A stretch of DNA of 64,000 nt. Origin: Histomonas meleagridis 2922-C6/04-290x (taxonomy: Eukaryota; Protista; Parabasalia). The position numbers and the translations under genes were made by a program. The notes under the pieces were generated by a model, which made no database searches, was not told where the DNA came from, and saw only the letters and a list, made by a program, of their open reading frames with translations. The stretch spans positions 310,001 through 374,000 of the forward strand of contig JAANOX010000278.1 of the NCBI GenBank assembly GCA_020184695.1, written 5' to 3'. Of the stretch, positions 1 through 64,000 are shown piece by piece; positions within the stretch are counted from its first letter, which is position 1; each line of letters starts with the position of its first letter.

Positions 1-708
1 GTGGTGCGTGTTTTATATGATCTATGGGTTCTATTATATTTTGTCCTTTACATTTGGACTCAAGACCTTGAGCACATTCTGTTTCAGAATGCTTCATTAA
101 ATTTGACTCATCGCAATATCTAAGTGATTTTTTAAAAAAATGCAAAAGTTTGAAACATAAAATATTTGGAGCATAATTTTTATTATAAATATTAATATTT
201 TATCAAATATGTTACTAAAAAATGTTGTAAATAATTTTCATAGTTAAAAATTCAAATACATTTTATTTTAACATAAATAATTTACATTTTTTTCCTTAAA
301 AATCAGAATAATTAAAATTATATTCAAATTCAAACATTAAATACATCAACGCATGCGTTAATGCTAAATAATTATTTAAATGATAATTTTTAAATAAATC
401 AAAGTTCAGATATATTAACAATTTTTTTTGATATATTTAAAGAATTCTTTCATTATTTGATTAGAATTTGACTGTCTGCAAATAATTATTTAAATAATTT
501 CATTAACTGAAGTAATTATTTTAAAAATATTATAAAATCATTTTTTACTAATGAATTGGTAATTAATGTGATAATTGATATGTATAATAAAAACATTTAA
601 TGAAGGTAAAAAATAATATTTTAAAGTGATTGATGAGCAGTGTAACATTTGAAGATAAATAATGAAATTATTTATCAAAGTAATTCGCATTTATTATATT
701 TATTGATT

Positions 709-3216
709 TCATAGCCATTGATCTGTTTCTTCAAGAATGTTTTCTTTGCATGTTTTGTCAATTTCGTTCGTGTTCACTTCTCTGCTTCCTTCAAGTTCTT
801 TATTCGATTCTTTGTTTATTCTTGTCTTCGTTTTATGTGTAAATAAAAAGATAATAATTCCAACAATAAGAAGGAAGATGAATACGGCTGTGCATGTGAC
901 TGATATAATAATCGTTTTGGATATACTTCCCGATGTAATTTCTTCTTGTGTTTCTGAATAAATTATAAAATTAGAATAATAACTGACGTACGTCAATATT
1001 TGATATATCGTAAATATATAACTGATGAATTTCGTTGGCGTATAATAAATACTTGATGAGAAATATGAAACAGTAAATGTATTAATAATTGATACATCAA
1101 TAATACTCAATGATTGTGAAAGTGATAATGTGAAAATTATTGAAAAAGAATAACTTGAATCATTATTTATAAATGTATTCAACTGTGAATATGTATTTGA
1201 TTGTGAAAATGTATTAGAAAATGTATTTGACTTAGTAAATGTATTAGAATATGTATTTGACTTAGTAAATGTATTAGAATATGTATTTGATTGTGTGAAT
1301 GTTGCTGTCGGGAGTGGGTTACATCCTTCAATTGTCGTTTCGCTAATATTAAGATAACCAAATGTTTTATTTACATATAATGATGTTACAATAACTGTAT
1401 CTGCTTGAATGCTTTCAAATGCATTCGTTCCAATATTTGGTGATATCTCTCCACAATAATATATACATTTGAGTTTAATGCAATTATGAAATGCAGAGTC
1501 ACCAATTGTTTGAACATTCCCTTCAATATAAATCGTGATTAAATTTATACATCGTTCAAATGCATTGTCACAAATCCTTGTAACTGTTTCAGGAATTGTA
1601 ATATTTATTAATTTCTCACATTTATAAAATGTAGAATATCCAATTTCTGGAATATTTCCATAAATTTCAACAATTTCTAAATTAATACATTCTGAAAATG
1701 CATAATTCCCAAGTGATGTAACTGTTGTTGGAATCGTGATGTTTTTCAAATATGAACATTGAGAAAATGCTCTTGAACCAATTGTTTTTAATTTGTTTCC
1801 AATAATAACTGTTTCTAAATTATTACAAACTTGAAATGCATTATCCTTAATTGTTTCAATATTATCTCCAAGATTAATAGTGTTTAAACTTGTACATGAA
1901 TAAAATGAAGAAGAACCAACTGATGTAATCGAATTTGGAAGTATTATACTTATCATGTTTTTACAATTATAAAATGTATGATCTCCAATTTCTGTAATAT
2001 TTCCATAAATTTCAACAATTTCTAAATTAGTACATTCTGAAAATGCTTCATTCCCAAGTGATGTAGTTGTTGTTGGAATCGTGATGTTTTTCAAATATGA
2101 ACATTGAGAAAATGCAAATTCTTCAATTGTTTCTAATTTGTTTCCAATAATAACTGTTTCTAAATTATTACAATTTTGAAATGCACTATCATTAATTGTT
2201 TCAATATTATCTCCAAGATTAATAGTGATTAAACTTGTACATGAAGAAAATGAATATTGACCAACTGATGTAATCGAGTTTGGAAGTATTATACTTATCA
2301 TGGCTTTACAATTATAAAATGTATATTCTCCAATCTCTGGAATATTTCCATAAATTTCAACAATTTCTAAATTAATACATTCTGAAAATGCATAATTCCC
2401 AAGTGATGTAACTGATGTTGGAATCGTGATGTTTTTCAAATTTGTACATTGATAAAATGCTTTTGAACCAATTGTTTCAATCGTATCACTAAGTTCAATC
2501 GTAAGAAGTGTTCCCCATGAAAAGAATCCTTCCGATGGAATTGTTGAAATTCCTTTCATAATAATAACTTTTTCGGTAATATTTTTATAATTTTCAATAT
2601 ACTCAAATTCAGTTTCAACATTTATCGTAAGTGTTTTCGTATTTTTGTCATATGATTCTGAAAATGTTTGAATAAAATAAAGAGATATTAAGAATGGAAA
2701 TATGTTTTGCGTGATATTTATTCGAATTTTATGTTTGTTATTATTTTTATTTTTCTTTTTATATATATAAAATATTATGAAATGAAGAAGAAAAATATAA
2801 TTAATTATAATTATATTTAATAAATTAAAATTATATGTATAATTATAATTAAATAAACATTTAAAATTATTGATAATTTTATGATGTTTTAACTTTCCGA
2901 TGAAAGAATTGAATTTTTTAATTTGTGTTATTTTATTGTTCAAATAACCAAATGATTTTGTTTCATTTAATGATTGAAATGTTTGAAATGATTTAATTTT
3001 AATTGAAATTTTATGTTTTATGAAAATGTTAAAAATAATTGGGAAATATCTGCTTATCATATCAATTTTATCATATTCTTTAGTAAAAGTAACAAAAGAC
3101 ATAAAAATTTGTTTTAATTTATCATTTTCATCATGTAAAAATAATTTATTTGAGACACATTCAAAATAATTAGTCGTCATTGAGATAGTTAAATCGATTA
3201 AGATGAGAAAAAACAT
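709..3216 (-). CDS. BspA-like (TpLRR) leucine-rich repeat surface protein with Ser/Thr stalk, C-terminal TM helix and short cytosolic tail
   Basis: Many 23-aa repeats of the IGxxAFxxCxxLxxIxIPxxVxx type. TFTKSNTYSN stalk, TM segment IIIISVTCTAVFIFLLIVGIIIFLF, tail ending EETDQWL. The exact start codon is uncertain. Confidence 0.92.
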   Translation of the reverse strand: MFFLILIDLTISMTTNYFECVSNKLFLHDENDKLKQIFMSFVTFTKEYDKIDMISRYFPIIFNIFIKHKISIKIKSFQTFQSLNETKSFGYLNNKITQIKKFNSFIGKLKHHKIINNFKCLFNYNYTYNFNLLNIIIINYIFLLHFIIFYIYKKKNKNNNKHKIRINITQNIFPFLISLYFIQTFSESYDKNTKTLTINVETEFEYIENYKNITEKVIIMKGISTIPSEGFFSWGTLLTIELSDTIETIGSKAFYQCTNLKNITIPTSVTSLGNYAFSECINLEIVEIYGNIPEIGEYTFYNCKAMISIILPNSITSVGQYSFSSCTSLITINLGDNIETINDSAFQNCNNLETVIIGNKLETIEEFAFSQCSYLKNITIPTTTTSLGNEAFSECTNLEIVEIYGNITEIGDHTFYNCKNMISIILPNSITSVGSSSFYSCTSLNTINLGDNIETIKDNAFQVCNNLETVIIGNKLKTIGSRAFSQCSYLKNITIPTTVTSLGNYAFSECINLEIVEIYGNIPEIGYSTFYKCEKLINITIPETVTRICDNAFERCINLITIYIEGNVQTIGDSAFHNCIKLKCIYYCGEISPNIGTNAFESIQADTVIVTSLYVNKTFGYLNISETTIEGCNPLPTATFTQSNTYSNTFTKSNTYSNTFTKSNTFSNTFSQSNTYSQLNTFINNDSSYSFSIIFTLSLSQSLSIIDVSIINTFTVSYFSSSIYYTPTKFISYIFTIYQILTYVSYYSNFIIYSETQEEITSGSISKTIIISVTCTAVFIFLLIVGIIIFLFTHKTKTRINKESNKELEGSREVNTNEIDKTCKENILEETDQWL
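1176..1300 (-). repeat. 30-bp coding tandem repeat (TFTKSNTYSN-type stalk), about 4 copies
   Basis: Repeated gtatttgacttagtaaatgtattagaatat-like units on the + strand. Confidence 0.8.
1620..2480 (-). repeat. Intragenic 345-bp tandem repeat (five LRR units per copy), about 2.5-3 copies
   Basis: The anchor aatatttccataaatttcaacaatttctaaatt occurs at 1651, 1996 and 2341, exactly 345 bp apart. Confidence 0.9.
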
Positions 3217-4373
3217 GAGAAAGAAATAGCTTTTTGCTGATATATTTGTAAAAGGTTTGGAAGAAAACTGGTGTTAAACGATCAATACAACTTTTTGATA
3301 ACGTTACTTTTGTGTTGCTAACAAAAAACAACTGAAATTTGTTGGTCATGCAAATTCTCCGAGCGTTTCTCCTATTCAATTTCCGAGTAAATCATTCAAA
3401 AAGCAATAGCTGAGCAAATTTTTGTATGTATGGAACAGTTGAAGTTTGTTTGGACACATTCAAATCATTTGTGCAATAAACATGGTTGAGGATGGGCTTT
3501 TCAGATAAATAAACGGTCGAAAATTATACGTTAAGACAACAATTTAATCGCAAAGCTTTCCCCTGATAGAAAAAATTATTTCATTAAACAAAGCTCTTGC
3601 TTTATCTAATCTATCTTTCTATATCCTTTGTATGTTGTGATTATGCTTTGTTAATAATTTTTATTTTTATTTATGTTTTTTTTTGAATTCAGCCAAATCC
3701 CATTTACAGTAAAATTTCATTATATTAAAATATAATGAATAAAAAAATTTAAGGAATAAAAAAAATGAATGCAAAAGCTTGTACTGTCACTGCATTTTAG
3801 GTTGGACCCCTTTTCAGGGGAATTTCCATCCAAAATTCAATCAAACCGTTCCAACTAAAGCAAAGTGACTGTAAAACGAGAGGTGCTGCCTTTAATTAAG
3901 GAAAATAATATAGGGGTTGCAGAAGAAGGCATTCAGTATTTCCTGCCGATTTCTCGTAAATTGTACATAAGGTACTTACCATCCTGGAATAAATTCCAGA
4001 ATTTTGCACCGCCCAAAAAAAACTCATTTTATGACGACGGTTTGGCCTCTCAAAATGTTATTTTACAACCGGATATCAACTGTTTCATTAAATTTAAACA
4101 TCAAAAGTTTGCAGTTCTTCATCGAAAAATCTAATAAGCAAAAAACAAAAGTATTTTTATGCATTTACTTTGTTTCTTTCCTTGGAAAAAAGAAGTATGA
4201 TCAATAAAAAATTTCAAGATGAATGAAAAATTTAGGAAAGAAAAGCATATTCAAATATGAATTTTATCTTTCAATCAAGCTGAAACTTAAAATAACTAAT
4301 TTGTTATCATCTATATTTTCCTTGCCAAGTTCATAACACGACTAAGGCGACCGTTAATTTAAAATTGCTTCCA

Positions 4374-5021
4374 ATGGAATCTGAGGTATTCCCTCGTGAT
4401 TATTCCAGTGCTGAATATTGGGAATCGAGGTACAAAGAAGAATCAGGAACATTTGATTGGTATTTTGGGTGGAATGATGTTTTTCAAAAAAATCTGTTTT
4501 CATTAAACATCAAAGGGCCAATTCTTGTAGTTGGTTGTGGCAATTCTTTGATATCATATAACCTTGAAAAATTTGGCATCTATCCTGTTATTTCAACAGA
4601 CATCTCTCATACATGCGTTCAAAAAATGCAAAAAGAATTTAATGGATGTTATTTGCCTATGGATGTATGTGATCTTCAGTTCAAGGATAATTTGTTTCCA
4701 TGTGTAATTGACAAAGGAACATTAGATGCCATCTTATGTACACATGATTTTGAGTTGCCTATGTCGAAAATGATGCTTGAGATCTCTCGTGTATTAGCTC
4801 CTAATGGAGTTTTTATTGAGATAACATTTGGTAAAACAGCTGAAAAGTTAAACATTTTAGATTCTCCTGATTTATTGAATTGGACACTAGAAAAAAAGAT
4901 TGATATTGTTAGTGGAAAGGGCACTGCAAATATGTTTGTTTTCAGGAAATTTAAAGAAGTTGTAATAGTTGATGATAATGGAAATGAATATTTTTCAAAA
5001 GATTGGAATGTTAAAATGTGA
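4374..5021 (+). CDS. Class I SAM-dependent methyltransferase, METTL13/EEF1AKMT4-like
   Basis: YWESRY...FDWY N-terminal motif, VVGCGNS motif I, IDKGTLDAIL, ISRVLAPNGVFIEITF. First ATG is at 4374 (the track start is TTG). Confidence 0.88.
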   Translation: MESEVFPRDYSSAEYWESRYKEESGTFDWYFGWNDVFQKNLFSLNIKGPILVVGCGNSLISYNLEKFGIYPVISTDISHTCVQKMQKEFNGCYLPMDVCDLQFKDNLFPCVIDKGTLDAILCTHDFELPMSKMMLEISRVLAPNGVFIEITFGKTAEKLNILDSPDLLNWTLEKKIDIVSGKGTANMFVFRKFKEVVIVDDNGNEYFSKDWNVKM

Positions 5022-5125
5022 ACCATAAAGCAATGCAATATTATGTAAACAATTATATTATATTTATTTACTCAATTTTTTAATAATAAAAAATTAGACA
5101 TAAAATACGGACCGTTTAATTTTTG

Positions 5126-5150
5126 TCACTTTTCTATTCTTTAACGGTTT
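5126..5150 (+). promoter_or_regulatory. Initiator (TCACTTTT) plus AACGGTT Myb-type motif upstream of the 5164 ORF
   Basis: tcacttttc at 5126 and aacggttt at 5143, within 40 bp of the ATG. These match trichomonad core-promoter motifs. Confidence 0.5.
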
Positions 5151-5163
5151 TGTCAAAACAAAA

Positions 5164-5514
5164 ATGAGCTCTAAACACAAATCAAAGAAGCACGAGCATG
5201 ATAAGGATAAGGAAAAGGATAAAGAAAAGGACAGAAAAAAGGGAGAAGGCGAAAGTAGACGCCATCATGAACATGGACGTGATCGTGAAAGAGATCGCGA
5301 TGGTGAAAAACGTGAACATTCCAAGAGAGATCGCGATGGTAAAGAACGAGTTAAAAAAGAAAAGAAGATTGATCGTTCGGTAATACCTCCATGGGCAAGA
5401 GAACCAATCAATCCTGCAGATGATCGTTTTTACGAAGATTTTGAACATGAAATCACTCTTCCAGAAGAGCTTCTATCTATTGATCCAACGCATCCAATGA
5501 TGGGCGGAAAATAA
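5164..5514 (+). CDS. Small Lys/Arg/Asp/Glu-rich protein of unknown function (possibly nuclear)
   Basis: ATG-initiated, coding-like GC content, Inr upstream, stop embedded in TAAA. Confidence 0.7.
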   Translation: MSSKHKSKKHEHDKDKEKDKEKDRKKGEGESRRHHEHGRDRERDRDGEKREHSKRDRDGKERVKKEKKIDRSVIPPWAREPINPADDRFYEDFEHEITLPEELLSIDPTHPMMGGK

Positions 5515-5661
5515 ATTTCATCTTAATTTTGAATTAAAGTTAATTTCCATTTTTTTTTAAGCATTTTTGTTATACGATTTTTAATCAATTTGAAATAGAC
5601 AATTTAAAAATTTTATGTAAAATTTTTCATTGTTTTTAACTATTTTAATTACAATAAAATT

Positions 5662-6777
5662 TTATTTATTCTTTTTCTTTTCAAGAATTTCTTTCTTTTT
5701 TCTATTTATTTCCGCTAAACTCACTACAATGCCCACACTTACTTCCCGCATCTGTTTTGCTTTTCTTTCATCGCATCCGCCGATTAACTTTTTTACTATT
5801 TCTTGTGCCATTAGAACCAACGAATTCTTTGAGAACGAAACTCTTTCTTCAAGTTCCCAAACTTCTTGTTGTTTCTTAGCGATTTGTCCGATGAGATCTT
5901 TCGACTCTAAAAACATTTGTGCAGAGTCTTTACGAGGCGCAGTCTTCGAGGAATGCACAACAATGCCTCGTCGCTTGTTGATCTCGTTTTGGAGCGCCCA
6001 AATTTTTTGATGCACTTTTTTCTCAATTACTCGTTTCGATGATTCCGAATCTTCAAGCTTACGATCATACTCAGCAATTTTGGATTGAAGCTCTTCAATT
6101 CTTTTCAGGTGTATAGTTTTTTTTTCTTCAATTTCTTGTTCAAGAGATGAGATCTTACGTAAAACTGTTTTAAGATCATCTGTACTTGGACTATTTTGTT
6201 GAGAAGCAGTGGCAACTTTTATGGCTTCGCGAAGTTGATTGGTCTCTGATTCTAATTTTTGCATTATTTCGCGTGATTCATCAACACTCGCAAGTTCTGT
6301 CTTTTGTTGGATACGTAGATTAGATAACTGTTGTTGAAGTTGCTCTCCAGTTCTTCCCAAAGATTTAGTTTTTTTGCCAAGTTCATTGACTTGTGTATCT
6401 AGAAATGCACGTCTAACAATTTGTTGTTTAACATCATCTATAAGCTGGGCAACTTCCGTTGCGATAGGGTGAAGTTCAGTTGGAATTGTATTTATATCAG
6501 GCATTGTATTTGATTCATATAAATTATGTGCTTGCAAAAATTTTGATATTTTTACAAACTTTAATTGTTCTGTGAGTTGTTCTCTTTCTTTCATTGATTG
6601 ACTTATTTTGACACGAATTTGAAGATTTTCATTCCGAAAATTTTCGGCAACTTGTTGAGGGCTTAAGTTACTTCTCTTCTTTGCTGCTTCTATCTGTTCA
6701 AGTAGATTGTAATTTTTTGTTTTTAATTCTAAAAGTTGAGCTTGAAGTGTCTGGAAATCTTCTATTGTTACAGACAT
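5662..6777 (-). CDS. Coiled-coil protein of unknown function
   Basis: 371-aa ORF with heptad-rich Q/E/K/L composition. Confidence 0.8.
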   Translation of the reverse strand: MSVTIEDFQTLQAQLLELKTKNYNLLEQIEAAKKRSNLSPQQVAENFRNENLQIRVKISQSMKEREQLTEQLKFVKISKFLQAHNLYESNTMPDINTIPTELHPIATEVAQLIDDVKQQIVRRAFLDTQVNELGKKTKSLGRTGEQLQQQLSNLRIQQKTELASVDESREIMQKLESETNQLREAIKVATASQQNSPSTDDLKTVLRKISSLEQEIEEKKTIHLKRIEELQSKIAEYDRKLEDSESSKRVIEKKVHQKIWALQNEINKRRGIVVHSSKTAPRKDSAQMFLESKDLIGQIAKKQQEVWELEERVSFSKNSLVLMAQEIVKKLIGGCDERKAKQMREVSVGIVVSLAEINRKKKEILEKKKNK

Positions 6778-7065
6778 GTTTTAAGAGAATCCTATCGTTT
6801 TGAGGTACACCCCGTTATTTACAAAAGTGACGGTATAGAAATGAAGAAGAAATTTTGCATTATAATCGATATCGACATCTAGTAATTCAGTTAGAATTAA
6901 AAGGGAGATTTATGTTTCTAAGATGTTAATGAATGCGGATCAAATATACCATTGTTTTGCTATTTTGCAGAAACAGTTTTTGTTCTAATCAGTTCCTATA
7001 GAAAAATTTCAGAAAAAAACCAAATTTTCAATGAACCTCAAACTTTGTTTGGTTTACGTTTTTTA

Positions 7066-10000
7066 ATGCGCCGAAACTTCTTTCGATTGTTCCGCAGGTT
7101 CACGGATGAATCTTCAGATGCAATTGACGAATTCGGGGCGATGGTATCTATGAATCCTGTTGATGTGCAACAATGTTTTTCATTTTATCAGCAAAATTTT
7201 TCTAATCTTGATCCAAATCAAAGGTTTCCCATTAAATTAGAAAATGCAATGCTCACTTTATTAAACTCGTTTATTCCATATACAGTTACACGACTTGAAG
7301 AAAAAGCGCAAATTACGGATGAATTAAAATTTATTTCAACAACCTTAAAATTTGGGGAATATGACAAAAAATTCTCCAATCTCATTAGTCAATTTTGTGT
7401 TCAGCTTCTTAAAGTTAACTTTCATGATGAAAATTGCCTCAATTTTATGCAAACAGCATTAAAAAATGACAGCGTTTTAACGACATTTGTTTCACCCATT
7501 TATTTATCAGATATATTTATTTATTGTTTTGATGTCAAAGACAATTATTATTCAGATTTAATACTTGATACAATTCAATCATTTCAATTCAAAGTCACAT
7601 CCAAAGAAAATTTAGAAGCATTTATTGACGCCTTTCGTAGGGGATCTGTTTTAAACGTATATTCTGCTTTAAAATTCATCTTTTGTGTCACTCGATCCTT
7701 TCATCCTAATTATTTCATTAATGAGTTCTTTCCAATAATATCCAACAAAATCTATGATCTTGAATCGTTAGACTTTTTTGAATATTATCTCCAAACTAAC
7801 AACAAAGCTACATGGGACTTCTTATGTCGCTCATGTTCACCATCAAAACTTAACGAAAACTTTTTAAATTCAATGATTTCACTTTTGAACCAATTCAAAG
7901 AGAATCCGTTAATTCTCAATTTCCCTATCGGCGATTTTATCACAAACGGAATCAACTTAACGTTCTCCACACAAGAAGAGTTATTAGAAATAATTCTAAA
8001 ATTTACTGATAAGAAACGACTACAATTTTTGAAGCAATGTATTACAAGTCAATTTCATTCCAAAATCATTTATGAAATTTCTAAAAGTTTAAATGATTAT
8101 GATACAATTGCACAGTTTTGTATATTTGATATTCCAATAAATGAATTAAAACAAAAATTAGAAACTGACAAAGATTATTGTAATTTATTATATTATATTT
8201 CCACGAATTTAAAATCAGAAAAAGTTATAAACTTAATTCCAATATTACTCAAACTTTCAGACTTAAACATCTGTAAAAAGTCATTAAAGAAAATATTAAA
8301 GCAAATAAATCCGGAGAAATATATCAAAATCATCAAGAAATCATTTAAACAAAGTATTATTACAACAGATGTCTTTCAAATCTTAACCAAAATATCGAAA
8401 GAAAATGAAAAATTTGTTTCATTAATATTAACTTCCTCGAAAACCATAAAATATTTATTTAGTTCATTCCAAAACATTAACGATTTAACATTTCTAATCA
8501 CTATAATTCAAAATGGACCATATGAAATCATTGATGAATATATTAATGAACATTTTAATGAAACGATTTTAACCAAATTAAATGAGAAACAATTATATAA
8601 CTTAATGATGGGGTTACCATTTGATTCTGAATCGATTGGAATATTACGAATTCCATCATTATTAAAACATGTGAAAATTAATGAATTGTTAACACCATTC
8701 GATCGATATGTTTATGGTAAATATGGAATGAAATACATCGAAAATGATAATGGAATTGATGAATATTTAATACAATACATTGACGAAAACAAAAAATTTG
8801 TTGATATCGTAAATAACACAAAATTAATGTTAAAAATGACTGATTTGAATCAATCGTTTTTGCCAATATATCAATGCCATTTTAATATGCCGAATTCTTT
8901 CGCAAGTTTCGAAGGTAATGTTTCGATTTCGTTTTGGTTTTATATTAATCATTTGATCGGAAAAACTTTAATACTTCAAACTTCTTTCGGTGAGATATCA
9001 TATGATTGTGATGGATTAACAATATTCGATTTAATAACAATACAATGTAATATGAAAACTTGGAATATGTTAACATTAATTATGGCAAATCAAAATGTGA
9101 AGTGTTACTTGAACTCAAAAAGTGCAATTGAATTTTCAATACCGAAATTGAATTACTCAATGCAATTCGGAAGTAAAACATTCAATAATTCAATATGGTA
9201 CTTAAACTCGGAGGTTATCTCAACAAATGAAATGTTTACACCAGACGAAATCAGAAATTTGTATTTGAAAGGTTTACCTAACGTCCGGAACGATAAATAT
9301 AAAATTGCAAAAATTAATCCGAAAAATGGATTTAAATTTGTGGATTATAATGGAATTGGTAATTATTTATATGATGAAGAGTTTATCTTTTTGTTGTTAA
9401 TTGGTTGTCAAACGAAAGAAGAATTTAATGATTTATTTGAAAGTTGTTTTAATTTATATTTAAAGTCATTAATTAAAACGGAATATTTCTATTCATCAAT
9501 TCGATATATAATGATACGAAAAAAAGATTTTGTAACAACTGATTTAATCTTAAAATTATTTATTAATAACTTTAATTGTAATGATTATATTAATGTCTTC
9601 AGTGACTATCAAATTATTACATCGATTAACTTCAATTATTCGTTTTTCTTAAAGTTATTTAAGTTAAATAATAACTCGTTAACATTTTTAATGGATGTTT
9701 TAATTGATTGTTATATCTTCTTTGATATTAATAATGACTTAAAACAAATAATTTTAGATATAACAAAATTAATGATTAAAAATCATCCAAGTATATTAGA
9801 AAAATTAATTTTATATTTATCTAATTTCGAAGATAATAATTTATTTGAAATTATATTAAAAAATTTAAAACTTTTGGATTTCGACCGTTTACTATCGTTC
9901 TCGGCCGTTTTAACTGAAAAGTATTCAATTGCATTTATCAAAAAGTTGACGAAGAATTCAATCAGATTGAATAACTACAATTACAAAAGTTTAAAATTAA

Positions 10001-13000
10001 ATAAATCGATTTTTATTAAATTAATACATGAAATTGATATTTGGTGTTGTTTATTATCATTTTTAACTAATAGTTATGAAATGAATTTAGATAATTTCAT
10101 CACACAAACATCAAAAAATAATAAGATTCTAAAACTCATTTTAGATGTTTTAGCGACGTTTATCGGAATTGAAATAAAAGAAAAGGCAAAAGAAATGTTA
10201 TCATTTAAAATATTGGAAATTATTTTCTCGATTACTTCATCAGATAAAATTCTTTTGTGTACAAAACAAATTTTACGACTTTCCGTTTTAGGTCTTGATA
10301 ATTATCCTTATCAAGTAATACCTTTTAATGATAATGATAAAATAGAACAACAAATTAAGTCGCAGAAAGAAGAATATAAATTTAATTTATCATTACTTCA
10401 ATCCTTACAACTCAAAAATTTCGATTTTATTAATGAATTTAAAGAAAATAATGATGTTAAAGAAGATGACAATAATGAAGAATTGGATATTCCTGATGAA
10501 ATATTTGAATCGAAATCAATTTCATTAATTACTAATTTTAATGTGAAAATATTCGTCTCCGAATTAGTCGAATCATTGTTCATCAAAAAATTGTTTTATG
10601 TTTTTACGATTTTTGGCGCAAATGTACCATTTAAAGTTTCATTAAAAATGCACAAGAAAATAATTTTGGCATTTTTCGACCTGAAACCGAATTTGACAGA
10701 AGATGTAATGAACTCTTTGTTTGAGTTCTTGATTTTAAGGATTAATGAAGGTTGGTGGGAATCTAAAAAAGAATTAAAGGAATTGCTGCTAAAGTCAGTG
10801 AATTTGATGACGATAACAAAATCAAAAGTGTCAAAGTTATTCATATTTATAATTCTGACAAAAATTGACTCACAAAAAGTTTTCATTTCAATGTTTTCTC
10901 AAAAAATTTTCTTGAATTTTTTAGCGAATGATAAAACATTCTTTTTAAATATACAATATTTCATTTGTAAATTAAATAAAATAAAAAAACAATTAAAAGA
11001 TTTAATGGTTCAAAAATTAATTTGTTTCAAAATAGAATTTGTAAACCATTTAAAAAGTGATACATTAAATCAATGGTTTACAAATAACGATGAATTGAAA
11101 AACGCATTTGAAGAATATAATCAAAATATTAAAAAATTATGTATGAATTCATTACAATTATTACATCAAAAACGAATAGAAGTTACAAAATATCCAAAAG
11201 TATCAGCAATTAATGAAAATGATAAAATTATAATTTTAAATGCATTAAAACAAAAACTTTTTTATCGATTAAATTTAACAAATTGGGAAATAGAAAAGTC
11301 TATTTCTAGGTTATTTAAACTTAAAGCGCAATATAATTATATGTTAAATCCATCAGAAAAATTTATGGTTGTCTCTTCTCCGAACCCTTTATCAGTGCCA
11401 CAGAAATTACTTCCGTTGGTATATAACTTCAATTATCCCGAAGGCAAATTTATTGGTAAAATTCATACTCCGAAATCATTACATTCATATAAATTTAACA
11501 CAAAATTAAACGAGCTAAACGAAGAAAAGTCAGCTGCGCTTTGTTTAAATGGTTGGTTCTTACCTCCGTATGTATCAAATTGTTTGAAGGAAGTAATCAA
11601 CGCGCAAATTGAAAACGTTACATTGAATAACTGCTATTATTTGCCAACAACCGAAATTTTGGAGTCCGTTTATTTCATGAGCAGCGACACTTTTTACGTG
11701 TTGTTAAACGCGACGGTTGACGATAACGAACGTTTAATTTTGAATGAAAACGATTCAACAATGATTTGTCAATTTGCAGCTTTCGAATTACCGATTTATG
11801 GATATTATGGAAATTCTACATTATTTTGTCATCATCCATTGTTATATTTCAAATATTCTGATATAATATTAATAATTCCTCGGAGATATGCATATAAAAA
11901 CGTTTCAATTGACATATATTTAAATAACGGAATTAGCCATACGATCATTTTCAAGTCAAAAAGTGATAGAAGGAACTTTGTTTCAAAAGTGAAAATTAAG
12001 GAGTTTACAATCCCTCAAAACTTCGGAATTTCTTATGCTCAGAAATTATTGTATTCGTCCATTGAAAAAGTTTCGAAGAAATGGTCCAACCGTCAAATCT
12101 CAACGTTTAATTATTTATTATATTTAAATGTCGTAAGTGGTCGATCATTCCGTGATCTTTCACAATACCCAATCTTCCCATGGGTCCTGGGTGACTTTGA
12201 TTCAGATACGCCAAAGTCATCACGAAATTTATCAAAGCCAATGGGTGCACAAACTGAAGATCGAGCCAAACGTTTTATTGACAATTTCAATGAGATGAAC
12301 TATCATTATGGTACCCATTATTCCCACTCAGCAGCGGTTTTACATTACATGCTCCGCATCGAACCTTTTTCTCTTTACGAAGTTCACCTCCATAACGGTC
12401 TCGACCACCGCGACCGTTTATTCTGCAACATTTCAGAAAGTTGGAAAAGTGCCAGCGATTTCAATCAGTCAGATGTCAAGGAACTTATTCCGCAGTTTTA
12501 TTGTTTCCCAAATATGTTTGAATATAATAACGTGGTTGATTTGAAATGCCGTACAGATGGGTTACCATTAAATACTGTCATTTTACCAAAATGGGCAAAA
12601 CAATCAGCAGTCAAATTCATATATGAAATGCGGAAAGCACTTGAGCAATCAAATGAAATACATCTATGGATTAACTTGATATTCGGATATCAACAAAGTG
12701 GGAAAGAAGCGATTGAGTCATTAAATGTGTTTCAGCCATTATCATATTACGAAAAGTTCAAAAGTACGGAATATGATGAAAGCGAAATGAAAGCTGTTAT
12801 TGACACTGTTAATAATTTTGGTCAATGTCCGATGCAATTATTTAATGTTCAACATATTCCACGACAATTAATTGAAGTCATAGATATTCATAATTGTGAA
12901 TTAAATATCACAAAACTAATTACTCTAAATCCGATCCCAAATTATATTAGAATTAATGGCGATGAGATAATTTGCTCCAATTTCGATTTGTTCGAATATT

Positions 13001-13845
13001 CGACGGATTATTTATACGCCGCTAAATTAATTAACCGCAAATTCATTTCAATCGATTCAATTAGCGGTGGTTTCATTCAAAAAATACCGGTTTTCACTTT
13101 CGGTAAACTTCACAAATTGGCGTTCTCAAGTCAGCACTTTTTGGTATGCGCTTCTTCATTTAAGAAGCTTCTTTTGTTCGATGCATCAACCGGTTATTTC
13201 ATCAGGAGCAAAGAACTTCCTGATACAATTAAACAGATTCAGTTTGATGAGGTTTATAATATCATATTTGTTATAACTGAAAATCAAATCTTCGCATTTC
13301 GCCTTGACCTTAAAGAAATAGCATCAGCAACTTACGAGATACCTTTCAATTGTATCTCTGCAACTAGTTCGTCACAATGGTATCGATATCCATTTGTTAT
13401 CGCGGGACATAATGACGGTAGTTGCTATATATGGCGCATAAGCTTCATGTCTGACGTCCCTACTTTTGAAAGCTTGTTCGTTTTCAAGGTTCAAGATTCT
13501 TCAATATCAATTATCAAAAGTTTCGACTCCGATAAGGCTATACTCGCAATGTGCGCTAATGGACAGTTATTCCTCGCTTCAGCTGCAATGGTAAGACATA
13601 AGTTACTTCGTTCAAAATATTTTTGCGAATGTCCATGTTGTGGTACGAAATCGCCAGCAAGTCTCTTTTGCTGTTCTGTGTGTGGTCTGTACTGTTGCAA
13701 GAGCTGTAGGATAAGTAGAATGCCAAATATATGCTCGAGATGCGCAAAATTCCAAGGCGATCTTATTGAAGAGTCAAGTGATTCATCAAATAGGAAAATA
13801 AGAAGAGAAAGCGTATACTCAGATAGCATTGGCAATGAAGTGTAA
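7066..13845 (+). CDS. Beige/BEACH-domain protein (ConA-like, PH, BEACH, WD-like repeats, C-terminal Cys-rich finger)
   Basis: BEACH motifs [70 protein letters not shown]. First ATG is at 7066. Confidence 0.95.
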   Translation: [2259 protein letters not shown]

Positions 13846-13883
13846 GTAAATATATAAAATCATGAAATAGTTTTAGTGCTCAC

Positions 13884-14455
13884 TCAATTTGTTTGTGATA
13901 TTTCTTGAAGTTTTTCTGTTTCATCATTCCGAATTATATTTGCAATTGGATTTGGATTATGTCCTTCTTTAATATGTTTTTTATGAAGTTCAAAATCATT
14001 TTTTGAAAGTTCTTCATAATTTTCTTTTATTTGAAGTTTAAACATACAGATTTTTTAAGTGATTGGGTTTATTAAAAAAACAAGATGTACAAAATATAAA
14101 ATATATATTTTATGATTTAATGAAATCAAATTCATTTCAAGCATTTTTTCAAAAATAAAATTTGATTCTTGTGAGTCTATATTAAGAAAAAAATTTCTAA
14201 ATGTTTTAATCAATTCAAAATTTTTTCATTTAATTCATTTTGCTTATTTTCTATCTTTTGAATAAAATTAAAATATATATTTAAATCTTTCATTTGTGAA
14301 AGAATTGATAAATATATTATTCTACTAAGAATCACCTTTGAATAAAATATAATATCATTATTATCTGTTAAATTTATGTTTTTACTAATACAATCTCGAA
14401 TGTTATTTTCACTCAAATCAAAAATAATTTCTTCATGTGATTTCAAAACTTGCAA
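13884..14455 (-). pseudogene. Decayed DUF3447/ankyrin-family gene fragment
   Basis: Stop-interrupted frames LKSHEEIIFDLSENNI... and FKLQIKENYEELSKNDFELHKKHIKEGHNPNPIANIIRNDETEKLQEISQTN*, resembling the N-terminal region of the parabasalid DUF3447-ankyrin family. Confidence 0.5.
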
Positions 14456-14578
14456 TGATAAAATGATCGATTATTTATTTATCCATTTATTTTTGCTAGT
14501 GTTTGTCCTCATTAAACTGATATTAAATTTACATAAAATATATAATATAATTTATTCATTGTATTACATTTTATTCAT

Positions 14579-16522
14579 TTAATCGACTTCTTCCACGCGT
14601 GGTCCTGATGAATGTCCACTATTTGCTGATGCTCCACTTCCTCCCTGCATGTTCGCGCCTGGCATTCCGCCTTGTGCGCCGCCTGCCGCATGTTGATAAG
14701 CTGCTTGCATAATTGGCATCAGTTTGCCTTCGAGTTCCTTCTGTTTCGCTTCGATTGTAGCGACGTCTGCGTCTTGGTTAGACTCCATCCATGCGAGCGT
14801 GTCATTGATTTCCTTGTTGATTGTATCCTTATCTGATTGTGACAATGCGTTAGCGAACTGCTCTTGATTTAATGAGTTGCGTACGCCGAAGCAGTATCCT
14901 TCGAGTGCGTTCTTCGCTTCCACTTTCTTACGTATTTCTTCATCTTGTGCTTTGTACTTCTCTGCGTCTGCAACCATTTTGTCGATATCTGCTTGTGAAA
15001 GACGTCCTTTCTCATTCTTAATCGTGATCTTCTTCACGTTACCTGTCGACTTATCTTGTGCCGAAACGTTCATAATACCATCCGCGTTAACATCGAATGT
15101 AACTTCAATCTGTGGTACGCCGCGTGGTGCTGGCGGAATGCCTGTTAAATCGAATGTACCGAGTAAGTTGTTGTCGCATGTTCGCGAACGTTCTCCTTCA
15201 TAAACTTTGATTGTAACTGCGGGCTGATTATCTGAGAATGTTGTGAAGACATTTGACTTCTTCGCTGGAATTGTTGTGTTACGTGGAATGAGCACTGTCA
15301 TCATTCCGCCAGCTGTTTCGATACCCAATGAAAGTGGTGCAACATCTAACAACAAAATATCTTTCACTGTGTCTGATGTATCACCTTTGATAATTGCTGC
15401 TTGGACTGCTGCACCGTATGCAACTGCTTCATCAGGATCAACACCACGGCATGGCTGCTTGCCATTAAAGAAGTCTTGTAGCAATTGCTGAACACGTGGA
15501 ATACGTGACGAACCTCCAACTAAAACTATATCAGTGACATCTGACTTCGACATGTTTGCATCCCTTAAAACTTGTGCGACAGGGTTCATTGTTGACCTGA
15601 AAAGTTCATCATTTAAGTTCTCGAACATTGCACGTGAGATGTTATCCATAAAGTCGTGGCCTTCATATAATGAATCACAAACAATTGATGCGGATGTGGC
15701 TGTGGATAATGTTCGCTTAGCTCGTTCGCATGCTGTTCGTAATGTACGTAATGCACGTGGCGATTGCCTTAAGTCACATTTGAACTTCTTTTGGAATCGA
15801 TCTGCAAAGTAATTAACCATACGATTATCAAAGTCTTCACCGCCAAGATGTGTATCGCCTGCTGTGGCACGCACTTCGAACATGCCGCCATCGATATCAA
15901 GTAATGAAACATCAAATGTACCGCCGCCAAGATCAAATATTAAAACATGACGCTCTTTATCGGATTTCTCGTTAAGACCAAATGCAATTGCGGCGGCTGT
16001 TGGCTCATTGATAATACGTAATACATTTAATCCTGCAATAACACCTGCATCTTTTGTGGCTTGACGTTGACCATCGTTGAAATATGCTGGAACTGTAATG
16101 ACTGCATCTTTGACTTTGTCTGTAAGTTGACTTTCTGCAATTTCTTTCATTTTACCTAAAACCATAGCTGAGATTTCTTCTGGATAAAATTGTTTTGTTT
16201 CACCTTTCCATTGGACTTGAATTCTCGGACGATCTGCTTCGCCACGTACAACTTTAAATGGCCAATGTTGCATATCTTTTTGAACAACTGGATCACTAAA
16301 TTTACGTCCAATCATACGCTTGGCATCAAATACTGTGTTTGTTGGATTCATGGCTGCTTGGTTCTTTGCAGCATCACCAACAAGTCTTTCGTCTTCTGTA
16401 AATGCAACATAAGATGGTGTTGTACGATTACCCATATCATTTGCTATAATATCAACACGATTGTGTCTGAAAACACCAACGCAACTGTATGTTGTACCTA
16501 AATCAATACCTATAGCTGACAT
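14579..16522 (-). CDS. HSP70: Cytosolic heat shock protein 70
   Basis: [43 protein letters not shown]-rich tail ending GPRVEEVD. Confidence 0.99.
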
Positions 16523-16527
16523 AATAA

Positions 16528-16535
16528 AAAAATGA
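16528..16535 (-). promoter_or_regulatory. Initiator element (TCATTTTT) of HSP70
   Basis: The minus strand reads gaTCATTTTTTTattATG. Confidence 0.6.
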
Positions 16536-16974
16536 TCTTATGAAGGCATTTTTTATTTGAGCATTTATTGATTCAAATTATGTATTCGACCATTTAAAGT
16601 ATTCAAAAAATTAGAAGGACGTTTAACACGGACTGCCCCAAGAAGTAATCAATCTTGTAATAAAACTTTCATGATTATGTTTTAATTTGGATTATATTTT
16701 ATGTGAAATTAACTATATTATAATGAATTTATAAAAATAACTTACTTTTAAAAAAATCATTTTCATACTTAAACAAAAATTACTTGAATACATGCAATGG
16801 CAATAACAAGCAGGCTTGAATACCAATTTGAAGCATCCCAATAAACGTTCACAATGATAACAAATTCAATAAAATATAATACTTGAAAATTGTATGAAAA
16901 CGTTTGGTAATAACGGTCGAATGACTATTTAAAATTTTGAATTATTTTTAATCGTTCGAGCTTTCTTCTGGTTT

Positions 16975-17223
16975 ATGAATTCCTATTTCCCACCCAACAA
17001 TGATTTACACAAAGTTTTTCTAGAACGGCCTAATTCCTTCGACTTTAGAGGGAAAAAGGAAAGAATAGAAAAGCACCAGCATTATCAAAATGATTATTAT
17101 TTTTCAGAAATAAGTCAAAAAGATATTAACCTAGCCCTTGAAGCAATAAAAAATAGTTCTAATGCAATAGAAATAATGCCTGCTCCGAAACAAGAGTTAA
17201 ATCCAGATCAATATTGGGATTAA
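16975..17223 (+). CDS. Small hypothetical protein
   Basis: 82-aa ATG-initiated ORF with plausible composition and a stop in TAAA context; no recognisable motif. Confidence 0.45.
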   Translation: MNSYFPPNNDLHKVFLERPNSFDFRGKKERIEKHQHYQNDYYFSEISQKDINLALEAIKNSSNAIEIMPAPKQELNPDQYWD

Positions 17224-17655
17224 ATGTTTTTTCCAAAAGCATTCGTATTGTACTAACCCTACTATTTTCATGTATGCAAACATCAGCGATGATTAAGTTT
17301 CATTATTTATCACTTTTTATTTTGTATGAGTAAATGTATTATTTTTAATTTTTTAAAAAACAAGTTTCATATGTTTCTAAGTTAATGTATAATTGATATG
17401 CTTAGAATAGAAGTGATGATTTAGAAGATCTGAGCTTAATAAATTTTACACAAAGATGTAATTTCATCAACTGTGTTGTTAATAAAATGACAATACTTTC
17501 AAAATTATCTCATTATTGAAATATAGCTTGTTTCTATATGCTAAATTAAAATAATTTAACTAAGACTATAATAATTTAATGAAAATTTAAAAGCAATTTT
17601 TTATTTTTTCTTGTTGGTAAAAGGGAATCTTTTTTAATGAAATAATTACATAAAC

Positions 17656-19590
17656 TTAATTTTGATTGAAGTCATCATCAAATGGATCATCTTGAGCCAT
17701 ATTGTAAAGAGGATTATGATGTTCAATTTGTACTTGATTTTCTGGTACAAACTCACTTACCATTTCAGCTTGTGGATGTGACTTAGAAAATATGATTAGC
17801 AATGTGATTAATGTAATTACTAATGCAATAACAGCAGCAGCAATGAGTGAATATATCATTATTGATTTTTTGGTTGACTTTCCCTTATCTTTTACTTGCC
17901 AATTCTCAGAAATAAATGATTTTGGACTTTTCTTATCATTAGAAGTAGAATTTTTTGTAGGAAGAGAATGAGGAATTGGTGAATTACTTATATTTAATGA
18001 TCTAGGTATTCGTGTATTATTTGAAGTAGATATGGTGGAAATATTCTCTTCATTCAATGTAATATACATAGACTTGGTATTAATTAAGTTTTGAGCTTGA
18101 ATATATAAAGATGAAATCTCACCAACATTCTCGGCACCGTCTATTGCAGCAACATGTACATATACTCCTGTTTGAATTTGATCATCTGAAAGTGGGATAA
18201 CAGGTCCAGTTACACAATTTATTAAATCATCAAATGATGGTTTTGCATTATTTGAAATTGCATATTTATATTTTTGCACCCCTGTAATTGCATGAACATC
18301 GACAGCATTTGATTGTGCAATAAATATATCATTTGCTTCAAAATAAGCTTCAACCATATACTTATAGTTTGATCCCAAATCAGTGGATTTAATTTTTACA
18401 AATTTTGTCCCTAGATCAAAATTTAGGGAATTAATGATAGGTGATGCGAGATCTCGTGATGAATGTTCGATTAGATTATTATCAGTTGTCCTTTGTTTTA
18501 AATAATAAATTGTGTTTGCAATTATTTTTCTTTCGTCTTCAGTTGAGTTACAATTGCTATGCCCGGTTTGAATCATTGCAGTGTTATTTTTTGTTGTAAG
18601 ATAAAATCCTAATATATCCCCTATTTCGTTATAATAGATTCTATCATTAAATGTAAACCAGACATCACCTGAAGCTGCTTGATCTGTAGAGTGAGTAAAA
18701 GGAATACTTAATCTATCCCCGATATCGCCAATTTCATATGGATAATCTGTTAATAATCCTTTCTTTTGTATTGAAATGTTCTTACCTTCATCATGAAAAT
18801 ACCTTAATATAATCTTTTTACCAGTTTTTGGATCAATATAATAATCATCAGCTTGTAGTATTTTGATTCCGAATAAATCTCTGATTGCCACTAAACTTTC
18901 AGCTTTTTTTTTATAGAAATCATCAGAAATTATATCATGTCCAACTAACACTCCATATCCTTTTTTAATATATTGACTAATAATTCCTTTGGCTGTTTCT
19001 GTCTTAATGGAATATATTCCATTGGCATCCCATGTTCCAAAAACCACTACATCATATTTATAAATAAAATTTGGATCTTTTTCCACATTATCTTCAAAAT
19101 CATTAATAGAAATAGGTTCAACAAATATTAATTGTTTTCCGGTTTCATGGTCAATTCCATAAGGATCAAATTCCATTAATTCATCGCCTTTTTTTACTGT
19201 ACCACCTTCCATCCAAACTTTTAATGCTGCTGACATAGGTAAATTATATGGTTTTGCATTATTACCGAAAGTAAATGTAGCATTGTAAGTTAGATAACCT
19301 AGCACATCTCCAGAGTTAGATTTTACTCCTTTATATGAATTTTCAAAGCTTGGATATACATTTAATACATTTACAGGGTTTCCATGTTGATATGTGCTTA
19401 TTTGTTTCCATTCTGACCATTTACCATTTGAATTCTGACTCTTTTGGAATAGCTTATAATACACTTTATGTTTTGATAGATCTGTCCAAGTAAGATGTGC
19501 CAGTCCTTTACCATATGTTTGTGTGGGTTCAAATATTGCGTTTAATTTAATATTAATAGATGATGTTAAAACAATAAGAATCCCAAGCAT
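17656..19590 (-). CDS. Type I membrane surface protein with a bacterial-like ectodomain and NPxY/acidic cytosolic tail
   Basis: N-terminal signal MLGILIVLTSS. Core motifs YDVVVFGTWDANG, VLVGHD, IQTGHS...DERKIIANTIYYLKQ. TM IMIYSLIAAAVIALVITLITLLIIF. Tail NPLY...DDPFDDDF. Confidence 0.85.
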   Translation of the reverse strand: MLGILIVLTSSINIKLNAIFEPTQTYGKGLAHLTWTDLSKHKVYYKLFQKSQNSNGKWSEWKQISTYQHGNPVNVLNVYPSFENSYKGVKSNSGDVLGYLTYNATFTFGNNAKPYNLPMSAALKVWMEGGTVKKGDELMEFDPYGIDHETGKQLIFVEPISINDFEDNVEKDPNFIYKYDVVVFGTWDANGIYSIKTETAKGIISQYIKKGYGVLVGHDIISDDFYKKKAESLVAIRDLFGIKILQADDYYIDPKTGKKIILRYFHDEGKNISIQKKGLLTDYPYEIGDIGDRLSIPFTHSTDQAASGDVWFTFNDRIYYNEIGDILGFYLTTKNNTAMIQTGHSNCNSTEDERKIIANTIYYLKQRTTDNNLIEHSSRDLASPIINSLNFDLGTKFVKIKSTDLGSNYKYMVEAYFEANDIFIAQSNAVDVHAITGVQKYKYAISNNAKPSFDDLINCVTGPVIPLSDDQIQTGVYVHVAAIDGAENVGEISSLYIQAQNLINTKSMYITLNEENISTISTSNNTRIPRSLNISNSPIPHSLPTKNSTSNDKKSPKSFISENWQVKDKGKSTKKSIMIYSLIAAAVIALVITLITLLIIFSKSHPQAEMVSEFVPENQVQIEHHNPLYNMAQDDPFDDDFNQN

Positions 19591-20351
19591 ATTTTAAAAA
19601 AATTGCAAAAATAAATTAAAGTAATGTTTTTTTAAATATGTTCATAAAAATTCTTATAAGAATTAATTAAGTTAAAATTGAATAATAAATCTTATATAAT
19701 TTCCGACAACCTAGAAAAAACGAATAGAAAAAAAAGCTTTTTTAGTTTAGTATGTTTATATAATTTTATATTGATAACATTAAAATATTTTGAGTCAATG
19801 AAAAGTGTTTTTTCTCAATTTTTGATATATAATTTGTTTCTCTAAACAATTCTAAGATTTAGTTTAATATATTTATAAACATGTTACCTCTATATACAGA
19901 TTACAATAAAACAAATTTTATTTTATATTTTAATGTTGGAGTTTTATTGCAAAAATCAAGCTATGCTTTGTTCAACTTAAAACAAAGACTATAAGAAATA
20001 TCACAATACTTCATTTTACAGTTCATGTATAGCAGAATTCCCAAAATTGAAGTATCAATTCATGGTTGGAGATTGATAAGAAAGTGTGTCGACAAAACAA
20101 AAAAATCGTAATATATATATTGCTTTCTTTAAAACCAAAGGTAAAAAGATATAATAAAACAAATGAGAATTTTATCATCATAAATTGATAATCACTTCTT
20201 CAACATATGAAGTTTACTCACAATAATGATCATAAAAGAAAATTCTTTGTGAGGAAGCATATATAAATTCTTTATGAGGAACAATATTTAAAAAATATTT
20301 GTATAGTTCACATTCCTCCAATAAATAAAATTTTCATATAAAATATTTATT

Positions 20352-20830
20352 AACTTATTTCAACAGAAGAAGTTTATTCATCTTCAATGTTGTTATTGTT
20401 GTATTTCTTTTTATGACGTATAACCAAAACAACAACAACAACTGACGCACAGATGCACACTGCATTTGCAGCCTTGTTGTTTAAGCTTTTAGCTGAGCCA
20501 TGTCCATTGAATTTACACTTTTAATATTTGGCTAAACTCTTTCATGTACTCCTTTCACGAGCAGCTCGTGTCCGCATAAGTTTAACTCTTGAGCGCATCT
20601 TTCGCATTTTGCTTTAGTTTAATGATTGAGTCAATTGATTCTTTGTGATTTGCATTGTTAATTCTTTTTCCATAGTTCTTTTTATTTTATTCACTAAGGT
20701 ATGTCAATGATTTAAAATGTTGTCATTACTTCTTATTTGATGTATCTTTAAGTTCTTCATCTTTAGCTTTGGCTTCTTCTATAATTGAACCATAATACTT
20801 AGTAAATACATTTTCTTCTGAATAAAAATA
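20352..20830 (-). pseudogene. Possible decayed membrane-protein gene
   Basis: Stop-interrupted coding-like frames ending AANAVCICASVVVVVLVIRHKKKYNNNNIEDE* (TM plus basic stop-transfer). A minus-strand TCACTTTT Inr lies at about 20893-20900. Confidence 0.3.
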
Positions 20831-20938
20831 TCTTTAATTGGTTCTTGTTCAGTAATTACGATATTTATTATAAACCTAAATTTTAGGACAGTAAAAGTGA
20901 CGGCAGTTGTAACGGTTATGGTCTTTCTTTCAGACCCA

Positions 20939-21112
20939 ATGCCAGCTAATTTTGTTCCAAAACACAACCGTGAGCATGCTAAAGGCTCTTTCGAACGTGG
21001 CTGCCGCTGCTGCCAACGTCGTCGTGGTGTTATCCGTAGCTATGGAATTAACATGTGCAGAAGATGTTTCCGCGAACGTGCTCATCTCCTTGGATTCAAG
21101 AAATATGACTAA
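20939..21112 (+). CDS. RPS29: 40S ribosomal protein S29 (uS14)
   Basis: CRCC...GVIRSYGINMCRRCFRE...GFKKYD. The ATG at 20939 gives 57 aa; an alternative ATG is at 20918. Confidence 0.95.
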   Translation: MPANFVPKHNREHAKGSFERGCRCCQRRRGVIRSYGINMCRRCFRERAHLLGFKKYD

Positions 21113-21305
21113 ACAGACCAATTACTAGGCATTCCGTTCTTATTATTTTCTGATCTTTTTTTATTATTTTATTTCATGAAATAATTCTTGATATCAATAA
21201 TTCTTTTTTATTTCTAACAATTTTATGTTTTTAAAAGCTTGCTTTAAAATACATTTTTTTGGAAAACGAATTGAATTTTCAAGAAAAACATTTGTTATCT
21301 GTAAC

Positions 21306-22628
21306 TTATAATGTTTTATTTAAACTTTTCTGAATTATATCAATATTAATTTTGATGAAATTTTGCTCAAAGTTTTCAAGGCTGAACTTTTGGGATTCTT
21401 TTCTGAATCTTATTCTGACATCATCTGAATGATCATTTAGAGCTCTTTCCAACTTTTCAACATACTCATCGCATGTCAATGCCAAATAATTTGTGTCCTT
21501 AACAATATCCATAAGAGGGCCTGCGCTTCTATTAGAAATTGGAATCAATCCAGCTGCCATATATTCAACAACACAAATACCGAAATGTTCATCACGCATT
21601 GTGTGAAGTCCAATATCTGCTTTCCTAAGTAATTGTTTCAGCTGTTCATATGGAACATTTGGACATAATTCAACTTTCAGCTTTTTTTCGTCTATCACCT
21701 TTTGTAAATCATTCAATAATAAACGGTCTATTTCATTTCTACAACCGCCGACGATAACCAAATGAGCTTTTTCATTAATTTTGGAAAGCTTTTCCATAAT
21801 TTCTAACTGTAAGAAATAATTTTTTTCAGGACGGAATTGCCCAACACTCAAAATGAATCCTTTTTCACGATTTTCTATTGGGAATTCTCCAAATTGTCTA
21901 CAATCACATGGAGGATAAAGAATTACAGGCTTTTTCCCATAGATAGACTCAATGTGATTTGATGTCCATGTTGAATTTACCATTGTTATATCCATGAACT
22001 TACTTGTTAACGAATAGAAGAAACATAATATGCGATAATAAAGAATCTTAATATTTGTTAAAAATGATGACTTTGCGATTTCTTGATCATTGTTGAATGA
22101 CGTTTCATTACTTTTTACTTTTGAGAGCATGTCTGTTGAAATGTATGGATAATGAATATAAAAAATAACAGTACAGCCACCAAAGAGTTTCCAAACAAAG
22201 GAAGCAAATGGTGCACCAGTAGTGTCTATAACAACACTTGGAACTTCTTTCATTAGACACTTAAATACATATACAATAGAACTTAATGCTTGCATTATTA
22301 AAGTAAATCTGGGATACCTGCCTGGCTTTATGAAATCAGCTGTTCCTACGTTTATAAATCGTAAGTGAGAAGGAATTACCATATCGAAACTCTTGAATAT
22401 TTTTTCTTTTGCTTGGTCATATGTACATTCTTGGGAATAAATTGCAATATCTATGTTTTTATCTTTAAGAGAATCAACAGCAGCCCAGAGAACGCGTTCT
22501 CCTCCTGCACAATCAAGACAATTTGGATGGAAGAAAACTACCGAATTTTTCTTTTTTCGACGGAAATATAAAGCTGCCATTATAGAAAGAATAATTGGAA
22601 GTAATAAAACACATATTAATATAATCAT
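21306..22628 (-). CDS. ALG11: GDP-Man:Man3GlcNAc2-PP-Dol alpha-1,2-mannosyltransferase
   Basis: N-terminal TM; FFHPNCLDCAGGERVLW, YIHYPYISTDML, VNSTWT, GQFRPEKN, GLHTMRDEHFGICVVEYMAAGLIP. Confidence 0.95.
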   Translation of the reverse strand: MIILICVLLLPIILSIMAALYFRRKKKNSVVFFHPNCLDCAGGERVLWAAVDSLKDKNIDIAIYSQECTYDQAKEKIFKSFDMVIPSHLRFINVGTADFIKPGRYPRFTLIMQALSSIVYVFKCLMKEVPSVVIDTTGAPFASFVWKLFGGCTVIFYIHYPYISTDMLSKVKSNETSFNNDQEIAKSSFLTNIKILYYRILCFFYSLTSKFMDITMVNSTWTSNHIESIYGKKPVILYPPCDCRQFGEFPIENREKGFILSVGQFRPEKNYFLQLEIMEKLSKINEKAHLVIVGGCRNEIDRLLLNDLQKVIDEKKLKVELCPNVPYEQLKQLLRKADIGLHTMRDEHFGICVVEYMAAGLIPISNRSAGPLMDIVKDTNYLALTCDEYVEKLERALNDHSDDVRIRFRKESQKFSLENFEQNFIKINIDIIQKSLNKTL

Positions 22629-22706
22629 GTTTCAAGTATTTGTCCAGAAGCTAACAAAACAAAGATAGTCAATTACCTCCTTTTACAAAAAGAAAAATTT
22701 TTCCAA

Positions 22707-23927
22707 ATGAAAGCACCTGCACCAGGATTATTCCAATACGACCAAATTGTTCACAGAAATGCACTTAAGTTTGATGATGATTTATGTTGTTCAGTTACAT
22801 TATCTACAAAAAACATCTATGTATGTTTAACATGTGGAAAACCATTTAGTGGCGGATCTTCAACATCTCCACTAACTCAACATTTTGTTGAGAAATTCCA
22901 CCCATTAGCAATCAGAATGAGTGATACAGAAATTGTAGTTCTTCCAAATTATGATGTTTTACCAGATGTTCCAGAACTTCAAGACATTAGATTTACAGCG
23001 CATCCAGTTTACACACAAAAAACAATAGCTTTCATGCATGAAAAGATGAAAAATGGCGGAGAAATTATTCCAGGTGCACTTGGGTTAGAGACACTCAAAC
23101 CAACACATGCGCAAATTTCAGTAATTCGTTTTATTTCATGTATTGATCCACTTCGTGATTATTTTCTTTTAAAAGATTTTGATGTACCGATATTAAAAGA
23201 ATTTTCAACCTTCTTCAAGAACTTCTTTAATCCATATTTTTACAAGAAACAGATTTCCCCTTCTAAGCTCTTTCGCTCGCTTCCTGAGATTGATGATCCA
23301 TTCAATTTCCTATCGGTCATTTTAAACGAGCTCAACAACAAATTTGGGAAAAATAATCTTTTAAGTACTCTATCACGAGGGCTTTTAAACATTGAGAAGT
23401 ATGAAGATGCAGGCCATTGGAAATCAAGCAAACGAAAGATTTGGATTCTTCCACTTGAAATCACTGATTCCCCATTATATCGTTCTGGTCTAGAAAAAGA
23501 GAAAATTATTCCGCAAACAGAATTAACTGAGCTTTTAATACGGTATAATGGTGTTACAATTACTGAGACACCAATTGGTGATGGGAAAGTCGAACGTAAG
23601 AAAATGAAAATGTGTAATGCGCCAAGTTATTTAATAATAAGTATAAATAGAATTAAGAAAAATGAGTTTAATCTTGAGAAAAGTAATATGCATGTGATAT
23701 TACCAAGAGAGGCATTAAACATGAGCGAATATGGTATTAATGGTGAGTATAAAGTGAGAGCTATAATTTCGCATGAAGGAACGCCGAATGATGGGCAATA
23801 CTTAACATACATAAGGAATAAAGACGCTGGAAATTGGATAAAATGCGGAACTATAGACGTGAATGAGACGATTGAAGATGTCGCATTTTTGTCGCAAGCG
23901 TGCTTTTTACTTATGGAGAAAATTTAA
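22707..23927 (+). CDS. USP39: U4/U6.U5 tri-snRNP protein USP39/Sad1-like (ZnF-UBP plus inactive USP domain)
   Basis: CSVTLSTKNIYVCLTCGKPF zinc finger, IIPGALGL, no catalytic Cys in the Cys-box region, ISHEG His-box remnant. Confidence 0.8.
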   Translation: MKAPAPGLFQYDQIVHRNALKFDDDLCCSVTLSTKNIYVCLTCGKPFSGGSSTSPLTQHFVEKFHPLAIRMSDTEIVVLPNYDVLPDVPELQDIRFTAHPVYTQKTIAFMHEKMKNGGEIIPGALGLETLKPTHAQISVIRFISCIDPLRDYFLLKDFDVPILKEFSTFFKNFFNPYFYKKQISPSKLFRSLPEIDDPFNFLSVILNELNNKFGKNNLLSTLSRGLLNIEKYEDAGHWKSSKRKIWILPLEITDSPLYRSGLEKEKIIPQTELTELLIRYNGVTITETPIGDGKVERKKMKMCNAPSYLIISINRIKKNEFNLEKSNMHVILPREALNMSEYGINGEYKVRAIISHEGTPNDGQYLTYIRNKDAGNWIKCGTIDVNETIEDVAFLSQACFLLMEKI

Positions 23928-24208
23928 TAAATGTTTACATCTTTTTGTTTATTCCATTTAATCTCATTTGAACCTTCATTAATAATTATAATAATGAAAA
24001 TGATTTTAATTTTTTGAAGAAATCAAAATTAAAAAACATTTATTAAAGCAAACAAAACTGAAATTCTTTATTTTTTTTATTCATGAATTTTTTTCAAGAA
24101 TATAAAATGAAGAGAATTAACTGTAAAAAAGTTATAAAACAGTATTACAATTTCAAAAATAAAAGAATAAAAGTATTTTATTATAGGAAGAAAACAAAAG
24201 AAATAAAA

Positions 24209-24727
24209 TCAAGCATTGTTTGTTAATGCTTGCTGTATTTGATTTAATGCATTATCGAGATCTTCAATGGAATTTGATTGTATTTCATGAATCATGTTAG
24301 CAGGAAAGTCTTCGATAACTTCATCAAGAATTGTTCTGAAAATTTCTGCTTCGACATTTTCGCGAATTTTATCTTCACTATATCCACGGGCAGCGAGTCG
24401 CTTCCAAAGTAAATCTGATTCACAACGAAGTACAAGCACGAAGTCAAGATTTTCAATATCAACAACGTCAGAACAGTGAAAATCAAATACTATACCACCT
24501 TCTGGATGACTTGCAATGATATTGTTCAATTCGGCTTCGAGGAGGTTTTCGTCATAAATTGTGCAATCGCGCTCTTCATCTTGTTCAGTCCAAAGATGGT
24601 TATCACGAATTAATTGACTGATTGGCACATGAAGTAAACCAAACCTAGATGCCAACATTGATGAAAATGTTGTTTTGCCGACACCAGGAGTTCCTGTAAC
24701 AAGAAAGTTTGGTTTTGTTCTTTGCAT
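24209..24727 (-). CDS. AK6: Adenylate kinase 6 / Fap7 / CINAP
   Basis: PNFLVTGTPGVGKTT P-loop, VFDFH, RLAARGYSEDKIRENVEAEI. The start is placed at MQRTKP (24727). Confidence 0.92.
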   Translation of the reverse strand: MQRTKPNFLVTGTPGVGKTTFSSMLASRFGLLHVPISQLIRDNHLWTEQDEERDCTIYDENLLEAELNNIIASHPEGGIVFDFHCSDVVDIENLDFVLVLRCESDLLWKRLAARGYSEDKIRENVEAEIFRTILDEVIEDFPANMIHEIQSNSIEDLDNALNQIQQALTNNA

Positions 24728-24797
24728 GGATTTTACCCGGCCACAGAATTTGCCATTATTAATTTGAGTGAAAATAAAATGACATTTTTGAAATTTT

Positions 24798-25133
24798 ATG
24801 CAAAAAAATATAAATAACTCAGATTCTTTCAACAATGAAAATGATACAACTAGTTCAGATTTTTCAGCAGCCAGCAGTGAATTAATTGACTCGTTTGTAC
24901 AAAGAAAAAACACAAATTCAAAAAATGTAATAACAAAAATTAATCAACAACAAGACCCTGAACTTTGGATTGAGTACCAAACCTTAAGAGATGAAAATGA
25001 ACAGCTAAAAAATAAATTAGAAATTTTGAGAAAAAAACTCCAAGAAATCACTCAAGAAAATGAATCACTTCTGTTGATTTTGGAGAAGAGCTTAAAGCTT
25101 CGATATCACTATAAGAAAAAACTACAGAAATGA
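24798..25133 (+). CDS. Small coiled-coil protein
   Basis: 111-aa ATG ORF with a heptad C-terminal half, divergent from AK6. Confidence 0.6.
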   Translation: MQKNINNSDSFNNENDTTSSDFSAASSELIDSFVQRKNTNSKNVITKINQQQDPELWIEYQTLRDENEQLKNKLEILRKKLQEITQENESLLLILEKSLKLRYHYKKKLQK

Positions 25134-25331
25134 AAATTATGATAATTTGCAATCAATATAATTTTACAAAAACACCAATGGGATATGACAACTTCATCAG
25201 CACGATGAAGAAGTTCGAATTTTTCATGATTTTCATAATAAATAAATCTAAAGAAGATATTCCATGACATAATTCTTTACTCTTATCTCTAACGTTTCTT
25301 AAACATATTGGCAAAATAACATTTGTGCCAT

Positions 25332-25853
25332 TTAGTAAACAGGATCAATATTCGACCAATTGTTTGTTGTAAATGAACCAATGCTATAGCTGTAATTATC
25401 GAAACAATAATCTCCTCCATCATCAATTTCGATGTTGTCTTCTAGCACGAATGGTGAGTCGTTTTCGGTACTCTTTATGATTGGAACCATAACAGGTGAT
25501 TCCTTTTCATACCTATTATTAACAGCTATCCATGGTCTGAGTTGATGTGGCATGTGGTCAGCTAGTGTTCTTTTAGATCTAGACTTTGAAGATGCTGAAT
25601 TTTCAACGTGTTTGCAAATTGCATGTAAATTTTGAATATTAATCGAAAAAGATTCATTACAATTTGTGCAGGTTAGAAGAAAAGATTTTGTTCCAAGGCT
25701 ACTATGTAAAACTTCTGATGGAGAATTTATTAAAATTCCTTCCATTTTAATAACAAACTGTGTATCATCATGTTGGCTGTTTGTTACTCCAGAGCCTCTA
25801 GAGACTATAAATTTTATATTTCCGCATTTGCAGGATTCTTGAGTCGCTGACAT
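25332..25853 (-). CDS. Hypothetical protein with putative Zn-binding Cys pairs
   Basis: First ATG at 25853 (MSATQESCKCGNIKF); CKC and CTNC pairs; acidic C-terminus. Confidence 0.65.
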   Translation of the reverse strand: MSATQESCKCGNIKFIVSRGSGVTNSQHDDTQFVIKMEGILINSPSEVLHSSLGTKSFLLTCTNCNESFSINIQNLHAICKHVENSASSKSRSKRTLADHMPHQLRPWIAVNNRYEKESPVMVPIIKSTENDSPFVLEDNIEIDDGGDYCFDNYSYSIGSFTTNNWSNIDPVY

Positions 25854-26369
25854 TAACTGTGGTTCGTCTTCACAAAATCGTTCTCTCAAAATTATGCTCA
25901 CAAAATTGAATGCATGTGATTGTATCGGCACAATTTTGTGAGGAGAAAAAAAAAAACAAAATAATCGCTGTTGACTCAATTTGTATTAAAATCTGTACTC
26001 GACAAATTTGTCATCATAAAATGTTTAAACACGTTCCCATTAATTAAAGGCGACATAATAGTTTTTATATATTCAACTAAATTGCTTATTTATTTTTATC
26101 ATTGTTAAACAATTCATTTTGTTGAGTGCACTCAACAAGTTTCATCATCTATTTGTTTATAAATTTCCTTTCTTTGATTACAAATGAAAAACATTTATGA
26201 ATATAAATTCTTTAAGTATAAAAATAACAGATGAATGACTTAAATGATGTTGAGTTTTTCGATTTTCTTCTTCTTTACTGAAAAGTGCCATAACAGGAAA
26301 TGAATGCAATTTGATCGTTTAGCACGTTTGTCATCCTCTTTGCTGTCAAATTTTTTTATAAATACTTAG

Positions 26370-26780
26370 ATGATTGGCTGGCCTATTTTTCGTTTTATTT
26401 CATTTCCACTAACATTTCTTTTCCCAGGTTATCGTTCATTCATTGCTGTTGTAAGTGAAGGTTCAGATGATGATTTTAGATGGCTCTGCTATTGGTTGGT
26501 TTGCGCATTCCTTTTATTAATCGAAGCTGCTGCATCTTTCTTACTTAACACAATTCCTTTTTATTACGAATTAAAATGCATTTTCTTACTATTTTTACAA
26601 TATGATACCGCAAAATTAGCAGAAGATATATATAACAAATTTTTGGGTCCTGCAATCAAACACTATGAACCAGCTTTGGATAAGTTCATTGCTTCTTATT
26701 CTCAACAAGCCGAAAAGATCAAACATACTGCAAAATCTCAAGTTGCAGACGCAGCAATTAAATATGCATTAAATAACTAA
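26370..26780 (+). CDS. TB2/DP1/HVA22 (Yop1/REEP) ER-shaping protein
   Basis: FPGYRSF, DDDFRWLCYW, IPFYYELKCIFLLFL, IYNKFLGP. Confidence 0.9.
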   Translation: MIGWPIFRFISFPLTFLFPGYRSFIAVVSEGSDDDFRWLCYWLVCAFLLLIEAAASFLLNTIPFYYELKCIFLLFLQYDTAKLAEDIYNKFLGPAIKHYEPALDKFIASYSQQAEKIKHTAKSQVADAAIKYALNN

Positions 26781-27130
26781 ACAAGCACAACTTTTATGAA
26801 TGATGTTTTTATCTTATAAGACAAGTGCACATGTGAAATTTGATTCTGTCAATAAAAAATTTCAATCTGAAAAGAAAAATAAAACTATTTCAAAATATTT
26901 GTTGGTAAAATCATTATTTTACATGTTGAACTTCTGATTTTAATTTCATCTTTTCCCCAATCATGTGCAAAAATAACAAAGCATTTTACGAGAATTTATA
27001 CAAAATTTTAATATGCGTTTCGGATTGTTTAATATTATTAAAAGTAAATCCATTCCGAGAAAGGTATTGATTTGAAGAATTTCTGAAACCTTGTTTGAAT
27101 TTCGCTTTGGTCAAGCAGATAAAATAAGCA

Positions 27131-28258
27131 ATGTCTCAAAACAAAGATATACACAAGATGCTCGTTAAAGAGCTCAAAGAAAAGCTAACCGAACTTGGTG
27201 TTGAACCATCGACATTTGCTAAACTCAAAAAAGCTCAATTAGTCAAATTACTTGAAGAGAAACTCGCAGAGGAAACAGCCGAAGAAAGCGAAGAAGAACC
27301 AGCTCCTGAAACTAACGAAGAACCTCATGAAGAAAATAAAGGCGACATCCCACCATCTTTACCTCCTGCATCTGATGAAAATAAAGGCGACATCCCACCA
27401 TCTTTACCACCTGCACCTGAAGAAAATAATAACGATATTCCACCTCCATTACCTCCAACACCTGCAGCTATTTCCGAACCCGTCAAAATAAGTTCAATAA
27501 TCAGTCCATTCCAGTCAAAATCTCAAAACACATCCGAAGAAAAGAATGGCCCACCCAAGGGCATGAACTTCCAATTTGATCTTGCCCATTTAACAGCACT
27601 TGATCCCAATCATTATTCCCAATCCGATGTTCAAGATTCCAATCTTCTTTTACAAATGGCCACTTCCTCTCTCAACCAACTATTTGCGCAACTCAATTCA
27701 CTCGAACGCGAGGGAGATAACCGCGTCAAACTTCCCAATGATGTCATTAGTCTTCCACGATCTCAGCCAATTCCAACCGAGAAAGTCATGACGCGTTGGG
27801 AAGCTTTCAAGAAAGAGAAAGGGCTCAAGACACAAGCGAAAGAGAAAATTGTCCAAGATGAAGCCACAGGCGAATGGCGCCTTCGCTATGGCTACAAACG
27901 CGCGAACGCGCCAAACCAAGATTGGCTGATCGAAGTTCCTAATGGTTATGAAGGCGATCCATTCGAGAAGCGCGAGAACAAACGAAAGGAGAGCATCAAA
28001 GAGCAAAAGAAGAGAGAACGAAGGAACAAAAATAGAATCGCAAGAGCGAAGTTGGACATTTCGAACGTGTCTGCTAAAGGAAGTTATACTAAGGAAACTA
28101 TAAGAACTGCAATTAAGGCTTCAGAACACCCAACGTCATCAGCGTCAATGAACCAATTTAACAAGCTGGAGAATAAGCCGCCAATATTCGAGGAAGGAAG
28201 TAAGCTGCCGAAGATATTCGATAGAAATAAAGGAAAAAAGAAAAATGGAAGAAAATAG
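27131..28258 (+). CDS. RRS1: Ribosome biogenesis regulatory protein RRS1 with an N-terminal SAP/HeH-like and Pro-rich extension
   Basis: FDLAHLTALDPN, LPRSQPIPTEK, TRWEAFKKEKGL, EWRLRYGYKRAN, WLIEVP, STASM-like SSASMNQF. Confidence 0.85.
   Translation: MSQNKDIHKMLVKELKEKLTELGVEPSTFAKLKKAQLVKLLEEKLAEETAEESEEEPAPETNEEPHEENKGDIPPSLPPASDENKGDIPPSLPPAPEENNNDIPPPLPPTPAAISEPVKISSIISPFQSKSQNTSEEKNGPPKGMNFQFDLAHLTALDPNHYSQSDVQDSNLLLQMATSSLNQLFAQLNSLEREGDNRVKLPNDVISLPRSQPIPTEKVMTRWEAFKKEKGLKTQAKEKIVQDEATGEWRLRYGYKRANAPNQDWLIEVPNGYEGDPFEKRENKRKESIKEQKKRERRNKNRIARAKLDISNVSAKGSYTKETIRTAIKASEHPTSSASMNQFNKLENKPPIFEEGSKLPKIFDRNKGKKKNGRK
27329..27463 (+). repeat. 45-bp coding tandem repeat (EENKGDIPPSLPPAx), 3 copies
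   Basis: gaaaataa anchors at 27332, 27377 and 27422. Confidence 0.85.
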
Positions 28259-29377
28259 AACTAAATAAAAGAAAAAGTAATAAATTTATTTTGTGTATGT
28301 TTAAGCTCACTCACAGATCAAATCTTCTTATGGGTGGCAACATGAAACGGATGATCAAAATAAAATGAGCAAAAACTCTCTGCGTGAATTATTTTTTTTT
28401 CTTTTGTCTTATTTTTATTGATTTGCTGTTTGTGTTTATTCTATCGTTCTCTATCGTGCTTTCTATTTTTTGGAATTAGTCGAAAAATTTTCAAAATAAT
28501 TCATAAGAACAAAAATATTATAATAAAACATTTAACAAAAACATTATTGAAGTTGAATCATTCAATCGAGAAACTATCACAAAGGATAGTCAATGATAAC
28601 CTTTCATTCATGTGATTCATATTCTGGCGTTTCGGTTGAGACAAAACAAGTATGTTTAAATATTTCACATATTAAATGTAAGAAGATATTAAATATTTAT
28701 CGTAAGATTGGAATATATGGCGAACCAGTGACGTACTTTAATAACTTTTGTATATTTAATTTATTACATCGAATAACATTTTCTTTAAGTTTTCAGATTA
28801 TTTTGTATTATGTTTGCAATCTTCGATATCAATTTTACCTTCTCTCGTGATTTAATTCATTTGTATTAAACATTCTGCTTTTAATATTATACAATAGAAT
28901 CATTTAGGAAGCGTTCGAGTTGTTATTTAACATTTTTAATAAATATGAAATTAATTACTTCTTCGATATACATTTTTATTTTCGTTTGCTAACCATTTTC
29001 AACAACTTCGAATTCATTGATAGTGAAATTTAAATAAAGATCATCTGCTGAGTTTGAAGTTAACCATTTCATTGATTTAATAAACAATCAACTCAACTTT
29101 TTTATTAAGAATTTGATTTAAATTGCATTTATAAAGTTTCATTTCGATTAAATAAATCTCCTTAAATGTGTCATTAAAGATATCTTCGAGTAATGTTCTA
29201 TAAGTCACCATCTGTTTCACCGCTATAACTACCAAATTATTAAAGAAACATTACAAGTTTTGCGATAATTTCCTTATTCGCGAATCTCAATGTATAATAC
29301 ATACAATACGAAGCGTTACTCAACTCTTGTAGAGTTAACAAGTCAGGTGTTAATATTGCGTAGATAATTTGGTTTAA

Positions 29378-29646
29378 AATTTTATTAAAACATATTAAAA
29401 ATTATTAAAACATATTATAAATTATTCAAATGAATAGTTTTTGCATTAACATCAATCCCTTCTTTATCTAAAAGTAATTTTACGATTTCTATATTATTAT
29501 TTCTAACTGCTATATGAAGTGCTGTTTCAAATTATTAAAACATATTTTAAATTATCAAAACATATTACGAATCATTAAATCATATTTCAAATTATTAAAA
29601 CATATTTTAAATTATTAAAACATATTCCAAATTATTAAAACATAAT
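29378..29646. repeat. 20-bp minisatellite (aaattattaaaacatattNN): 6 copies at 29529-29646 and about 2.5 copies at 29378-29430
   Basis: Tandem units read directly from the sequence. Confidence 0.85.
29430..29528 (-). pseudogene. Isolated single ankyrin repeat (99 bp)
   Basis: Translates ETALHIAVRNNNIEIVKLLLDKEGIDVNAKTIH, a canonical TALHxA...IVKLLL...DVN ankyrin consensus; no ATG and a stop follows shortly. Confidence 0.8.
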
Positions 29647-29730
29647 ATGTTATTTGCTTTTTAACTTGTATAGATGGCTCAAATAAATTTGTTATGATGT
29701 TTGATTTGAGACATGTGATGTGAAACATTA

Positions 29731-30954
29731 ATGAAGCCACCAAATGATCCGCATTTCCTGACTCCAGATGGAAAAGAAAAATTAAAAGTGATACTTGAAG
29801 AGTCAGATGACCCAATGAGTTTTATTGAATCTCTTCATCATTGCGAACATTATGATTTTTCTCAATATTCAAAAGTTTTTCAAATTGGAGATTTTAGTGG
29901 ATTTGACGCTTCAAGGATATTTGAAAAATATATCGAACAGCAACACCAAACAATCAAAAATAAGATAAGTACACTATATCCTGATCAATTGAAAGAGTTA
30001 CTCAAACAACTTCAGCAATATTCAGATATTCCTATCTTCCATGACCTCATCAAGGATGTTCTTGCACGGATGCGCGAAGTTCCTAAGTGGTTTGAAATTC
30101 CAGAATCAATCAAATCAGATTTATCACCTCCAGATCAACTCAGAGTTTTTTCTGATCAACCCAAAGAATTTAAGCTTTGGCTTGAGTCCGTTTTTAATGA
30201 GAGTATGTGTAATTTCCAAGAAGTTGATGATTTCTCATATCTTCATTTATTCCAACAAATTTCAGAGTTCTGTTTTCATAAGCGACAAATGTATCAAATA
30301 GTTGTCAACTTTTGCGAGAAGAAATTTTTAGAAACATATCATCCCATCTATTGTGTGATCAGGATTCGTCTATCGCTTTACAATTCCCCTCTTTCCCGTA
30401 TAGATTCTGCGCGTCCTCTCTCGTATTTGGTCACGAAGGCCGTCAGCGGCGATTGCGAGGTGAATTTCACTGAGATTGAAAAGGCGGCGACCGTTTGCGG
30501 CGCATCATCTCAAATTGTTTTGTCACTTCCGAACTTTACGATGAAATATCCCATTAAAGATTATATAAAAGCATTTGGTGTTACGCCACGAGACAAAATG
30601 ATTTGGTCGAAACATTTGAATACTGGAAATTCAGATGCGGTTGATTTTATGAAAAGAACTCCTTTTTTCGCTCGTATCATAGGGATATCAGTGATTCAAG
30701 GAATAAAGCTGAATGGCGATCTTTTCATCACGTTAAAGGATTGCCAGCCTCAATGCGACGTTGCATATTTCATGTGCAGAAGATACAAAACCGAAAACGA
30801 TTCAATTTTGAGAGAGTGGGCCTCAAAAAGTGGATCGGTGTTCATCGACTATTTGACACTTTGTATATCGAAGAAAATGAAATTACCGGATATACAAGTG
30901 CCGGAACTAACAAAAGAACAAGAGGCTATTTATAACGCCTTTTTGCAAAAATGA
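29731..30954 (+). CDS. NELF-B/COBRA1-like protein (negative elongation factor B)
   Basis: Colinear blocks resemble human NELF-B as I recall it: KEKLKVILEESDDPMSFIE ~ GEDLKETLTNCTEPLKAIE; LKELLKQ...IPIFHDLIKDVLARMREVP ~ LEDLLEK...MPSLQPVVMCVMKHLPKVP; MYQIVVNFCEKKFLETYHPIYCVIR ~ LYDMVLQFLRTLFLRTRNVHYCTLR. Confidence 0.72.
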   Translation: MKPPNDPHFLTPDGKEKLKVILEESDDPMSFIESLHHCEHYDFSQYSKVFQIGDFSGFDASRIFEKYIEQQHQTIKNKISTLYPDQLKELLKQLQQYSDIPIFHDLIKDVLARMREVPKWFEIPESIKSDLSPPDQLRVFSDQPKEFKLWLESVFNESMCNFQEVDDFSYLHLFQQISEFCFHKRQMYQIVVNFCEKKFLETYHPIYCVIRIRLSLYNSPLSRIDSARPLSYLVTKAVSGDCEVNFTEIEKAATVCGASSQIVLSLPNFTMKYPIKDYIKAFGVTPRDKMIWSKHLNTGNSDAVDFMKRTPFFARIIGISVIQGIKLNGDLFITLKDCQPQCDVAYFMCRRYKTENDSILREWASKSGSVFIDYLTLCISKKMKLPDIQVPELTKEQEAIYNAFLQK

Positions 30955-32243
30955 TTTTTGCGTTTAATTTGTTTGAAATTATATCAATAAAAATTTTTCG
31001 AATATATTATCAAATACGAAATTTATTAAAATAGTAATGCGACGTTTTAAGAAATTATATAAAATATGTAATTTGTATGTTATGTAAATAGTTTGTGTTG
31101 CACAGTAATTTTATCTGTGAATGTGTTCACCAGATGCAAAGAGATTTTTATTATACTTAAAAGTTATTTATTGATAGACTTGTAGTTGAACTAAAATCAC
31201 TTAAACATCACTATGCGCAGTGTTCTTACATAAAAAAATATGTTTTTCATAAGCATTAAGGAATTTAAACTTCTGTTTTTTCTGGTTACGTGTTTAACTT
31301 GCGTGTGCAAATTATAGCTGCGTAATATTATGTAAAGAATTTTTTTTTGATATTCTTATTGGCAAAAGCTTACGATCTGTTGAATATAAATGGAAATTGG
31401 CGTATTTAGAGGTTACGCACGAAGAGCAAAGATAATATGTTGAATTTTTTTGAGAATAAGAAAATGTAGCGAATTTGAACACATTTGCCTGAAAACATTT
31501 TCTAGTTATGGATCTACATGATGTTTGCATTTGCATATATTGTAAAATGTCATAAAAAATAGATATTTGTAAACGATATGTTTTTTTAATACATGAAATA
31601 GGTAGCACTGAACTCGAAGATAGTAGTAATGTGATGTGATTGCCTTAAAATTGCAAGAATTATTGAATATTAACATTTTTTTGATATATGTAAAAGTATC
31701 ATTTTACATCATTCAACAGGTCGTATAATTAAGACCGAATCACCCGCGGCATGCTTATTATATGCATTTTTCTCTAAAACAATCCGATTCCAAGTTTTTG
31801 TTCAATAAAGATCGGGATTTTTTTAACAAAAGTTTGGATGGAATCACTCACAAATTGTATTCAAAGTTCAATCAATTTTTGAGAGCAATTTGCGGTTATT
31901 GGTTCTGGTCATTCGAATTGAATAATGTTCTTTCAACATTAATTCCGCTTTTCTGATAAAGATATTGGAAACAAAAAGCATTTTTACACAATTGTGACAA
32001 CTCCTAGAAAATTCTTTAAAAAGCCTCTCAAGCGACACAGTCACAGTTGTTGAGTTGTTAGCTTACGAAGATTTTGTTATTGTCTGCACGTTATTTTTTG
32101 TGTTTGTTTAAACTTCTGCATTCAAAAAGTAAATTTTTCTAGGTTAATTGCATCGTTTCCGTTCAATTTTTAAACTGAAAATACATTCTGGAACGGTTTT
32201 TTTCTGGGAATTGTCAAATTGTTCAATCTTGCCAGAACTTCTG

Positions 32244-33260
32244 ATGCTCTTAAATCAATCGCCTCAAATTACCCTCACAGAGATCCAAGAAATCCTCCCA
32301 GAGCACCACTATCATTTTACAAGGGCTATAGGGGTTGGAGGCTTTGGCTCAGTGTTTCTGGTGAGGTCTGATAAATATAATCAAGATTTTTGCATCAAAA
32401 GAATAAAACAAAAAGAGCCAGCATTCGACCAAACAAAAAACGAAGCGGAAACATTAATTCGATTATGTCACCCAAACATCATATCAATGTATGAATTTTT
32501 CTTTGATGAAACACGGACATATTTGTACATTGTACTCGAGTATTGCAAAGGCGGCTCTTTAAAAGATTTGGTACAAAAAGAAGGTCCGATAAAGCCACCA
32601 AAGTTATATTCATATTGTTACCAAATAATGAATGCATTGTTTCATTGCCATGAACAAAACGTTGCACATAGAGACATAAAGCCTGCAAACATTCTTCTCG
32701 ACAGTTACGGAAGAACAAAACTCGCAGACTTCGGTCTCAGTAAAAAGTTTGAAAAAGGAGAAGTTCTAAAGAGTTGTGCTGGTTCACGACCTTTCATGGC
32801 ACCAGAGATTATCAATGGCCAAAATAATGACCCATTTTTGGCAGACATTTGGTCGCTGGGAATAACGTTTTATACAATCGCATTCGGAAAACTTCCGTGG
32901 AAAGTTCACGACGTTGATGAAATGGAAAACGCTATTAGCTTAGGGATTTTCACCTTTCCTTCTTATGCTGAGCCAGGGTTTTGTCAGCTAATTCGATCGA
33001 TGACAGCTGTGAACCCAAAGAAAAGAGAACCATTAGCAAAATTACTTCGATCTCCAATTTTTGATAGCATTAAAAAGTATAATTATTCTTCACTACCTCA
33101 AACACAGAGTGAACGTTCGTATAGAAAATCAACTTCATTTCTTCCGTCATCTGTATCACATAATAGAATTATCAGTAATAGGATTAATAACAATTCTTTT
33201 TTGTTGAAGAAGCCAGAGGTAAAGAGGACACCAGTGATACCGAAAATTTTTCCATTTTAA
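32244..33260 (+). CDS. Ser/Thr protein kinase (CAMK-group-like)
   Basis: IGVGGFGSV, CIK, HRDIKPAN, DFG, APE, DIWSLG. First ATG is at 32244. Confidence 0.95.
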   Translation: MLLNQSPQITLTEIQEILPEHHYHFTRAIGVGGFGSVFLVRSDKYNQDFCIKRIKQKEPAFDQTKNEAETLIRLCHPNIISMYEFFFDETRTYLYIVLEYCKGGSLKDLVQKEGPIKPPKLYSYCYQIMNALFHCHEQNVAHRDIKPANILLDSYGRTKLADFGLSKKFEKGEVLKSCAGSRPFMAPEIINGQNNDPFLADIWSLGITFYTIAFGKLPWKVHDVDEMENAISLGIFTFPSYAEPGFCQLIRSMTAVNPKKREPLAKLLRSPIFDSIKKYNYSSLPQTQSERSYRKSTSFLPSSVSHNRIISNRINNNSFLLKKPEVKRTPVIPKIFPF

Positions 33261-35065
33261 TGTTTGAATAAATCATGCTATATGTTTGATTGTAATTTTT
33301 CCATTAAATTAAACCTTGAAACAAGATCGCTTAGATCAAAGAAATAATGGTCATCAAGTATTATCTAATTGTGTTGATTAATTGCAATAATAATTATCTA
33401 TTATGATGACTAACTTCTTGGATTTTGGAAAAAATCTATATCATGAAATTAAGATCTATGTGGGCAATATAAATCATAAAACTGATCAAGAGCTGAATGC
33501 ATCGATCATCCGATGCTCGATTTTTGTGTCCTTCTGTTGTGGTTGTCCGTGAATTTCTGTGGTAGGAGGGCAAATTTGAATGATTTTACCAGCAGATTTT
33601 GAAAATTGTGAGTGGTGAACTGATATAATCTAATTTTGAATTTGTTGACAGAGGAATTTGAGTTAATGTCATTTTTGTTTAGGGCTCAAATTCAAACCGA
33701 AAATGTAACCACACCCAATTCAGTTTTGCTTTTTCAAAGCTTTTCAATCATGTGGGTAAACAATAAAGAAACTTGACCCGATTATAATCGTGTTTAGTTT
33801 TTATAAAATCATTTTCATGTAACCAAGCAAAAAGGAACGCCCTGGAAGAGACAATTTTGGTTATAAAGAAGAAAAGATTTATGTCCTTCAAATGATCAGT
33901 AATCAGAAATAATTTTTGATAATTTGATGACTTATTCAAGGATTGGAGTTCATTATACGAAGAGTAAAACGCTATATATCTTTTAATGATGTATTAGTTC
34001 TTTACTCCACTAGAGTTTTTATCCAAACATAAAACAAAGATAATCATGCTGTTCATCTTTAAGCTTGCTGCGTCTGCAGTCGGTTTTAATAAGTGTAATG
34101 GAAGATAAGGGAATATAATTATCTTAAAATATTATTTGACTTATATAAGCTAAATATTACTACACACTTACTGGTAAAGGATTGCGGTTCTGTTATTTAA
34201 TAAATTTTGTAGAAAAGTATTGCTTTAATCCCATAATTATAAATATAAAAAAAATACAAGATTTAAGAACGTTGAACGGATCATCAAAGTTAAGAGTTTC
34301 TTATGAATAAGCTGTTCATAAATTTAAATTTTCGTAAATTTTTGTTGGTAAAAGCCATGTTCACGCAATAGAAGATTGTTTTAGTCAAATGACCCAACGC
34401 GTTAAAAGATTTTCATCTGTTTGAATTTTTACTGTTTTTTTTTGGGGTTGACCAAATTACAATTTAATTTAGATATTTGAATACATCGTAAACTTTTTAA
34501 AGTTTTCGTTTCCCAATGGCCGCTCATTAACCTCGTATCTATACATATCGGGTTTTTTTATCCATGTGAAGTAAACGGCATAAAAATTAACTTTTTCAAT
34601 ACGGTACCGTTGGAAACGCTGCGAAAAGTTTGGTATACCACCAAGCGTTCTAACCCAACATATGAACAAAAAATTAACAATTACTGTTTCTTCCAAAGGT
34701 ATGTTCATATGTTCCTTTTATGTGTAAAGCAGTTATCTGGTTCCATCTCTATTCGAACTTTTTAATTAAACCACTGCTAAGAATAATTTTTTGAAATTTT
34801 CACTTCTCAAGCCTTTTTAAAAAGCAAATCAATACAAACATTGTAAATGCTTGTAACAAATTTTGTTAATTTTTTTCTTTTGACAAGAATCCATACTTTT
34901 CATGAAAAAATTAACAACTTAACAGAAATTTTTACTATTCCATAATAAACATTTAGCAGCATTTCTCCTGAAAAAAACTCATTCAACATTGTATTTGAGG
35001 CACCCTTGTTTTGAACGTTAATTTACTCGTTAATTGAATAAAGCATTCAACTGCCATTTTCCAAG

Positions 35066-35604
35066 ATGACAAACCCTAAAGTTTGGCTTAATGTGTTTGA
35101 TTAAATTCTAATTTTAGATCTTTTAATGGCACGAAAAATGGAAAAATTGTGATAGAACTTTTTGCAGATAGAGTTCCACGAACGGCGGAAAATTTCAGAA
35201 TGTTATGCACAGGAGAAAAAGGCGTTGGAAGATCCGGAGCAAAACTACACTATAAAGGATGTAAATTCCATAAAATCATACCTAATTTTATAATTCAATC
35301 TGGTGACTTCATATCAAATGATGGAAGTCAAAATGAAAGTATATATGGTCCACGGTTTGAAGACGAAAACTTTGCAATCAAGCACGACCAACCAGGAATT
35401 GTTTCAATGGCAAACAATGGAAGAAATACTAATGGAAGTCAATTCTTCATTACTTTGGTGAAAGCGCAATGGCTTGACAATCACTATGTTGCATTTGGTA
35501 AGGTTGTAGAGGGAATGGACGTTGTTGAAGCAATACAGGCTGCTGGATCAAGCAATGGTGTTCCCAAACAAAACATTGTAATTTCTGATTGTGGTGAAGT
35601 TTGA
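35066..35604 (+). CDS. Cyclophilin (peptidyl-prolyl isomerase), two exons: 35066-35094 and 35118-35604
   Basis: The spliced product is [37 protein letters not shown]...[15 protein letters not shown]...SMAN...NGSQFFIT...WLD. Unspliced, the ATG at 35066 is out of frame with the domain. Confidence 0.92.
35095..35117 (+). other. 23-nt spliceosomal intron GTTTGATTAAATTCTAATTTTAG
   Basis: GT...AG boundaries and a CTAA branch-like motif near the 3' end; removal restores the conserved cyclophilin N-terminus. Confidence 0.85.
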
Positions 35605-35990
35605 AATAAACAAAATATTCACAATGTTGTTCATTGTTGTAATGGAAATAACTTATCACTTGCTTCATTAAATCCAATTTTTTTTTAATTAAAATATTTT
35701 TCTGCAAATATTTTCGTATAATCATGTTTACGGAAACACAATGCAACATGCTCTTTAGTGTGATTTTTATTATAATTTTTTTTTTTTTTTGAATTTGATT
35801 TAAATCAAGAATTTATTTTGTAATCTCATAATAAGAAAAATTGATATAGAAGTAGATTTTCTATTAGTATCAAAGCGATAACAAGAAAAATTAATTACAT
35901 TACAAAATTAGAATTAATTCTAATAAATACAATTTCAAAAAAAAAAAAAAACCTTGTTTGATATATATATAATTATTCAGTAATTATGAT

Positions 35991-36527
35991 TTACTGAGCA
36001 GCCTTAGCTTTCTTTTCTCTCATTCTGCGACTTCTGGCACGACGAGCAGCGATTTGTTGTTGAAGGTTCTTTTCTCTTTCATTTTCTACTTTAAGTGTGT
36101 GAATATGTTCCATTAAAACGCGTTTGTTACGGAATTCATTACCTTTAGCTTTGAGATATAATTTGCGATATAAGTGGGAATCGATTTCCTTTTTCTGTTT
36201 GAAGTCCCTGAGTGTGCGACGGAGAACGCGGATACGACGGATCCATTGCCACTTTGAATTAAGACGGGCATTACGTGTACCACGGCGCTTACCATAGCCC
36301 CTATGACGACCAAGGCGCTTAGCAAGAACGCGCTTGGTATGGCGAGCGCTAGAATGCATGGCAACTGGGCGACGAACAATGATTCCATCACCAACAAGCT
36401 TTCTGATCTGTTGACGTGAGTTTGCCATTGCGATAGTGGAAATTTCTGTCTCATCCATCCAAACACGGCCAACGCCACAGTTGAGGACTGATGCTGCTAA
36501 TCTCTTCTGAAGTTTGAGGCTTGACAT
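35991..36527 (-). CDS. RPL19: 60S ribosomal protein L19 (eL19)
   Basis: [64 protein letters not shown]. The start is placed at 36527. Confidence 0.98.
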
Positions 36528-36534
36528 CTTTCCA

Positions 36535-36539
36535 AAAGG
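36535..36539 (-). promoter_or_regulatory. CCTTT (M5-type) core promoter motif of RPL19
   Basis: The minus strand reads cccCCTTTtggaaagATG; the same motif precedes RPL12. Confidence 0.5.
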
Positions 36540-36761
36540 GGGACTTGGTCGTTCAAAACCGTAGTAACCGATTGTTGACAAGTGTTGACAAAAGCATTAT
36601 TGAAACATTTTTGATCTGAAAGTACACAATTCCGACTTTTTGTTGAATGTATGTATCGTTCATAATAATGTGTTAATTTTGATCGTTTCTCAAGTATTTG
36701 ATAACTTTATGAAAATTTGTTTTTTTCTTTCGTCACATTACCTTGCAATTATCTCGCTTTT

Positions 36762-37403
36762 ATGTCATTGCAAAATGAAGAAGAAAAAATTCATTTTATT
36801 TTGCAAAAAGTTTTAATGATATCACTTAATTATATTGACAAATTCCAATTTATGTGTTCTGCGTTACATAACATTTATATTCCAGACAATAATCCGACTC
36901 GTGGAGTAGATTTTTATAAATTTCAGAACAACTTCCTTGGAGAAAATATAGAAATATGTTTTTATGACACAAGTGGCCAAGAATTATATGGGAAATTCCG
37001 TAAAATAATATCAGAAGACGCAAAGGCAATAATGCTTTTATACAACTCATCTTCACGGTATAGTTTTATGCATATTTGTGAAACAATAAAAAATACTCCA
37101 TGGTCCGATGCACCAAATGTTCAAGGAAGTTTTTTCATAATTGCAATAAATTCAACAAATGATAAGGTTGAAGTTCCATCTTCAGAAGGGAAAAACTTAG
37201 CAAGTTCAAACAATATGATTTTTTTAGAAGCAACTCCATCATTTCCGCAAACATGTCGATATGTTATTGATAAGATTGGCGACCACCTTGCATCAAAGCT
37301 TCTCAAGGATGATATATCCAATGATTTTGTAATAAGTAATGTACAAAATCTAGAAGACAATGATAATACATATCAAAGAAATTCTTATTGTTCAATAGAA
37401 TAA
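36762..37403 (+). CDS. Degenerate Rab/Ras-like small GTPase
   Basis: PTRGVDF (switch I), FYDTSGQE (G3) and IFLEAT (G5) are present. The P-loop position reads ISLNYIDKF and G4 is degenerate. Confidence 0.75.
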   Translation: MSLQNEEEKIHFILQKVLMISLNYIDKFQFMCSALHNIYIPDNNPTRGVDFYKFQNNFLGENIEICFYDTSGQELYGKFRKIISEDAKAIMLLYNSSSRYSFMHICETIKNTPWSDAPNVQGSFFIIAINSTNDKVEVPSSEGKNLASSNNMIFLEATPSFPQTCRYVIDKIGDHLASKLLKDDISNDFVISNVQNLEDNDNTYQRNSYCSIE

Positions 37404-38102
37404 AAAATCAAAAAAAAATTATGTATAAAATGTTATAAGTATCAGTAAATATATGTTTCTTTAGAAAAGAATTTTTGATATTTATAAGACTTGCTCAACT
37501 GAAAGAAAAATAGAAAGTTGTTTAGAAATAAAATATCTGTTTTGATGATAAGGTGTAACATTAAGTTTGTAATTAATTACTTTTCCATTTTTCAAAAGAA
37601 TACAACATAAAGCATTTTTAAAAAGAAATGAATTAAATATAATAAAATTTAATATGATACTAAACAATCCAAATTAAATGTTTATTTGATTATAATGCTT
37701 AACATTTAAAGATTTAATAAATACAATCTTGTAAAGAATATCTTCATTCATTCCAACGACATAAAGGAAAAATTGGTAATAACTCAAAAAACATTATGCA
37801 TTTCAGCTGAAATCAAAGAGTGAACGATAAAAAGCATTTATAATTATTAAAACTGGTTGATCGAGAAAATTTGCATTAAGTGGAATATTTCATATTTAGC
37901 ATACAATATAATTCAGATTGATAAATAAACTCATTTTGTACAAGTTAGCAATAGGTATTTTACGAGTAGCAAAAAATTAATGAAATGTCATAAGCAAAAT
38001 CTTCACTTTGCACAACTGCTGTGATGTATTGAAAAAATTTGAATTGAAAATTTCCCTCAAAATTTCGTTGAAAATACGTTAGTCCGTTGAAACCTACCAG
38101 CA

Positions 38103-39050
38103 ATGAAAGGTGTTGTGCAATGGATTGCCGATGTGGCTTTACGGCCAGCTCGGGCGTCCTATGATGTCAACAATACTGTTACAGTTGTTCAATCCGCAGA
38201 AAATCATGTTTATAGAAGAATTCCAGTAACATTTAAAAATTCCAAATCGCTTACTTTATATGGGAGTCTTTGGCATGACATAGACAATGAAACCCCAACT
38301 GTGTGTATGATTTTTCTTCATTCTCTTGGTAATAATCAATTTGAAGCTTTAAATTTGATTCCATTTCTTTGCACGCCTGACCTTGCAATGTTTTGTTTTG
38401 ATTTCACTGGAAGCGGCAATTCGGAGGGAGACTTCATACCAATCCTTTGTCATGGATTTGAAGATGTCCTTGCAGCTTCAAATTTTATTCGCTCAGAATT
38501 CCATATTACTAAAATTGGTTTATGGGGCCGATCTTTAGGGGCAGCCATAGGTCTTAACACAGTATCTGCATCCAATAATTTTTTTTGTTTTATATCAGAT
38601 TCAGCTTTTTCATCAATCTATGACATTGTATATGACCATGCTCGAAAGTATGGGATTCCCTCCTTCTTTATGAAGTTTATTGAGCCACTTCTTATCCGCG
38701 AGGCTCGAAATGTCATTGGAGATGAAGTCGATATTAATTATCCACTTCGAGATATACCATGCGCCAGAGTTCCACTACTTATGGGCCATGGCAAATCCGA
38801 TACTTTTGTTCCTCTAGCTGAGGGAAAAGCAATTTTTGACAAATACGGATGTCAAGAAAAACAGTTTTACATTTTTTGTGGGAAACATAATTCTCCTCGT
38901 CCAAGGCAATGGTACGAAACAGCTGCACGCTTTATTTATCGGCATGCCGGAATTCGATTTCCCGTAAGAAATTATGATTCGGAACTAAGAAATTCTTTTC
39001 TTCACGTGGGCGATCCCGAAAGAATTATACAGGCAATAACTTTAATATAA
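38103..39050 (+). CDS. Alpha/beta-hydrolase (serine hydrolase)
   Basis: FLHSLG, FDFTGSGNSEG, GLWGRSLGAA nucleophile elbow, HGKSDTFV, GKHNSPR. Confidence 0.9.
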   Translation: MKGVVQWIADVALRPARASYDVNNTVTVVQSAENHVYRRIPVTFKNSKSLTLYGSLWHDIDNETPTVCMIFLHSLGNNQFEALNLIPFLCTPDLAMFCFDFTGSGNSEGDFIPILCHGFEDVLAASNFIRSEFHITKIGLWGRSLGAAIGLNTVSASNNFFCFISDSAFSSIYDIVYDHARKYGIPSFFMKFIEPLLIREARNVIGDEVDINYPLRDIPCARVPLLMGHGKSDTFVPLAEGKAIFDKYGCQEKQFYIFCGKHNSPRPRQWYETAARFIYRHAGIRFPVRNYDSELRNSFLHVGDPERIIQAITLI

Positions 39051-39581
39051 TTATTTTGTTAGTAAATAAATTAGAATATAAATTTATAATTTTTTTGATG
39101 TTTATTGTTTTCATTCCTTTTTTAATGTGAATTATAAATATTTTTTTTTATGCAAAGTATTTAATCTTTATTGATTTAATGCATATACAACATTGCAATG
39201 TCTTTCTTTCTTATGTACTGATTTGAAATTTTATTAATTTCATTAGGATGAAATTATTTATATAAGTTAAATACCATTAAATGCATCAGTTCCAAATTTT
39301 GCTTGAATACCAATTGGTAAAGATGAATTGCATTAGTTTACAACATTTATGAAGTCATTTAGTGCAGAATAAACAAATAAATTCTAATACATATTTTTTT
39401 TTTAATATTACATTGAATTTATTGGGAAAAAACTTATGCATAAACATCTTATAAAACATTTTAAATAAATATATAAATATATATCATAAAATCAATTTTA
39501 TCAAATTTTTTAAAACAACATATAAAATTTGTGTTCCAAAATGTTTTTACTATGCTCTCGAAAATATTTATAAGGAACATG

Positions 39582-40886
39582 TTACTTGATGAACAGAGCA
39601 ATAATTAATGCAATAGCCAAAACCATATAGTAAATCTTTATGTTTGATTTGTTTCCATTTGGTGGTCGTGGTTGTTCTGGATCTATATGTTGTGGTTGTT
39701 CTGGATCTATATGTTGTGGTTGTTCTGGATCTATATATTGTGGTTGTTCTGGATCTATATGTTGTGGTTGTTCTGGATCTATATATTGTGGTTGTTCTGG
39801 ATCTATCTGTTGTGTCGTTTGATCAAATAAAGCAAACTTTGCAGCAGCTCCATAAGATACAACCTCTTCAAATTTCACATCATCAAGTACAGGCAGCTCT
39901 TTTTCAAAAAAGTCTTTTAGCTTATTCCTTATTTCTGCTATATTTGATGAACCACCAGCAAGGAGAATTTCATTAACGTTCTCCTTTGAAATTTTGGTGG
40001 TTTCTAAGAATTTACTAACGGTCTCTATAATGCCGTTGAACATCTTTTCGCAAACATTTTTGAATTGCTCATATTTAACAGTTATATGACTACCAAATGA
40101 CTTTCCTTGGAAAGTTGCACGAAAGCTTGAATCCCGCTCATTACTAAGAGTAATTTTAACATTTTCGGAATTCTTCTTTATGATGTCAATGTCTCCATCA
40201 GATAAATTCTGCTTCTGCCTTCCAAAATTATTTTTGATCAAATCTACAATTAATGAATCTATGACATCGCTATTGATGGTTGGAAATTCTTCGCTAGCTA
40301 AGATTTTGCAGTTTTCAGCATTCTCATCAACATATACAAGGGATAAATTAAGTGTTATTCCAAAGTCAAAAATCAGGACAGTTTTCTTATCTTGGATTTT
40401 TTTTTGATATAAGTAAGCAAGAGCTACAGCAATTGGACTTTGTACAACATCAATAAACGTAAATTCAGCTTGTTCTGCCATTTGTTTTATAAGTTCAATT
40501 TTATCATCTTTATATGAAGCTGGAACTGCTATAATAACAGCATTTTCATAATGACTATCCTTAATCATTGACTCTAAGCATTTGATGTAAATGTCTTTTG
40601 GAGTGAATGTTTTTTTTTCATCATCTATCTCAATTTCAAAAATCTCTTCGCTACCAATTTTTCGAACGAAATCAGATATCACACTATTTGAGCCATATTC
40701 GTTTGGAATGCCAAAAACATATTTATAATTGTCACCTTTCTTCTTCTTCTTGATCACAACATTGGTAGGCTTTGTTTTTTTGTTAAAATCAACGCTTAAT
40801 ACGGTGACTTTGTTCTCTTCCTTAGCATAAACACTGATACAACTTGTTGAGTTACCTATATCAATTCCAAGACAATCTGAGATCAT
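39582..40886 (-). CDS. Divergent Hsp70-like protein (nucleotide-binding domain only) with repeat stalk and C-terminal membrane anchor
   Basis: GIDIGNSTS, IAVPASY, PIAVALAY, IFDFG, LAGGSSNI, EEVVSYGAA; then (IDPEQPQx)6 and IYYMVLAIALIIALFIK*. Confidence 0.85.
   Translation of the reverse strand: MISDCLGIDIGNSTSCISVYAKEENKVTVLSVDFNKKTKPTNVVIKKKKKGDNYKYVFGIPNEYGSNSVISDFVRKIGSEEIFEIEIDDEKKTFTPKDIYIKCLESMIKDSHYENAVIIAVPASYKDDKIELIKQMAEQAEFTFIDVVQSPIAVALAYLYQKKIQDKKTVLIFDFGITLNLSLVYVDENAENCKILASEEFPTINSDVIDSLIVDLIKNNFGRQKQNLSDGDIDIIKKNSENVKITLSNERDSSFRATFQGKSFGSHITVKYEQFKNVCEKMFNGIIETVSKFLETTKISKENVNEILLAGGSSNIAEIRNKLKDFFEKELPVLDDVKFEEVVSYGAAAKFALFDQTTQQIDPEQPQYIDPEQPQHIDPEQPQYIDPEQPQHIDPEQPQHIDPEQPRPPNGNKSNIKIYYMVLAIALIIALFIK
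39669..39812 (-). repeat. 24-bp coding tandem repeat (IDPEQPQ[Y/H]), 6 copies
   Basis: tggttgttctggatctat recurs every 24 bp from 39669. Confidence 0.95.
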
Positions 40887-41265
40887 TGCAAAAAAAAAAA
40901 ATGCCGTTTTGAATGTAAAAAATAAAGATCACAAAACGTTTACAATTTTCAGAGATTTATTTAAAATCGATTATTCTTTTTGGCAATTATAAAAAATAAT
41001 TTACTTGAATTCAAGAAAAATCTCCTCAATCAACTTCTGCTTAGTTTTTTATAGAGCACTAAATTCAATATTTTCGTGTAAGTATGATCTATCAACAATT
41101 CCCAACAAAATTTATGTAATCACTAACGAGCATAAATTAAATGCACATAAAAAACGTTTTAATAGTATTATAAAATTATAAAATGTTTAATAATATATTT
41201 GATATATTTAAAAGTTAAAAAAAGTAATTAAAACATATTAAAAAAAAATAGAAAATTTGAAATGT

Positions 41266-41525
41266 TTAATGGAGTTTGTATCCAAATTTACGGAGATTTG
41301 AGCATTCTTTGTTGCAAGATCTACTAACTCAGGGTCATTTCCTTCTGTGCGGATGAGACATGGACCACTTGCTTCGCAAAATGCAAGACCAAACTTTATT
41401 CCAGGAGCTGATTGAATAAGTGTTTCATAAATATCTTCAACAGTCTTAATAAAGTGTGATTGCCCAAAAATAAGGTTGAGTTCTTCTGGGTTTTCAACTT
41501 GAACTAGCTCAAATGAGACAGCCAT
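41266..41525 (-). pseudogene. Adenosine-specific kinase family (Adenosine_kin/DUF355-type) gene with an internal deletion and frameshift
   Basis: N-terminal half GQSHFIKTVEDIYE...PGIKFGLAFCEASGPCLIRTEGND; after ...KNAQ the other frame reads LRKFGYKLH*, the family C-terminus. Confidence 0.8.
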
Positions 41526-41955
41526 ATCCAAAGTGAAATACGGTTAAAAGTGCCATCAAAACCGTTTAATATTTAATACATTTTATCACATACAGAAAAT
41601 CCTAATTTGAAATGAAATTAGAAAATGATATCATTTCCGAAGATAAAATCAAATGACAAGTATTTTCAGAATATTTATGTCATAGATTTTTTTTACAATT
41701 AAAATTCGATCAAAATTTCAACCTTGAATATAATTTGATTTTTCTTAGCTTAAGCATTTATCTAATAGCAAATATATAAAGAATAATACTTTAATCAGAA
41801 AAACATCTTTATATATATTCTAAGCAATTTATTTATAAAAAAAACTAAAATTCCGCTTAATATAAAAAGTGGAAATTCAAATCTGAAAAAGTTTCCAACG
41901 TATTACGATACGTATCGTAAAATCGATTTTTAACGCTTTACACAAATGTGACACT

Positions 41956-43371
41956 TCATTCAGGGGAATAATACTTCCAAATACACACAGTTCCTTCGCC
42001 GCTACAAGATGCAAAGCATCTTAGACTAGGATGATGTGCAATACCGAAAATTGTGTCTTGATGAACTTTAATTCCACATAATTGTTCACCAGTTTTTTGT
42101 TCCCAAATTCTAATTGTTTGATCTTTTGATCCCGAAAATACCAAATTTTCAAAAGGTGAAAACGTAACAACTAAAGGGAAGTTTTTGTGTCCCTCCAAAG
42201 TATGCCTTAACGTTGCAATTCCATGAAGAGACCAAATTTTAATTGTATTATCTTTTGAAGATGTTGCAATATCATTATTGCACGGCGATACAGCGATAGT
42301 TAGTAATGTTTGTTGGTGGGCAGGATAACTCATCATCGGTTGTTCAAATTTGTTATCATATATCCCAATCCTTCCATTAGCAAACCCAACAGCATAAAAT
42401 GAAAACTTTGTAGATGTTACTACACGTGATATTATTCCATTTGGTGCATTATCACCATGTTCAAGATGTTTCACTAATTCATATGAATTGAGGTCCCAAA
42501 CGTTTATATAACCGTCAAAACCGGCGGTTATTAACGTATTCTCCTTTGAACCGAAGATGATGGAGTTTACATCCTTCCGATGGCCATGAAACGTGTGTAA
42601 AAGGCCTTTGGTTCCAATGTCATACAATAAAATGGTGTAGTTAGGGCCACTAACTGCAATATATTTATCGTTGGGTGAAAATTGTATAACACGTGCATAA
42701 TAAGGATTGATTCCATCAGATGGAGGAAGAGATATGCTTTTTATGAGGAAGCCATCTTCGGGTTCGACAATAAAAATATTTTTACTATCACTAAAAGCAA
42801 GAATAGAGCCATCATTTGAAAATTGTATGGAACAGATTGTGGTTTGAGTCGTACGAAGAGTATGCTTAAGGGAGACTTTATTGCCGAAAAAGCCATTAGA
42901 TAATGAATAAATTTGAGGAGTTATCACAATGCTGCTAAGTTTTTGTTCGCTTTGAGATGATGATGGTGGTGATGTAGGAGAATGAGATGGTGTAGGAGAA
43001 GGAGATGGTACGTGTTCTTTCTCATCAACCACTTCTGTCTCTTTTATCTGTTTTTTGCCCAAATAGTTTTCAAGATCTTTTCTTTCATCAACACTTAATA
43101 TGTATTTTATACGAATTTTGTTGTAAACTTCATGAAGTCTTTCGTATTCTTCATCACACTGCTGTAATCGAATTTCATAATTTGTGCGTATTTTTTCAAG
43201 TCGAAAATAATCTTCTTTTAAAGCATTAATATTTTGTTTTGCAATTGCAATCTTTCTAGCAATGGAATCAATTTTTTCAAGGTCCTCATTTTTGGGAAAT
43301 TTTACTGGTATTGTTTCATTTTTGTTTGGGTTTGATTCCATCCCCAAAAATGGTTTGGAGAATATTGACAC
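41956..43371 (-). CDS. WD40-repeat protein with an N-terminal coiled coil (Tup1-like architecture)
   Basis: Coiled coil and Ser/Pro linker, then repeats HTFHGHRKDV...INVWD, HTLEGH...TIRIWE, ending CIWKY. Confidence 0.88.
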   Translation of the reverse strand: MSIFSKPFLGMESNPNKNETIPVKFPKNEDLEKIDSIARKIAIAKQNINALKEDYFRLEKIRTNYEIRLQQCDEEYERLHEVYNKIRIKYILSVDERKDLENYLGKKQIKETEVVDEKEHVPSPSPTPSHSPTSPPSSSQSEQKLSSIVITPQIYSLSNGFFGNKVSLKHTLRTTQTTICSIQFSNDGSILAFSDSKNIFIVEPEDGFLIKSISLPPSDGINPYYARVIQFSPNDKYIAVSGPNYTILLYDIGTKGLLHTFHGHRKDVNSIIFGSKENTLITAGFDGYINVWDLNSYELVKHLEHGDNAPNGIISRVVTSTKFSFYAVGFANGRIGIYDNKFEQPMMSYPAHQQTLLTIAVSPCNNDIATSSKDNTIKIWSLHGIATLRHTLEGHKNFPLVVTFSPFENLVFSGSKDQTIRIWEQKTGEQLCGIKVHQDTIFGIAHHPSLRCFASCSGEGTVCIWKYYSPE

Positions 43372-43594
43372 TTTTTGCGAAACCTGCCAAAATGTTTCTG
43401 ATCATGTAAACGGCTGCTATGCTCATATTGTGCTTTCAATGCGAACACCAATGTAATTTAATGTTTAACTAACAAAAGCTTTAGCGTTTGCTAAAAAATA
43501 AAATCTAGAATATATATTTGCCGTTTTAATATTTTTATAGTTTCTTTTGTGTGTGATTTTAGAAGAATTTGATTTTTGTACGTTAAAGTGAAAA

Positions 43595-45046
43595 ATGTTT
43601 GGAAAAGGTTCTTCAATTTCTTTGTGTGGCAACAGCAACAACAAAGTTCTAAGGCTTGCACAAAAAGCAAATGCTGAAACAATTTTGAACACCAAAGCAT
43701 TACTTAAAATAATTCAGAATAATCAATCATTTCCTCCAAAGCACAGAGTTATTGTTTGGAGATATATTCTCCAAATACCGATGAATGAAAATGCATATAT
43801 GACATTAGCTCAACAACCAATTCATTCTTCAATTTGTTCTTTTCCACAACAATTACCAATAAGATTTGGCTCAATTTCAAAGCGCTTCATGCGTACTCTT
43901 TCATGTCTTGCATATTGGCATCCTCCACTTGCAGAATGTGATTGGCTTCCATCTCTTGTTTTCCCATTTCTCATGTTATTTGGGCGAGATTCAATCATTG
44001 TTTTTGAAGTTATAGCCACTGTCATATACAATTGGTGTCAAGAATGGATATCATTTGTACCAAATCCTCCAGTTAAAATTCTTTCTCGGATTTCTCGAAT
44101 TTGTCATGATTTTGGTGAGACTGTATCACCAACACTTATATGGCCAGTTCTTCGCAGTTTTTTTGGTGAAGTTTCCACCACTGATTCAGCGCTAATATTA
44201 CTCGATAATATTCTTTCATCACGTCCATCTTTTATTGAGTACCTTATTTCATCATATTTTATTTTACACGTTGATCTTGTTACTGAAACAAATGTATATT
44301 CTATCATTAAAAAGGCAAAACAAATTTATAAAAAAGATATTATAAATAATCCTGATACATCTGAATTTAAGCCATTACCAAAAGATTTTTATCCAGTTTT
44401 AATAGTTGTAAAGAAATCAAAACGATGGAAAGAAAAAGAGTTGGAAAGAATTCGTTTAGAAGCAGAAACTAGAAAAAGACAAACAGAAATCAAAAAAGAA
44501 GTTAAAAAAGAAACAGAACAAATTGAAAAGCAAAGAAGAAATTGGTTAAATCAAAGATTATTTTTATCTGATATTGAAACAGAACAAATCGAAGAGTTTA
44601 TAAGAAAAGAAACAGAAGAAAACAAGAAATTGAATTTTGGAGAAAGAAAAGATATTAATGAAAGAAAAAAACAAATAGAAAAAAGAAAAATCGATCAGAT
44701 ATCTGAAATTGATAATTGGAGAAAAGAATATAAAAAAATTAATGAAGATGTTGATAAATTAGTTAAATCACATCAAGAAACTTGGAATGAATGGCTAAAC
44801 TTAAAAGAAGAAGAAGCAGAAATAGCAAATCAGGAAATTGATAATGAAATTAATTTAATTGATGAGATACAAAAAACATCCGAAAAAGAAAAATCAAATT
44901 ATAATGAAAATGTTAGAAATATAAATGAAATAGAAAATGATTTATTGGATAGAATTACACACAGAACTCAAGAACTTGAAAATGCAATAATTGATCATCG
45001 TCAATTTCTTGAAGAGAAAAGAAGAGAAAATCAACTGTTTAGTTGA
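43595..45046 (+). CDS. TBC (RabGAP-like) domain protein, TBC1D31-like, with a C-terminal coiled coil
   Basis: VWRYILQIPMN, RTLSCLAYWHP, LPSLVFPFLMLF, FEVIATVIYNWCQEW, PNPPVKILS resemble the TBC1D31 TBC domain. Confidence 0.75.
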   Translation: MFGKGSSISLCGNSNNKVLRLAQKANAETILNTKALLKIIQNNQSFPPKHRVIVWRYILQIPMNENAYMTLAQQPIHSSICSFPQQLPIRFGSISKRFMRTLSCLAYWHPPLAECDWLPSLVFPFLMLFGRDSIIVFEVIATVIYNWCQEWISFVPNPPVKILSRISRICHDFGETVSPTLIWPVLRSFFGEVSTTDSALILLDNILSSRPSFIEYLISSYFILHVDLVTETNVYSIIKKAKQIYKKDIINNPDTSEFKPLPKDFYPVLIVVKKSKRWKEKELERIRLEAETRKRQTEIKKEVKKETEQIEKQRRNWLNQRLFLSDIETEQIEEFIRKETEENKKLNFGERKDINERKKQIEKRKIDQISEIDNWRKEYKKINEDVDKLVKSHQETWNEWLNLKEEEAEIANQEIDNEINLIDEIQKTSEKEKSNYNENVRNINEIENDLLDRITHRTQELENAIIDHRQFLEEKRRENQLFS

Positions 45047-45167
45047 GTAACATATAAAAATTTAATAAATGTTTTTTTTTTTTTTTTTTTCGTATAAAAA
45101 GCTTTTTGTAATCAAAGTGGCCGATAAGACCGTTTATTTACATGTATCGTTCAAAAGTGGATTTCAG

Positions 45168-46040
45168 ATGCTATCATCGAAATCCTTTCGTAATTATACA
45201 CAACAAAGAGGAAATATATATCTGCCAGTTGATTTATTGATTGTGAGAAATGGAGCATCAGAAGGATCAGTTATGTTGCAAAAAAGAAAAGCTCAAAAAG
45301 ATCCAGACTTTGATCAAAAATATCATGAAACATTAGGAAAAGTTCACAATTCAAAATGGCGCTTAACAAAGTTAGGAACAATACAATCTCGTGCTGCTGG
45401 TCGATGGATTTCTGAAAATTTCCCACATTTTGATGCTTATCTTACAAGTGAATTTGTAAGATCACTTGAAACAGCGTGCTGCCTCAACCTTGATGGTGCT
45501 CACTGGCTTCCATCATTGTATTTACGGCCACGAGATTTTGGTAATTTTTCAAGACTCGATCAGAATATTAGTCAAGAGCAATTTAAACGTTATATGCTTG
45601 AACGAGCTCGTGATTCATTTTATTGGGCTCCGCCGAATGGAGAATCAATTGCACATCTCACGCTTCGAACAGAAAGAGTTGTTTATTGGCTTCGTAGACA
45701 CGTACCAGCGCATGGTTCAGCCATTATTGTTACTCATAAGGATGTTATGGAGTCTTTTCGCATTCGTATCGAAAAGATTTCCGAAATGGATTACAAATCA
45801 ATGATCATGGAACCCTCACAAAATCACGTTCTTCATTATAGCTCGATACTACATTACACAAGAAGGAATCCTAAAACAGGAGAAGTTGTTCCATATTATC
45901 AATGGATGAGAATCGTTACTCCATGGTTAGGAAAACATTATACGCCAAATGAATTTGAGCCAATTGTTTCAAAGCACTATGGAAATGCAGAGCTCCTTGC
46001 AGAGGTATCGAACGTCCCACGAATTTTTTCAGATGAGTAA
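45168..46040 (+). CDS. Histidine phosphatase / phosphoglycerate mutase superfamily protein (RHG motif altered to RNG)
   Basis: LLIVRNGASEG, RLTKLGTIQSR, TSEFVRSLETA, PPNGES, IIVTH. First ATG is at 45168. Confidence 0.82.
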   Translation: MLSSKSFRNYTQQRGNIYLPVDLLIVRNGASEGSVMLQKRKAQKDPDFDQKYHETLGKVHNSKWRLTKLGTIQSRAAGRWISENFPHFDAYLTSEFVRSLETACCLNLDGAHWLPSLYLRPRDFGNFSRLDQNISQEQFKRYMLERARDSFYWAPPNGESIAHLTLRTERVVYWLRRHVPAHGSAIIVTHKDVMESFRIRIEKISEMDYKSMIMEPSQNHVLHYSSILHYTRRNPKTGEVVPYYQWMRIVTPWLGKHYTPNEFEPIVSKHYGNAELLAEVSNVPRIFSDE

Positions 46041-46555
46041 GCATTTCATCGTTCATCAAATTTGATGCTCTTTTAGGTTTTTCGAACACGCTCCAAATCA
46101 AAGCAAAAACTCGCAAAATATACATTTTTATGTCGGAATTCCCAAGAAACTTAAAAATATTTTTTACTTTTAATTTTTATTCATTTTTTTTTAATAATTA
46201 ATATAAAATCATTTAATTTCTGGACTAAATGCAATATTTTATATATATAAATTCTTGAATTAAATTATTTTTATTCGATTTGAATTCTTATAAAGAATTT
46301 TTGTAAAGAAATATCTAAAAATATTTAATAATATTAAGAGATTTTTAAATTAAACAATAAGCTAACACGAGTTTTATGGGTTTTCTTGCTTTTGTTTTAG
46401 TTTGATTTTAAAGACAGAATTTTCTTTCTCCCGATGGAAGATTTGATAAAATTTCATGATTGAAATTATTGATTAGACTTTCCAAAACCCCCAAAAACGT
46501 TCTCTTGTGAAAATTGATGGATTATTTTGTAAACCTGTTAATTTGGTTAATTAGG

Positions 46556-47170
46556 ATGGACAAGGAAGTGGATGTAATACTGAAACCTCTGAATGGAAAC
46601 GATGTCCCAGTACATTCGAAGAGATCAGATACTGTTAGGTCACTTCTAGAAACGGCAGGAATTGCAATACCACCCAATTCAAAATTAATTTGCATATCAA
46701 AAGGTAATCAATTGCAACTTGATCTCACTCTTGGTATTCAGGGGATAGAATCAAATGATACAATATTCATACTATGGCCAAAAATGAACCAAAGAAAACT
46801 TAAAAGGCATAAAATCAACGTAAACCTTGAATTGTATCAAAAGATGAAAGAGTTCGAAAGGCAGCAAAAAGAACTTTTCGAGGAAGCCCTACGTGTCTTT
46901 GATCTATCTTTCTTACTTTTCGATTACTATCGATCTTCCATAAGTGCCTACCAATCAATGCTTAATCAACAAGAACTATCTATCTCTCAATACGAATGCA
47001 ATTCTAATGAACAAGATGAAACTGTTCTAGAAACTACAAATTCAGTATCATCAGAACCTTTGCCAACTTGTTGGCAGCAAGAAGAAGACTCTAGCTCTGG
47101 TGACGAGCAGAGTATTTGGGAAGAATGTCTTTTTGCAAAACCTAATTTTGAACTTGATTCATCAAATTGA
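46556..47170 (+). CDS. Ubiquitin-like domain protein
   Basis: DTVRSLLE...KLICISKGNQLQLDLTLGIQGIESNDTIFI ubiquitin-fold pattern; acidic tail. Confidence 0.65.
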   Translation: MDKEVDVILKPLNGNDVPVHSKRSDTVRSLLETAGIAIPPNSKLICISKGNQLQLDLTLGIQGIESNDTIFILWPKMNQRKLKRHKINVNLELYQKMKEFERQQKELFEEALRVFDLSFLLFDYYRSSISAYQSMLNQQELSISQYECNSNEQDETVLETTNSVSSEPLPTCWQQEEDSSSGDEQSIWEECLFAKPNFELDSSN

Positions 47171-47555
47171 TGCAAACCACATTTCAAGCAAGTGAAAATT
47201 GTTGTTCTTCGTTAAGAAGTTAATTTGCGCCTTCACATTCTTCTCAATTTCAATATTATTCTCTATCAAATAAATCAAAATTTAATGTTCATAAGCTCAA
47301 CACAATAAACATTTATCATGCGGCAACTTATTTTTTCCTTTTTTCTTCTATTTCATTTAACATCACTTCTTTTATCGAATAGAAAATATTATAATTTTTT
47401 TTCTAAATGAATAATTTTTTGTTTCTTTAACATAATACAAAGTTAAAACTTGTGGCTAACCAAAACAATAACTCGAAAATAACTTGCTGAGCAAAACACA
47501 TTTTATGTTTCTTCGGCGGTTTCCTCAACATAACCGCAATAACCGTTGTGGCCGG

Positions 47556-47561
47556 CCTTTT
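47556..47561 (+). promoter_or_regulatory. CCTTT (M5-type) core promoter motif of RPL12
   Basis: ggCCTTTTcgaATG, preceded by AACCGTT. Confidence 0.5.
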
Positions 47562-47564
47562 CGA

Positions 47565-48044
47565 ATGTCACAAGAGGTTGTCATTCGCGTTCGTGTTTGG
47601 GGAGGAGAATCGGGTGTCACCGCAAAGCTTGCCCCACGTTTGGGTCCTCTCGGTGTTAACTCTGGTCAAGTTGGTCAACAAGTTGCTAAAGCTACAGAAG
47701 AATATAAAGGATATCGTTGCACAGTTCAAATTACTATTGTTGATCGTCAAGCAACAATCTCAGTTGTTCCATCAACATCTACACTTATCATTCACGCTCT
47801 CCAAGAACCTCATCGTGATCGTAAGAAGACAAAGAATGTTAAACACACAGGAAGCCTTACACTTGATAATGTTATTGATATCGCCCGTCAAATGAGGCAC
47901 AAGTCAATGTCAAAGACACTTGCAGGAACTGTTAAAGAAGTTCTTGGTACATGCCAAGCTATGGGAGCTCAATGTGAAGGTCAGAATGCTAAGGCTATCC
48001 AAAAGAAGATCACATCCGGCGAAATCTCAATTCCAAACGAGTAA
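47565..48044 (+). CDS. RPL12: 60S ribosomal protein L12 (uL11)
   Basis: GGESG...LAPRLGPLG, VVPSTSTLII, EPHRDRKK, KHTGSL, GTVKEVLGT. The start is placed at 47565. Confidence 0.97.
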   Translation: MSQEVVIRVRVWGGESGVTAKLAPRLGPLGVNSGQVGQQVAKATEEYKGYRCTVQITIVDRQATISVVPSTSTLIIHALQEPHRDRKKTKNVKHTGSLTLDNVIDIARQMRHKSMSKTLAGTVKEVLGTCQAMGAQCEGQNAKAIQKKITSGEISIPNE

Positions 48045-48801
48045 ACCGATCACTAATTTACCATCAATTTTACACATTTTGTAAATTTGCACAATGAGTA
48101 AAAGGTTGTTTGGTTAAGATTGTTTCATAACATTTTAGGAATCATACATTAAATTTTACTATGGTTATTTCTAACATGCAATTTCTTTTTTTTTTTGACT
48201 AGGCAAATTTCATGGTCATGAAAGCCTTGAAACACATGAATAATATTATTTTGAGAAAGAGATAAAAATTATTGCATTATCATGAACTTTTCAATAAAAT
48301 ATCTTTTGCCTGTTTTGAGTTCAAAGAAAAAGAAAAATAAAAATTTGATAAATTTCTAAAATTACACGAAATTTTATTTGGTTTTATGGTATAATAAACA
48401 CCATGGTGCATTATATATTTAAATCTGATAGAATTTTATTTGGACATTTTGGGGAAAAAACATAAAAATTGAGAAAGGATTGAACGGAGAGAGCAAAATT
48501 TTGATTTAATATTGCTTGATTTGCTACAAAAAATTTACAAATAAATTTGTTCATATTTAACTCTAAAAACATGTTTTCATTAAGGGTCGATTGAGAAGAA
48601 GTTAACGGTCATTTAGAAGGGTCGTTATTTTCGGAACTCGTTTTCAAACATAAAGGTTCTAGAAAATTAAAATCACACAAGACCGATTTTTTATTTCGGC
48701 TTTATAATGTCAAGCATGAGCTGTCACAGAATATCGAACTCTTCACATCTTTTGCTCACGATCATCCGCATGAAAGACGTTAATTTTTTTCAGTTTTTTA
48801 T

Positions 48802-50874
48802 ATGGGCACTTTTGTAAGTTCTGCTTGGTTGCTATGCAAACTAAAAACATTTTTTTTCTCTGAAAAAAATATCACAGATACTTTAAAGCCACATTATTCC
48901 ATCATTTTTCTTTTTTTTATATTCACATTTTTAAAATTTTCGTTTGATGCACCAAATTTAAATATCAACTATAAAAACCCATTTTATAATTTAGCAATAC
49001 CACAAGTAGGCTCTGACGTTGCAGATGAAGGCTTCAAATATTCTTCAATATTAACTACAGATATCAATGTATGTATTAATCGATCTGAAGTTAATTCAGA
49101 AATCACCAGAGTTTTTAACAAACGACAAGTAATTGAGAACAAAAATGCTCCACATGTTTTAATTATTGGTTCAACTACTGTTCTTGGTTCTACTCTTAAA
49201 AGTATTTTCCAAAAACGAAATCAACGAGTTCTAACCACGAAAGGCATAAACGAATTTGATTTTTCATCCGAAGACACTCCATTACTATTTGAAGGGATTA
49301 ATATAATTTCAGCTTATATCACATATCAACCACCATATGTTCGTCACGCACATTCTGATGGATCCGAATACACCAACACCATCATCCACACGTATATTAC
49401 AGGTTTATGTGAATTTTTAAGATCCCGAGAAATTCCGTTTATCTTTGCAACATCGCAACCATTAAACAACGATACTATTATTACAGTTTTATTAAATGGG
49501 GGCACAGTTGTTAAGCTTCCAATGCTAGTTGATTCATTAGCATTTAAGGATTTAGAGAACCCCACAATGAGAGCTGTTCGCGAGTGTCGAAAAGTTGGAT
49601 ATTCGAACATTGAATATTTCAGTTTCACCAAATATCATAGTATTGATTCTATCACAGCGGCGAAATATGTAATTCGAGCATTATATAAAAAGCCACATAA
49701 ATTCATAATTGTTAAAGGTCATTCAGTTGCCACAATAAAAGAATCAGTTAACGCTGCACTTAAATCATTAGCATTAACCAAATGCGCCGTAACCTTTAAA
49801 AAATTCCCACACAAACTTAAGCCATTAGGTATAACTCCACAAATAATTGAGACGTTAGGTAAAAAGAAAGATAATGTCATTAAAATGATATCGAAAACTT
49901 ATCGAACTTTCAACAGAAAAGAAAAGGATAAAAATTATATGACAATATTAACTACAGGTCGACATGATAGTTATTCGAAAAACTTTGAAGTTCGTGCTCA
50001 AAACTTTTTAAACTCGATAAGTTACGGACTCAAAAATGTACCGTTAGCGCAAGTCGAAGTCATATATGTCGATTATGGTACGCCAAGAGGAACCACATTA
50101 TTATTTGAGTTATGTAACATCAGCAAATATTTAAATGGGCATTTGCGATTTATCGTTGTTCCACCTGAAGTACATAAGAATTTATCAATAAAGTTTAATC
50201 GAAAAGGCGGATTCTTCGAATTCGTTGCGAAAAACATTGGACTACGTCGAGCTAAAAGTAAATTTGTGTTAACAACAAACTCCGATAATATGTTTTCGAC
50301 ACATTTCTTTGAGCTAATTGCATCGCATGAGTTTAACTCGATGATGTTATATAGGGCGAATCGATGGAATGAACGCGAAAACACTTTAGAAGTCTATAAT
50401 ATAACGAAAAAAGATTTCATCAAAATTTTGCCCGAAGTTTGGAAATTGGAGAAAATGGATTTGGAAGAATGGACGGGATTACCGCCGAAACAATTTAGTC
50501 TGCTTAATACGCACTTTAGATTCATGTGGAAACACTTCTCTGTGAATAGCGCTTCGGGCGATTTTTTGCTTCTTTCTTGGTACATGTGGGAAAGAATTAG
50601 AGGGTTTAACGAGGTGCCGTTCAATATGCACACCGACTCTTTGTTCGTTGCAAAGGCAATGAAAATGATACAGGGAATAATGGTAATGTTCGTAAGATCC
50701 CCTTTTGTCCATCAGTTCCACGTAAGCTTTAATTTGGGGACAGAGGCTGTTTATGATCACGAAAATGTGATAAAGGAATACTCGTGTATAGGAACTTGGA
50801 GAAATTGTACATTATATTGCGAAAATACAAATTGGGGATTTGCAGACCATAAATTCGTTGAAATTGTTGTGTAA
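48802..50874 (+). CDS. Type II membrane protein with a Rossmann-like N-terminal part and a GT-A (GT2-like) glycosyltransferase C-terminal part
   Basis: TM SIIFLFFIFTFL; VLIIGSTTVLG; EVIYVDYG; AKNIGLRRAKSKFVLTTNSD; ASGDFLLL; GFNE...HTDS. Confidence 0.6.
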   Translation: MGTFVSSAWLLCKLKTFFFSEKNITDTLKPHYSIIFLFFIFTFLKFSFDAPNLNINYKNPFYNLAIPQVGSDVADEGFKYSSILTTDINVCINRSEVNSEITRVFNKRQVIENKNAPHVLIIGSTTVLGSTLKSIFQKRNQRVLTTKGINEFDFSSEDTPLLFEGINIISAYITYQPPYVRHAHSDGSEYTNTIIHTYITGLCEFLRSREIPFIFATSQPLNNDTIITVLLNGGTVVKLPMLVDSLAFKDLENPTMRAVRECRKVGYSNIEYFSFTKYHSIDSITAAKYVIRALYKKPHKFIIVKGHSVATIKESVNAALKSLALTKCAVTFKKFPHKLKPLGITPQIIETLGKKKDNVIKMISKTYRTFNRKEKDKNYMTILTTGRHDSYSKNFEVRAQNFLNSISYGLKNVPLAQVEVIYVDYGTPRGTTLLFELCNISKYLNGHLRFIVVPPEVHKNLSIKFNRKGGFFEFVAKNIGLRRAKSKFVLTTNSDNMFSTHFFELIASHEFNSMMLYRANRWNERENTLEVYNITKKDFIKILPEVWKLEKMDLEEWTGLPPKQFSLLNTHFRFMWKHFSVNSASGDFLLLSWYMWERIRGFNEVPFNMHTDSLFVAKAMKMIQGIMVMFVRSPFVHQFHVSFNLGTEAVYDHENVIKEYSCIGTWRNCTLYCENTNWGFADHKFVEIVV

Positions 50875-51845
50875 ATAATAAATATTATGAATTATAATAA
50901 TGTGATGACAAGTGAAACTGAAAATAAATATTATGTTTGTATATAATTGTCTTATGCTCCAGAAATTGATTTAATTTCAGTGTAATTATGATACAAAATG
51001 GGAATAATCCAGCAACAAATTATCTTCTCAATTTATCTGTGGATCAAAATGGATTGAATTTTGGTTTTCGAATAAGCCTAAAACTACAACAGAATACTTT
51101 AAACTCTTTCATTGCTACCTGAAATTCTATAAATATGGCAACACAAATGACATTTTTTTATAAGGTGACTACAAAAAACCCTATCGGAGTTGTTGTTATA
51201 TTAACCGCAAAAAGTTGTTTTGAAATAAAAGTGACTTTTTTTAGCATCCTTTACTCAAAACATGGTGGAGATTGTTCAATAAACCTTAAAAATAAATGCA
51301 TCATATTCAATACAACAATTATTTGAATGATAGAACTTGATATCGGTTCCGATGATTTAGTGTTTATCTCATTTTTCGCGAAACTGAGTAAAACCCATGT
51401 ATAAAAAGTTGAATACAATAGACCGTTAAATCCAACAGAAAATATCCTGAGACGGTTTTGACTTCAATCGAACTCACACAAAAAGTTGTTTGTTTTTTGT
51501 CGTTACCTTGAAATCCATTCAAATGTCAGGTTTACACTTGTGAGCAAGTAAATGACATCTCCTCATGTCACTTAATGCTACATGTGCTTGTCTTGTTATG
51601 CAAAAAAATTTCGATGAAAACTCACGACGAATCACATTGAACAACAGTCGTTACACGCATTTCTAATGAAAAATTCGTAGTTATTTGTTAAAGCCAAATC
51701 CATGATTAATATTGATTCACATTGGCACTTTCATCCTTTTCCTAAATTCCAACAAACATTTTTTTATTCGAAATAAATATTATTTTAATTTACTTACTGA
51801 AAATAAAACAGTGAACAACTATGTGTATGACAAAAGCATCCATGT

Positions 51846-53477
51846 ATGTTCGCATTAATATTTTTCGTTTTTACTTTCTTTTTTAAAATTTATTTTAATC
51901 AGAAAAGCATACATCAAAAAAACGAAGTTATTCCGATTTTATTGATTATATTTTTTGTTAATACAAAGCAATCATATGACGAAGAGACAAAAACACTCAC
52001 AATATCTGATTTCAATGATTATTCAAAAGATTATATGAATGTTACAGAACGTGTTATAATTATTAATGTTGGCGAGATTGAAAGTAATGCATTCAGAGAA
52101 TGGCCTTTATTAACAACAGTAATAATTGGAGAAACAGTTGGAAATATCGGTAATAGAGCATTTACATCATGTACAAAATTAGAATATCTTCAATTTCCAG
52201 ATAAATTAATGAGTGGAATTGGAGGTGGTGCATTTGCAGAATGTATTTCATTAAATAATATTACAATTCATTGTAATAACATTGGTGATAATGCATTTTA
52301 TGAATGTACAGGACTTGAAACGATAACATTAGCTGAAGGCGTCCGAAATATTGGATCAGATGCATTCAGAGGATGTACAAACCTTGTGAATATTTATATA
52401 CCAAGTTCAGTTTATTCGATTGGGAATGCATTTTTAGAATGTACGAAACTTCAATTTATTAATGTTTCAGAAGAAAATATTGGTTATTCGAATTATGAAA
52501 ACGATGGCGTTTTATATGATAAAGAAATTACACAAATTATTAGTTATCCGAATATGAAAAGTAAAACATTTACAATTCCTAATTCAGTCACTTCTATTAT
52601 GAATTATGCTTTTGCAAGTTGTAATAATTTAGAAAAGAATTTTTTTATTGATGAAAATGTTCAATATATTAATTCATGTGCATTTTTTAATTGTACATCA
52701 CTTCAATGTATTCATTTTAATGGAGAAATTTCACCAGAAATACAAAATGATGCATTTGTCAACATCAACGCGACAACAGTTATGACAATAGTAACATATC
52801 AAAATGAAACATTTGGAAATATGAGTATTACTAAGGGAACAACACTTGACGAATGTCTCCAGCCAACACGCACATTCACATTGACACAATATGATACAAT
52901 CACTAATTCATATACATTTACTGAATCGGATTCACTAACTGCATCAGTTATTTATTCATCGGATGTAACTTTATTTTTAACGCATTCGTTCACTTTAACA
53001 CACTCATTATCTATTACACTTTCGATTACAATTTATAGTAAATACATAAATACAATTTCATTGTTAACATTCGAATCAACTTATAGTTATATATCGACAA
53101 ATGTCATTTATTACGATTACACTGTTATATATTATTCGTCTTATTATAGTTATTATTCTGACTTTTATACATTAGTTGTAACTGATGTTGCACCAAAAGA
53201 TAATTCGATATCAAATGAATTGTTAATTGGTATTATATGCGGCGCTGTTGTGATAGTTTTGATAATTGTCGGAATCGTATTTTCGATGAATTTTACTTTT
53301 GTTAATACTATTACTTTAACTTATTCTTTATCGTTTATAAAAACTTTATCAAATTATTATACGTACTTAAAATCTTATTCAGTTACTTTCATTGAATCTG
53401 AAACTAAATATATTTATGTCGATTTCATATATTATAATTATACAATTATATATAATCCAGAATATTTTACGTATTAA
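51846..53477 (+). CDS. BspA-like (TpLRR) surface protein; the frame continues past the TAA to 53792
   Basis: TpLRR repeats, S/T/Y-rich stalk, TM LLIGIICGAVVIVLIIVGIVF, followed by a second stalk. Confidence 0.88.
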   Translation: MFALIFFVFTFFFKIYFNQKSIHQKNEVIPILLIIFFVNTKQSYDEETKTLTISDFNDYSKDYMNVTERVIIINVGEIESNAFREWPLLTTVIIGETVGNIGNRAFTSCTKLEYLQFPDKLMSGIGGGAFAECISLNNITIHCNNIGDNAFYECTGLETITLAEGVRNIGSDAFRGCTNLVNIYIPSSVYSIGNAFLECTKLQFINVSEENIGYSNYENDGVLYDKEITQIISYPNMKSKTFTIPNSVTSIMNYAFASCNNLEKNFFIDENVQYINSCAFFNCTSLQCIHFNGEISPEIQNDAFVNINATTVMTIVTYQNETFGNMSITKGTTLDECLQPTRTFTLTQYDTITNSYTFTESDSLTASVIYSSDVTLFLTHSFTLTHSLSITLSITIYSKYINTISLLTFESTYSYISTNVIYYDYTVIYYSSYYSYYSDFYTLVVTDVAPKDNSISNELLIGIICGAVVIVLIIVGIVFSMNFTFVNTITLTYSLSFIKTLSNYYTYLKSYSVTFIESETKYIYVDFIYYNYTIIYNPEYFTY

Positions 53478-53792
53478 TCTAATTTCTTTTATATTTCTTA
53501 TATCGAAGATGTAATAATAAACACTGATGATAATAATACATTAATTATCATTATAATTGTTGTTGTTATTGTAATAATTATTGTATTTATAATGATAATT
53601 ATAATATTTATGATTAAATATCAAAACAAGAAGCGAAAACAAAATGAAGAAGAAATGAATATTTCAGATGAAAATAATAATAAAATTAATGAAATCGATA
53701 GTACATTTTCAGTTGGTATTAATAATTCAAATATTGAAGAAGATCCATTTGCAGACGATTTAAAAGAAGAAAAATTTGTCAGTCAGATATAA
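53478..53792 (+). pseudogene. Second BspA stalk-TM-tail module, in frame with the upstream ORF beyond a single TAA
   Basis: ...PEYFTY*SNFFYISYIEDVIINTDDNNTLIIIIIVVVIVIIIVFIMIIIIFMIKYQNKKRK...EEDPFADDLKEEKFVSQI*. Confidence 0.75.
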
Positions 53793-54421
53793 ATAAACAT
53801 ATTTTAAGAACAAAATATTTTAATTTGTTTATTAATTTAATAAATACAAAGATTTTTGTTATTTAGCAAATTTTATGTTTCTTTTATTATATGATTATTA
53901 GTATAAATCCAATTTATCCAAATCATAAACACTAAAAGTAAATGATAAATTATATCAAAGAAAAAATTGGAAATTTAGAGATATTATGGTAAAAATGCAT
54001 TATTTTTTTAAAAATCAAAAGAAAGATATTTCAATTTCAAATAAGTGTTTGTCTTGAGTAGTTCTGCTTTTATCTGTGTTAAATTAAGTTTGAACAGAAA
54101 GTAAGTTATTGTGAAAATAACAAATAATATGTTTTTATATAATTTATTGGTAAGTGAAAATTATTAAATGTTTTCTGTTCTAAAAAAAAATCATTTAATT
54201 AGGAAAATAAAATAAAAAATTAGTGTTAACGTTCTCACAGGTGAATGAAAATTTTCAAATATAATTAAAATTTATTAAATGTATATTATTAAATATGTTC
54301 TCTATGAATGATATAATATTATAAACTAAATTTCATCATGCTCAATCAATATTCAAAAATGGAAATCCGAATTAAAATGTATTTAAATGGAAAACAGACA
54401 TCTATGAAGCTACCTGAATTG

Positions 54422-54835
54422 TTAGGAAGCAGGTTCCTGATCTGAAAGAGGAGGATCAATAATTCCACTGATGCATAAAGTTGCAGAAATTGTTTTTTGG
54501 TCTGGCGAATACAATGGAATCCTAAAGGCATTAGGTCCGTTTAGTGGGAGTTTACAAATTCTAACTTTTGATTTTCCAAATAATAACATCTCATCGTCTG
54601 AATCTCCAAAACAACATAATTGTATGTACAAATAAGCTGAACTTATGTCTGCAACAGAGAAGGTTATTGGCATTCTAAAATTAAATATTGATCTTTTCTG
54701 CATTTTAGTATCTGTTGTAGACAGAGGAACATCTGCTCCATCATAAGAAACAACAAGCCACATTCTGTTGTTTGGTTGAATTCGATTTGGATCAATATCT
54801 GCATCATGAAAATAAAGTTCCATTTTGTATTTCAT
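54422..54835 (-). CDS. Small C2-like domain protein
   Basis: Beta-rich 137-aa ORF; WLVVSYDG...STT...FNF...LYIQLCC...FGKSKV C2-like pattern. Confidence 0.6.
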   Translation of the reverse strand: MKYKMELYFHDADIDPNRIQPNNRMWLVVSYDGADVPLSTTDTKMQKRSIFNFRMPITFSVADISSAYLYIQLCCFGDSDDEMLLFGKSKVRICKLPLNGPNAFRIPLYSPDQKTISATLCISGIIDPPLSDQEPAS

Positions 54836-55015
54836 TGAGAATGAGAAATTTTGGGAGAACGTTAATATTTTATCAACAAAAAAACCGATGTAAAAGTATT
54901 ATATCAAAAAAAATTGGCTTAAAATGACATTTTATGTATTCTTGAATTAGTCAAAAAAAAATCTTAAAGTTTTTATATTCATTGTTGAAAATTATGAATT
55001 GCGAAAATAACTACT

Positions 55016-55588
55016 TTATTTAAAATTCTGTAATGTTGCACTTATCTTAGAAAGTTCTTCAGATAGATCATTAATGCCTGATTGTGTGAAACAAATATTA
55101 AATGAGTCATTTGTTCCATTAAAGTGGCACTGAACAATTGGTGTGATTTTGCTTAATCCAAATTTTGAATCAGAAGGAAGAACAGATACCCATTTGAGGT
55201 CAGTAAGGCGGTTGTCGAATGGACACAGTTGAGCGTATTGTTGTTGGAGGCTTGCTTGTGTCTTTTTCCAATATTGATGAAGAGCTTTTGAAATTAATTT
55301 TTCATTTGAAAACATTTTTTCAATTTCTTGATCAAAAGAATTTAAGTCAAGACAGTACGCCATTCCTTTTCTGAAAATTGTTATGAGATTTGAAACAAGT
55401 CTTGTTCTGACATGTTCGTCAATATCAAGAAGTGTCAAGTTAAGTGATTCTTCTGTTTTCTTCCCAAGAACTATGTCAGCTGTTGTCTGAAGAATAAGAA
55501 TCAGGCGTTCTTCGTCTATTGCTTCCATTCCTAATTGGCAAATGTTTGATGAAACGATAGAACGATACGAAGAACGATCTAATTTCAT
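55016..55588 (-). CDS. COMM-domain (COMMD) protein
   Basis: 190 aa; helical N-terminus; C-terminal RLTDLKWVS...PIVQCHF...FTQSGINDLSEELSKI. Confidence 0.7.
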   Translation of the reverse strand: MKLDRSSYRSIVSSNICQLGMEAIDEERLILILQTTADIVLGKKTEESLNLTLLDIDEHVRTRLVSNLITIFRKGMAYCLDLNSFDQEIEKMFSNEKLISKALHQYWKKTQASLQQQYAQLCPFDNRLTDLKWVSVLPSDSKFGLSKITPIVQCHFNGTNDSFNICFTQSGINDLSEELSKISATLQNFK

Positions 55589-55811
55589 TCAATTTTCTTT
55601 TCTTTTTACAAATTTATTATTTCTTGTTTTGATTTACTATATTTATTATATTTTATGAAAAATACACTATGTTAGTTGTTTTGAAAGAAATGATAATTAT
55701 CGCAAGCTCTTTATTGAATCGTGTCTCTTTTTGTAAATTAAACACAAAAGCAAAACTGAAATAAAACCATTCGTATAAGTGATTTGTGAAAATCATGAAT
55801 TAAAAACAAGT

Positions 55812-57443
55812 ATGGACGAATTTGGAATAATAATTGTGTCAACAATGTCTTTTTTAAGTATTATAATTGTTATTTTATTCTTTTGGGTTTATGGATTATT
55901 TAAGTTCCCATGGTATGCTTCAACATTCATGATTTTATCAGGGTCAATTCCAATGATAATGCTAATTGGTATTTTACCCTATGATATTTCCAATTCCTCA
56001 TTTGGAAAGAAACCTAAGGAAATTAGATACTTGAATTTATTATTAAATGTTCTTTATTGGATTTCATTTATCCTTTCATGGATCATTAATCCTTTCGTTA
56101 TTTCATACATTAGTTATAGTAATAGTATTTCATTAAAGCATAGAATTTGTTTAGCTATTTGGGATAATCTTATTTTTTATGGTGTTATCTTTGCAATAAT
56201 TATGGTTGGAATATTGATTTTAATAGAAACACACCGTTTAACATGGGCATCTATTTTGCCTCTTGGTATAGCATTATCTAATGGATATGGTCTTATACTC
56301 CTATGTCTTTGCCTTGGATATGCCTTTGTTTCACTTCCTAGAGAAATATGGAGAAATGCCAATCCTTCATATAAGTACATTCATTCATTATTCTATATAT
56401 CCAAAGAATTTAAAGAACTTTCAAAATATATGACTGATTGTGAAGCTATTCTTGAATGTGTTGAAAAAGCACGTTTGGAACTTGGTGAAGGTATTGGCAT
56501 TATATTTCGGGAAAAAGGTCAACCACGCATCAATAAACTCAACAAATTTAAAAGTTTGGTTCCCATTCCGGAAGATTTTTATATCCAAACTCGTTTTAAA
56601 AATAAAATGATAATAAGATTCAAAAAATTTAATTGGAAGAATTGTTCTATTTATAATCTTGAAGATTTTTTTGCAATAATTGATAAAACATTGTTTTCAT
56701 TAAAACAATCAACATGCTTTCTTAGACATTCTGCTAATAATGCATTAAAAGCTTTAGTAAGATATCAAAAGCAAAAACACAGCATTTGTTTCATGTTACG
56801 CCTTTTATCTGTTATCATAGCAATTCTCAATGTTATTTGTTTATGGAGTGAAATATGCCTTATGATCAATCCAAAATTTTCTATTTTTTATCAAATATCT
56901 CATGTAGACATGCCAGAAATAGTTGGCATATTTATATCAACGCCAATCATATTGTATTTAATTATATTAGGATGTTGGAGCCTTATGCATCTTAAAATGG
57001 GTTCATACTTTAAGTTTATTAAAGGATCAACAAATTTAAATACATTAAACTGCTTTGTAAACATATTATGCAGATTAGGTCCCACAATTGGTTTTCATTA
57101 TATGCAACAGATAGGAGCAAATGAAAGTCAGTTCCAGAAGGTAATGGGAGTTATGGATGTTGTAGTTTTCATTGGGGATAAATGGAACATTTTTTCTCCA
57201 ATTTTTCTTATTTTGGTGATTTTATTTTTCGTCTTGAAAATAGACGAAAAGGCAGTGCTTTTATGTGGGTGTGATGATTTATATTTCGAATCTTTATATA
57301 CTGATTTAAATTCGTTGGAAATAGGTGAAAAAATCCTTGTAGAACTGGAACCTGAAGCTAGACATCTGATCAACAACGAGCTAACCTATAAAAAAATTAT
57401 TACTAGGAAGCTTCCAAGTGATAATTCACTATTCAGCAATTAA
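55812..57443 (+). CDS. LMBR1-family multipass membrane protein (LMBRD2-like)
   Basis: Multiple TMs; ILPYDI, YWISFILSWIINPF, ALSNGYGLIL, GYAFVSLPREIW, CRLGPTIGFHY. First ATG is at 55812. Confidence 0.88.
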   Translation: MDEFGIIIVSTMSFLSIIIVILFFWVYGLFKFPWYASTFMILSGSIPMIMLIGILPYDISNSSFGKKPKEIRYLNLLLNVLYWISFILSWIINPFVISYISYSNSISLKHRICLAIWDNLIFYGVIFAIIMVGILILIETHRLTWASILPLGIALSNGYGLILLCLCLGYAFVSLPREIWRNANPSYKYIHSLFYISKEFKELSKYMTDCEAILECVEKARLELGEGIGIIFREKGQPRINKLNKFKSLVPIPEDFYIQTRFKNKMIIRFKKFNWKNCSIYNLEDFFAIIDKTLFSLKQSTCFLRHSANNALKALVRYQKQKHSICFMLRLLSVIIAILNVICLWSEICLMINPKFSIFYQISHVDMPEIVGIFISTPIILYLIILGCWSLMHLKMGSYFKFIKGSTNLNTLNCFVNILCRLGPTIGFHYMQQIGANESQFQKVMGVMDVVVFIGDKWNIFSPIFLILVILFFVLKIDEKAVLLCGCDDLYFESLYTDLNSLEIGEKILVELEPEARHLINNELTYKKIITRKLPSDNSLFSN

Positions 57444-57647
57444 ATGTTGAAGAAGTGATTCTTAAATATTTTTCAAATAAAATATCAGAAAACATGAGAT
57501 ATATTATTTATTTTTGCAAATTAAATACAAAGATACCTTTTGTGGGATGCGTCATTAATGACTTCTTCACTTTTCTATTGCATTAGTTCATTTATATATA
57601 AATTACTATATTCCATATATTCCATAATAATATTTAATAAACAGATT

Positions 57648-57700
57648 GGGGCTTTAGCGCATCTGGGAGAGCAAACGTCATCTGAAGATCGTGAGGTACC
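57648..57700 (+). pseudogene. tRNA-Phe(GAA)-like 5' fragment, degenerate and truncated before the T-arm
   Basis: GGGGCTT-TAGCGCA-TCTGGGAGAGC...CTGAAGA-TCGTG-AGGTACC, then T7. It has an A-box/D-arm and a GAA anticodon loop but no TTCGA or 3' acceptor strand. Confidence 0.5.
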
Positions 57701-57883
57701 ATTTTTTTCAAAATATTTTTATGAAAATTTGCCACAATGATGTGAAATCGTCTTATTGACAATATTGAATACTTTATTTTCGTTTCACCACACAAACATT
57801 TTGCGCACTCAATCGACAACGATAATTTAACGTATCCAACAAGCTAAAACTAAAAGCTTGTCCAATAATATTAACTAAAGGTT

Positions 57884-59101
57884 ATGCGTATAATAAAATT
57901 TCACTGGGCTATGCTTTGCGCTTTATTAATAGTATTTTTTATAAGTGCAGTTTTTAATTATCATAAAACACTAAATGATTTCAATCTAGATATATATCTT
58001 AACAATGATGATAATTTCAGACCATATAAAAAATCTACACTTACATTTATAAAGCCAACAGTTGTGATGGGCCAGTTTCCATCTTACTTAGTCAATACTT
58101 CAGATTTTTCATGGAAAGTGGATGTTCCAACTCCTCAAATCGAAATTATTGGACCTGAAGCAGTTAATCAATTTAATCCAGTTTATGTTGATCCTAGCTT
58201 TTTTGATGGAGCTAAATTTCATGTAATGCAAAATACTTATTTCTTACCTGATTGTGTATTTCTTCAAAACAACTCATATGTGCTTCTTTCGCATGCATGT
58301 CATCCAAGGTATTGGGATGGTTTATATCAACAGCCAGATAAAATCACATATAATCTTACATATTATAAAAAAGTAATTTGTATAGGCCACCAGCACACGT
58401 CAGATTATGGCCATTGGTTCTTAGAAGTGTTTCCAGTTTATGTTGCATTACCACAAAATCTTTTACATGAAAGTATAATTATTGTTCCAGAAGAACGCGA
58501 ATATATCTACCAATGTTTAGAAACGCTCGGTATTAAACGCGAGCAAGTTATTGCTGGCCACAATGATGCCTTTTTCGCCGATACATTTTATACTGTATCA
58601 TATAAATTTTGTGGCGATTTAGTACCATACTTTATAGACAACTTCCGAAAGTTTTTCGTCAAGACATTTGATTTAGACCATGTTAAGCCACATCGTTTTG
58701 TAATGTATAATCGTAAAAACACAAGTCGTAGTATCGGCAATTTCAAGGAAGTAATGGATATGGTCCACACGAAATTCCCAAATATTCCATGGGAAGAAGG
58801 CGAAATTCCAAAAAATATTGAAGATCAAGCAAAATATTTCAATGAAATTAAGTTCTTCTTCGGTATCCATGGATCAGCTTTGGCCGGAGCAATTTATATG
58901 CAGCCGGGAACAGCTGTTGTTGAAATGCAGATGGAACAATGGCTATTGTCATTTTTGTATTTGTCAAGATACACAAGCAAAATTATGGTATCCGGAAGAG
59001 ATCCAAAGATTTCGTGGAGTGGACTCGAGCCTTGTACATTGGACCTGAATTATACCGAAACACTCATTAGAAGAGCTTTAGAAAAACTGGGGGCAATTTG
59101 A
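57884..59101 (+). CDS. Glycosyltransferase family 61 (DUF563) type II membrane protein
   Basis: N-terminal TM, YGHWFLE, FFGIHGSALAGAIYMQPGTAVVE. Confidence 0.85.
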   Translation: MRIIKFHWAMLCALLIVFFISAVFNYHKTLNDFNLDIYLNNDDNFRPYKKSTLTFIKPTVVMGQFPSYLVNTSDFSWKVDVPTPQIEIIGPEAVNQFNPVYVDPSFFDGAKFHVMQNTYFLPDCVFLQNNSYVLLSHACHPRYWDGLYQQPDKITYNLTYYKKVICIGHQHTSDYGHWFLEVFPVYVALPQNLLHESIIIVPEEREYIYQCLETLGIKREQVIAGHNDAFFADTFYTVSYKFCGDLVPYFIDNFRKFFVKTFDLDHVKPHRFVMYNRKNTSRSIGNFKEVMDMVHTKFPNIPWEEGEIPKNIEDQAKYFNEIKFFFGIHGSALAGAIYMQPGTAVVEMQMEQWLLSFLYLSRYTSKIMVSGRDPKISWSGLEPCTLDLNYTETLIRRALEKLGAI

Positions 59102-59369
59102 ATCAAAACTTATGAATTGCGATCAATAAAAAATTGTTTGTCAAAAGTGTTTCTATGTTGTCTATTCTTTAATAAAGAAAAGAATCTGATTGATCAACAT
59201 TGGTGCACCAATATATTGAATGGTCTATGCAAAAGTGTCTTTCCTGCTATTGAATTTGTTATCGTTTTGTAATCCATTTGATGTTGATCCACATTATAAA
59301 AGAACATATTAAAATAATTTTAAATGTAATATATAGAAGTTGATTTACATAAATACACAAAAGAAAGTA

Positions 59370-60017
59370 TTAGAAAAGATTTTGATTTTCGAGTTCAGAA
59401 ATACTTAGCTCATCAGCAGGTTCATTTTCGTTTTCATGATGACCACATGGACCAAACCATATATCACCAACAAAAGAAACGCCGAATTTGTCTGGGAAAA
59501 TTTCTGAAATTCCAATGACAAAGCATACAAATGATGGAACACCAATAACGCAACCAATAATAAAAAATATGCCTCTGATAGTGATGTCGAACTTACCTCC
59601 AAGCGACCCAACGAAAAACGATATCGCAAGCATTAATGGTACTAAACTCCAATATCCAAGAATAAACCCTTGATTCTTGAGATCAGCTTTTTCGGATGTG
59701 AGGGAAATAAGCTCTACGGTGCTTTTATTTGTGATTCCACATTCGCGAAGTGTTCCATTTTGGAAAAGACGATTATTATATTTCACAACAAAATCATAAC
59801 CGATATACTCTGGGTTAGTCCTTTGAAACATAACAACAAGTTTCCTAATGCTTATGTTTTGTTCAACAACAAGCTTGGAAAATGTTTGAATCCTTTTGCC
59901 TGTATGAAGTCGATCAGGAACTGATGCTTTAATATTGAGAGTCAGCGAGGTAGAAATAATAGGTTCGCCACCAAAATTTTCTATATTTTGTTGAATTAAG
60001 CTTTCATATATAGTCAT
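59370..60017 (-). CDS. Ubiquitin-like domain protein with two C-terminal TM helices
   Basis: ISIRKL...FVVKYNNRLFQNGTLRECGITNKSTVEL, then two hydrophobic segments. Confidence 0.65.
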   Translation of the reverse strand: MTIYESLIQQNIENFGGEPIISTSLTLNIKASVPDRLHTGKRIQTFSKLVVEQNISIRKLVVMFQRTNPEYIGYDFVVKYNNRLFQNGTLRECGITNKSTVELISLTSEKADLKNQGFILGYWSLVPLMLAISFFVGSLGGKFDITIRGIFFIIGCVIGVPSFVCFVIGISEIFPDKFGVSFVGDIWFGPCGHHENENEPADELSISELENQNLF

Positions 60018-60885
60018 CTTGATAATTTTTTTTAATTTAGATTTCTCTCAAAAAGTCGTTTTTTTGAATCATGGCACTTTTCCCCATCTCAAGTTCTAAT
60101 TGACTTATATCATACTTTTGGAAATAATGGTTATGAAAATTTATGACTATGTAGAGTCGAACTTGTGGTTCCGGTTTTTCGTAAAATTATGCTAAAATTG
60201 CTATAATCTTGAAAGAATTCTTTCAACAACATCCAATAGAATTTTAACTTTTTATTAGAACTTATGATAAAAGTGTCAATGTGAAACAATTGAATAGAAA
60301 TCAATTCTTTTCTGGAAAATATTTCTTCAAGGCCCCAGCTAGCTCATAATTATACATTTCAAATGTTCCGATTTTCCAATCATGTTAAGCTTATATTAAG
60401 TATTTAGCTGATCACGTATATTATCTTCATATAAACCTGATTGAATTAAAAGCGTTTTATGGTACGAAGACCCTTTCTTGTCTGCAAGCTGATTTAAAAA
60501 AAAAAACGATAAATCATAAAATGAAAAAATTAGAGATTCAAAAATTGTTCTTCAAAGATTTGAATCTGTAACTCATACATCCTCTTTGAATATCTGTGCT
60601 CAGCTACATTGTAAAAATTTCGAAATTTAACCAAGAAAACAATTTCTTTTTTATTACACATTTATTTATTCTTTTTTCATTAAATAGCATTAGAACCTAA
60701 GTTTTGGTAGAGGGTGCTGTTTTTTTTTATAGTAAAAGATGATATTTGTTAGTTCCAAAATTACTTTCTTACTTACAGAGCAAAATTGATCCCAGCGTAC
60801 ATAACCGCCAACGATAATTGAATCCAATTCAAAATATTGAAAAAACTTTTTGAAAACAAAATTCTCAAAAAGTGATCACTTTTTG

Positions 60886-61596
60886 ATGTCCAACCAAGCC
60901 GCAGATCCGCCACAACAACTCGAACCAACTAACCCAATTGTATACAGAGGGGAGTTAGATCCTCATTATAATTACATTCCTGCGCAATTATCCGGAAAGA
61001 CAAAGAGAAAAACAAAACGCACAGAGCCTAAAGTCAAAACACTTCCAGCAATTCTTGACGGAGATTTTCCAGAATCAAACGAAAACTATACCAAAATGCT
61101 CCAAGATGAAACTTTATTACTTTCTCCAAGTGAACTCGGTTTCGTTCCTTCCGGATTTTGGGTATCTTCAACAGTCACATTTTGCGACACCGTACACAAT
61201 TTCTTCCAAAAGAAAAACAATTCCAATTGTCGTTTCCCGCACAAACTATATAACGCATTACAACTCGTTGAAAAAAAACCAGAAATGTATCCATACGTAG
61301 GAGTCAAATGGCTTAGCGACGTTGTGTTCAAGGTAGACAAATATATCTTTGGAAGGCTTTTAGGGATTACGTCATTTGATGGCGGATTATTCCATAGCCA
61401 AGGAAATTTTCCATCTCATGGCTTTCACGAAATTGTGGGTGATGCCATCCAAAACTTCTATTCCAACTTAAATTTGGAGGGAGTAGATTTTGATCGAGTT
61501 CGAATTATAACACATTCAAATGGATTTGCAAAAGACGTTGACGAAAACTTAATTAATCAATTAAAGTGGAACAGCAATGAAACGAAAGTTGTGTAA
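60886..61596 (+). CDS. Initiator-binding-domain (IBD, IBP39-like) protein
   Basis: RFPHKLYNAL, VGVKWLSDVVFKVDK..FGRLLGI, GGLFHSQGNFPSHGF, typical of the parabasalid IBD family. First ATG is at 60886. Confidence 0.9.
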   Translation: MSNQAADPPQQLEPTNPIVYRGELDPHYNYIPAQLSGKTKRKTKRTEPKVKTLPAILDGDFPESNENYTKMLQDETLLLSPSELGFVPSGFWVSSTVTFCDTVHNFFQKKNNSNCRFPHKLYNALQLVEKKPEMYPYVGVKWLSDVVFKVDKYIFGRLLGITSFDGGLFHSQGNFPSHGFHEIVGDAIQNFYSNLNLEGVDFDRVRIITHSNGFAKDVDENLINQLKWNSNETKVV

Positions 61597-62141
61597 CTTT
61601 CATTTTTATGAATAAATATGATCAATAGCATTAAATTTTTTTTTTCAAGAATTATGGTAAACCACTATGTAAATGTACGTAAGCTAATGTTAATGACTTA
61701 TTTCATGAGTGAGCAATAAGCATGAGTATGTAATGATAAACCTTAAACTTATAAATTGAATGTGTAAAATTTATTGAAATAGAGCAGTGTTCTAGATTCA
61801 ATACTGAATGTTTGTTATTAATCATTGCTGAATGTTATTTTAACAATATTATCCCCACTCTGAAAAGGCAAAATATATTTTGGGAACAAAATGCCGTGGA
61901 CAAAATTTGTCAAAACATATCAAAAGATGATAAAAATTCATTTATTTCCTTGTACGCAAACTTTTTGTAGAAAACAATAATACTCATCTTTTGCTGCCTT
62001 TATGCATGTAGGCTATATATTTGGTGAAAAAAGAAGAATAGGCATTGGAAATTAGGCGATCAAAGATATTTTGCCATTCAATCTGTCAAATAATCCAATT
62101 TTTGAAAGCAAGTGATCACACAATATTTTGGCAGATTCAAG

Positions 62142-62453
62142 ATGGGAAAAAAGTCTCAAGGGAATCGAAAGAATTCTTTTTCCCCATCTAGTGGAAACAA
62201 CATTGATTATCAAACTTTTGACAGGTCTTTTCAAAGAATCCTTGAAGCTTGTATAAGGAATAACCAATCAGAAGTAAACATTGGATTACCAGGAAACTCT
62301 TTATGCGGCATTGTTTGTGATACAGATTATGGGGAAGTACCATTTCCAAATGTAGATTTTTTGGAGAGAGATGTCTTAAACATCAATCGTTCTTCATCAG
62401 AAGATGATTTACCAGGGTCAGAAACGGACAATCGACGTGATAAACCAAGTTAA
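62142..62453 (+). CDS. Small hypothetical protein
   Basis: ATG at 62142, coding-like composition, no motif recognised. Confidence 0.5.
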   Translation: MGKKSQGNRKNSFSPSSGNNIDYQTFDRSFQRILEACIRNNQSEVNIGLPGNSLCGIVCDTDYGEVPFPNVDFLERDVLNINRSSSEDDLPGSETDNRRDKPS

Positions 62454-62644
62454 CTTCATTTTTACTTCTTGTGACTGATATGGTAGATTTTTTTTATCAA
62501 TGGAATTCTTTTTAAAAACAATTTTGTGGTGTAAGCATCCTCCGCGCAAGGGCACCAAACACTTTAATATAAATCGATCTGAAAGAAGAACATTTGTTTT
62601 GATTTTTAGTGAAGAAAAAAATAAATGAACGTTTAGATTTTCAG

Positions 62645-64000
62645 ATGATCTCACAAGAACCAAATCCAGCGAATGCTTATTTTCATACTGATTACTTTGA
62701 TTGGAATATTGTAAATGAATTAAATCCAGATGTTATTGAAGCAAAAGAAGATTCAAATCAAATGTCCAAAATTATCTCCTCTTTTTTACTTTGTAAGTTT
62801 TCAAGCTACGATTTCAATATCATTAAAGTCCCTATTGTTTTTCGTCTTCTCAAACATCTACACGTTTGTATTTCATATCTTTTAAAGTGTCAAAGCATTC
62901 TGGATGAAAATAACAACGAATTAAAGAAGTCCAACAAAAAAATACGATCAAAATATGTCATCCTTCAAAAGCAATTTATGCGAATCAAATCAGAACTCAA
63001 ACGTGAGAGAACATCTGAAAAATGTCCAATCTGTAAATGTATATTTTATTCTACAAATGAACAAGAAAAACATATTCAAAGATTTCACACCCAATTTTTT
63101 GATGCATGGCAACATATATGCAATAATGAGCCATTAGAAGATTTTCATGATGAAGTTGAACAACTTCAGCAACAACTTAAAAAGCAATTTGAATTATTTA
63201 CGCAAAAAGAAAAAGAATTTCATTCACTCAAAAACATAATTTTAACTATTTCTAAGCCTCAATCGAAAGAAATCAAACACAAAACGCCAAATTTAATACT
63301 TCAAAAAAATCTTTTTTCATATACAACTAAACCACAAATAGAAAATGAATTCGATCAAATCCCAAATCACATACAAAACAAAGCGCGTGATTTCCTACTT
63401 AAAAGGAACAGATATAAATTCGATCAACCAGAAACAACAGAACAAATTGAAGAAAGGATCAAAAAATTCATGGATAAAAGTTATAATAAATACAACAAAA
63501 AGCAAACAAAGAAAACGCAAAACGAAACATCAATTAAAATACCAAAACGTACTTCATCTACTAAGTCAATTGCATATGAAATTTCTTATGCTATTCCTCA
63601 AAGAGATATATTTTCTGAAGCGGAATATTCATATCCAAATGAATCAAATGATTCTGAATTAAATAATGAATCAATGAAATCAGTCGATGATAATGTACAA
63701 TATGAACAAAATTCGATAAATGAAAATTCTCAGAAAACAAAATCATCTGAAAAAACTGAAGTTACAGAAAATGATAAAAAGTCAAGCGAAGTCTCCGAAA
63801 TACCTAAAAAGAATTCGCAAACAGTTTCGGATTTGAGCGAAAGTGTAAAAGTTAATGAATCGAATAAAGAAAAAGAAGACGGAAGATTTGATGGATTCGC
63901 TTCGAGTTCATCAAGTGATGATGAACAAGAAAAACCTAAAACAAACGGGAAAATGAATTTTGATGGATTTGCGTCAAGTTCAGATGATGAAGAAAATAAC
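62645..64000 (+). CDS. Dzip1/Iguana-like protein (Dzip-like N domain, C2H2 finger, coiled coil); 3'-partial, runs off the window
   Basis: My own translation is open to 64000: FDWNIVNELNPDVI, FRLLKHLHVCISYLL, EKCPICKCIFYSTNEQEKHIQRFH. It is absent from the ORF track because there is no stop codon in the window. Confidence 0.75.
   Translation, partial: MISQEPNPANAYFHTDYFDWNIVNELNPDVIEAKEDSNQMSKIISSFLLCKFSSYDFNIIKVPIVFRLLKHLHVCISYLLKCQSILDENNNELKKSNKKIRSKYVILQKQFMRIKSELKRERTSEKCPICKCIFYSTNEQEKHIQRFHTQFFDAWQHICNNEPLEDFHDEVEQLQQQLKKQFELFTQKEKEFHSLKNIILTISKPQSKEIKHKTPNLILQKNLFSYTTKPQIENEFDQIPNHIQNKARDFLLKRNRYKFDQPETTEQIEERIKKFMDKSYNKYNKKQTKKTQNETSIKIPKRTSSTKSIAYEISYAIPQRDIFSEAEYSYPNESNDSELNNESMKSVDDNVQYEQNSINENSQKTKSSEKTEVTENDKKSSEVSEIPKKNSQTVSDLSESVKVNESNKEKEDGRFDGFASSSSSDDEQEKPKTNGKMNFDGFASSSDDEENN

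What the first reader, a model, noticed from the sequence alone, without database searches (positions are those of the whole stretch)
29731..30954. Probable NELF-B (COBRA1) homologue in a parabasalid
Seen: at least five colinear blocks matching the N-terminal half of NELF-B as I recall it, including the YxxVxxF...FL.T....YCxxR motif and D.......L after it. Known: NELF enforces RNA polymerase II promoter-proximal pausing in animals and is absent from yeasts and plants. NELF-B/CD-like proteins have been reported in some unicellular eukaryotes. Inference: a NELF core in a metamonad, working with the unusual IBP39/Inr promoter system (an IBD gene is in this window), could mean an ancient pausing or elongation checkpoint that has not been studied in trichomonads.
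Basis: inference. Interest (0 to 1): 0.72.

Follow-up and report, generated by a model that had tools for sequence, protein, structure and literature searches.

The report
Divergent NELF-B gene in a parabasalid
This gene encodes a short, very divergent relative of NELF-B, the scaffold of the complex that pauses RNA polymerase II in animals; it is the partner that a published survey did not find in trichomonads, although that survey did find the companion subunit NELF-C/D there.

Summary
It belongs to a parabasalid family of about 400 aa, all annotated 'hypothetical', including T. vaginalis TVAG_126200, T. foetus TRFO_09555 and T. musculus M9Y10_023560. No member matches Pfam COBRA1 on its own. 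Profile methods are decisive for the N-terminal 250 residues. hhalign against 17 NELF-B proteins gives probability 98.4%, E 6e-15. In an exhaustive search of 1.84 billion proteins, the only four hits outside the family all carry the COBRA1 domain. NELF-B is the only PDB sequence hit (E 6e-6). The AlphaFold model (pLDDT 82) has NELF-B chains as its six best structural matches (Z 11.9-14.7; next Z 8.4). The C-terminal 160-180 residues form a confident helical repeat with no specific similarity to NELF-B. The protein is about 170 residues shorter than animal NELF-B. The conserved part corresponds to the NELF-C-binding region of human NELF-B. The candidate lists of Chivu et al. contain parabasalid NELF-C/D but no metamonad NELF-B, so this fills that gap. 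Function as a minimal B+C/D core NELF is inferred, and transcription of this gene was not shown. The scan holds another, unchecked 'NELF-B-like' note on other DNA of this genome.

The parts
29731..30954 (+). Complete coding sequence, 407 aa plus TGA stop; NELF-B-like protein
   Evidence: ORF list. Full-length orthologues of 400-415 aa with the same start and end in 13 other parabasalid sequences.
29746..30486 (+). [quoted passage not shown]
   Evidence: hhalign probability 98.4%, E 6e-15. N-half only: E 2.6e-17. PDB profile search hits only NELF-B, E 6e-6. Residue map.
29794..29835 (+). N-terminal signature L22-x5-P28-x3-I32-x2-L35 (LEESDDPMSFIESL), matching NELF-B L22..P27..I31..F34
   Evidence: L, P and I are invariant in both families. 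This segment lies outside the Pfam COBRA1 model, which starts at about aa 100 of NELF-B.
30292..30363 (+).
   Evidence: Alignments. R211/R227 is invariant in both families; F199/F215 and Y207/Y223 are conserved in both.
30406..30951 (+). C-terminal helical-repeat domain (aa 226-407); confidently folded but not specifically NELF-B-like
   Evidence: Model of the domain alone has pLDDT 90.8. Foldseek best E 0.37. VIA best Z 5.5, with NELF-B absent from the top 50. hhalign C-half against NELF-B C-half: E 0.13.
29724..29729 (+). Initiator-like ACATTA just upstream of the ATG, at 29724-29729 (possible transcription start; inference only)
   Evidence: Read directly from the sequence. Resemblance to the trichomonad Inr consensus TCA(+1)Y(T/A) is from my own knowledge. 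No transcript data.

Best explanation
The gene encodes the parabasalid orthologue of NELF-B (COBRA1), highly diverged and shortened to 407 aa. [quoted passage not shown] Inferred: it uses the conserved N-terminal module to bind the NELF-C/D (TH1-like) protein that a published survey lists for T. vaginalis and T. foetus. This would form a two-subunit 'core NELF' that sits on the Pol II-DSIF (Spt4/Spt5) elongation complex and slows or stabilises early elongation. The C-terminal half, which in animals helps clamp NELF-E, has been shortened and rebuilt. That fits the absence of NELF-E and NELF-A candidates from parabasalids in the same survey. My confidence in homology to NELF-B is about 0.93. My confidence in the core-NELF scaffold role is about 0.6.
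For: Sequence: hhalign of 14 parabasalid against 17 NELF-B sequences gives probability 98.4%, E 6e-15, 245 columns. The exhaustive profile search of 1.84e9 proteins gave 21 hits; 17 are the protein's own family, and the other 4 (E 4.6e-6 to 6.6e-4) all carry Pfam COBRA1 at E 1e-38 to 6e-68, including Creolimax NELF-B. The PDB profile search finds NELF-B only (E 6e-6). The reciprocal NELF-B HMM picks out only this ORF in the window (E 4e-9). Structure: AF2 without templates, pLDDT 81.9. The five best Foldseek hits are all NELF-B, E 7e-6 to 1.3e-4, with the next hit at 0.044. VIA against all representative chains: NELF-B Z 11.9 against 8.2 for the next. Second look: six NELF-B chains at Z 11.9-14.7, 336-388 residues aligned, model 5-407 to chain 9-543. 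Conservation: 14 full-length orthologues at 27-60% identity, including TVAG_126200, TRFO_09555 and M9Y10_023560. Partner: the Chivu et al. supplement lists NELF-C/D candidates from T. vaginalis (XP_001298305.1) and T. foetus (TRFO_23780 and one more) but no metamonad NELF-B, NELF-A or NELF-E. [quoted passage not shown] An unchecked scan note reports an Spt5 homologue in this genome.
Against: No family member reaches Pfam COBRA1 even at E 10. The C-terminal 160-180 residues show no specific sequence or fold similarity to NELF-B. Whole-chain superpositions have high rmsd (8-12 A) and TM about 0.4, and helical solenoids can give Z up to about 13-14 without homology (tool note). Transcription of this gene was not shown: the runs that hold it behave like DNA. 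NELF-C/D was not verified in this genome. No interaction or pausing data exist for any parabasalid. The same survey's complete CDK9-clade sequence file (file 28) contains no parabasalid sequence, so the canonical pause-release kinase may be lacking.
Confidence: 0.7

Rival explanations
1. It is a true descendant of NELF-B that no longer works in pausing. The conserved N-terminal module still binds the TH1-like NELF-C/D protein, but the pair serves another nuclear role, such as RNA processing or termination, and the rebuilt C-terminal domain recruits lineage-specific partners.
For: The C-terminal 40% is unrelated in sequence and has no specific fold match. No NELF-A, NELF-E or CDK9-clade parabasalid sequences appear in the survey's files. 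Trichomonad Pol II initiation is unusual (Inr/IBP39, non-canonical CTD; my own knowledge).
Against: [quoted passage not shown] The N-terminal module and overall solenoid shape are retained under long-term constraint across Parabasalia.
Confidence: 0.22
2. It is an unrelated helical-repeat (HEAT/ARM-like) protein, and its resemblance to NELF-B is generic solenoid similarity plus chance motif matches.
For: No Pfam COBRA1 hit. Pairwise identity about 16%. Structural Z of 12-15 lies within the range sometimes seen for unrelated helical repeats (tool note). The C-terminal domain matches many repeat proteins equally weakly.
Against: Profile-profile E 6e-15, with mismatched-half controls at 0.04-0.38. 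Among 1.84e9 proteins the only outsiders at E<=1e-3 are four COBRA1 proteins. NELF-B is the only PDB sequence at E<=1. Shuffled controls reach at most 5.7 bits against 24-46 bits for real members. Five positions are invariant in both families. NELF-B stands 3.5-6 Z units above the next fold.
Confidence: 0.04
3. It is a FANCC-like protein (Fanconi anaemia core complex subunit).
For: 7kzp_C is the best match that is not NELF-B: Foldseek E 0.044 and VIA Z 8.2-8.4 over 304-333 residues.
Against: It lies well below NELF-B in every search. No sequence-level hit to it appeared in the PDB or exhaustive searches.
Confidence: 0.01

Closest known systems
NELF-B / COBRA1 (human NELFB, e.g. PDB 8jj6_A, 8w8e_V, 7pks_V; Pfam PF06209)
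   Same: The N-terminal 250 residues are homologous (E 6e-15), with shared invariant L, P, I, R and D positions and the Y..V..F....FL.T....YC..R block. The fold is an all-helical curved solenoid that aligns end to end (model 5-407 to chain 9-543, Z up to 14.7). The lineage also has a reported NELF-C/D partner.
   Different: 407 aa against about 580 aa. No hit to the Pfam COBRA1 model. About 16% identity. The C-terminal 160-180 residues have no detectable specific similarity. No NELF-E or NELF-A partner is reported in the lineage. No functional data.
NELF-B of unicellular eukaryotes (e.g. Creolimax fragrantissima EP01134_P001544 = P0025; Dictyostelium, Capsaspora and heterolobosean entries in Chivu et al.)
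   Same: A protist NELF-B occurring with NELF-C/D as a 'core' complex. These proteins were the direct outside-family hits of the parabasalid profile (E 6.6e-4 for Creolimax).
   Different: Those proteins are 580-740 aa and match Pfam COBRA1 strongly (E 1e-38 to 1e-65). The parabasalid family is shorter and falls below Pfam detection.
NELF-C/D (TH1-like, PDB 5l3x_B, 7pks_W)
   Same: Also a helical-repeat NELF subunit. The C-terminal domain alone aligns weakly with NELF-C residues 288-555 (Z 5.2 and 4.8, about 170 residues).
   Different: That similarity is in the noise range. There is no sequence similarity. Parabasalid NELF-C/D candidates are separate proteins.

Membership tests
NELF-B / COBRA1 | Match to the curated Pfam model PF06209 (COBRA1) at or above its gathering score (22 bits) | tested here: not met
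   No COBRA1 hit at E<=10 for the window protein or any of 11 family members scanned. This is an operational criterion. The model begins at about residue 100 of NELF-B and so leaves out the segment that is best conserved here.
NELF-B / COBRA1 | Statistically significant homology to bona fide NELF-B proteins by profile methods | tested here: met
   hhalign probability 98.4%, E 6e-15, 245 columns. N-half only: E 2.6e-17, with null controls. PDB profile search finds NELF-B only, E 6e-6. NELF-B HMM: 28.7 bits, E 4e-9 in the window, with shuffles at most 5.7 bits.
NELF-B / COBRA1 | Reciprocity: NELF-B is the nearest family outside the protein's own family in an exhaustive search | tested here: met
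   Of 21 hits at E<=1e-3 among 1.84e9 proteins, the 4 outside the family all carry COBRA1.
NELF-B / COBRA1 | Whole-chain fold like solved NELF-B | tested here: met
   The five best Foldseek hits are NELF-B, E 7e-6. VIA Z 11.9-14.7 for six NELF-B chains, next Z 8.4. Caveat: rmsd is 8-12 A, and helical repeats inflate Z.
NELF-B / COBRA1 | Homology of the middle and C-terminal regions (human residues about 290-520, which with the N-terminal region hold NELF-E) | tested here: inconclusive
   C-half against C-half hhalign E 0.13. Domain alone: Foldseek best E 0.37 and VIA best Z 5.5, without NELF-B in the list. Whole-model alignments nevertheless run to the last residue.
NELF complex (core B + C/D) | Co-occurrence with a NELF-C/D (TH1-like) subunit | tested here: inconclusive
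   The lineage meets it according to the literature: the Chivu et al. NELF-C/D candidate file holds T. vaginalis XP_001298305.1 and T. foetus TRFO_23780 plus one more. I could not verify those sequences or search this genome for TH1 with the tools available.
NELF complex (core B + C/D) | Physical association with NELF-C/D and Pol II-DSIF; effect on promoter-proximal pausing | not testable with these tools
   This needs co-purification, co-folding of two chains, ChIP or PRO-seq. None is available here.

The most novel reading that the evidence does not exclude
Parabasalids run a minimal two-subunit NELF. The B subunit keeps only the ancestral NELF-C/D-binding N-terminal module and carries a lineage-specific C-terminal domain. 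The pair acts on a Pol II that has a non-canonical CTD, Inr/IBP39-driven initiation and perhaps no CDK9-type release kinase. That would be an early-elongation checkpoint independent of P-TEFb, close to the state in the last eukaryotic common ancestor.
Probability: 0.3. Interest if true: 0.72.

Novelty: new member of a known kind. Interest (0 to 1): 0.5.

Why it matters
The broadest published survey of NELF evolution (Chivu et al., PMC11482795) argues that a NELF-B plus NELF-C/D core dates to the last eukaryotic common ancestor. Its candidate lists, however, hold no NELF-B from any metamonad, while they do hold parabasalid NELF-C/D. That leaves an orphan subunit. This family supplies the missing partner and extends detectable NELF-B to Metamonada. 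It also shows that Pfam-based scans under-detect NELF-B, because the Pfam model omits the most conserved N-terminal 100 residues. Finally, it names a concrete gene (TVAG_126200) in a transfectable parasite where a minimal NELF could be tested. The result is incremental rather than surprising, since the ancestral-core idea is already published.

Tried and rejected
1. Single-sequence Pfam and PDB searches found nothing relevant.
2. The ESM Atlas feature and structure look-up gave only sub-threshold DUF6138 leads (score 0.84, TM about 0.3), built on the Atlas's own poor model (pLDDT 0.53). I rejected these as noise.
3. Folding and searching the C-terminal domain alone gave no specific match.
4. 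Expression check: the five runs that hold the locus are only guessed to be RNA. Their contigs run through intergenic DNA into the neighbouring kinase gene, so they say nothing about transcription.
5. A word search with the most divergent member, P0014, returned only itself. T. vaginalis membership was instead established by cluster look-up.
6. Gene neighbourhood: ALG11, a ubiquitin hydrolase, an AAA_18 kinase-like protein, RRS1, a Ser/Thr kinase, RPL19e, a Ras-like GTPase, a hydrolase and an Hsp70-like protein. There is no functional linkage.
9. Table S1 of Chivu et al. encodes presence and absence by cell colour, which is lost in the text copy. I used the candidate FASTA files instead.

Full report
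OBSERVATION. The window holds an ATG-to-TGA ORF at 29731..30954 on the + strand, encoding 407 aa. An in-frame TGA lies 15 nt upstream (29716-18), and an initiator-like ACATTA sits just upstream of the ATG, at 29724-29729. GC content rises from about 0.25 in the flanks to 0.35-0.39 inside the ORF. The N-terminus and the stop align with those of the homologues, so the gene model is sound and needs no intron.

FIRST-PASS SEARCHES. On its own the protein matches nothing informative. Pfam gives no COBRA1 hit even at E 10, and phmmer against PDB sequences finds only noise. The ESM Atlas look-up gave sub-threshold leads on a poor model. The word-index search found six relatives of about 400 aa, one of them T. 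foetus TRFO_09555 at 51% identity. None of the seven sequences hits COBRA1 individually.

PROFILE EVIDENCE. A profile of those seven sequences put human NELF-B first among PDB sequences (E 6e-4; profile 12-223 against NELF-B 13-255; next hit E 0.06). Because the family scans and word search left the protein open, I ran the one exhaustive search. Among 1.84 billion representatives there were 21 hits at E<=1e-3. Seventeen belong to the protein's own family. The other four (P0021, P0022, P0023, P0025; E 4.6e-6 to 6.6e-4) all carry Pfam COBRA1 at E 1e-38 to 6e-68, and one is the Creolimax NELF-B listed by Chivu et al.. I then aligned 14 full-length parabasalid members (A2) and 17 diverse NELF-B proteins (A3). 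hhalign gives probability 98.4%, E 6e-15, over 245 columns (family 4-249 against NELF-B 13-286). With A2, NELF-B chains are the only PDB sequences at E<=1, at E 6e-6.

SPLIT CONTROLS. N-half against N-half gives E 2.6e-17. C-half against C-half gives 0.13. The two mismatched pairings give 0.38 and 0.044.

RECIPROCAL TEST. An HMM of A3 scores this ORF at 28.7 bits (E 4e-9), against 4.8 bits for the next of 181 open segments in the window. Ten of the 14 family members score 24-46 bits, while 280 shuffled controls reach at most 5.7 bits.

SHARED RESIDUES. Pairwise identity is 38/245. Of 35 positions conserved at 70% or more in both families, 14 are identical and 7 similar. L22/L22, P28/P27, I32/I31, R211/R227 and D225/D246 are invariant in both.

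WHY PFAM MISSES IT. In canonical NELF-B the Pfam COBRA1 model starts at about residue 100 (P0023: residues 100-431 map to model positions 1-347). The strongest similarity here falls on NELF-B profile positions 11-123, so the best-conserved segment is largely outside the model.

STRUCTURE. AlphaFold2 without templates, using the seven-sequence alignment, gave an all-helical model (mean pLDDT 81.9, pTM 0.73). The five best Foldseek hits in the PDB are all NELF-B chains (E 7e-6 to 1.3e-4, probability 1.00); the next is 7kzp_C at E 0.044. VIA-align against every representative chain puts NELF-B 7pks_V first (Z 11.9, 336 aligned), with the next at Z 8.2. A second look puts six NELF-B chains at ranks 1-6 (Z 11.9-14.7, 336-388 aligned, model 5-407 to chain 9-543), then 7kzp_C at Z 8.4. 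Caveats: rmsd is 8-12 A, TM is about 0.4, and helical repeats can reach such Z values without homology. The structural result is therefore corroboration, not the main proof.

C-TERMINAL DOMAIN. Residues 226-407 folded alone give pLDDT 90.8, but the model has no specific neighbour. Foldseek's best E is 0.37. VIA's best Z is 5.5, NELF-B is not in the top 50, and NELF-C appears at a noise-level Z of 5.2 and 4.8. What is shown, then, is homology of the N-terminal 60%. The C-terminal 40% is a helical repeat in the equivalent position, about 170 residues shorter overall than in animals, and its relationship to NELF-B is undemonstrated.

DISTRIBUTION. The family includes T. vaginalis G3 TVAG_126200 / XP_001321682.1 (405 aa, 31% identical), T. 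foetus TRFO_09555, T. musculus M9Y10_023560, and unnamed metagenome and run-assembly sequences. All that carry a name are called 'hypothetical'. Constant length and 24 invariant columns across members at 27-60% identity argue for a functional, constrained protein.

LITERATURE. No paper in the library combines NELF-B or 'negative elongation factor' with Trichomonas, and none mentions these locus tags. Chivu et al. [quoted passage not shown] Their final NELF-B candidate file is stored complete and contains no Parabasalia, Fornicata, Preaxostyla or Barthelona entries. Their NELF-C/D candidate file contains T. vaginalis XP_001298305.1, T. foetus TRFO_23780 and a second T. foetus protein. No parabasalid tag occurs in the NELF-A or NELF-E files, nor in the complete CDK9-clade sequence file (file 28). 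Vos et al. [quoted passage not shown]

MECHANISM (INFERRED). The part conserved in parabasalids is the NELF-C-binding module, and the part that has diverged contributes to the NELF-E cradle. This matches a lineage that has C/D but no detectable E or A. The most likely role is scaffold of a two-subunit core NELF acting on Pol II-DSIF. An unchecked scan note reports a divergent Spt5 in this genome. Whether such a complex pauses polymerase in an organism with Inr/IBP39 initiation and a non-canonical CTD (my own knowledge) is untested.

EXPRESSION. Not shown. Four runs of the same organism hold the locus with no differences across the gene, but their contigs span intergenic DNA and the next gene, so they behave like DNA.

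CONTEXT. The neighbours are unrelated housekeeping genes.

VERDICT. This is a new, highly divergent member of a known family. It closes a gap in the published distribution and gives a testable gene in T. vaginalis. Interest is moderate, because an ancestral NELF core is already proposed in the literature. The scan also holds an unchecked first-reader note of another 'NELF-B-like' ORF on other DNA of this genome (s1-331009), which I could not examine.

Noticed in passing
window 29382-29430 and 29525-29644: A 20-bp tandem repeat (unit TTTCAAATTATTAAAACATA), with 6 copies plus a 2.5-copy array, lies 90-350 nt upstream of the start codon. The unit occurs nowhere else in the window. In runs of the same organism, summed contig depth there is about 6.6e5 against about 126 across the gene, with many different flanks. 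It is therefore a high-copy repeat in this genome.
   Followed up: partly
window 27131-28258 (+): An RRS1 ribosome-biogenesis homologue (Pfam E 7e-39) carries an N-terminal extension with three proline-rich 'NKGDIPPSLPPA'-like repeats.
   Followed up: no
model of window 29731-30951: The best structural neighbour that is not NELF-B is 7kzp_C, a chain of the human Fanconi anaemia core complex that I take to be FANCC (Z 8.2-8.4, 304-333 residues aligned). This hints that NELF-B and that chain share a solenoid architecture.
   Followed up: no
window 30406-30951 (aa 226-407): The C-terminal domain alone aligns over about 170 residues with NELF-C residues 288-555 (7pks_W Z 5.2; 5l3x_B Z 4.8). This is within noise, but it is curious for a NELF-B relative.
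   Followed up: partly
window 6952-13845 (+): A very long ORF of 2,297 aa, not examined.
   Followed up: no
Chivu et al. supplementary files (PMC11482795): No 'Parabasalia' tag occurs in any of the CDK9 files listed (for example file 28, the complete CDK9-clade sequence file) or in the cyclin T files listed, although heterolobosean and euglenozoan entries do. Several of those files were cut when stored. Parabasalids may lack a clear P-TEFb orthologue in that survey.
   Followed up: no
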